From Candidatus Pacearchaeota archaeon (GTDB lineage Archaea > Nanobdellota > Nanobdellia > Pacearchaeales > GW2011-AR1), in NCBI GenBank assembly GCA_026395855.1, contig JAPLXX010000046.1, positions 1 through 36,192 on the forward strand: a stretch of DNA of 36,192 bases. Direction: 5' to 3'. Under the pieces are notes generated by a model that had not been told where the DNA came from, ran no database searches, and saw nothing but the letters and a program-made list of their open reading frames with translations. Of this stretch, positions 1 through 36,192 are shown one piece after another. Positions within the stretch are counted from its first letter, which is position 1. Each line of letters opens with the position of its first letter. Both the position numbers and the translations under genes were made by a program.

Positions 1-104
1 ATATGATTTAAAAGCTCTAGGCCTTGTTTTAGGAATGCCGACTTGGATGACTTCAAATTTGTAAAGAAAAATGTTAAATAAAAAATGATAAAAGATAAAT
101 AAAA

Positions 105-1622
105 ATGGAACCAAACACAAACAAAATACTTGAATCACTAAGTCCTAACGAAAGAAAGATTATTCAGCACCTTGAAGAAAAAAGCATAGCTGAAATATGC
201 AAAAAGTCCAGTCTTGACAAGGTTTCTGTCACAAGGTCGCTTGAATATCTGAAGAACAAGGGAATTGTAAGTATATTTACAAAACAAAAGAAGATAGTTG
301 ATGTCGGGGTCAACGGGGCTTTGTATAGAAAAAAAGGGCTTCCTGAAAGAAGGCTTATTAATCTCCTTAATGAAAAAAGAATCCTTAAGTTGGAAGATGC
401 CCAGAAACAAAGTAAGCTTTCTGAAGAAGAATTCAAGGCATCTCTTGGCGTTTTGAAGAAAAAAGCGTTTATAGAATTAAAAAATGAAAAGATAATCCTG
501 AACGCTAAAAAAGAGGAAATCTCAAAAAAAAGTCTTGAAGAAATCTTTATTGAATCTCTTCCTCTTGAATATAACTCTTTGAATTCAGAGCAGATGTTTG
601 CTTTTAAATCCCTTGAAAAAAGAAGAAATATCCTTGAATTAACAGATGAAAAAATTATAGAGATAGAAGTCACAGAGCTTGGAAAAAAAATAATAAGCCT
701 TGGAACAAAGAGTTCTGAGCTAATAGAGCAGATAACACCTGAAGTGCTGCAAAAAGAATCCTGGAAAGGAAAAAGATTCAGAAGATATGATATCAGTCTT
801 CCTGTATCAAAAATAGAAGGCGGAAAAAGGCATTTTGTAAACCAGGCGGTTGATTATGCAAGAAATATATGGAAAGATATGGGCTTCAAAGAAATGTCAG
901 GTGACATGGTTGTCAGCTGTTTCTGGAATTTTGACGCATTATTCACAGCACAAGATCATCCTGTTCGGGAAATGCAGGACACTTTCTTTCTTAATAAAAA
1001 GACAGAACTTCCTGATAAAAAATTAGTAAAAGCTGTCAAAGAAAGCCATGAAAAAGGAGTTGACAACAGCATTGGCTGGAATTATTCCTGGAACGAAGAA
1101 GAAGCAAAAAAGCTTGTTCTAAGAACCCACACAACATGCCTGTCTGCACAAACTCTTGCAAAATTAAAACCAGAAGAAATTCCTGTAAAATTCTTCGCAA
1201 TTGGAAAATGCTTCAGGAACGAAACCCTTGACTGGAGCCACGGCTTTGAATTCAATCAAACAGAAGGAATTGTCATTGACAAAAATGCAAACTTCAGGCA
1301 TTTGCTCGGCTATCTTAAGCAATTTTTCAAAAAAATGGGATTTGAAAAAGTAAGATTCCGTCCAGGTTATTTCCCATACACAGAGCCAAGTGTTGAAATA
1401 GATGTTTTTCATCCAGAAAGAAAAGTCTGGCTTGAGCTTGGTGGTGCAGGAATTTTCCGACCAGAAGTAACAATTCCTCTTCTTGGAAAAAATATACCAA
1501 TTCTCGCCTGGGGTCCTGGTTTTGACAGAATAATAATGGATTATTATAAAATAAAAGACCTGAGGGATTTTTACAAAAACGACCTCGCGCAGCTTCGAAA
1601 AATGAGGTTTTGGGTGAAATAA
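105..1622 (+). CDS. pheS: phenylalanyl-tRNA synthetase alpha subunit (long archaeal/eukaryal form)
   Basis: 505-aa ORF. Class II aaRS motifs are visible in the translation (FRNETLDWSHGFEFNQTEG, GGAGIFRPEV). It has a long N-terminal helical extension and lies in the same direction as pheT. Confidence 0.9.
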   Translation: MEPNTNKILESLSPNERKIIQHLEEKSIAEICKKSSLDKVSVTRSLEYLKNKGIVSIFTKQKKIVDVGVNGALYRKKGLPERRLINLLNEKRILKLEDAQKQSKLSEEEFKASLGVLKKKAFIELKNEKIILNAKKEEISKKSLEEIFIESLPLEYNSLNSEQMFAFKSLEKRRNILELTDEKIIEIEVTELGKKIISLGTKSSELIEQITPEVLQKESWKGKRFRRYDISLPVSKIEGGKRHFVNQAVDYARNIWKDMGFKEMSGDMVVSCFWNFDALFTAQDHPVREMQDTFFLNKKTELPDKKLVKAVKESHEKGVDNSIGWNYSWNEEEAKKLVLRTHTTCLSAQTLAKLKPEEIPVKFFAIGKCFRNETLDWSHGFEFNQTEGIVIDKNANFRHLLGYLKQFFKKMGFEKVRFRPGYFPYTEPSVEIDVFHPERKVWLELGGAGIFRPEVTIPLLGKNIPILAWGPGFDRIIMDYYKIKDLRDFYKNDLAQLRKMRFWVK

Positions 1623-1626
1623 AAAA

Positions 1627-2028
1627 ATGACAAACGAAAATAGCAACTGCATTTTCTGCAAAATTGTGAAAGGAGAAATTCCTGCTGTGAAAATCTGGGA
1701 GGATAAAAATTATTTTATTATGTTAGATTCTCATCCAATTAATCCAGGGCATACATTAGTAATTCCAAAAAAACATGATGAATATATTTTTGATTTAAAT
1801 GACAGAGAGTATGTAGAATTAATACTAAAAGCTAAAACAGTTGCTAAAACATTAAAAGAAAAACTTAAACCAAAAAGAATAGGTATAGCTGTCGAGGGTT
1901 TTGGTGTTCCTCATGTTCATATTCATTTAGTTCCTTTAAATAAAGGGAATGAATTAAATCCTGAAAGAGCAAAACATATGGATGAAAATAAATTGAAATT
2001 AATGGCAGAAAAAATAACAGGAAAATAA
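1627..2028 (+). CDS. HIT-family (histidine triad) nucleotide hydrolase/transferase
   Basis: 133-aa ORF with the histidine-triad signature VPHVHIHLVP near the C-terminus. It starts 4 nt after the pheS stop, and pheT starts 1 nt after its own stop. Confidence 0.85.
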   Translation: MTNENSNCIFCKIVKGEIPAVKIWEDKNYFIMLDSHPINPGHTLVIPKKHDEYIFDLNDREYVELILKAKTVAKTLKEKLKPKRIGIAVEGFGVPHVHIHLVPLNKGNELNPERAKHMDENKLKLMAEKITGK

Positions 2029-2029
2029 A

Positions 2030-3673
2030 ATGGCAATCGTAACCTTCGGCAAAAAGCAGTTTGAAAAAGACATTGGAACTCTCGACGAGAAAATGAAAAA
2101 CAGGATTTCTATGTTTGGAACACCTATCGAGAGAGAGGATGAAAAAGAAATAAGCATTGAAATTTTTCCAAACCGCCCTGATTTGCTTTCATATCAGGGA
2201 TTTAAGCGTGCCTTTCTTGGATTTCTCGGCAAAAAGACAGGACTTTTGCAATACAAAGTAAATAAGCCAGAGGAAAAATATAAAGTAATTGTAGATTCTT
2301 CTGTAAAAGATATAAGACCTTACACAGCTTGTGCGATTGTTCGGGATTTAAAGCTTGACAATGAAAAAATAAAAGAAATAATTGAAATGCAGGAAAAACT
2401 GCATGAAACAGTCGGAAGAAAAAGGAAAAAAGCAGCTATTGGAATTTATCCTCTGGAAAAAATAGAGCTTCCTATAACTTTCAAAGCTGTAGAACCTGAC
2501 AAAATAAGATTTATTCCCCTTGAAATGGATAAAGAACTTTCAGGCTTGGAAATTCTTCAAAGGCATCCTGCAGGAAAAGAATATTCACATCTGCTTGCGG
2601 GAAAAATCAAATTCCCTGTTTTTGTCGATGCCAAAGAGCAGATTTTAAGCATGCCACCGATAATTAATTCCCAGCTTACAGGAAGGGTAACAACTGAAAC
2701 AAAAGATGTTTTTGTAGAATGCTCTGGTTTTGATTTCAACATTCTAAAAATCTGCCTGAATATAATTGTCACATGCCTGGCAGATATGGGCGGGAAAATT
2801 TATCAAATGGAACTCAAAGGATTAAAGACCACAACCCCTGATTTAACATCAAGAGTTATGAAAATTTCTCTTGAAAACACAAACAAGCTTTTAGGAATAA
2901 ACCTGAATGAAAAACAGCTGAAAGAACTTCTTGAAAAAATGGGCTATGATTACAAAAATAAAATAGCTGAAATTCCCGCATGGAGGGTGGATGTTCTTCA
3001 TGAAGTTGATTTAATAGAAGATGTTGCCATAGCATACGGCTATGAAAATTTCATTCCCGAAATTCCGGAGATTTCTACTATAGGAGAAGAAAAGTCAGAG
3101 GAAAAAATAAAGAGAAATATCGCCCAAATTTTAGCAGGTATTGGTCTTTTAGAAGTTTCAAGCTATCATTTGACTAACAAACAAAATCAAATAGAAAATA
3201 TGGGTCTAAGTGAAAAAGAAAGGGTAATAGAAGTTGAAGAGTCAAAAACAGAATATACAATTTTAAGGAAAAATTTAACTTCTTCTCTGCTGAAAATCCT
3301 CTCTGAAAATGTTGATTCAGAATATCCTCAGAAAATATTTGAGATAGGAAAAACTTTTGATATCTCTGCAGAAAATATCACTGAAAAAGAAACCCTTGCA
3401 TCTGCAATCACTCCTGGAAATTTCACAGAAATACGACAGACTCTTGAATACCTTTTCAGAATGCTTGATTTAGAAATTTCTTTCAGCGAACCAAAAAATC
3501 TTCCTGTCTGGTTTATAGAAGGAAGAACAGCTGAAATCTCGCTGAAAGGCAGGAGTATCGGCTTTATCGGAGAAATACATCCAAAAATACTGAAAAACTG
3601 GAAGATAAAAATGCCTGTTGCATTATTCGAAATTCAACTCGAAGAAGTTTTTAGGGATGTTTTGAAAAATTAA
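2030..3673 (+). CDS. pheT: phenylalanyl-tRNA synthetase beta subunit (archaeal type)
   Basis: 547-aa ORF, the size expected for the archaeal beta chain. It has an FPNRPDLLSYQGFKRA-type B3/B4 region and is co-oriented with pheS. Confidence 0.88.
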   Translation: MAIVTFGKKQFEKDIGTLDEKMKNRISMFGTPIEREDEKEISIEIFPNRPDLLSYQGFKRAFLGFLGKKTGLLQYKVNKPEEKYKVIVDSSVKDIRPYTACAIVRDLKLDNEKIKEIIEMQEKLHETVGRKRKKAAIGIYPLEKIELPITFKAVEPDKIRFIPLEMDKELSGLEILQRHPAGKEYSHLLAGKIKFPVFVDAKEQILSMPPIINSQLTGRVTTETKDVFVECSGFDFNILKICLNIIVTCLADMGGKIYQMELKGLKTTTPDLTSRVMKISLENTNKLLGINLNEKQLKELLEKMGYDYKNKIAEIPAWRVDVLHEVDLIEDVAIAYGYENFIPEIPEISTIGEEKSEEKIKRNIAQILAGIGLLEVSSYHLTNKQNQIENMGLSEKERVIEVEESKTEYTILRKNLTSSLLKILSENVDSEYPQKIFEIGKTFDISAENITEKETLASAITPGNFTEIRQTLEYLFRMLDLEISFSEPKNLPVWFIEGRTAEISLKGRSIGFIGEIHPKILKNWKIKMPVALFEIQLEEVFRDVLKN

Positions 3674-3884
3674 TAAAGGGAATTTTAATGTTATAACAAT
3701 TTTGGCAGAGAATTACATGTATTTTAAATTAACTAGATTAAACTGAGGATTATAATTTTAAAAAGATATCATAAACTCATTATATATCTTATTAGCATTA
3801 AATTAGGGTGGGCGAGCATATTGACTTGACTAAAATATTAAATAAATAACAAGACAATGTGCAAGCAGGAAGGGAAAGAAAAAC

Positions 3885-4373
3885 TCACCCAAAATAACCT
3901 TTATTGTTTTCTTCTGCTTTGTTATCCTGATGTTTTTCAACTTTTTCGAAAATGCCAGCAAGCTCTTTCTTTATGCCCTGCCAGAGATTGTAGGAGTTTC
4001 TTATGAACTCTGCTTCTTTTGTTTCGTCAAATTCCAAATCTCTTTCAACAAATTTAATCTCGTTCTGGACAAGCTGCTTGTAAACCTCTGTAAGCTTCTT
4101 TTTTTCTTCAGACCCTATCATTTTCAGAATACTGAAAACAAACATCGGCACATTTACAGGATTAAGAAGATTCTCAATAAGCCTCATGTAATTTGCAAGC
4201 CTGTCACCGACCATTCTCCTAATTTCCCTTATGAGCAAATCTGTCTCTGTCTCAGCTATTTTTTCAACATAAAAATCTTTATTCATTTCCTCAAAGCCGG
4301 GCAGCTTATGCTGTTTTTGAAGTTTTTCATATTCTTTTTTTAGGGTTTCAAGACCCATTCCTGTTTTTGTCAT
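3885..4373 (-). CDS. hypothetical protein (helical, charged)
   Basis: 162-aa ORF with no recognised motif. The overlapping + strand ORF (3930..4343) looks like an antisense artefact. Confidence 0.5.
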   Translation of the reverse strand: MTKTGMGLETLKKEYEKLQKQHKLPGFEEMNKDFYVEKIAETETDLLIREIRRMVGDRLANYMRLIENLLNPVNVPMFVFSILKMIGSEEKKKLTEVYKQLVQNEIKFVERDLEFDETKEAEFIRNSYNLWQGIKKELAGIFEKVEKHQDNKAEENNKGYFG

Positions 4374-4411
4374 GCTCTTTGTTATTCTGCTCTTTTTATA
4401 AATATATTGAA

Positions 4412-4485
4412 AGCCTGTGCTGAGAATTGAACTCAGGACCTCAACATTACCAATGTTGCGCTCTAACCGGCTGAGCTACACAGGC
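4412..4485 (-). tRNA. tRNA-Thr (anticodon GGU), no intron, no encoded CCA
   Basis: The reverse complement folds by hand as a cloverleaf: acceptor GCCTGTG/CACAGGC, D stem GCTC/GAGC, anticodon stem CAACA/TGTTG with loop TTGGTAA, T arm CTGAG-TTCAATT-CTCAG. An AT-rich TATA-like tract lies just upstream and there is no conserved leader element. Confidence 0.9.
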
Positions 4486-4641
4486 TTATAGCTAATGTTA
4501 TTATTATAGTATAAAAATTTAAGGTTTTTTAATGCCTGGTTTTAATAGTGAGATAAATAAAGATGGATGATATAATTTTAGTTTAAAGCTGGTTCAATAA
4601 AATAATACTAAAAATAACATAGTCCTTTGATTAAAAGATAA

Positions 4642-4887
4642 TCATTTTTTCCCTGACTTAAGAATCAAGAAAACCAAAAGCACTATTAAAAGTGCAAGCG
4701 ATAAGAATCCAAATATTATAGACAGCAAGCCGAAAAGGTTTTTAAAAAGAGCTGTTGAGGAAACAAAATATAAAACAAGCGAGACCACAAACAAAATCAA
4801 AAACATAATCAGGTTTCTTGATGAAATTCGAATTTTCCTTTTCAAAGAATCAAGCTTTCCTACCCCTTTTACCGTCTTTTTAACCAT
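4642..4887 (-). CDS. small membrane protein (2 predicted TM helices)
   Basis: 81-aa ORF with two long hydrophobic stretches. It is last in a run of four co-oriented small ORFs. Confidence 0.4.
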   Translation of the reverse strand: MVKKTVKGVGKLDSLKRKIRISSRNLIMFLILFVVSLVLYFVSSTALFKNLFGLLSIIFGFLSLALLIVLLVFLILKSGKK

Positions 4888-4919
4888 GTTGTACTTTAAT
4901 TATTTCAAGTTTATAAAGA

Positions 4920-5120
4920 TTACCCAGAAGGCAGCCATTCAAATTTAACAACATAACCAGTAATGTCTGCAGCCTGGGTCACAATTGTTTTGCCCCATCC
5001 AAGATATTCATCAAAAAAAACCTCACGCTCAGATGAAACTCCTAAATGAAGATTCTGATTGCTTATTATAAACAAAGCTCCCAGAACCAAAAGCTTGACA
5101 ATTATTATTGGAATTTTCAT
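4920..5120 (-). CDS. small secreted or membrane-anchored protein
   Basis: 66-aa ORF with an N-terminal hydrophobic, signal-like segment. It starts 1 nt after the upstream ORF's stop. Confidence 0.35.
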   Translation of the reverse strand: MKIPIIIVKLLVLGALFIISNQNLHLGVSSEREVFFDEYLGWGKTIVTQAADITGYVVKFEWLPSG

Positions 5121-5121
5121 T

Positions 5122-5412
5122 TTAACCAGTGCTGTTTCCTGTTTTTATTCCAATAACTTTGCCAGTAGCTTCGAAAGCATGACCAAGGGCTGTTTTTAGC
5201 CATAAAAAATAAACCCGCATAGATGAAAGTCCATCGCCTATGCTTGAAAAATTAAAATCAGAGCCGCTTACCATTAAAAAAACAAAGAATATTACAGCCA
5301 AAACACCCAAAAGTATAAACAAAAATGCAAATTTTGTCCTAAGACTATTCCATTTAAGCCCAAGAAAAAGAACCAAAATAGCAGTTACCACCAAAATTAT
5401 CAGCATATTCAT
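5122..5412 (-). CDS. small membrane protein
   Basis: 96-aa ORF with 2-3 hydrophobic helices. The overlapping + strand ORF 5240..5554 was judged an antisense artefact. Confidence 0.4.
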   Translation of the reverse strand: MNMLIILVVTAILVLFLGLKWNSLRTKFAFLFILLGVLAVIFFVFLMVSGSDFNFSSIGDGLSSMRVYFLWLKTALGHAFEATGKVIGIKTGNSTG

Positions 5413-5446
5413 TCAAACTAAAACTCTTTTACATATAAAAATATTT

Positions 5447-5905
5447 CTAAATCAAACTATAGGCCATTGTTCCAAGCAGAATCAAATCCACGAGAACAAA
5501 TGTATAAAATATGACTTTGTCTATTTTTCCACCTGTTGCAACAATTCCTTTTGAAACCCCTTTTAGCGGCCAAAACGGTCTTATTCCCTGAACAGTGAAG
5601 CTGTCTGCAAAAAGATGAAAACTATATCCTACAAAAAAAGGAAGAGCAAGTATTGGATAAAAAAAAGCAATAATAAATGAGAGAATTATCGCTGCAGTAT
5701 AACTGTGAATTATTCCCCGGTGTTCTGTCATAGCCTGAACAGGAGCTGCAATTTTTTTTCTTCCTATATATGAAAATCCAGAGTCAACATCTGGAAAAAA
5801 GCTTGAAAACAAAACTATTGGAATAAATATAAGCGGCTTTGTAACCTGAGTTGAAAAATAAAGTGCAACAGCAAGCCCTATGGCTACATGGGTTTTCCAT
5901 ATCAT
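5447..5905 (-). CDS. membrane-bound metal-dependent hydrolase, YdjM/DUF457-like
   Basis: 152-aa polytopic ORF with family-typical His/Asp motifs (FFPDVDS, HRGIIHSY, HLFADSFT). Confidence 0.65.
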   Translation of the reverse strand: MIWKTHVAIGLAVALYFSTQVTKPLIFIPIVLFSSFFPDVDSGFSYIGRKKIAAPVQAMTEHRGIIHSYTAAIILSFIIAFFYPILALPFFVGYSFHLFADSFTVQGIRPFWPLKGVSKGIVATGGKIDKVIFYTFVLVDLILLGTMAYSLI

Positions 5906-6058
5906 ATAGTATTATGGAAAATTGTAAATATAAACCTAACGAGTTATGTTTAAAGACGAGGATAATTAATAAGAAGGATGCGTTTATTTAATATTTATTA
6001 GGGGGTTTTTAGCAACTAACAAATATTTAAAAGAGGATATTATAATATAAATGTAAAA

Positions 6059-6105
6059 GCCCTGATTCAACCAAGCATGGACGAAGCTGCGGCGAGTGAA
6101 TGAAA
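6059..6105 (+). repeat. leader-repeat copy A (26-nt core at 6071..6096), immediately 5' of tRNA-Gln
   Basis: Matches copy B (7411..7448) at 35 of 38 positions, and the core CCAAGCATGGACGAAGCTGCGGCGAG is identical. It begins about 25-30 nt downstream of the TATA-like tract atatttaaaa, so it is probably the transcribed 5' leader. Confidence 0.75.
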
Positions 6106-6112
6106 TGAGCAA

Positions 6113-6185
6113 AGCCCCATAGTACAGCGGTCAAGTATATCGGCCTCTGAAGCCGGTGACCCAGGTTCGAATCCTGGTGGGGCTA
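6113..6185 (+). tRNA. tRNA-Gln (anticodon CUG)
   Basis: Hand-folded cloverleaf: acceptor AGCCCCA/TGGGGCT (the A1-U72 pair is typical of archaeal tRNA-Gln), D stem GTAC/GTAT, anticodon stem TCGGC/GCCGG with loop CTCTGAA, T arm CCAGG-TTCGAAT-CCTGG. Confidence 0.9.
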
Positions 6186-6205
6186 TATTACTATAAAAAA
6201 TGAAA

Positions 6206-6239
6206 GCAAATCAGAGATTTTCATTCATTCGCTATCAGG
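6206..6239 (-). repeat. leader-repeat partial copy G (inverted, lacks the core), 3' of tRNA-Gln
   Basis: The reverse complement reads CCTGAT-AGCGAATGAATGAAAAT-CTCTGATTTGC. This matches the two flanks of copy A (CCTGAT ... GCGAGTGAATGAAAT) with the 25-nt core missing. Confidence 0.55.
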
Positions 6240-6249
6240 AAAATATCAA

Positions 6250-6813
6250 ATGAAAAGATTTTTCAGATTCAGATACCCAAAACTGGCATTGATTTGCATT
6301 TCAATAGTTGTATCTTTTTTTCTTTTCGGCAACGCACAGGTTCAAAGCATAATTTCTGGCTTAAACAGCCTGACATATCTTGGAATTTTCATTGCAGGAC
6401 TGCTTTTTTCATTCGGGTTTTCAACACCTCTTGCAATAGGCTTTTTCCTTACAGCATCACCTGAAAATATTTTTCTTGCAACATTTATTGGAGGCGTTGG
6501 CGCGATGCTCTCAGACTTGCTTATTTTTCATTTCATAAAATTTTCAGTAATGGATGAATTCAACCGCCTTGAAAAAACAAAACCAATGAAAATGATGATA
6601 GATGAAATCGATAAAGATATCAAAAAGAAGATTCGAAATTATCTCGCTTTTTTCCTTGCCGGAATAATCATTGCCTCACCTTTGCCTGATGAATTGGGAG
6701 TGGGAATGCTTGCAGGATTAACAGCAATAAAGCCAAAAATTCTTGCATTAATAAGTTTCATAATGAATAGCGTTGGAATTTTCTTAATGCTTTGGCTTGG
6801 AAATGCTTTTTAA
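6250..6813 (+). CDS. polytopic membrane protein, unknown function
   Basis: 187-aa ORF with about 5 hydrophobic helices. Confidence 0.5.
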   Translation: MKRFFRFRYPKLALICISIVVSFFLFGNAQVQSIISGLNSLTYLGIFIAGLLFSFGFSTPLAIGFFLTASPENIFLATFIGGVGAMLSDLLIFHFIKFSVMDEFNRLEKTKPMKMMIDEIDKDIKKKIRNYLAFFLAGIIIASPLPDELGVGMLAGLTAIKPKILALISFIMNSVGIFLMLWLGNAF

Positions 6814-6820
6814 TTTAGAA

Positions 6821-6979
6821 TTATAATTTTATCCTGAAGTCTTCAGCTGTCTTGGGATTTTTTTCATGCTGATCCATTTTGCCTTTAAGCAGACAGTCAT
6901 AGCAGATATGAATTGTTCCGTCTTTGTCTTTGATTCTTCCTGTTCCCCTACACTTCTTGCATTCCATTTCGCTTACCAT
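6821..6979 (-). CDS. small zinc-ribbon protein (CxxC ... CxxC), not in the ORF track
   Basis: Hand translation of the reverse strand gives MVSEMECKKCRGTGRIKDKDGTIHICYDCLLKGKMDQHEKNPKTAEDFRIKL (52 aa). It contains a CKKCRGTG (DnaJ-like CxxCxGxG) motif plus CYDC, and fills an otherwise empty 260-nt gap. Confidence 0.5.
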   Translation of the reverse strand: MVSEMECKKCRGTGRIKDKDGTIHICYDCLLKGKMDQHEKNPKTAEDFRIKL

Positions 6980-7075
6980 GTATTTCAGAATAAAGAGCTA
7001 TATTTAAGCATTGTTAAGATGCGAAATAATCGAAATAATCACTAGATTTAAATATATGCCAGTGTTGTATAAAAT

Positions 7076-7330
7076 ATGGCAGATGAAAAAGAAATCGGAA
7101 AGGTTTCAAGCTATTTTAGCCATGTGGAAGTCGCTGCTATAAAGCTTTCAGGAATTCTGAAAGTCGGTGACACAGTTCATATAAAAGGACACACAACGGA
7201 TTTTGAAGTAAAGGTGAACAGCATACAGATAGAAAGAGCAGAAGTAAAAACTGCGAAAAAAGGCGACCACATTGGCATAAAAGTCCCTGATAAAGTCAGG
7301 CCCAGCGATGTTGTTTTCCTTGTTAAATAA
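7076..7330 (+). CDS. small beta-barrel protein resembling EF-Tu domain 2
   Basis: 84-aa ORF. The pattern GDTVHIKG...VNSIQIERAEVKTAKKGDHIGIKV resembles the translation-factor domain II barrel. Confidence 0.5.
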   Translation: MADEKEIGKVSSYFSHVEVAAIKLSGILKVGDTVHIKGHTTDFEVKVNSIQIERAEVKTAKKGDHIGIKVPDKVRPSDVVFLVK

Positions 7331-7410
7331 AAGGATTACTAAAAAACCTTAAATAGACTTCTCAGCTTTATTTTTTAAGCAGAGCGCAGCGTTTAAACAA
7401 AGTGAAGTTT

Positions 7411-7517
7411 GCCCAGATTCTGCCAAGCATGGACGAAGCTGCGGCGAGAACGCGAAGCGTTTGAGCCTTAAGCCGACCACGCATAGGCGGCTTTGGGTGA
7501 GCGAGCAAAGCGAGTGA
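7411..7517 (+). ncRNA. leader-repeat copy B (core 7423..7448) plus a GC-rich structured extension, 5' of tRNA-Glu
   Basis: The core is identical to copy A. The downstream 7449..7517 segment is conspicuously GC-rich in an AT-rich genome. It contains hairpins AACGC-GAA-GCGTT (7449..7461) and AAGCCG-N12-CGGCTT (7470..7493), then a purine-rich tail up to the tRNA. Confidence 0.6.
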
Positions 7518-7714
7518 GCCCCCGTAGTTCAGAGGCCAAGAATGCAGCCCTCTCAAATGGCAATGCAGTTGACATTTGTTTTCCAAATGTCATTTTTCGT
7601 TGCCAGGAAATGCTTGAAGTTTAGCTCGATGAGAGAAAAACTTCTGTTCTCTTAGAACAAAGCAATTTCCAATAGGGAACGGCTGTGACCCGAGTTCGAA
7701 TCTCGGCGGGGGCG
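7518..7714 (+). tRNA. tRNA-Glu (anticodon CUC) with a roughly 124-nt intron at position 37/38
   Basis: Exon 1 is 7518..7555 (GCCCCCG TA GTTC AGAGGCCAA GAAT G CAGCC CTCTCA). Exon 2 is 7680..7714 (C GGCTG TGAC CCGAG TTCGAAT CTCGG CGGGGGC G). All four stems pair. C32-U35 can pair with intronic AGGG (7674..7677), leaving a 3-nt bulge AAC at the 3' splice site, which is BHB-like. Confidence 0.85.
7556..7679 (+). other. tRNA-Glu intron, highly structured
   Basis: Perfect helices found by hand: TGACATTTG/CAAATGTCA (7570..7578 with 7584..7592), TGGCAA/TTGCCA (7558..7563 with 7600..7605), GGAAAT/ATTTCC (7606..7611 with 7665..7670), GAAGTTT/AAACTTC (7616..7622 with 7638..7644), TGTTCT/AGAACA (7645..7650 with 7654..7659). 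Confidence 0.7.
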
Positions 7715-7719
7715 TGTGC

Positions 7720-7725
7720 TTTTTT
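7720..7725 (+). terminator. oligo-T terminator after tRNA-Glu
   Basis: A run of six T starts 6 nt after the tRNA 3' end. Archaeal RNA polymerase terminates at oligo-T tracts. Confidence 0.6.
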
Positions 7726-7792
7726 AGTTGTAATTTAATATGTATATTCAACAACATAAACTCTTTTTAAACTGAATTCTATAACAATTAAA

Positions 7793-9232
7793 ATGGTAAA
7801 AGACAGAACAAAATATTCTTCAATGCTGGGAACTCGTTATGGAAAAGATATGAGTCCTATTTTTTCTGACGATTTTAAGTTTCGAGCATGGAGGCAATGC
7901 TGGATAGCTCTTGCAGAAGCCCAATGTGAGCTAGGCCTGGCAGGAGTCACTCCTCAGCAAGTTGCTCAGTTAAAACAATATGCAACAGAAATTAATTATG
8001 ATGTCGCTGAGGCAAAAGAAAGAGAAATAAGACACGATGTAATGTCTCATGTTTATGCATTTGGACAGCAATGTCCTGAGGCAAAAGGAATAATTCACGC
8101 AGGGGCAACTTCTTGTGATATTACAGATAATGCAGAATTGATACAAATATATGAGGCACTGGATCTTACAAGAAAAAAACTTGTAAATCTCCTTGGATTA
8201 TTTGGAAATTTTGCAAGGCAATACAGGGATTTGCCTATTTTAGCATTTACTCATTTTCAGGCAGCGCAGCCAACAACACTTGGAGAAAGAGCTGCAATGT
8301 GGGGCTATGCATTTACAATGGATTATGAACAAGTTAGAACTCTGCAGCAAAACAAAAGGCTTAGGGGATTAAAAGGAGCTACAGGAACTCAAGCAAGTTT
8401 TTTAGAGCTAGCTGAAGGAAATGAATTTCTTGTCATAGAATTAAACAAAAAATTTTTGGAAAAATTAGGCTATGATAAAGATTTTCCAATAACAAGCCAG
8501 ACATATCCTAGAAAATATGATTCTATGATTTTAGCAACATTAGCAGGAATTGGTGAATCCGCACATAAGTTTGGAACAGATATAAGATTAATGCAACATA
8601 GAAAAGAAATGGAAGAGCCTTTTGAAAAAGACCAAACAGGAAGTTCTGCAATGCCATATAAAAGAAATCCTATGAGGTCAGAAAGAATGTGTGGATTAGC
8701 AAGAAGTTTGCTTGCGCGTGAATTAGAATCAAGAATGACAGCTTCTGTTCAGTGGCTGGAAAGAACACTTGATGATTCTGCTCCAAGAAGAGATTATATT
8801 GCACAGGCATTTTGTGCAGTAGATGAAGTTTTGAATCTTGCAATGAACATAATGGAAAGACCTGTTGTCTTCCCAAGAATGATTAAAAGACATTTAGATT
8901 TAGAATTGCCTTTCATGGCAACAGAGAATATTATGATGACTGCTGTCAAAAAAGGAAAAGACAGGCAGGTAATCCATGAAGCAATAAGGGGAGTTTCCCA
9001 GGAAGCTGCAAGAAGAATAAAAGAAGAAGGAGATAATAATCATCTTTTGGAAATGCTGGCAGCAGACCCAAAAATAGGAATGACGAAAGCTGAATTAGAT
9101 GCTATCGTCGATGTAAGAAAATTCATAGGAAGAGCTCCTCAGGAAGCAGATGAATTTGTTGAAAAGATTGTTGAACCAATTCTGAACGAAGAAAAAGCCT
9201 GTCTTGGATTACATTCTAATGTTCAGGTATAA
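7793..9232 (+). CDS. purB: adenylosuccinate lyase
   Basis: 479-aa ORF with the fumarate-lyase family signature SSAMPYKRNPMRSE. Confidence 0.9.
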   Translation: MVKDRTKYSSMLGTRYGKDMSPIFSDDFKFRAWRQCWIALAEAQCELGLAGVTPQQVAQLKQYATEINYDVAEAKEREIRHDVMSHVYAFGQQCPEAKGIIHAGATSCDITDNAELIQIYEALDLTRKKLVNLLGLFGNFARQYRDLPILAFTHFQAAQPTTLGERAAMWGYAFTMDYEQVRTLQQNKRLRGLKGATGTQASFLELAEGNEFLVIELNKKFLEKLGYDKDFPITSQTYPRKYDSMILATLAGIGESAHKFGTDIRLMQHRKEMEEPFEKDQTGSSAMPYKRNPMRSERMCGLARSLLARELESRMTASVQWLERTLDDSAPRRDYIAQAFCAVDEVLNLAMNIMERPVVFPRMIKRHLDLELPFMATENIMMTAVKKGKDRQVIHEAIRGVSQEAARRIKEEGDNNHLLEMLAADPKIGMTKAELDAIVDVRKFIGRAPQEADEFVEKIVEPILNEEKACLGLHSNVQV

Positions 9233-9305
9233 GAAATTTTTAAAGAATTCCTTATCACAGGAATAATTAAAAACTATACTATTATTTATTTGGGGGGCAA
9301 TTAAA

Positions 9306-10745
9306 ATGTCATTCAATGATTTGCTCAAAGGGGTGCAAATTATAGCAATAATTTGTAATCAGTGGGGGGACAGTGGAAAAGGAAAATTTTCAGATTATTT
9401 TGCTTCTCAATGGGCAGATGTTACAGCAAGAGGAACAGGTGGAAACAATGCAGGACATACTGTCATTGTAAATGGAAAAGAAAAAATTTTTCATTTGATT
9501 CCTGCAGGAATATTGTATGATTCCCTTGGAAAAATTACAATTCTTGGCAATGGAATGGTAATAGATATTTCTTCTTTAACTAAAGAAATTGATGAACTCA
9601 TTACAGGGGGGATTTCCTGTAACAATCTGATGATAAGCAAAGATGCAAATGTTATCATGCCATATCATATCCGCAGAGACCAAGCCAGAGATCAATCTCA
9701 AAAAGACGGAGGTATAGGTTCTACAGGAAGAGGTATAGGTCCATGCTATGCAGACAAAATTGCAAGAAGAGGTGTTTTCATAGCAGATTTGTTTGATAGG
9801 GAAAAATTAATAAAAAAAATTGAAAAAATAAAGAAAGATGGTATTTATCCAGAACAAGTTATAAACACAGATGAGATTATAGATATTTTAATGACTTTTA
9901 CTGAAAGAATCAGGCCATTTGTTAAAGATACTGTTTCTGAGATGCACAAATTTGTTAGAGAAGGTAAAAAAATCTTATTAGAAGGGGCGCAGGGCTTGCT
10001 ATTAAGTGTGGAAAATGGAACATATCCTTATGTTACGTCTTCTGATTGCTCCCTTAATGGAACAGCCAGCGGCGTTGGTTTATCTGCAAAAATGATTGAC
10101 TTGCCTTTGGGAATTGTTAAATTTCCTTTTATGACAAGGGTTGGCGGCGGAGCTTTTCCAACAGAACTTGGGGGCAAAAAATCTGAGGATTATTGTGCTG
10201 AAAAAGGACATGAAAAAGTTAATGAATTAATTCAATATGAAATACCTCACCAAATAATAGGCAGCGAGGTCATATACAATAAAGCTGATCTAAAAATATT
10301 AACAATGATAAATTCAAATGATGAATTTATTAGGGGCATTGGAATCAGGCTTGCTGCGGGAGAATATGGTGCAACAACAGGACGTCCAAGAAGAATAGGC
10401 TGGACAGATGCTGTCGCTGCCAGATATGCTGTCGGAATAAATGGTCCTTTAATAATTTTAACAAAACCAGATTCTTTGTCTGGCATAAATAATTTCAAAT
10501 TATGTTATGGTTATAAAAATGGAGATGCAACAACAGAAATTTTCTCCAGAGAAGACGAAGTTTTAAGAAAATCAGAACCTATTCTCAAAACATATGAAGG
10601 ATATGAAGATATAAGTGATATTCAGAATTATGACAACTTACCTGCAGGTTTAAAAGAAGCAATTGGAGATTTTGAGAGGTTTACAGGCGGCAAAGTTGTT
10701 ATTGTCTCCACAGGCTCTGCAAGTGAGAATACGATTGTAAGATAA
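9306..10745 (+). CDS. purA: adenylosuccinate synthetase
   Basis: 479-aa ORF with QWGDSGKGK (P-loop), GGNNAGHTV and ATTGRPRRIGW motifs. It sits next to purB. Confidence 0.9.
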   Translation: MSFNDLLKGVQIIAIICNQWGDSGKGKFSDYFASQWADVTARGTGGNNAGHTVIVNGKEKIFHLIPAGILYDSLGKITILGNGMVIDISSLTKEIDELITGGISCNNLMISKDANVIMPYHIRRDQARDQSQKDGGIGSTGRGIGPCYADKIARRGVFIADLFDREKLIKKIEKIKKDGIYPEQVINTDEIIDILMTFTERIRPFVKDTVSEMHKFVREGKKILLEGAQGLLLSVENGTYPYVTSSDCSLNGTASGVGLSAKMIDLPLGIVKFPFMTRVGGGAFPTELGGKKSEDYCAEKGHEKVNELIQYEIPHQIIGSEVIYNKADLKILTMINSNDEFIRGIGIRLAAGEYGATTGRPRRIGWTDAVAARYAVGINGPLIILTKPDSLSGINNFKLCYGYKNGDATTEIFSREDEVLRKSEPILKTYEGYEDISDIQNYDNLPAGLKEAIGDFERFTGGKVVIVSTGSASENTIVR

Positions 10746-10774
10746 TTTATAACTTCTTAGCTTTATCCTAAAAA

Positions 10775-10990
10775 ATGAAAAACGATGAATGTATAATTTA
10801 TTTTATAACAAAAAGAGGAAGCAAACAAATTTGGTATAAAGATAAATATGGATGGAAGCAGAAGAGTGGGAAAGGCATTATAAGAAAAGTAACAGCAGAA
10901 CAATTTTTATCTCATCTATTGCCTGCTCTGACAGAAGAATACAAAGATAAAGTGAGTATTAATGTTAAAAGATTAAAAAAGGAAAAATGA
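10775..10990 (+). CDS. hypothetical small basic protein
   Basis: 71-aa ORF whose stop overlaps the nth start (ATGA overlap at 10987). Confidence 0.4.
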   Translation: MKNDECIIYFITKRGSKQIWYKDKYGWKQKSGKGIIRKVTAEQFLSHLLPALTEEYKDKVSINVKRLKKEK

Positions 10991-11652
10991 ATAAATACCA
11001 AAAAGAAGAAAATATTTCAAAAGTAATGGACACTCTTGCCCAGCACTTCAACTACAAAGAGCGCACAACATTAAACAGGATGAGAAAAAAACCAAATGCC
11101 TTCAAAGTCCTAATTGCTTGTCTGCTTTCTCTAAGAACACAGGATAAAAATACTGAAAAAGCATCAAACCAGCTTTTTGCAGTCGCAGACACGCCTGAAA
11201 AAATCATTAAACTTCCTATGAAAAAATTAGAAAAGCTAATTTTCTCCTCTGGTCATTATAAAAAGAAAGCCAGAACCTTAAAGCATGTTTCAAAAATAAT
11301 TCTTGAAGAATTTCATGGAAAAGTTCCCAATACAAGAGAAGAGCTTATGAGTATTAAAGGCATTGGTCCAAAAACAGCAAATATTGTTCTTGCTTTTGCT
11401 TATGGAAAAGAAGTTTTGCCTATTGACACTCACTGCCACAGAATTCCAAACCGTTTAGGCTGGGTAAAAACAAAAACACCAGAACAAACAGAAGCAGAGC
11501 TTGAAAAAATTCTTCCGAGAAAATACTGGCCGGAATTTAATGCTTTGTTCGTCCTTTTTGGGCAAACTATATGCCAACCAATCTCGCCCAGATGCTCTCA
11601 GTGCCCTGTTCGAAAATACTGCCCAAGAATAGGAGTTATAAGAAGTAGATAG
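10987..11652 (+). CDS. nth: endonuclease III (HhH-GPD DNA glycosylase with Fe-S cluster)
   Basis: 221-aa ORF with a helix-hairpin-helix (IKGIGPKTANIVL) and a C-terminal 4-Cys cluster (CQPISPRCSQCPVRKYC). Confidence 0.88.
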   Translation: MNKYQKEENISKVMDTLAQHFNYKERTTLNRMRKKPNAFKVLIACLLSLRTQDKNTEKASNQLFAVADTPEKIIKLPMKKLEKLIFSSGHYKKKARTLKHVSKIILEEFHGKVPNTREELMSIKGIGPKTANIVLAFAYGKEVLPIDTHCHRIPNRLGWVKTKTPEQTEAELEKILPRKYWPEFNALFVLFGQTICQPISPRCSQCPVRKYCPRIGVIRSR

Positions 11653-11682
11653 CTTTAAAAATAAATTTTTCTAAGTTCTATT

Positions 11683-11799
11683 ATGAAGAGAAGCTCAAGA
11701 CGCTGGAAAAAGAAAGGCCAGATGAGATGGAAATGGCAGAGAAAACGCCTTAGAAAAGAAAAGCACAAAAGAAAAGCAAGAAGAGCGAGATCTGTATAG
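11683..11799 (+). CDS. rpl41e: 50S ribosomal protein L41e (not in the ORF track)
   Basis: Hand translation gives MKRSSRRWKKKGQMRWKWQRKRLRKEKHKRKARRARSV (38 aa). This matches the archaeal L41e pattern KRSSRRWKKKG-MRWKW--KRLR as I recall it from Methanocaldococcus. The listed 74-aa minus ORF over this region is its antisense. Confidence 0.8.
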   Translation: MKRSSRRWKKKGQMRWKWQRKRLRKEKHKRKARRARSV

Positions 11800-11919
11800 T
11801 TCTGCAAATAATTTTATAAATAAAATTCTTAGAGCAAGAAGTGTATAAGTATATTTCTTGATATAATAATCTATAAAAGTATTCCTTTTTGAGATAAAAT
11901 AGGAGAATAGATACTTCAA

Positions 11920-12300
11920 ATGGAGATAGACTGGCTTAAAAAAACCAAAGTTGAAATAGATGAATCAATAGGATTTATTGTAAATGAAGCAGGGGGATTG
12001 GGCTATAACAATGCAAAAAGAACAGAGCTTTCTGATAGAATATCTGTCCTATGCAAATTCTATGCAGGCGTGGAAAAAGAATTATTGGCAGTTTTGGAAG
12101 CTGCTGCAAAAAAAGGGGCAGGAACATTGGAAGAATATGTAGAAATATCAGAAAAGCGTTATCATGGAGGAAGTGGCGGCGACGGGCTAATTTTCTATAA
12201 CGGGCTGCATCATCTTCAGGAGAAAGCCCATAATTACATGCTTATTAAATCCAGAGATTTTTTCAGGAATTGCTTCAGGAAAATAAAATCAATAAAATAA
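11920..12300 (+). CDS. hypothetical protein
   Basis: 126-aa ORF with no recognised motif. Confidence 0.45.
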   Translation: MEIDWLKKTKVEIDESIGFIVNEAGGLGYNNAKRTELSDRISVLCKFYAGVEKELLAVLEAAAKKGAGTLEEYVEISEKRYHGGSGGDGLIFYNGLHHLQEKAHNYMLIKSRDFFRNCFRKIKSIK

Positions 12301-12362
12301 TCACAACAATATTTATAAGCCAAAGTTTCTTAAAATATTCACGCCTAGCGTCAAAGGCCAAA

Positions 12363-12374
12363 TTGACGCGTCAA
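12363..12374. promoter_or_regulatory. perfect 12-nt palindrome TTGACGCGTCAA upstream of rfcS, with GCGTCAAAG direct repeats
   Basis: The palindrome lies 29 nt upstream of the rfcS ATG. GCGTCAAAG occurs twice (12348..12356 and 12368..12376) and TTGAC again at 12383. Confidence 0.4.
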
Positions 12375-12402
12375 AGTAAAATTTGACAAATTTAAAAATA
12401 AA

Positions 12403-13362
12403 ATGGCTTCTGAAATCTGGACAGAAAAGTATCGCCCGTCAAAATTCTCAGAGATTGTAGGTCAGGATAATATAGTCAAAAAAGTTGAATCTCTTACAGC
12501 TTCTCTTAATGTTCCTCATCTTTTGCTTGCAGGTCCTGCTGGAACAGGAAAATCCACTCTTGCCCTGATAATTGTAAAAGAGCTTTTTGGAAAAAACTGG
12601 AGAGAAAGCTATCTTGAGCTTAATGCTTCTGATGAAAGAGGAATTAATGTTGTAAGGGAAAAAGTAAAAAACTTTGCCAGGACAAAATCTCTGGGAAATG
12701 TGCCGTTTAAGATAATTTTCCTTGATGAAGCAGATGCATTGACACCTGAAGCTCAGCAGGCTCTTAGAAGAACAATGGAGAATTATTCTGCAACCTGCAG
12801 ATTTGTCTTGTCCTGCAACTATTCAAGCAAAATTATAGATCCTATACAATCCAGGTGCGCTATTTTCAGATTCAAGCTTATGGAGAAGAAAGACATAGAT
12901 AAAATTATTAATAAAATTGCAGAAGGAGAGAAATTAACCATTGCGCCAGAAGCTCTTGAATTAATATATGAAGGAAGCGAAGGAGACTGCAGAAGATGCA
13001 TTAACATTCTTCAGTCAACAGCATCAATTTCCCCATTAATAAATTATGACTTGGTTTCAACAATAATTTCAAATGCAAAGCCAAAAGATATTCGGGTTGT
13101 TCTTGATTATGCAATCTCTGGAGATTTCCAGAAAGCAAGAGAAAAGCTTCTTGATGTGATGCTAAAAGAAAGCATCTCTGGGCAGGATGTTATAAAATCA
13201 ATCCAGAAAGAAGTCTGGAATCTTCCTGTAGAGCCAGAAGTAAAAGTAAAGCTCACAGAAAAAACAGGAGAGGCAGAGTTCAGAATTGTTGAAGGCTCAG
13301 ACCCTTTTATTCAGCTGCAAAGTCTTCTTGCAAGTTTTGTTCTTGCGGGCTTGGGGCTGTAA
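12403..13362 (+). CDS. rfcS: replication factor C small subunit
   Basis: 319-aa ORF with Walker A GPAGTGKST, Walker B LDEADALT and the SRC motif QSRCAIFRF. Confidence 0.92.
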   Translation: MASEIWTEKYRPSKFSEIVGQDNIVKKVESLTASLNVPHLLLAGPAGTGKSTLALIIVKELFGKNWRESYLELNASDERGINVVREKVKNFARTKSLGNVPFKIIFLDEADALTPEAQQALRRTMENYSATCRFVLSCNYSSKIIDPIQSRCAIFRFKLMEKKDIDKIINKIAEGEKLTIAPEALELIYEGSEGDCRRCINILQSTASISPLINYDLVSTIISNAKPKDIRVVLDYAISGDFQKAREKLLDVMLKESISGQDVIKSIQKEVWNLPVEPEVKVKLTEKTGEAEFRIVEGSDPFIQLQSLLASFVLAGLGL

Positions 13363-13369
13363 AAAGAAA

Positions 13370-13672
13370 ATGAAATTAATTTATACAGCATATCCTGAGG
13401 AATATGCTTATTTTAGAAGCCATATTTTTAAATATGTTTTAGAACATAAATGTGTCCCTTTGGGGCCTATGGATGATTGGTTAAGCGGTTTTATTAAAAA
13501 TAGTGTTCTTGAAAATGCAAGTTTAGACTTAGTAAGCAGATGCGATGGTCTATGGGTTTTTGGTAACCCTGCTGATGAAATTTCGGGAATTATGAGAGTA
13601 GCAGAAGAACTAAATAAACCAATTAAGCGTTTCTTAATAATTGATAGTAAAGAAATAAGAGAGGAAAAATGA
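13370..13672 (+). CDS. hypothetical 100-aa protein between the RFC subunits
   Basis: The ORF-track frame 13286..13672 overlaps rfcS. The ATG at 13370 (MKLIYTAYPEE...) follows the rfcS stop by 7 nt, and its stop overlaps the rfcL start (ATGA at 13669). Confidence 0.55.
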   Translation: MKLIYTAYPEEYAYFRSHIFKYVLEHKCVPLGPMDDWLSGFIKNSVLENASLDLVSRCDGLWVFGNPADEISGIMRVAEELNKPIKRFLIIDSKEIREEK

Positions 13673-14865
13673 ATACCACTGCAATAAACTGGACAGAAAA
13701 ATACCGCCCGAAAAACTTTATAGACATTGAGGGGCAAAGCCAGGCGATTTTTCTGCTGAAAGATTTTTTGAAAAAATTCGGAAGCGAAAACAAAGCTGTT
13801 ATTATCCACGGTCCGCCCGGAACAGGAAAAACTTCTCTTGCTTATGCTGCTGCAAATGAAAACAAGGCAGAGCTTTTTGAATTAAATGCTTCTGACCTGA
13901 GAAATCGTGAAAAATTAAGGGAGATATTAAGGCCTGCAACAGAGCAAAGGTCTCTGACAAAAGAAAACAAAATAATTCTTGTTGATGAAGTAGACGGCAT
14001 TTCTGAAACAGATCGCGGCGGACTTCTGGAGCTTCTTGCTCTGGTTGAATCGTCTTCATATCCCCTAATAATAACTGCAAATGACATCTGGGACAGAAAA
14101 TTCACAGCATTAAGAAAAAAATCAGAATTAATACAATTAAAAGAAATAGATTACAAAACAATAAAAAATGTTTTAGTGTCTCTTTTGAGAAAAGAGAAGA
14201 AATTTCTTGACAATGATGTTCTGACAAATATTTCTATAAAGGCCCGCGGAGATTTGCGGGCAGCTATAAATGATTTGCAAATAGCATCTGGAATGAAAGA
14301 CCCTTCGCAGATAATTGTTGATGAAAGAAACAAGGAAATGGATATTTTCTCTGCATTGAGAATGATATTCAAAGGAAAGCCTACAGAAAGCATGCTGCAG
14401 ATTTTTGATTCTGTCAAAATGCCTATAGATGAAATAATGCTCTGGGTAGAGGAAAATATTCCTGCAGAATATTCTGGAGTAGAGCTGGCAAAAGCAATTG
14501 ATGCATTAAGCAAAGTTGACATATTCAAAAGAAGAATTTACCGCCAGCAATACTGGCGTTTTCTTGTTTATGAAAACGCTTTGCTAAGCTATGGAATTTC
14601 AAGCGCGAAAAAAAATGTCAAAACAGGATTTACAAGCTATAAGAAACCAACCAGAATCCTGAAAATCTGGCTGAACAACCAGAAAAATGAAAAAAAGAAA
14701 TCAATAGCAATAAAATACGCGCAGTATTCCCATGTCGGAGAAAAAAGAGCAATGGCAGAATTTTCCCTGATAAAGCCTTTTCTTAAAAATTCAGGAGTTC
14801 AGAAAGAATTGAAGCTAAATGAAGAAGAAGTTGAATATCTGAATAGAGTTGAACAAAGTGCATAA
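13669..14865 (+). CDS. rfcL: replication factor C large subunit
   Basis: 398-aa ORF. NWTEKYRP and [10 protein letters not shown] (Walker A) and LVDEVDG (Walker B) fit AAA+ clamp-loader architecture. Confidence 0.88.
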   Translation: MNTTAINWTEKYRPKNFIDIEGQSQAIFLLKDFLKKFGSENKAVIIHGPPGTGKTSLAYAAANENKAELFELNASDLRNREKLREILRPATEQRSLTKENKIILVDEVDGISETDRGGLLELLALVESSSYPLIITANDIWDRKFTALRKKSELIQLKEIDYKTIKNVLVSLLRKEKKFLDNDVLTNISIKARGDLRAAINDLQIASGMKDPSQIIVDERNKEMDIFSALRMIFKGKPTESMLQIFDSVKMPIDEIMLWVEENIPAEYSGVELAKAIDALSKVDIFKRRIYRQQYWRFLVYENALLSYGISSAKKNVKTGFTSYKKPTRILKIWLNNQKNEKKKSIAIKYAQYSHVGEKRAMAEFSLIKPFLKNSGVQKELKLNEEEVEYLNRVEQSA

Positions 14866-14873
14866 AAGAATTT

Positions 14874-15131
14874 TTAAGTTCTAAAAGAAACTTCCTTTAC
14901 AACATCATATTTCCTACCATCTTCATCAACCCAGCCGTTTGCTTTTAATTTTTCATATACAGGAGAACCTTCTTGACAAAGAAAGACCGGACAATAACGA
15001 AGAGTATCATCCATAAAAGACATACCTTCAATTTTAACTACATCCACACTACTTAAAACATTTCCCATTCCATTAACCATTTCTTTCACTTTTGAATTTT
15101 CTACACAAATAAGCGCCAAATTTTTTGCCAT
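14874..15131 (-). CDS. hypothetical protein
   Basis: 85-aa ORF with no recognised motif. Confidence 0.4.
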   Translation of the reverse strand: MAKNLALICVENSKVKEMVNGMGNVLSSVDVVKIEGMSFMDDTLRYCPVFLCQEGSPVYEKLKANGWVDEDGRKYDVVKEVSFRT

Positions 15132-15244
15132 TTTGAATGATTATAAAAAGGATATATTAAACCTTAAAAAGATATCTATACTTAGAAAGTATAAATTAAA
15201 AAATCGATGACTAATTTTATAAACATCTTGCTCCTTTTCTTATA

Positions 15245-16555
15245 ATGGCTTATGACATAATTGTAGGACGGGATGCTGCTGATAAAAAATCCTTTGGGGC
15301 GCGCGGACTTGTTTATATCGGAAAAGGCTATGTAAAAATGGGCCAGTATACTTCTCTAAGCAACAAAATTTTTATGGATATTGCAAGAAGTCATGTTGTT
15401 CTCGTGGCGGGGAAGAGGGGCTCGGGAAAGTCTTATACCCTCGGCGTTATAGCAGAAGAGCTTTCAGCTCTTCCAAAAGAAGCAGGCCAGAATATTGCTT
15501 CAATAATTTTTGACACAATGGGGATTTACTGGACAATGAAATTCAAAAATGAAAAAGACAAAGAGCTTTTGAGAGAATGGGATTTAAAGCAAAAAAATCT
15601 TCCTGTCAAGATTTTCGTTCCTTTCGGATATTATGACGCTTATTTGGAAAAAGGAATTCCTGCAGACGATGTTTTCGCCCTTGATGTTAATGAAATGAAC
15701 CCTGAAGATTGGGTTCTCACATTCGGCTTAGATTTGATAAATCCTATAGCTGTTCTTATACAAAGAGTATTGACAAAGCTGAAAGAAGAAGGAAATTACG
15801 ACCTGAACGATGTTCTTGCAGCTCTTGAAAAAGAGGAAAAGGTTTCTCAGGAAACAAAAAACGCAGCTGTTGGTTTGTTTGAAGCAGCAAATACCTGGGG
15901 AATATTTGCAAAAAAAGGGGAAGAAGCAACAAAAATAGAAAATCTGGTAAATGCCGGAACAACAACTGTCCTTGATTTAAGCGTTTACAACGCTGTTGGA
16001 GTTTTTAACATAAGAGCCCTGGCAATAAGCCTTATTTCAAGAAAAATATTTAATTCAAGAATGGCTTCAAGAAAAGAAGAAGAAACAGATTCTGTTTCAA
16101 AAGGACTTGATTATTTCTCAGGAGAAATGAAAAAAGACAACCCTCTTGTCTGGATATTTATAGATGAAGCTCATGAATTTCTGCCTCTGAACGGAAAAAC
16201 AGCTGCAACAGACGCGCTTATCCAGCTTTTGAGAGAAGGCAGGCAGCCTGGAATTTCTGTTGTTCTTGCAACACAGCAGCCAGGCCAGATACACACAGAT
16301 GTAATGACCCAGTCAGATATAGTAATCTCGCACAGGGTTACATCAAAGCCAGATGTAGAAGCATTGAATTACATAATGCAGTCTTATATTCTTGAAAGCA
16401 TAAAAAAGCAGATGGATGACCTTCCTTCTCTGAAAGGCTCGGCAATTATTCTTGATGATAATTCAGAGAGAATTTATCCTATGCAGATTCACCCACGATT
16501 TACCTGGCATGGCGGTGAAGCTCCGACAGCTATCAGAGCTGAGAAGAAATTGTAA
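15245..16555 (+). CDS. HerA/FtsK-superfamily P-loop ATPase (DUF87/COG0433-like)
   Basis: 436-aa ORF with Walker A AGKRGSGKSY, Walker B WIFIDEAHEF and a LATQQPG segment typical of HerA-like ATPases. No NurA-like neighbour was seen. Confidence 0.7.
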   Translation: MAYDIIVGRDAADKKSFGARGLVYIGKGYVKMGQYTSLSNKIFMDIARSHVVLVAGKRGSGKSYTLGVIAEELSALPKEAGQNIASIIFDTMGIYWTMKFKNEKDKELLREWDLKQKNLPVKIFVPFGYYDAYLEKGIPADDVFALDVNEMNPEDWVLTFGLDLINPIAVLIQRVLTKLKEEGNYDLNDVLAALEKEEKVSQETKNAAVGLFEAANTWGIFAKKGEEATKIENLVNAGTTTVLDLSVYNAVGVFNIRALAISLISRKIFNSRMASRKEEETDSVSKGLDYFSGEMKKDNPLVWIFIDEAHEFLPLNGKTAATDALIQLLREGRQPGISVVLATQQPGQIHTDVMTQSDIVISHRVTSKPDVEALNYIMQSYILESIKKQMDDLPSLKGSAIILDDNSERIYPMQIHPRFTWHGGEAPTAIRAEKKL

Positions 16556-16586
16556 GATTTAAAAAGAACAAAACGACGTTATTTCT

Positions 16587-16799
16587 ATGGAAAGTCAAAA
16601 ACATAGCCCCGGTATTGAAAGAAAGGTAAGACATTCAGGTATAGCAAAAGATGCATTTGCAGCAACAAGGGGATTGCCAACAAGAGAAGAGAGAATAAGA
16701 GAAATTATCAAGACTAAAAGAATGCAGGGAATATTAAACAGAGAATGCAGAGAGTTCTATAACGCCAACTTAAATACCGGTTATAATCCTGCGAGATAA
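16587..16799 (+). CDS. hypothetical small basic protein
   Basis: 70-aa ORF directly downstream of the HerA-like ATPase. Confidence 0.35.
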   Translation: MESQKHSPGIERKVRHSGIAKDAFAATRGLPTREERIREIIKTKRMQGILNRECREFYNANLNTGYNPAR

Positions 16800-16801
16800 A
16801 A

Positions 16802-17647
16802 TTAAAGCACTATAAAATCAACTCTTATTCTGTATCTGTAGGGTGCTATTTCACCTGCTTTTTTAACTTTTATAATTTTAATTTTTTTATTATGCTCTAA
16901 AGCTTCAAACTTGACTTTTCCAACAACACCGGCAATTTCATCTTCTTTGCAAAAATCATAATAAAACACCCTGGTTCCCTTCTTTGACAGCAAAAAAGCT
17001 TCTCTCAAAAAACTATCTTTAAGCTGGGGCCTAGGCATGACAATAACATCAAATTTGTGAGGAATATTTTTATCTCCAATAACCAATCCCTTATTAACTT
17101 TTAAAGCAATTCTTTTAATATCTCCATTTAATAAAATTAATTTCCCTTTAACCTTATTCAGCCCTATATTCATCTCAGCGTATTTATTAGCTTCTTTATT
17201 TATTTCATTAGAATAAACCTTTCTTGCTCCAGAGTTCTTGGCTATAACAATTGAATAAGGCGCAACACCGGCAAACATTACTAAAACTTCATCTCCTTTT
17301 TTTATTATTCCGGCAATTTCTTTTCTTTCATTGCTCAATCTGGAAGAAAAATAAGCGTTATCAATATTAAATCTAAAAACGCAGTTATTTTCCCTGTAAA
17401 CAGCCTCTTTTGTTTTAATCCCTGCAAGATATTTTGTTTCCTGCTTTCTAAGCCGACCCTTGAATTTTCCTGTTTTTTCAAGTATAGTTGTTATTGACTT
17501 ATTAGTCTTAAGAATTTTATTTGCAAATTTCTTTTTATCTCCTACTTTAGCTCCTCGGCTAAATTTAACAAGAGCTATGTTTCCCAGAATGTCAAAAGCG
17601 CCGGATGCATTTTTTTTATTTTTTAATTCATTTTTTGGCATAAACAT
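16802..17647 (-). CDS. trm5: Trm5/Taw2-family (Met-10+ like) tRNA methyltransferase
   Basis: 281-aa ORF with an AdoMet-binding segment VLVMFAGVAPYSIVIAK and the catalytic-loop-like FDVIVMPRP. Confidence 0.75.
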   Translation of the reverse strand: MFMPKNELKNKKNASGAFDILGNIALVKFSRGAKVGDKKKFANKILKTNKSITTILEKTGKFKGRLRKQETKYLAGIKTKEAVYRENNCVFRFNIDNAYFSSRLSNERKEIAGIIKKGDEVLVMFAGVAPYSIVIAKNSGARKVYSNEINKEANKYAEMNIGLNKVKGKLILLNGDIKRIALKVNKGLVIGDKNIPHKFDVIVMPRPQLKDSFLREAFLLSKKGTRVFYYDFCKEDEIAGVVGKVKFEALEHNKKIKIIKVKKAGEIAPYRYRIRVDFIVL

Positions 17648-17783
17648 CTAAAGAGTTGTTATAATTTAAAGCTTATGTGCAGATTAAATTTAATTAACCC
17701 GCGATTAAACAGGCTTTTACTGATTTTATAATAAATCAAATCAGAACATTAAACTTTATAAATATTAAATTTCTATTATCAAA

Positions 17784-18011
17784 ATGAGTGTAGGAACATG
17801 GTTTAGGGTGATTTTGGGAATTATTGGATTATTCTTAATTGCGCTTCCTTTTTTGCCGTTTGATCTGCTTCCGGCAAATAAAATTCTTGGCTTCTTAAGC
17901 AATAATGCTCTTTCAGTTATAATCGGCGCTTTGCTTGTAATTCTTACTTTCTGGCTCTGGAGAATAGCTGTAAGAAGAAGAATGATGCTCTACGGCCCTC
18001 TTTACAAATAA
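17784..18011 (+). CDS. small membrane protein
   Basis: 75-aa ORF with two hydrophobic helices. Confidence 0.4.
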   Translation: MSVGTWFRVILGIIGLFLIALPFLPFDLLPANKILGFLSNNALSVIIGALLVILTFWLWRIAVRRRMMLYGPLYK

Positions 18012-18070
18012 AGAATTTATCTAATTTTTATAGTAATAATATTTATAAGACAAAGAATATTGTAATAAAG

Positions 18071-18850
18071 ATGGAAAAAAGAGGCGCTTTAGTTATCCTA
18101 AGCTTGTTTCTGATAAATTTTGTCAGCGCCCAGTTTGGATACGGAAGCTTTTCTATTACAGACATTTTTGACAGCTTCGGTCCTGAAAATATAATTTTAA
18201 TGGCGGTTTTTCTGGTTCTTTTTGCTGTTATTTTCTATGCAACATCAAGAGTATTCAAAGATTCCTACGGACAGCCGAACAGGGCAATAGCAGGAGTAAT
18301 CTCTTTTGCATTGTCTGTATTGGCGACTTATGGAATATACAGGTCTGGATTTGATATTTCAGGATTATTTTATGGATTTGGAATTTCCGGAGATCTTCTT
18401 TACACTTCTATATTTGTAATATTTGTGATAATTATGATACTTATTATATGGAAACTAGGGGTTGGCGGATTTTTTACGATTTTCGGTTTATTTTTGCTTT
18501 TGTTAATTTTCTTCACAGATATAATTTACGAGGAGACGATTGTAGGCATAGTGGGGGGTATTCTTCTTCTGATAGGATTATTCCTGCTTTTAAGAAGACA
18601 TTCGGGAGTTGGAAGAGCAATTATGAGTAATAGACCAAAGTATGATTTGCAAAGAGAAAGAAGACAAGCATCATCAGGATGGCTTTGGATTTTATTGGGA
18701 ATTTTAGTAATAATTTTGGGTGTTGCGCTCGGAAATGTGATTATTATAATTCTGGGTGCTCTTTTAGCTTTAATACTTGTGTGGAGGAAATTCAGAAGAC
18801 CCGGAGCAGCTCCAGGAGAACAATTTCCCGGACAGTACGGTTATAGATAG
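18071..18850 (+). CDS. polytopic membrane protein
   Basis: 259-aa ORF with a signal-like N-terminus, at least 6 hydrophobic helices and a Pro/Gly-rich C-terminal tail. Confidence 0.5.
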   Translation: MEKRGALVILSLFLINFVSAQFGYGSFSITDIFDSFGPENIILMAVFLVLFAVIFYATSRVFKDSYGQPNRAIAGVISFALSVLATYGIYRSGFDISGLFYGFGISGDLLYTSIFVIFVIIMILIIWKLGVGGFFTIFGLFLLLLIFFTDIIYEETIVGIVGGILLLIGLFLLLRRHSGVGRAIMSNRPKYDLQRERRQASSGWLWILLGILVIILGVALGNVIIIILGALLALILVWRKFRRPGAAPGEQFPGQYGYR

Positions 18851-18856
18851 TTATTT

Positions 18857-19894
18857 CTAAATCCATTCATTTAATCCTTTCTGCTTTTTCTGTTCTTTAA
18901 CTTCCCTAAGCTTTTCCAGCTGCTTTTCAACCCGTTCATCTGAGAAATTATGCTTTTCAACAAGAATCTCCTTTATTTTTTTCTCGTCAACTTTTCCAAA
19001 TCTAAAGTTAGCATTGACAATTTTCGGCTTGTGAAACATTTCAAAAATTTCCTGCCAGTCAAATCTGTCTTCTTCAGGCATGCCCATCATTTGCTCTTCA
19101 ACACTTTTGAAAATTAAAACCGGCTGCTTGTATTTTTTGACAAGCTCAAGGGCCTTTTTCTGCCCTATTCGTGGAATACCTCTCGGATTGTAATCTGTTC
19201 CCACAAGAATACCAAGACAAATAAGCTGGTCAAGATCTATTTCAAGCATATTCAGAACACGATGCAGTTCTATTAATTCTGGTTTTATTTCAATCCAGCC
19301 AGAGATTGTTTTTCTTTTTCTTGCTAATCCTAAATTTCTAATTAATCTTGTTGCCCCAAAAAGTAAGCTGTCATAATCCTGGCTAACAACCCCAAAGCTT
19401 GGATTTACTCTGTTCAAAAAAGCAGCTTCTGCCTCGCCTTCTCCAGGTGCCTGCACAACACCAATCCCCATTGCATCAAGAAGCTCTTTGCTTTCTTGTA
19501 TCATCTCATCATTTAACCTTATCAGCTGAGAACCATATCTTCTCATTGCGTCAATATTTTCTTCCTGCTTTGCTTCTTCATATCTTTCCTTTGCAAGCTC
19601 TCTCCCTTCTTCTCTTATATGATGAGTTCCTGCTTTTTGTTTCGGCGGCTCTCCGTCAAAAACATAAACAAGCTTTATTCCCTCTGAAAGAAGATTGACA
19701 TTTCTGTAAAAAATCCCTGAAAGGTGGCTTGTTACTCTTTTCTTATTGTCCATCAAAGGTGTTCCGTCTGGCTGCCTTATTGTTGAAAGAAACTGATAAA
19801 GCATGTTGAAAGCATCTACAAAAACCAGTTCGTTTTTCAGCTCAGATATTTCAATATCTTTTCTCGGAATTATATCCTTAATATTTAGTCCCAT
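18857..19894 (-). CDS. fen: flap endonuclease 1
   Basis: 345-aa ORF with XPG-N/XPG-I motifs (FVDAFNMLYQF, VYVFDGEPP, GEGEAEAA) and a canonical C-terminal PIP box QKGLNEWI. Confidence 0.92.
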   Translation of the reverse strand: MGLNIKDIIPRKDIEISELKNELVFVDAFNMLYQFLSTIRQPDGTPLMDNKKRVTSHLSGIFYRNVNLLSEGIKLVYVFDGEPPKQKAGTHHIREEGRELAKERYEEAKQEENIDAMRRYGSQLIRLNDEMIQESKELLDAMGIGVVQAPGEGEAEAAFLNRVNPSFGVVSQDYDSLLFGATRLIRNLGLARKRKTISGWIEIKPELIELHRVLNMLEIDLDQLICLGILVGTDYNPRGIPRIGQKKALELVKKYKQPVLIFKSVEEQMMGMPEEDRFDWQEIFEMFHKPKIVNANFRFGKVDEKKIKEILVEKHNFSDERVEKQLEKLREVKEQKKQKGLNEWI

Positions 19895-19944
19895 TCTATT
19901 AGAAATTAAAGTCGAAATTAATATAAATAATTATCTAAAACAGA

Positions 19945-20361
19945 CTACCTTACTTCAGTTCCTTCAGTTAATGCACGATATTGAGCTTGCATTCGCCCCC
20001 TAATTCCCTTAAGTTCCGTATATAATCTCTTAGATGAAAGCTTTTTATATCCTTTGGGGATTTGAACACCTGCAGCAATAACAGCTTCAACAACTTGTAG
20101 TAATTCTTCCTTTGTAATATACTCAAACGTATTATCAAAAAACTGGGTTCTTCCCAATGCTTTTTCTAATATGCTGGGAGTTAATTTTTTTGCAAAATCA
20201 GAATCAATTTTGAAATGAACATAATCTCTTTTTCCTATTCTCTTTTTTCTTTTTATAGGAAGAAAATGCTCTGCGTATCTCCTCTCAATCTCTAAACTAT
20301 AAAGTTGATCATCATCAAAATCTGCATCTGTTTGCCCAGTACGTTCTTCTAAATTTTCCAT
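19945..20361 (-). CDS. hypothetical protein
   Basis: 138-aa ORF, divergent from polB, with no recognised motif. Confidence 0.45.
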   Translation of the reverse strand: MENLEERTGQTDADFDDDQLYSLEIERRYAEHFLPIKRKKRIGKRDYVHFKIDSDFAKKLTPSILEKALGRTQFFDNTFEYITKEELLQVVEAVIAAGVQIPKGYKKLSSKRLYTELKGIRGRMQAQYRALTEGTEVR

Positions 20362-20444
20362 ATTGTCACCACTTCTAAAGAGTATTTAAATCTTATTATT
20401 TGCTTCTTCTTAACCTTTAAATAAGTGTTGAACTTTTAATTTTT

Positions 20445-22916
20445 ATGGAAACAGATTTTATCCCTGTAGACTATGATTACTTTGATTTTGAAGACAGAAA
20501 CTACATAAAGATATTCGGAAGAAACTCGCAGGGAAAAAGAGTCTGCATTATTGATTCCTGCCCAATATATCTCTGGGCGATTATCAAAGAAGGCGTAAAT
20601 TCTGAAAAAATAAACAAGCTGATTAAGAAAATAAGAGAAATTGAGTTGGATTTGAAAGGCAGAAAAACAAAAGTTGAGGATGTTGAGCTTCATGACAAGA
20701 ATTTCATGGGCAAAAAAGTAAAAGCTTTGAAAATATTTGCAACAAATTACAAAGATTTGCACGATGTTGCAGACAGGCTGGATTTTCCAGAGATTCAGAA
20801 CAGGAGGGGCTATGATCTGGGATTTGTTACTCATTATATAATTGAAAAAAAGATAAATCCACTCAGCTGGTATAAAGTCTACGGAGAAGTTTTGAACAAT
20901 TCTCTGGAATTTGGCGGAGTTGACTCTGCTCTTGATGTTGACTTTTGCATAAAACTTGAAAAAGCAGAGAAAATCCCTGAAAAAGAGTTCAAGCCAAGAG
21001 TTCTTACTTATGATATTGAAACAGATGATCTTAAGCTCGGAGAAGGTGAGATTTTGATGATTTCGCTTGTCTCAGATAATTTCAAAAAAGTTATTACATG
21101 GAAAAAAACAAAGAAAAACAAGCCGGATTATGTGGAATATGTGAAAGACGAGGCAGATTTGATAGAAAAATTTGTAGAATATGTAAAAAAGCTCTCTCCT
21201 GATTTTCTTGTTGGATATTTCTCAGATGGTTTTGACATGCCCTATATAAAAGCTCGTGCTGAAAAATTTAATGTAAAGCTTGCTCTTAACCTTGATAGCA
21301 CTCAGCCGAGATTTTCCAGAGGAATTGAACTTTCTGCAAAAACAAAAGGCATTGTTCATATAGATCTCTTAAAATTCATAAGGGTTACTTATGCCCAGTA
21401 TATGCAGTCAGAAACTCTTTCTCTCAATGAAGTGGCAAAGGAATTTCTCGGAGATTCTAAAAGAGATTTTAAAATACAGCATTCTTCAAAACTAACAGAC
21501 AAAGATTGGGAAGATTATTATGAATATAATCTGCAGGATTCTGTTCTTGCATTTGGCCTTTTTGAAAAATTCTGGCCAGACCTGCTTGAATTCGCAAGAG
21601 TTATTCATGAGCCAATGCATGAAATATCCAGAAACGGTTTGGCAAAGCAGGTAGAAGGCTATATTCTGCACAATCTCGACAGGTTTAATGAAATTCCTGA
21701 AAAAAGACCGACTTACGATGAAATAGGAGAAAGGAGGCACAGAGAAAAGGTAGAAGGCGCGTTTGTTCTTGAACCAAAACCCGGACTTTATGAAAATATT
21801 GCAATGTTTGATTTTACATCAATGCACACCTCAATAATTATATCCATGAATATCTCAAAATCAACTCTTCTTGAGAAAAAAGAAAAAGATTCATATGAAA
21901 GTCCTGAGCTTGATTTTCAGGGGAAGAAAACCAGATTTTATTTTTCAAAAACCCCAGGATTTCTTCCTACTCTTCTGAAGGAAATTCTTGAAAAAAGAAA
22001 AAGATACAAGGAAGAATACAAAAAAGATCCGAACAGGATAACTTTGGCAAGAAGCAATGCTTTCAAACTTCTGTCGGCTTCTGTTCATGGTTATATAGGA
22101 TTTTTTGGTGCCAGATATCATTCTCTTGAATCTTCTGCATCTATTCTGGGTTTTGTCAGAAAATTCAACAAGGAAATTATAGAAAAAGTGAAAAAGGCAG
22201 GCCATCAGGTTATTTACGGAGATACAGACAGCATAGCTTTTCTCGTCGGAAAAAACAGCAAGGATGAAATAAAATCTCTCTTAAAAAAGCTCAATTCAGA
22301 GCTTCCCGGTGTAATGGAACTCGGACTTGAGGGATTTTTCAAAAGAGGTATCTGGGTTACAACAAGAGCAGGAACTTTCGGCGCAAAAAAGAAATACGCT
22401 CTTCTCGGAGAAGATGATAAACTAAAAATCAGGGGATTTGAAACAGTAAGAAGAGACTGGTGTCGCCTTGCAAGGCGTTTGCAGAACAACGTTATTAAAA
22501 TGATTCTTGAGGATGGAAATGAAAAGCAGGCATTGAAATATGTAAAAGAAATAATAAAAAAAATAAAAGAAAGAAAAGTTGGCAAAGAAGAGCTTATCAT
22601 AAGAACTATGCTTTCAAAGCCAATTTCAGAATACAAAGCAATTTCTCCTCATGTAATTGCGGCAAGAAAAATGGAAGAAAGAGAAATTCCAATAAGCGGA
22701 GGGCATCTGATTGAATATTTTATTGCAGAAACAAGGGAGAAAAAGAAACTTGTAAGGGAAAAAGTAAAGCTTCCTGATGAAAAAGGAGAGTACAATATAG
22801 AATATTATTTAAAAAAGCAAATCCTTCCTGCTATTGAGAATATTTTCCAGATTTTTAATATAAATGTGCATGAAATCATTGATGGGAGAAAGCAAACCAA
22901 ACTAGGAGATTTCTAA
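20445..22916 (+). CDS. polB: family B DNA polymerase
   Basis: 823-aa ORF with Exo I LTYDIETD, pol motif A DFTSMHTSII, KKKYA and motif C YGDTDS. The C-terminal QTKLGDF is PIP-like. No intein is apparent. Confidence 0.93.
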   Translation: METDFIPVDYDYFDFEDRNYIKIFGRNSQGKRVCIIDSCPIYLWAIIKEGVNSEKINKLIKKIREIELDLKGRKTKVEDVELHDKNFMGKKVKALKIFATNYKDLHDVADRLDFPEIQNRRGYDLGFVTHYIIEKKINPLSWYKVYGEVLNNSLEFGGVDSALDVDFCIKLEKAEKIPEKEFKPRVLTYDIETDDLKLGEGEILMISLVSDNFKKVITWKKTKKNKPDYVEYVKDEADLIEKFVEYVKKLSPDFLVGYFSDGFDMPYIKARAEKFNVKLALNLDSTQPRFSRGIELSAKTKGIVHIDLLKFIRVTYAQYMQSETLSLNEVAKEFLGDSKRDFKIQHSSKLTDKDWEDYYEYNLQDSVLAFGLFEKFWPDLLEFARVIHEPMHEISRNGLAKQVEGYILHNLDRFNEIPEKRPTYDEIGERRHREKVEGAFVLEPKPGLYENIAMFDFTSMHTSIIISMNISKSTLLEKKEKDSYESPELDFQGKKTRFYFSKTPGFLPTLLKEILEKRKRYKEEYKKDPNRITLARSNAFKLLSASVHGYIGFFGARYHSLESSASILGFVRKFNKEIIEKVKKAGHQVIYGDTDSIAFLVGKNSKDEIKSLLKKLNSELPGVMELGLEGFFKRGIWVTTRAGTFGAKKKYALLGEDDKLKIRGFETVRRDWCRLARRLQNNVIKMILEDGNEKQALKYVKEIIKKIKERKVGKEELIIRTMLSKPISEYKAISPHVIAARKMEEREIPISGGHLIEYFIAETREKKKLVREKVKLPDEKGEYNIEYYLKKQILPAIENIFQIFNINVHEIIDGRKQTKLGDF

Positions 22917-22920
22917 AATA

Positions 22921-23886
22921 ATGAGAACCAGACACAATTATGAGCCAAAACCGCTTTTTCTTGAAAGAATGCAAAAGCTGATGGGAAAAGAAATGAACGC
23001 ATATCTTGAAATCCTGAAAAAGCATCCTGTGAATTCCATTAGATGCAATACTCTAAAAATTTCTCCTGAAAAATTGAAAAAAAGACTTGAAGAAAAACCA
23101 TGGAGCATAGAACAGCCTTTCAAAGAAGCTCCAGAAATAATGATTATTAAAAACGAGCTTCTTCCCGGCGAGCTTGGAAGAAGCCTTGAGCACCTTCTTG
23201 GATATTATTATGTTCAGGAAATTGCAAGCATGCTGCCGGTTCTTGCTTTAAAGCCAAAACCCAACGAGCTTATTTTAGATATTGCAGCTGCTCCGGGAAG
23301 CAAAACAACACAGATTGCAGCAGAGATGAATAACACGGGAACAATAATTGCAAACGACGTTAATCTTAAGCGATTAAAAATTCTCGCTTCAAATGCTGAA
23401 AGATGTGGTGTCTTAAATGCTATACTTACAAAAAGAGATGGCATAGTTCTTTGCCAGAGATTAAAAGAAAATAATTTTCTCTTTGATAAAATTCTGGTTG
23501 ATGCACCATGCTCTGGAGAAGGAACAATAAGAAGCTCGCCTGCAACATATCAAATGTGGAACCCCAACACAATAAAAGTTCTTTCACGGCTTCAAAAAAG
23601 CCTTTTAGCTTCTGCTATAGAAATCCTGAAGCCAGAAGGAGAACTTGTTTACAGCACATGCACTCATGCTCCAGAGGAAAACGAAGAAGTTGTGGATTTT
23701 GCATTAAATAAGTTTAAAGATAAAATTAAAGTTGAAAAAATTAATCTTCCAGTTAAGTGTAGGTCAGGAATAATCAGCTGGGAAGATAAAAATTATGATA
23801 AGGAGGTAAAACTCTCCTGCAGGATTTACCCTCAAGACAATAATACAGAGGGATTCTTTATAGCTAAAATCAAGAGAATAAAATGA
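22921..23886 (+). CDS. NOL1/NOP2/Sun-family RNA cytosine-C5 methyltransferase
   Basis: 321-aa ORF with the AdoMet motif DIAAAPGSKT and catalytic Cys motifs VDAPCSGEG and VYSTCT. Confidence 0.88.
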   Translation: MRTRHNYEPKPLFLERMQKLMGKEMNAYLEILKKHPVNSIRCNTLKISPEKLKKRLEEKPWSIEQPFKEAPEIMIIKNELLPGELGRSLEHLLGYYYVQEIASMLPVLALKPKPNELILDIAAAPGSKTTQIAAEMNNTGTIIANDVNLKRLKILASNAERCGVLNAILTKRDGIVLCQRLKENNFLFDKILVDAPCSGEGTIRSSPATYQMWNPNTIKVLSRLQKSLLASAIEILKPEGELVYSTCTHAPEENEEVVDFALNKFKDKIKVEKINLPVKCRSGIISWEDKNYDKEVKLSCRIYPQDNNTEGFFIAKIKRIK

Positions 23887-24353
23887 CCTTCCTAAAAATT
23901 CTAAATAAAACAGAAAAAGCAGAAGTTGAAAAACAGCTTAACGAACAGTTTGGAATAAAAACAGTTCCAGGAACTATTGTCAGAAGGGGCGAGGAAAGGC
24001 TTTTCCTATTCTCTGGAAGCTTGAATGAAAAAGAAATTTCGCAGCTTGAAAAATGCGCTTTTATAGAGCGAATGGGTGTTTACTTCGCAAAGATTTTTGA
24101 CGGAAAAATAAGATTAAGCATAGAGGGCTCTCAAATTCTTAAAGAACAAATAACAAAGAATATTTTTGAGCTTGATGACAAGTTAGCAGAAGAATGGATG
24201 AAAGGAAGAGAGCTTGGAATTAAAACAGGAAAACATGATTTTCTTATTATGAAGCATGGTGAAGATTTTTTAGGAACAGGCAAAGCTTCTGAAGAAAAAA
24301 TAGGAAATTTTATACCAAAGAATCGAAGACTTAAAGAGAGAAACTCGTTCTAG
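23883..24353 (+). CDS. putative PUA/NIP7-like RNA-binding protein
   Basis: 156-aa ORF overlapping the methyltransferase stop (ATGA). The C-terminal segment HDFLIMKHGEDFLGTGKASEEKIGNFIPKNRRL resembles a PUA-type fold from memory. This assignment is tentative. Confidence 0.4.
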   Translation: MTFLKILNKTEKAEVEKQLNEQFGIKTVPGTIVRRGEERLFLFSGSLNEKEISQLEKCAFIERMGVYFAKIFDGKIRLSIEGSQILKEQITKNIFELDDKLAEEWMKGRELGIKTGKHDFLIMKHGEDFLGTGKASEEKIGNFIPKNRRLKERNSF

Positions 24354-24418
24354 CGATGCCGAGTTAAGGAACGTCAGCAATAAATTAAATTTATAAATCC
24401 CCTTAATTTACTTCTAGT

Positions 24419-25162
24419 ATGAAACTTACCAAATCTGTTCAGATAACGCTTATAATCGTTGCAGGAATTATTATATTTGGGTTAATCGGTTTCGCAGCAA
24501 TTAAAACACTAAATCCTTCTTATGAGAACACTATAAGTGTTGCAGGAACTTCAACTATAGAAGTAATGCCTGATTTGATAGGAATTTATTTCAATGTAGA
24601 TACCCAAGGAGCAACTAGCAAGGAAGCCAGTGATAAAAATTCAGAGATTGTCAAAGTCTTAATTGATTCCCTTATCAGCAGAGGATTTGCAAGAGCAGAT
24701 ATCCAGACTCAAAGTTTTAATGTTTATCCGGAATATAACTGGAATTCAGGAACCCAGAAGCTAATTGGATACAAAGCAAGCCATTCATTAAAAATAGAGC
24801 TTTCTGCCAACCAGTCAGAAGAAATCGGAGATGTTATTGATTCAGGAATAAATGCCGGCGCAGGTGTCGGATATATTAATTTTGAATTAAGCCAGGAAAA
24901 TCAAAACAAATACAAGGCAGAAGCAATGAAACTTGCTGCACAGGATGCACGTTCTAAAGCAGAAGGAATTGCAGAAGGACTTGACAAAAAACTGGGAAAA
25001 TTTGTTTCTGTTTCAACAGATAATTATAATTATTATCCATGGCTTGCAAGGGATTTCGGAGGAGCAACAGCTTCAGCAGAGATGAAAGACGAAGCAACAA
25101 GCATTACGCCAAGCGAACAGGAAATTTCTGCCAGTGTTACAGCTGTCTACAGAATAAGATGA
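24419..25162 (+). CDS. SIMPL/DUF541-domain protein with N-terminal membrane anchor
   Basis: 247-aa ORF. It has an N-terminal TM helix followed by the family-like opening ISVAGTSTIEVMPD and the overall length and composition typical of SIMPL proteins. Confidence 0.65.
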   Translation: MKLTKSVQITLIIVAGIIIFGLIGFAAIKTLNPSYENTISVAGTSTIEVMPDLIGIYFNVDTQGATSKEASDKNSEIVKVLIDSLISRGFARADIQTQSFNVYPEYNWNSGTQKLIGYKASHSLKIELSANQSEEIGDVIDSGINAGAGVGYINFELSQENQNKYKAEAMKLAAQDARSKAEGIAEGLDKKLGKFVSVSTDNYNYYPWLARDFGGATASAEMKDEATSITPSEQEISASVTAVYRIR

Positions 25163-25222
25163 TTCTCTGTTTAAATGTTTAAAAAACTATAATTTTAAAA
25201 ATATATACAATTTTAATATAGG

Positions 25223-26065
25223 GTGCCTAAGAAAAAAAGTTTAACAAGGGAGTATATTGAAACAGTTGGACAAGTTTATAGAGAAAAAGGTCTTTTTCCT
25301 GCTATAGGTTATGAATTAAATTCTACTCTTCATTCTTTAGCATCAAGAATAGTAAATACTTTTGCGTTAATTAGTAATTCTAATCCGACTTATGATACTG
25401 ATCCGAATGGTGCTGGTGGTTGGAAGAAAGGTTCTACAGGAGAAAGGGAATATTTGGATAATTTGTGGGCAATTAACGCCCGTGCAAGGGGGAGACATGA
25501 ATTCTTATTAAGACAAAAGAGAATGAAATATATACCTTCGGGAGAAGAGGAGAGAATTGAATTAAGACATGGAGGTTCTTATGGTTATGAAATAATTTTA
25601 CATAAGCCAGGTAAGGAAGATAAATTGATAGCAGGTGTTGGAATTTCAAATATGGGAAAAAAACCAGAAAAACCATGGATAGTATCTAGTTACATTATGG
25701 GCAATCCAGATTATGGAATAGAATTAGACAAAATTAAAACTCTAGAAGAAGCAAATTCAATTGCATTAAGGCAAGCCAATAAACTAGCTAGAAAACTCAC
25801 ACGTCAGAGAAGATTACCCCTAGAACATTTAGTTATTGAAGATGATAAAGAAAGAGGAGAGAAAAGATTAGCAAATGAAATAGATTCTCTAAGATTAAGA
25901 AGAGTTTCTTCTATAATATTTCTTTTCGCAGGCATCACTCTTAGCGTTTTCTCTCTCCAATCAACAGGAAACGCAATAGGTAATTTAACAGGAACAAGCC
26001 AGGGTTTGTTAGGATTAATTTTTTTTGTTGTCGGCATCGCAGGTTTAGTTTTTTCTAAAAAATAA
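25223..26065 (+). CDS. hypothetical protein with C-terminal membrane anchor (GTG start)
   Basis: 280-aa ORF. The start codon at 25223 is GTG. There are two hydrophobic helices at the extreme C-terminus and no recognised domain. Confidence 0.45.
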   Translation: MPKKKSLTREYIETVGQVYREKGLFPAIGYELNSTLHSLASRIVNTFALISNSNPTYDTDPNGAGGWKKGSTGEREYLDNLWAINARARGRHEFLLRQKRMKYIPSGEEERIELRHGGSYGYEIILHKPGKEDKLIAGVGISNMGKKPEKPWIVSSYIMGNPDYGIELDKIKTLEEANSIALRQANKLARKLTRQRRLPLEHLVIEDDKERGEKRLANEIDSLRLRRVSSIIFLFAGITLSVFSLQSTGNAIGNLTGTSQGLLGLIFFVVGIAGLVFSKK

Positions 26066-26197
26066 TTTATATAAAAAATTGTTAATGATAAAAACTCGCT
26101 AAATTATATTAAACATATACTATTAATTTTATATTAAAATTATTTGATTCTTCTTAATCACCAAACATTTTATAAAATCCTCTTTTCTTCCATAAAA

Positions 26198-27133
26198 ATG
26201 GAACTAGACAAATCAAAAATTCTGGAAGCAGGAAAAATAACATCAGATGTAAGAGCATATGCAAGAACAATTGTAAAATCAGGAATTCCCCTTCTTGATA
26301 TATCTGAAAAAATAGAAGCTAAAATTATTGAACTCGGAGGAAAGCCGGCTTTTCCCTGCAATCTTTCAATAAATGAAATCGCAGCACATTACACTCCGAG
26401 CCATGATGATAAAACTCTTGCTCATGGATTAATCAAAGTTGATTTTGGAGTTCATATAGACGGCTATACAGCTGACAATTCTTTTTCGTTAGATTTAGAT
26501 AACAGCGAGGAAAATAAAAAATTAATATCTGCAAGCGAGGAAGCTTTGAGCAACGCGATAAAATTGATAGAAAATAAATTTGCTAAAGGGAAAAATGTTA
26601 ATAATAAATCGCGCCCAGATGATTCTAACTTAAAATTAAGTGAAATCGGTTCTGTAATTCAAACCACTATAGAAAAATCTGGATTTTCTCCAATCATAAA
26701 TCTCTCTGGCCACAGCATGGAGCAATACGAACTTCATGCAGGAATTACAATACCAAATATTGATGATAAAAGAAATATAAAGCTTTCAGAAGGGTTGTAT
26801 GCTATAGAACCATTTGCAACTACTGGTTCTGGAAAAATCAGAGATGGAAGATCTTCTGGCATATACAATTTAGAAGACACAAAAAAGCCAAGAAGTCCTT
26901 TAGCAAGAGAAGTCTTGGAATTTATTGAAAAAGAATATAACACGCTTCCATTTTGCTCGAGATGGGTTGTTAAAAAATTTGGAACCCGTGCTTTATTCGC
27001 TCTAAGCGAACTTGAAGCAAATGGAAATTTGCATCAATTTAATCAGCTTGTTGAAGTTTCAGGAAACAAAGTAAGCCAGGCAGAGCACACGATTCTTCTA
27101 GAAAAAGATAAGGTTATTGTTACGACGCTGTAG
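26198..27133 (+). CDS. map: methionine aminopeptidase, type 2 (archaeal)
   Basis: Metal-ligand motifs AAHYTP, DFGVHIDGYTAD, SGHSMEQYELHAG, YAIEPFATTG and QAEHTIL are present. The ATG at 26198 (MELDKSK) is preferred over the TTG at 26144. Confidence 0.88.
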   Translation: MELDKSKILEAGKITSDVRAYARTIVKSGIPLLDISEKIEAKIIELGGKPAFPCNLSINEIAAHYTPSHDDKTLAHGLIKVDFGVHIDGYTADNSFSLDLDNSEENKKLISASEEALSNAIKLIENKFAKGKNVNNKSRPDDSNLKLSEIGSVIQTTIEKSGFSPIINLSGHSMEQYELHAGITIPNIDDKRNIKLSEGLYAIEPFATTGSGKIRDGRSSGIYNLEDTKKPRSPLAREVLEFIEKEYNTLPFCSRWVVKKFGTRALFALSELEANGNLHQFNQLVEVSGNKVSQAEHTILLEKDKVIVTTL

Positions 27134-27136
27134 GTT

Positions 27137-27418
27137 TTAATCCCGCCAAAATTCAGGATAAAGTCTTCTTCCATCTTCAGGACAAACAGTGTGTGTAAGT
27201 CCGCCCTTCGTTAAATCAGGTGAATTAATATAATGTTTAATAACGCGGTCATAAAGAGAGGAATTATCACTTCTACTAATCCAAACATCTTCTCCATCTA
27301 AAGAAACCTTTATTTTTCCACATTCTTTTACAGAACATATCGGAAGAAAGCCCTCACTATCATTTAACATTAATTCTAATTTTTTAATAGCTTCTGTTTT
27401 TCTGTCTGCGTCTGTCAT
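27137..27418 (-). CDS. hypothetical protein
   Basis: 93-aa ORF with no recognised motif. Confidence 0.4.
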   Translation of the reverse strand: MTDADRKTEAIKKLELMLNDSEGFLPICSVKECGKIKVSLDGEDVWISRSDNSSLYDRVIKHYINSPDLTKGGLTHTVCPEDGRRLYPEFWRD

Positions 27419-27484
27419 AATTTCTCTAAGAATAATAAGCTTATAAATCCTTCTATCTTGTTATGACTATAAAGTGACAAGAAA

Positions 27485-29782
27485 TCACCCCAAATAGCTT
27501 CCTTCAAGAGGGATTGCTGCTTTTGCGCTTTTCACAAAAGTTTCTTCTATCTTCTTGTAAACTTCAAGCAATGGTTTGCTTACACTTGGTCTTACTTTTT
27601 TCATTGCTTCTTCAAAGTGCTTGTTTTTTATCTGCTTAGCTTCTTTCGATTCCCGAAGAGCAATCATAGCAGCTTCTCTTGTAAGAGCTTCAATATCTGC
27701 ACCAGTGTATCCGATTGTTTTCTTAGATAAATCAACTAAGTCAACATCTTTTGCAAGAGGCATTTTTTTAGTGTGAATTTTAAGTGTCTGAAGCCTTCCT
27801 TCTTCTTCGGCAGCTCCGACAAGCAAAATCTTGTCAAATCTTCCAGGTCTTAAAAGAGCAGGGTCAAGCATATCTGGCCTATTTGTAGCACCTATGACAA
27901 GAATATCATTTATATCTTCTAATCCATCCATTTCAGCCAGCATTTGATTCAAAACTCGTTCTGTTACTTTTGTTCCTACTTCAACACCCCTCTTACCTGC
28001 AAGAGCATCTATCTCATCAAAAAATATTATGCATGGTGCAACCTGCCTTGCTCTCTCAAAAACTTTCCTCATTCCTTCTTCTGACTTACCTACCCACATA
28101 CTCAATAAACTAGGACCTTTAACCTGAATGAAATTTGCTTCTGATTCTTTTGCAACAGCTTTTGCTAAAAGTGTTTTTCCTGTTCCGGGAGGGCCATAAA
28201 GAAGAATTCCTCTTGCAGGCCTTATTCCCATTCTTTCAAAAGTCTCAGGATGTTTTAGAGGCCATTCAACAGCTTCAATTAATTCTTCCTTAACTTTATT
28301 TAATCCACCTACATCATTCCATCCAACAGTTGGTGTTTCAACAAGAACTTCACGCATTGCGCTTGGACGAACAACTTTTAATGCTTCTAATATATCTTCA
28401 TTTTTTACTATTAATTTTTCAAGTATCTCAGCAGGAATTTCCTCGTCACCTTCCATTTTTATTTTTGGAAGTATTTTTCTGAGAACAATCATAGCTGATT
28501 CTTTGCACAAAGCTTCTAAATCAGCACCTACAAATCCATGAGTAACAGCAGCTATCTCGTCTAGATTTACATCTTTGGCAAGAGGCATCCCTCTTGAATG
28601 AATTTTCAAAATTGAAAGTCTTCCCACTTTTCCGGGAACATTTATTATAATTTCTCTGTCAAATCTTCCAGGACGCCTCAAAGCAGGATCTAATGAATTA
28701 ACTCTGTTTGTTGCGCCGATGACAATTACTTTTCCCCTTGATTTCAAACCGTCCATCATGGTTAGCAACTGAGAAACAACTCTTCGTTCAACTTCTCCTT
28801 GAACATCTTCTCTCTTCGGAGCCATTGCATCTATTTCATCAATGAAAATTATTGCAGGAGCTGTTTTCTCAGCTTCTTCAAAAATATCTCTTATCTTTTT
28901 TTCAGATTCTCCGTAAAATTTGCTCATTATCTCTGGTCCGTTTAATAAAATAAAGTTTGCCTCTGTTTCAGATGCAACAGCCTTGGCAAGAAGTGTTTTT
29001 CCTGTTCCTGGAGGGCCATGTAATAAAACGCCTTTTGGCGGCTCTATTCCTAATTTTTCAAAAATTTCAGGATGCTTCAAAGGAATTTCAACCATTTCTC
29101 TTATTTTTTTAATTTCATCTGATAATCCGCCAATATCTTCATAAGTTATTTCAGGTATGCTTTCTTCTGTTATATCAACAGCCTTAGGACTTAAAGTTAC
29201 CTGAGTATTTTCAGTTATTATAACGGGCTGAGAAGGGTTTGCACTAACAACAACAAATTTAATCTGAGTAAATCCACCGCCAAGCTGGCCAAATCCCATT
29301 CCTCCAAACATATCGCCAAGCATATCTCCCAGTTCTCCAGGAAGCTCTTCTGAAAATAAATCCCGTCTTCTCTGAACACCACCTAAAACAACAACATCTC
29401 CTTTTACCATTGCTCTTCCAAGCAATCCACGCCTTAGATTATCAGGTTCTGCCTGAACCATTATATTTTTTTGAGCAGGAGCTATCATTATTTTTTTTGC
29501 TTCCTTGACTTCTGCTTTGGAAATTTTAACACCCTCGCCAATTCCTGTTTTTGCATTTTTTCTGAGGATTCCGTCTATTCTTATTATTCCCTCGCCAGCA
29601 TCAGCGGGATATGCCCGGTCAGCTATGGCAACTGTTTCCCGATTTCCTTTTATTAAAATCACATCTCCTCTTTTTATTCCAAGCTCCCTCATTGCATCGC
29701 TGTCTATTCGCGCAATGCCTTTGTATGCATCATCCTGCTGCGCTTCAACAACTTTTAATTGAATTTCCTTTTTATCGGTCAT
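27485..29782 (-). CDS. cdc48: Cdc48/VCP-type AAA+ ATPase (two AAA domains)
   Basis: 765-aa ORF with a Cdc48 N-domain-like start and two Walker A copies of [15 protein letters not shown], each with its own Walker B ([16 protein letters not shown]). Confidence 0.93.
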
Positions 29783-30197
29783 TTTGTTTTTGCTTTTTTA
29801 TTTCATTTAATTTTACAGCATTTAAGTTTGGGATGGTTTCTTTTCTGACTTCTTCATTTAATTTTCCGAAATTCAGACTTAATCTTCCGAAATCCTCAAA
29901 ACAAAGTTTTACCATGTCATCCATAATTTTCTCCTGTTCTCTGATAAATGAAACAATTTCTTTTGGTATTGACACAGCATAGCTATTTCCTACAAGTCTC
30001 ATTTTTACATGAAACTCCTTGTTTCTCAGATTGGCGAATCTGGAAAATTCCTGCTCATCTGCCGGATGAATTATTTTAGAGCCGCATTTTTGGCAGACAA
30101 CAGCTCTTAAAAGAAAACCACTTTTGGCTATCTTTACCTTTTGCATTGGAGTGTTGCAGTTTCTGCAAAGTATTGAGTTGTCAAAAATGTCGTTCAT
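29772..30197 (-). CDS. zinc-ribbon plus AbrB/SpoVT-like domain protein
   Basis: 141-aa ORF with an N-terminal CRNC...CQKC ribbon followed by VGNSYAVSIPKEIV, the AbrB/MazE/SpoVT looped-hinge signature. Its 3' end overlaps the cdc48 start by 11 nt. Confidence 0.6.
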   Translation of the reverse strand: MNDIFDNSILCRNCNTPMQKVKIAKSGFLLRAVVCQKCGSKIIHPADEQEFSRFANLRNKEFHVKMRLVGNSYAVSIPKEIVSFIREQEKIMDDMVKLCFEDFGRLSLNFGKLNEEVRKETIPNLNAVKLNEIKKQKQNDR

Positions 30198-30247
30198 GTT
30201 TGATTATGAAGCCGTATCTAAAAGACACGGCGGTTGAAAAGAGGTTG

Positions 30248-30282
30248 GTATACACTTCATTGTATACACAATAAATATACAC
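30248..30282. promoter_or_regulatory. three direct repeats of (G)TATACAC at about 14-nt spacing
   Basis: GTATACAC at 30248..30255 and 30262..30269, and TATACAC at 30276..30282. They lie in the divergent intergenic region between the AbrB-like/cdc48 operon and the signal peptidase gene. Confidence 0.4.
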
Positions 30283-30286
30283 TATT

Positions 30287-30312
30287 TAAATATTTCGGTG
30301 GCGAAATATTTA
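30287..30312. promoter_or_regulatory. 11-bp perfect inverted repeat TAAATATTTCG-gtgg-CGAAATATTTA
   Basis: The arms are 30287..30297 and 30302..30312 with a 4-nt spacer, about 60 nt upstream of the signal peptidase ATG. Confidence 0.4.
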
Positions 30313-30370
30313 TTTTATAAAAGATATTTTCTGCCAAACACTTTAAAAACTCTCACGAATTAAGTCTCTA

Positions 30371-31000
30371 ATGGCTTTGGAAAAAGAGGCAAAAGGATTT
30401 TGGAGAAAATTTTGGTTTCTTCTATGGAAAGATGATAGCCTCATGGGCTGGATTTTCTCTCTGATTTTCCTTTTTGTTTTCATAAAACTGATTTTCTTTC
30501 CAGGACTAAGCCTTGTAACAGGAACATCGCTTCCTTTGGCAATTGTAGAGTCCTGCAGCATGTATCACGACGGCAATTTATTCAGCAACCAAGACACCTG
30601 GTGGGCAGATCATGAGAATAAATATTCTTCTTATATAATAAACAATCTGGATTTTGACAGTTTTACTATGAAACACGGATTTAACAAAGGAGATATTCTT
30701 TTCATAATAAAGGCAAATCCTGAAAAGCTTAAGCAGGGAGATATTATAATCTTCAATGTTAATCAAAAAAATCCTGTTATACACAGAATAATGGAAATAA
30801 AAGACACTCCAAGCGGAAAGCTATTCTCAACAATAGGAGATAATAACAATGGACAACTGAGTTTTGAGCAGGATATAACAGAAAATCAAATTGTCGGAAA
30901 AGCTGTTGTAAAAGTTGCTCCCTATTTTGGATGGGTAAAGCTCATATTTTATGACTGGCAAAAACCTGCCTCAGAAAGAGGATTTTGCGATGAAAATTAA
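30371..31000 (+). CDS. signal peptidase I, archaeal/Sec11 type (S26B)
   Basis: 209-aa ORF with an N-terminal TM helix, a catalytic Ser box VESCSMYH and the conserved GDNNNG box. Confidence 0.8.
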   Translation: MALEKEAKGFWRKFWFLLWKDDSLMGWIFSLIFLFVFIKLIFFPGLSLVTGTSLPLAIVESCSMYHDGNLFSNQDTWWADHENKYSSYIINNLDFDSFTMKHGFNKGDILFIIKANPEKLKQGDIIIFNVNQKNPVIHRIMEIKDTPSGKLFSTIGDNNNGQLSFEQDITENQIVGKAVVKVAPYFGWVKLIFYDWQKPASERGFCDEN

Positions 31001-31129
31001 AAAGTTAGTGCTGATAGCGAAGAGGTTATATAATAGAGGACAGTAAAACAAATAAGTTTATTAACGCCCTATATTTAACTTAAAATTAACCTGATAATCA
31101 ATTAAAATTAACAAAAATCAATAAATAAA

Positions 31130-31438
31130 ATGGAATTTTGTCCAAAGTGTGGGGCTGTTCTGATTCAAAAAAGAAAAAACGACGGATGCATTAGATGTAA
31201 TTATTCTTCAAAATCAAAAGCGAAGCTAAAAACTTCTGAAAAAATGAATGAAAAGAAAGAAGTTGCGATAATTAGGGAAAAAGATGTTGAAATTTATCCG
31301 ATTGTTGAGGGAGAATGTAAAAAATGCAGCCATAATAAACTATATTTCTGGACTATGCAGACAAGATCAACAGATGAGTCAGAAACCAAGTTCTTCAAGT
31401 GTGTTAAATGCGAGTTCACCTGGCGGGAATATCGTTGA
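31130..31438 (+). CDS. tfs: transcription factor S (TFS / RpoM-like)
   Basis: 102-aa ORF with an N-terminal ribbon CPKCG...CIRC and a C-terminal ribbon CKKCSH...CVKC. The TFIIS-type acidic loop QTRSTDE is present. Confidence 0.88.
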   Translation: MEFCPKCGAVLIQKRKNDGCIRCNYSSKSKAKLKTSEKMNEKKEVAIIREKDVEIYPIVEGECKKCSHNKLYFWTMQTRSTDESETKFFKCVKCEFTWREYR

Positions 31439-31611
31439 GTATGAAATAGTTTTAATAAAGAGAATTATTAATTAGCAGGGTTCTATTAACATTAACAATG
31501 AACCTAAACTATTAGTGATAAAATTGATGCTACTAAATTATATTATCATTAAGATTAAGTTAATAACCATCTTCTGCTAAACTTTAAAAACATTCTTTAA
31601 TTATATCAATC

Positions 31612-32163
31612 ATGGAAGAAGAGGAGGCAGATATTCAATATTTAGGAGAGACTTCTGAAGTCAGATTTGCTATTCAGACTTATCATGATATTTTCTCAGA
31701 TTTTGACCCTCGTCCTCTGGCTCAAAGAGGATTATCAGAGGATTTTCTCTCTGAAGCAAAAAGGGCAGCAATTGTTAAAGAGGCTGAAAAAATAGATTTT
31801 ATATTTATGGTCCCTAAAAAAGAGAGAAATTTAAATGAAGAGGGAAAAATAGAAAGCAGGCTGAGGGAATATTTCAGAAAGCATTTTGGAATCCTGCAGA
31901 AAGAAAAAAATAAAGTGCTGAAACAGGGGATTATTTTTACAATAATTGGAACAATCTTGATGCTTTTTGCCACATTTTTGCTGTTCAAATTCAAGAATAC
32001 AAATTTGATTGCAAGTTTCTTCACTGTCCTTCTCGAACCAGGCGGATGGTTTTTGTTCTGGGAAGGCCTGCATCAAATTGTATTTGAATCAAAAAGATCA
32101 GATCCAAATATAGAATTCCACAAGAAGATGTGCAACGCCAGAATAAGATTTAGTTCTGTGTAA
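31612..32163 (+). CDS. hypothetical membrane protein
   Basis: 183-aa ORF with an acidic N-terminus and two hydrophobic helices near the C-terminus. Confidence 0.45.
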   Translation: MEEEEADIQYLGETSEVRFAIQTYHDIFSDFDPRPLAQRGLSEDFLSEAKRAAIVKEAEKIDFIFMVPKKERNLNEEGKIESRLREYFRKHFGILQKEKNKVLKQGIIFTIIGTILMLFATFLLFKFKNTNLIASFFTVLLEPGGWFLFWEGLHQIVFESKRSDPNIEFHKKMCNARIRFSSV

Positions 32164-32219
32164 GATTAATTTGATTAGGAAAGGTTTTTTAAAACAAGTA
32201 ATTTAATCTAAGTAAGTAA

Positions 32220-32333
32220 GGCTCTGATTTGACCACGCTTGGACGAAGCAGTGACAAATTTCAGAGAAATTTGGCTCCGTAGCTCTTTCCTAAGTTACGT
32301 CTGGAAACGAGTGAGGAGACTGAACGAAGTGAA
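32220..32333 (+). ncRNA. leader-repeat copy C plus an extended leader of tRNA-Lys (contains a 13-nt duplicate of the tRNA 5' end)
   Basis: 32222..32258 matches copy A at 27 of 37 positions ungapped. CTCTGATTTG (32222..32231) pairs with CAAAT-tt-CAGAG (32255..32266) around the core. It begins about 25-30 nt after the TATA-like tract ttttttaaaa. Confidence 0.6.
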
Positions 32334-32407
32334 GGCTCCGTAGCTCAGCTTGGTAGAGCACTGGACTCTTAATCCAGGTGTCGTGGGTTCAAATCCCATC
32401 GGGGCCA
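32334..32407 (+). tRNA. tRNA-Lys (anticodon CUU)
   Basis: Hand-folded cloverleaf: acceptor GGCTCCG/CGGGGCC, D stem GCTC/GAGC, anticodon stem CTGGA/TCCAG with loop CTCTTAA, T arm GTGGG-TTCAAAT-CCCAT, discriminator A. Confidence 0.9.
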
Positions 32408-32412
32408 TTTTT
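32408..32412 (+). terminator. oligo-T terminator after tRNA-Lys
   Basis: A run of five T lies directly after the discriminator base. Confidence 0.55.
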
Positions 32413-32457
32413 ATCCAGAATATAAATTCTTAAAAAGCAAATAATTCAACTAAGATT

Positions 32458-32727
32458 ATGACAGATTACTTTTTATACAAAGCTATAGAAGCATCAGGAA
32501 TAAATTATTATTTTAGAGAAGGGGACCCTGTTAGTGGGGAAATTTCAACAGATTTTAATAATCTTGAAAAAATGGCTGATTTACTTTTCCCTTTAAATCT
32601 GGGAGATATGGTTTTAACTATTCCAGGACCCAGGGCAGAAATAACAGAGAGAGGATTTATTATGGAAATTCCCTTAACGCAAAAAGAATTAAGAATGATT
32701 ATGAGAAGATGTAAAGTTAAAGAATAA
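32458..32727 (+). CDS. hypothetical protein
   Basis: 89-aa ORF with no recognised motif. Confidence 0.4.
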   Translation: MTDYFLYKAIEASGINYYFREGDPVSGEISTDFNNLEKMADLLFPLNLGDMVLTIPGPRAEITERGFIMEIPLTQKELRMIMRRCKVKE

Positions 32728-32739
32728 ATTATCTTCTAT

Positions 32740-32782
32740 GCTTTCATTTGACCAATCCTGGGAGAATGAATGAACAAATTTG
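32740..32782 (+). repeat. leader-repeat degenerate copy D (no tRNA downstream)
   Basis: GCTTTCATTTGACCA matches copy C (GCTCTGATTTGACCA) at 13 of 15 positions. ACAAATTT recurs at nearly the same spacing (27 vs 26 nt). The middle GAGAATGAATGAA resembles copy A's GAGTGAATGAAA. Confidence 0.5.
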
Positions 32783-32980
32783 TTAAAATTTGTGCTTAAA
32801 ATACTCAATCTGCCTGAATCTTTTCAAAACCCTTTTGTATGAACCTTTTGGAACAAGAACTTTTGTCTTTGCCTCGTTCAGCAGGCGAAAATCATATTCT
32901 CCAACACCTTCTTTTAGCTTTGCTTTTCCAGGATATTTTTTCCAGCGTGTTTCTTTCTTTAGCTTGTATTGAAGAACCAT
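32783..32980 (-). CDS. hypothetical small basic protein
   Basis: 65-aa Lys-rich ORF, bracketed by the inverted repeat copies D and F. Confidence 0.35.
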   Translation of the reverse strand: MVLQYKLKKETRWKKYPGKAKLKEGVGEYDFRLLNEAKTKVLVPKGSYKRVLKRFRQIEYFKHKF

Positions 32981-33100
32981 TTTTTATCATAGAAAAAACA
33001 ATAACTTACTATTAAACTTTTTCTTCCATTAACCTGGGTAAGTGGGTGAGAAAGAGATAATCAAAAATAAAAAGAAATAAAAAATTCTACCACATACTAA

Positions 33101-33144
33101 CTCTTGCTATTTCTTCACATTTCTCGGGCGGTAGTTCAAATCAG
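33101..33144 (-). repeat. leader-repeat degenerate copy F (inverted orientation)
   Basis: The reverse complement reads CTGATTTGAACTACCGCCCGAGAAATGTGAAGAAATAGCAAGAG. It shares CTGATTTGA, GAGAA and TGAA-AAAT blocks with copies C and D. It starts 2 nt after the stop of the wHTH gene. Confidence 0.45.
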
Positions 33145-33146
33145 AA

Positions 33147-33428
33147 TTATCTTATAAGCTTCTGAATGTTTTCAATCGCATCTGCAACTTCTCTGCCTTT
33201 CTTGGTCAATCTTATAATTTTTATCCGCCCTCTTTTTTCAAAATCGACCAGGCTCAAAGCCTCAAGTGTCTGCAGAATCTTTACTGCATGGCTGTAAGTG
33301 CAATCCACTTCCTTAGCCAGAATACTACCATACCTCATCCTTGTATTCTTTTTCAAAGAAACCAGCATCAAAGCCGGCTTTCTCCTAAAAAAGATATCAA
33401 AGTTATCTTTCATTTTGGATGGTTCCAT
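33147..33428 (-). CDS. small winged helix-turn-helix transcriptional regulator
   Basis: 93-aa ORF. YGSILAKEVDCTYSHAVKILQTLEALSLVDFEKRGRIKIIRLTKKG fits an HTH plus wing layout of ArsR/MarR type. Confidence 0.6.
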   Translation of the reverse strand: MEPSKMKDNFDIFFRRKPALMLVSLKKNTRMRYGSILAKEVDCTYSHAVKILQTLEALSLVDFEKRGRIKIIRLTKKGREVADAIENIQKLIR

Positions 33429-33514
33429 TTTAATGTATATATCCCATCAGGCATGTACTTTTAAATCTTTTGGAAAAGCATATTTTATAATATCTAATAA
33501 TCAGAAATAGATTA

Positions 33515-33718
33515 TTATTTTCTCTTAGCAACAAAATAATAGATAATTGCCCCTAGAATTCCTGTTAGAATAATAACCAGCACCCACACTATCTTTTCAG
33601 TGTCATTTTTAAATTTTCTCTTGATAGAATCAATAAGCATCATAATCCAAAAAACAAATGCTGCAATAGAAATTGCAATTAAAAGAAAAATCGCTGCCAA
33701 TATCAGGATAATTTCCAT
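33515..33718 (-). CDS. small 2-TM membrane protein (PLD nuclease N-terminal-like)
   Basis: 67-aa ORF with two hydrophobic helices separated by a basic loop. The second helix pattern WVLVIILTGILGAIIYYF is typical of the PLDc_N family. Confidence 0.45.
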   Translation of the reverse strand: MEIILILAAIFLLIAISIAAFVFWIMMLIDSIKRKFKNDTEKIVWVLVIILTGILGAIIYYFVAKRK

Positions 33719-33794
33719 ATTAAAAGCTAGATAATTTAATATTTAAAACTATTCATTCGCAACATTTATTAAAGAACACACCTCTTTTCAAGCA

Positions 33795-34406
33795 ATGGAA
33801 AACAAAAAGACGAAAATACTTGCAATAGGCGATATTCATGGAGACACGGGTCTTGTAAAAAGATTAGCTGAAAGAGCAAAAAAAGAATCTGTCGATATTA
33901 TTATCCTCGCAGGAGATTTGACAATGGCAGAGCAGTCTATAGAAAATATAGTTGGTCCTCTGGTAAGCACAAAAAAGCAGGTTCTTCTTATTCCAGGAAA
34001 TCATGAATCAGCTGCAACAATAGATTTTCTTTCAAAAATGTACGGAGCAAAGAATCTGCATGGTTATGGAATGAGAATAGGGGATTTGGGAATTTTCGGT
34101 GCAGGCACGGCAAATATGGGACCTCATTCTATAGGAGAATCAGGCATTGCAAAGCTTCTAAAAAAAGCGCATGGAGAAGTAAAAGATGCTAAAAGAAAAG
34201 TTATGGTAACGCATATTCATCATGCAGGAAGCAAATCAGAAATGTTTGGATTTAAAGGCTCAAAAGCTGTCAGAAAAGCTTTGGAAGAATTTCAGCCAGA
34301 TGTTCACATAAGCTCGCATATCCATGAAGCAGGCAGCATGGAAGAAAAATTCGGCAAGACATTGGTGATAAATGTGTCAAAGAAAGAGAAGATTTTTGAG
34401 ATTTAA
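33795..34406 (+). CDS. calcineurin-like metallophosphoesterase
   Basis: 203-aa ORF with GDIHGD, LAGDL and PGNHES motifs in the canonical order. Confidence 0.8.
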   Translation: MENKKTKILAIGDIHGDTGLVKRLAERAKKESVDIIILAGDLTMAEQSIENIVGPLVSTKKQVLLIPGNHESAATIDFLSKMYGAKNLHGYGMRIGDLGIFGAGTANMGPHSIGESGIAKLLKKAHGEVKDAKRKVMVTHIHHAGSKSEMFGFKGSKAVRKALEEFQPDVHISSHIHEAGSMEEKFGKTLVINVSKKEKIFEI

Positions 34407-34408
34407 AC

Positions 34409-36192
34409 ATGAGAAAAAAACGAGAAAAAACAATGGCAGAGGCAACCGCAGAGGAGTTTTTCCCTGTTGAAAAAAGAGATTTGAATTATGCTGTTGAAAA
34501 ACCATTCAAGCAGGTAGACCCTGGCTCTTTAATAACCATAGAAAAACAAGGAGAACCTGCTGTTAAAAAAACTTCCAGAGTGAAATCACTTAAAAAAAAG
34601 CTTGCTAAAACTAAAACAAAAAAAACCAAAACAGCAAAGCTTTCAAAAAGCTCAAAGATTAATTCCTATGAGCCTAAAAAAGTTAGCCTAAAAGCAGGAG
34701 GCTATGAGCTTGTTATTACAGAAAAGCCACAGGCAGCTTTGAAAATAGCTTCTGCTTTGGGAAAATCTGTAAAAAGAGATGTTCATGGGGTTCCTTATTA
34801 TGAGGTAGACAGAGATGGAAGAAAAATAGTTGTTGCATGCGCTGTCGGCCATCTTTTCACTTTAGCCCAGGTTTCTTCAGGAGCTATTGTTCCGACTTTT
34901 GACATAAAATGGGTTCCTAATTATATTGCAAAAGATAAAGATTTCAGCAAAAAATATTATGATGTTCTTGTAAAGCTTGTAAAAGACGCAAGCTCTCTGA
35001 CAGTTGCGACAGATTATGATATAGAAGGAGAAGTAATTGGCTGGAATGTAGTAAGATTTATCGGAAACCAAAAAGATGCTTCAAGAATGAAATACTCAAC
35101 TCTCACAGACAAAGAGCTGAATGACTCTTATGAGAATAAACTTGCAACTCTTGACTGGGGCCAGGCAATTGCAGGAGAAACAAGGCATTATCTTGACTGG
35201 TTTTACGGAATAAATCTTTCAAGAGCATTAATGAATGCTATAAAATCTACTGGGAAATTCAAAATAATGTCAATTGGTCGTGTGCAAGGTCCTGCATTAA
35301 ATTTAATAGTTGAAAAAGAAAAGCAAATCCTAAGTTTCAAGCCTGTTCCATACTGGCAGGTTTTTATTACACTTGAAAATCCTAAAATAGAACTAATCCA
35401 TAATCATGACATTTTCAAAAAAAGCGAACTCTCGAAATTTGAAAATCTAAAAGGAAAAATAGCTGATGTTGAAACAACAAAGAAAACTCAGGAAATTCCA
35501 CCAAATCCTCCTTTTAATCTCACAACATTGCAGACAGAATCATACAGACTTTTTGGAATAAACCCTGCAAAAACCCTGCAATTAGCGCAAAGCCTTTATC
35601 TTGCAGGATTAATATCTTATCCTAGAACATCTAGCCAGAAACTCCCTCCTGCTATAGATTACAATGAAATTCTGAAAAAACTTGCATCAAAATATGGCGC
35701 TGAAAAACTTTTGAAAAGAAAAACACCTATTGAGGGAAAAAAGACAGATCCTGCACATCCTTCTATATATCCTACAGGAAACTTTGGCGTAACAGGCGAG
35801 GATGAAAGAAAAATTTATGATTTAATAGTCAAAAGATTTCTCGCTCTGTTCTGCGAAGATGCTGTTCTTGAAAACAAGACTATAACAGCAGAGGTTGAAG
35901 TGAAAGAAAAAAATGTTAACAAAGAAAATGTTAATAATAAAAACGATGTTAATAATAAACTGGTTTCTACCAATAATAAACTCTCTTCGGGGCGGGAGGG
36001 TAGGGAAATAGACAAATTAATCTTTGTAAAAAAAGGCTCTTGTGTTGAAAACCCTGGCTGGATGAAAATATATCCTATAAAAATGCCAGATGAGCATCTT
36101 CCAGATGTAAATGGAAAAATAAAAATCTCAGAGCTGAATATTGTTGAAAAAGAAACTCAGGCGCCAAAAAGATTTTCACCAGCTTCTCTTGT
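34409..36192 (+). CDS. topA: type IA DNA topoisomerase, 5'-partial within the window (runs off the end)
   Basis: The frame is open from the ATG at 34409 to the window end. It is absent from the ORF track, probably because no stop codon falls inside the window. Toprim Glu (LVITEKP), DxD (ATDYDIEGE) and the catalytic-Tyr motif GLISYPRTSS are present. It is preceded by a Lys-rich extension of about 95 aa. Confidence 0.88.
   Translation, partial: MRKKREKTMAEATAEEFFPVEKRDLNYAVEKPFKQVDPGSLITIEKQGEPAVKKTSRVKSLKKKLAKTKTKKTKTAKLSKSSKINSYEPKKVSLKAGGYELVITEKPQAALKIASALGKSVKRDVHGVPYYEVDRDGRKIVVACAVGHLFTLAQVSSGAIVPTFDIKWVPNYIAKDKDFSKKYYDVLVKLVKDASSLTVATDYDIEGEVIGWNVVRFIGNQKDASRMKYSTLTDKELNDSYENKLATLDWGQAIAGETRHYLDWFYGINLSRALMNAIKSTGKFKIMSIGRVQGPALNLIVEKEKQILSFKPVPYWQVFITLENPKIELIHNHDIFKKSELSKFENLKGKIADVETTKKTQEIPPNPPFNLTTLQTESYRLFGINPAKTLQLAQSLYLAGLISYPRTSSQKLPPAIDYNEILKKLASKYGAEKLLKRKTPIEGKKTDPAHPSIYPTGNFGVTGEDERKIYDLIVKRFLALFCEDAVLENKTITAEVEVKEKNVNKENVNNKNDVNNKLVSTNNKLSSGREGREIDKLIFVKKGSCVENPGWMKIYPIKMPDEHLPDVNGKIKISELNIVEKETQAPKRFSPASL

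Follow-up and report, generated by a model that had tools for sequence, protein, structure and literature searches.

A GC-rich repeat stands directly ahead of three tRNA genes in a 36,192-nt contig of a Pacearchaeota archaeon (referred to below as the window, i.e., the whole stretch of DNA that was analyzed), and the question raised by this locus is whether the repeat is a leader module dedicated to tRNAs or a sequence inserted there. A conserved motif found ahead of tRNA genes needs to be checked at orthologous sites before it is read as a processing signal. The window itself is ordinary core genome.

The repeat in the tRNA leaders of the window

The presence of the repeat, first noticed from the sequence alone, is confirmed. 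There are exactly two occurrences of the 26-mer CCAAGCATGGACGAAGCTGCGGCGAG, at positions 6071–6096 (copy A) and 7423–7448 (copy B), with 0 expected from 100 shuffles. A repeat finder extended the homology to 35 of 38 positions (92%, 6059–6096 versus 7411–7448), placed a third copy, C, ahead of tRNA-Lys at 32221–32258 (28 of 38 positions, 74%), and ranked the three as the top repeat family in the window. The GC content of the leaders containing the element is 47–60%, compared to 35% for the contig. The tRNA-Thr(GGU) gene of the window (4411–4486, minus strand) is without the element, as had been noted; all features of the three leaders described below are on the plus strand.

Ahead of tRNA-Gln(CUG) (6113–6185), a putative TATA-like box, TATTTAAAAG, can be read at 6024–6033, its center ~29 nt upstream of A6058. 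The latter belongs to the left direct repeat AAAGCCC (6056–6062), an orphan copy of tRNA-Gln positions −2 to +5 identical to the right direct repeat at 6111–6117, which overlaps the tRNA start. Between the direct repeats lie the core palindrome of copy A, CTGATTCAACCAAGCATGGACGAAGCTG (6062–6089, HMM E = 8e-09), and a post-core tail ending in GAGCAAA (6088–6112). A part of this tail, TGCGGCGAG (6088–6096), is common to copy B and to the core-less tRNA-Glu leaders of relatives, which suggests that copy A was derived from a leader of the tRNA-Glu type.

The tRNA-Glu(CUC) gene (7518–7714, 42.7 bits) contains a 124-nt intron and was detected only with the intron option or in a permissive Rfam search. 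Upstream of it, the BRE/TATA-like motif AAACCTTAAAT (7344–7354), also present upstream of tRNA-Thr and of tRNA-Glu in relatives, is followed by an orphan GCCC that copies the first bases of tRNA-Glu (7411–7414; same layout in L010) and by the core palindrome of copy B, CAGATTCTGCCAAGCATGGACGAAGCTG (7414–7441, HMM match). The remaining leader (7442–7517) consists of GC-rich hairpin modules, and the pre-tRNA module is present in the leader in two forms that have diverged, GCGGCGAGAACGCGAAGCGTTTGA followed by GCC and GGTGAGCGAGCAAAGCGAGTGA followed by GCCCCC, one resembling that of relative L123 and the other that of L128.

Ahead of tRNA-Lys(CUU) (32334–32407, without an intron here), a putative TATA-like box, TTTTTTAAAA (32185–32194), in a region 90–98% conserved in relatives L138 and L140, is followed by the left direct repeat AAGGCTC (32218–32224), an orphan of tRNA-Lys positions −2 to +5 identical to 32332–32338. 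The core palindrome of copy C, CTGATTTGACCACGCTTGGACGAAGCAG (32224–32251, HMM E = 3e-11), is followed by an inverted repeat, CAAATTTCAGAG (32255–32266), which is complementary to CTCTGATTTG at the left junction and identical in L140. A second, longer orphan of the tRNA-Lys 5′ end comes next (GGCTCCGTAGCTC, 13 nt, 32273–32285; 24–25 nt in L140), and then an unrelated second leader module ending in GAAGTGAA (32286–32333), common to L138 and replaced by other sequence in L140.

In copies A and C, the repeat starts 28–30 nt past the TATA-like tracts. It thus lies between box and tRNA and, in agreement with the sequence-only reading, is predicted to form the 5′ end of the pre-tRNA. In L011, too, transcription is predicted to start at the core.

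The core palindrome and its genomic contexts

The conserved unit is an imperfect palindrome of 28 nt, CTG.TTTG.CCA-NGCN-TGG.CGAA.CAG, which together with a variable tail makes up the element; 11 of 14 positions of the core are symmetric around a 4-bp center. The core itself is a single imperfect palindrome, not an internal segment bordered by terminal repeats of its own. A hairpin had been proposed earlier, and a covarying hairpin does exist, but not with the pairing then drawn: the GCA..TGC stem with the loop TGGACGAAGC pairs in 61% of cells, no better than shuffles. For the nested stem of the palindrome, 84% of cells pair, five pairs are changed on both sides, and the covariation score was reached by none of 500 shuffles. 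The stem includes U-G and G-U pairs, which form only on the tRNA strand as RNA. When read by hand, the antisense strand of the core had no stop codon in any of three frames.

Comparison of the window and 14 related loci with Rfam gave no family matching the element, only tRNAs reaching threshold. A first permissive search of the three leaders returned nothing overlapping the core, while a second gave weak matches, far below gathering scores, to YrlA (15.6 bits, E = 1.3) and KCNQ1OT1_1 (6.5 bits, E = 1), both running into or across copy C. A hammerhead-like core (CUGANGA...GAAA) was rejected, since the equivalents of G8 and A9 are missing and there is no Rfam hit; a K-turn or C/D-like motif was rejected because a G-A identity is not conserved beside the CCA stem.

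When metagenomes and a set with a single genome per species were scanned for the exact pattern, true core copies came up only in low-GC DPANN contigs, from Pacearchaeota and Woesearchaeota (GTDB Nanoarchaeota). Copies are few: three in the 36-kb contig, and one or two exact-pattern copies per representative genome in five carriers. A viral or plasmid origin was dismissed, because all 88 matching stretches in viral contigs have a GC content of 0.42–0.73 and none has the TGATT head, as expected of chance hits.

Of the 11 distinct sites, five are 5′ flanks of tRNA genes (Gln, Glu, Lys, and Arg-UCU). Copies outside the window precede tRNA-Arg(UCU) in L011 and tRNA-Glu in L010. The copy ahead of tRNA-Arg(UCU) disposes of the idea that carrier tRNAs share a CUN anticodon. 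The same core is found at gyrB, enolase, gatE, gatA, and ftsZ, which contradicts a tRNA-specific leader module; what survives of the proposed tRNA-associated family is the enrichment at tRNA 5′ flanks, not the restriction to them. Antisense copies are located just past the stop codons of gyrB, enolase, gatE, and a further gene in L022, and one copy lies upstream of ftsZ. In gatA of L016, the core forms an in-frame insert of 45 nt (15 amino acids), and in the FKBP gene of L009, an in-frame copy is translated as TRPSVAELEE. Altogether, roughly one site in two is either within an ORF or antisense to a protein gene. The repeat is dispersed, which agrees with one part of the outcome named beforehand as refuting the proposal; the other part, a lack of tRNA enrichment and of covariation, was not observed, as both exist. 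Nested or decayed copies were found in L129, with an additional small hairpin sitting at the exact center of the core, and at positions 279–302 of L010. A variant family of the element behaves in the same way.

Duplicated gene ends and empty sites

Each core copy comes with a second copy of the neighboring gene end, and such a duplication is a mark of insertion. Its length is 4–8 nt at tRNAs, with further duplications of 13 and 24–25 nt at tRNA-Lys, and 7–19 last codons (21–57 nt) at protein genes. The polarity is always the same, with the extra copy of the gene terminus on the TGATT side and the intact gene on the GAAGC side, and the element lands directly after a C-Y-C triplet. The inserts are 45–110 nt long and without an ORF (62 and 65 nt at gyrB and enolase, respectively). 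The two ends differ by 4–6 nt and 0–2 amino acids at gyrB, by 9 nt and no amino acids at enolase, by 6 nt and no amino acids in L022, and by 19 nt and four amino acids at gatE. In a random-mutation simulation of five pairs, the bias towards synonymous differences had p ≤ 0.002 for each pair. Since gene-end differences are almost all synonymous, a decayed target-site duplication was rejected.

Both dispersal at gene boundaries and presence/absence variation at the same sites are shown by comparison with relatives. A leader module conserved at orthologous tRNAs should occupy the tRNA-Gln and tRNA-Glu sites of L122/L123, L128, and L124; these sites are empty. The gyrB site is empty in L130–L134, with the ATG of the next gene 0–6 nt past the stop codon; in filled alleles, this ATG comes after the distal stop. 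Identity among gyrB alleles is ~100% over the element and the bases next to it versus 77–81% over the gene body; the idea of a co-conversion tract is weakened by the empty allele L132, in which most of the conserved final 45 nt is present as well. At tRNA-Lys, the element is kept in L140, where the cassette is identical to that of the window at 65 of 66 positions and the neighboring gene at 74% (59% at third codon positions). L138 has a variant: the core alone is swapped for a divergent cassette, the promoter still being 98% identical, and its G-U substitution fits an RNA hairpin on the tRNA strand.

A functional hairpin at the very 5′ end of the pre-tRNA and of some other transcripts, selected for RNA stability, processing, or protein binding, with the other loci being secondary, would account for the placement of the core where transcription is predicted to start (copies A and C, L011), for the enrichment at tRNA 5′ flanks, for the covarying stem with its RNA-only U-G and G-U pairs, and for the near-identity of the tRNA-Lys cassette next to a gene with 59% identity at neutral third codon positions. 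It would leave the duplicated gene ends unexplained, and it fits poorly with the lack of the element at tRNA-Thr in the window and at tRNA-Gln and tRNA-Glu of relatives, with the sites antisense to or inside protein genes, and with replacement of the core under an almost unchanged promoter in L138. As the explanation of the element, we regard it as rather unlikely.

In L122, a LAGLIDADG_3 ORF occupies the equivalent 5′ site of tRNA-Gln and ends inside the tRNA; this tRNA has had its 5′ half replaced, and upstream there is an orphan-like fragment of a D-arm. Remnants are present in L128 and L124. The “tRNA-Pyl” called by ARAGORN in L124 is a mis-called intron-containing tRNA-Gln. An ORF of this kind at the tRNA-Gln site would be in line with the core acting as DNA, as a 28-bp pseudo-palindrome bound by a dimeric nuclease or recombinase (e.g., a homing endonuclease), with breaks there or next to it driving the replacement of gene ends. 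The dyad symmetry, which with its conserved asymmetric positions recurs whatever the context and the orientation to genes, and the hairpin inserted at the exact core center in L129 would agree with such a site. However, no nuclease gene adjoins a core copy at the loci seen, no core is split by an endonuclease gene, and the L122 ORF, at 301 amino acids, is of the size expected of a two-domain enzyme, which would recognize an asymmetric site. This explanation, moreover, overlaps with that of a mobile element without replacing it, and on its own we consider it improbable.

In these genomes, tRNA introns are common and variable. With such introns around and with duplicated ends making either copy usable, the core and the proximal copy might together form a bulge-helix-bulge intron cut by the splicing endonuclease, so that the orphan, which begins at the predicted transcription start, would be the real first tRNA exon, or the distal copy the real C-terminus. 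Yet the downstream tRNAs are complete alone (66–71 bits), two 3-nt bulges around a 4-bp helix could not be drawn at the junctions in the folds inspected, the flanks are direct repeats rather than complementary, and the 62- and 65-nt inserts at gyrB and enolase are antisense to the tRNA orientation. We consider splicing of the element very improbable; a model of a leaderless ancestor with an intron was rejected on the same grounds of complete downstream tRNAs and undrawable bulge-helix-bulge motifs.

A probable miniature insertion element and its known counterparts

Given the scatter at gene ends, the repeat in the tRNA leaders most likely reflects insertion and not a dedicated processing signal. 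The explanation that we favor, with moderate confidence, is a miniature GC-rich mobile palindromic element that is spread between lineages by recombination and is passively co-transcribed in tRNA leaders. The two copies of a gene end are probably different alleles, so the element and the replacement gene end would enter together when the genome recombines with DNA from a different lineage. Joining would be homologous on the gene side and would use microhomology at the C-Y-C junction, the native end being left as the orphan. By short ectopic conversion between tRNA 5′ ends that resemble each other, the element may have moved from the leader of tRNA-Glu into that of tRNA-Gln, 1.35 kb away. At the three tRNA genes of the window, insertion would have occurred within the first 5 nt, prior leaders being only 1–4 nt long, so that the old promoter would now transcribe orphan, hairpin, tail, and tRNA. 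The resulting 54–114-nt leader would be removed by RNase P, a step for which the element should not be needed. One study reported HARP to be absent from DPANN and proteins of the RNase P RNP to be present in all archaeal genomes examined (PMC6380272).

Some observations weigh against a mobile element, among them the low copy number and the duplications of 4–57 nt, unlike a target duplication set by a transposase. The 30 largest ORFs of the window have no match to integrase or transposase families, no gene in the window is flanked by inverted cores, and no transposase, nuclease, recombinase, or autonomous parent was tied to the element among the loci examined. A functional leader hairpin may still exist alongside the mobile element, given the 65/66 identity of the tRNA-Lys cassette against 74% for the neighboring gene; this identity could reflect purifying selection for function rather than recent transfer. 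More tentatively, the element may be a miniature homing module of DPANN, a 28-nt hairpin that travels with a recoded terminus of its target gene and would thus invade essential genes without damage, orphaning the native end. It might be driven by a nuclease (e.g., a LAGLIDADG enzyme such as that at the tRNA-Gln site of relatives), and the hairpin might serve as a cap-like structure at the pre-tRNA 5′ end. If true, this would be an unusually small mobile element repairing its own insertion damage.

The tRNA leaders and gene termini of very small uncultured archaeal genomes appear to be sites of recurrent small insertion and allele replacement, which bears on DNA exchange among DPANN genomes. 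Gene callers would end proteins at the element-borne copy and miss the orphan fragments.

No described DPANN element or leader of this kind was found in the literature, but several known systems share some of its properties. Rickettsia palindromic elements (RPEs) are likewise small palindromes found in intergenic DNA, at RNA-gene flanks, and in protein genes, where they are translated in frame, as the element is in gatA and the FKBP gene. They are, however, bacterial repeats of ~100–150 bp, in contrast to the 28-nt archaeal core, and to our knowledge have not been reported to duplicate a gene end. The GC clusters of yeast mitochondria are GC-rich hairpin elements of 30–40 nt in an AT-rich genome, strain-polymorphic, nested, and located at gene ends and in ORFs; they make duplications of 2–3 nt (AG/TAG), whereas duplications here are 4–57 nt long with allelic copies, in an archaeal host. 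REP/BIME sequences and MITEs are short non-coding imperfect palindromes after stop codons, and the element resembles REP/BIME in being a 20–40-nt imperfect palindrome outside genes, with a few copies inside ORFs. It differs from both in lacking a fixed target duplication and a GTAG head and in its low copy number, and neither a RAYT nor a parent transposon was seen at the loci examined. The flanking copies vary in length and are not identical, unlike the fixed-length duplications of MITEs, and neither the autonomous relative (among the 30 largest ORFs of the window) nor the many copies (one or two exact copies per carrier genome) typical of MITEs were seen. Transposed tRNA introns of Thermoproteales also place the same short sequence in different archaeal tRNA genes, but form a bulge-helix-bulge inside the tRNA, whereas the element lies upstream of complete tRNAs and at protein genes. 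The e14 element in icd of E. coli and the atp6 element of Allomyces mitochondria share with it the arrangement of an intact gene with a foreign, synonymous terminus, then the element, then the orphaned native terminus, and duplicated termini with synonymous differences are found here as well. Those elements are kilobases long, with cargo and a gene for an integrase or endonuclease lying between the copies; here, the copies are separated by 45–110 nt without an ORF.

The palindromic core and the leaders that carry it

The 26-mer CCAAGCATGGACGAAGCTGCGGCGAG occurs exactly twice in the window, at 6071-6096 and 7423-7448, against a chance expectation of none. It belongs to the top-ranked family returned by a repeat finder, in which 6059-6096 and 7411-7448 agree at 35/38 positions and 32221-32258, ahead of tRNA-Lys, at 28/38; the identical core, its wider homology, and the third copy described in the sequence-only reading were all recovered. 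The conserved unit is a 28-nt imperfect palindrome, CTG-A-TTTG-A-CCA-NGCN-TGG-A-CGAA-G-CAG, with copies A (6062-6089), B (7414-7441), and C (32224-32251). Pairing and covariation were counted over 18 distinct copies and variants. In the nested hairpin, 84% of cells were paired, and both sides had changed in five pairs (e.g., G-C to A-U, or U-A to C-G or G-U). The covariation score was reached by none of 500 shuffles, and control partners slid by 1-3 columns left just 23-43% of cells paired. The small hairpin drawn in the sequence-only reading was unsupported when checked. In the comparison with Rfam proposed there, no family matched the element at gathering score, and the matches that touched copy C in permissive searches were all at chance level.

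Copies A and C lie upstream of tRNA-Gln(CUG) (6113-6185) and tRNA-Lys(CUU) (32334-32407), and copy B upstream of tRNA-Glu(CUC) (7518-7714), a gene missed by default ARAGORN and interrupted after position 37/38 by a 124-nt intron. The related contigs L122 and L123 have the same intron, L124 an 86-nt one, and L128 none. The tRNA-Lys gene is intronless in the window and has a 41-nt intron in L138 (1946-2060) and L140 (1917-2033). An intron-containing "tRNA-Pyl(cta)" called by ARAGORN in L124-L127 (L124 1176-1301) was rejected, its sequence reading as an intron-containing tRNA-Gln(CUG).

The GC content of the three leaders is 47-60%, versus 35% for the contig. For copies A and C, the distance from the centre of a TATA-like box to the first base of an orphan (a second, partial copy of the tRNA 5' end) is 29-30 nt; it is 28 nt at the tRNA-Arg(UCU) site of contig L011, and at all three sites the element lies directly 3' of the orphan. 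Given this spacing, the proposal that the element lies at the transcript 5' end appears reasonable. Upstream of the minus-strand tRNA-Thr(GGU) the sequence is AT-rich, and a BRE/TATA-like AAACCTTAAAT lies ~34 nt ahead of the tRNA, which thus has a short leader. AAACCTTAAAT is common to the upstream regions of tRNA-Thr (4517-4527, minus strand) and tRNA-Glu (7344-7354) in the window, and the tRNA-Glu genes of L123 and L128 are preceded by it as well; it probably represents the BRE/TATA used by tRNA promoters of this lineage.

Distribution of the core

The window contains ordinary core genes (e.g., PheRS, RFC, PolB, FEN1, and CDC48), and scanning its 30 largest ORFs gave no match to integrase or transposase families. 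The pattern GATTNNNCCANGCNTGGACGAAGC was scanned against one genome per species and a metagenome collection, a true copy being defined by a C-Y-C-TGATT head and a low-GC contig. True copies came from Nanoarchaeota, Woesearchaeota, and Pacearchaeota only; the other matches, in unrelated bacteria, were those expected by chance, and the matches of a looser scan in viral contigs were likewise all due to chance.

Besides the three tRNAs of the window, the core was found at tRNA-Glu (L010), tRNA-Arg(UCU) (L011), and tRNA-Lys (L140, with a divergent version in L138). It was also found, in antisense orientation, just past the gyrB stop codon in six contigs, 3' of enolase, gatE, and an unnamed gene (L022), and in-frame inside gatA, where it adds 15 residues. 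A further site lies ~70 nt upstream of ftsZ. The 5' flanks of tRNAs are therefore strongly over-represented but not exclusive, and a tRNA association holds in that weaker form, while the suggested link to CUN anticodons is removed by the tRNA-Arg(UCU) site. A variant family, CTCTAAYTCGGCCACGCTTGGACGAG, is represented by two tandem copies after an rpoK-like gene (L007 4851-4900, minus strand), with a duplicated acidic tail, and by one in-frame copy in an FKBP gene (L009 6735-6770), translated as TRPSVAELEE. The gyrB-associated core of L129 (~2900-2965) is interrupted at its centre by a 30-nt GC-rich hairpin (CGCGAG..CTCGCG). GyrB of several Pacearchaeota (P0124, P0138, P0141, P0142, P0163, and others) is ~1058 residues long with an intein domain, PF14890.

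Duplicated gene ends and empty sites

In all cases the GAAGC side of the core faces the intact gene, and the TGATT side a second copy of the gene terminus, which ends in C-Y-C. At tRNA sites these copies are short and identical: AAAGCCC for tRNA-Gln (6056-6062 and 6111-6117), AAGGCTC for tRNA-Lys (32218-32224 and 32332-32338), and GTGAGCCC for tRNA-Glu of L010. At protein genes the last 7-19 codons, stop included, are duplicated, and differences between copies are almost all synonymous: 4-6 nt and 0-2 residues for gyrB, 9 nt and 0 residues for enolase, 6 nt and 0 residues for the L022 gene, and 19 nt and 4 residues for gatE. A decayed target-site duplication is ruled out, since simulated random mutation of equal extent gave so few amino-acid changes in ≤0.2% of trials. 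The two copies look like alleles of different lineages. At gyrB, the start codon of the next gene follows the distal stop at native spacing (TAAATG), and taking out the 62-nt insert leaves an arrangement resembling empty alleles. On these grounds, the distal copy would be the native end and the proximal copy would have arrived with the element. In tails after the core, the flanking gene end often recurs in inverted form, giving a direct-inverted-direct arrangement. At tRNA-Lys, a second orphan, a 13-nt exact copy of the tRNA 5' end (32273-32285), is followed by a 48-nt unrelated module (through 32333) before the real tRNA. In L140 the second orphan is 24-25 nt and the module differs, which points to an independent second insertion at the same gene end.

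Relatives provide empty sites. In L122/L123, where a neighbouring 84-residue protein is 95% identical to that of the window and the DNA 84-93% identical, tRNA-Gln and tRNA-Glu occupy the same places without the core. L128 and L124 also lack it, and the tRNA-Glu upstream region of L124 is plain AT-rich. At gyrB, L129 is filled and five alleles (L130-L134), with proteins 82-89% identical to that of L021, are empty. The tRNA-Glu leader of the window holds two divergent versions of a pre-tRNA module, one resembling L123 and the other L128, which reads as the two-allele pattern of the duplicated gene ends. The nine bases TGCGGCGAG that follow the core in both copies A and B are a component of tRNA-Glu leaders, including those of genomes lacking the core, so copy A probably derives from the tRNA-Glu leader, at a distance of 1.35 kb. 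Such copying would account for the perfect 26-nt identity.

Filled gyrB alleles show almost no variation across the element and the bases next to it, against 77-81% identity in the gene body; part of the conserved stretch also occurs in an empty allele. Across the tRNA-Lys cassette, which comprises the orphan, core, inverted repeat, and second orphan, the window and L140 agree at 65/66 positions; for the neighbouring gene, identity is 74% overall and 59% at third codon positions. In L138, the tRNA-Lys promoter is 98% identical and the core cassette is swapped for a divergent one with compensating stem changes. Such a pattern is compatible with recent horizontal spread or an exchange of cassettes, as well as with genuine selection on the sequence. 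A rival idea, in which selection maintains the hairpin as a leader or protein-binding module, retains appreciable weight, given the conservation at tRNA-Lys and the strand-specific G-U pairs.

Nature of the element

The data show a core that is dispersed and polymorphic, flanked by allele-like duplications, covarying as a palindrome, and in some copies in-frame within a gene. They are best explained by a miniature insertion element of palindromic sequence that, together with a replacement gene end, passes between related lineages, presumably by recombination. At the tRNA genes of the window, the insertion would now form the first part of the 5' leader, where transcription would start, and RNase P would remove that leader. 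A published survey detected RNase P RNP proteins in every archaeal genome it covered, and no HARP in DPANN (PMC6380272).

A homing-endonuclease ORF of the LAGLIDADG_3 family occupies the equivalent tRNA-Gln 5' site in L122 (1167-2072) and L123 (~1160-2075), directly upstream of the tRNA, with its 3' end within the first tRNA bases. Compared with that of the window, the L122 tRNA-Gln has a replaced 5' half and an identical 3' half, and the ORF is preceded by a degenerate D-arm-like fragment. Remnants are present in L128 (~1340-1625) and L124 (~1120-1175). The ORF is a lead toward a possible driver of the element; no nuclease was linked to the core itself.

Defining tests led to rejection of a MITE (fixed target duplication, parent transposon), a bulge-helix-bulge intron, and a tRNA-restricted leader module, and membership of an Rfam family failed for the element. 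The element behaves like the palindromic elements of Rickettsia and the GC clusters of yeast mitochondria: small GC-rich palindromes in AT-rich genomes, polymorphic, nested, and in some cases translated. What sets it apart most is the duplicate gene end, synonymously recoded and attached to an insert of just ~45-110 nt. Here the flanks resemble those of e14 in icd and of the Allomyces atp6 element, integrative or homing elements that supply a replacement gene end.
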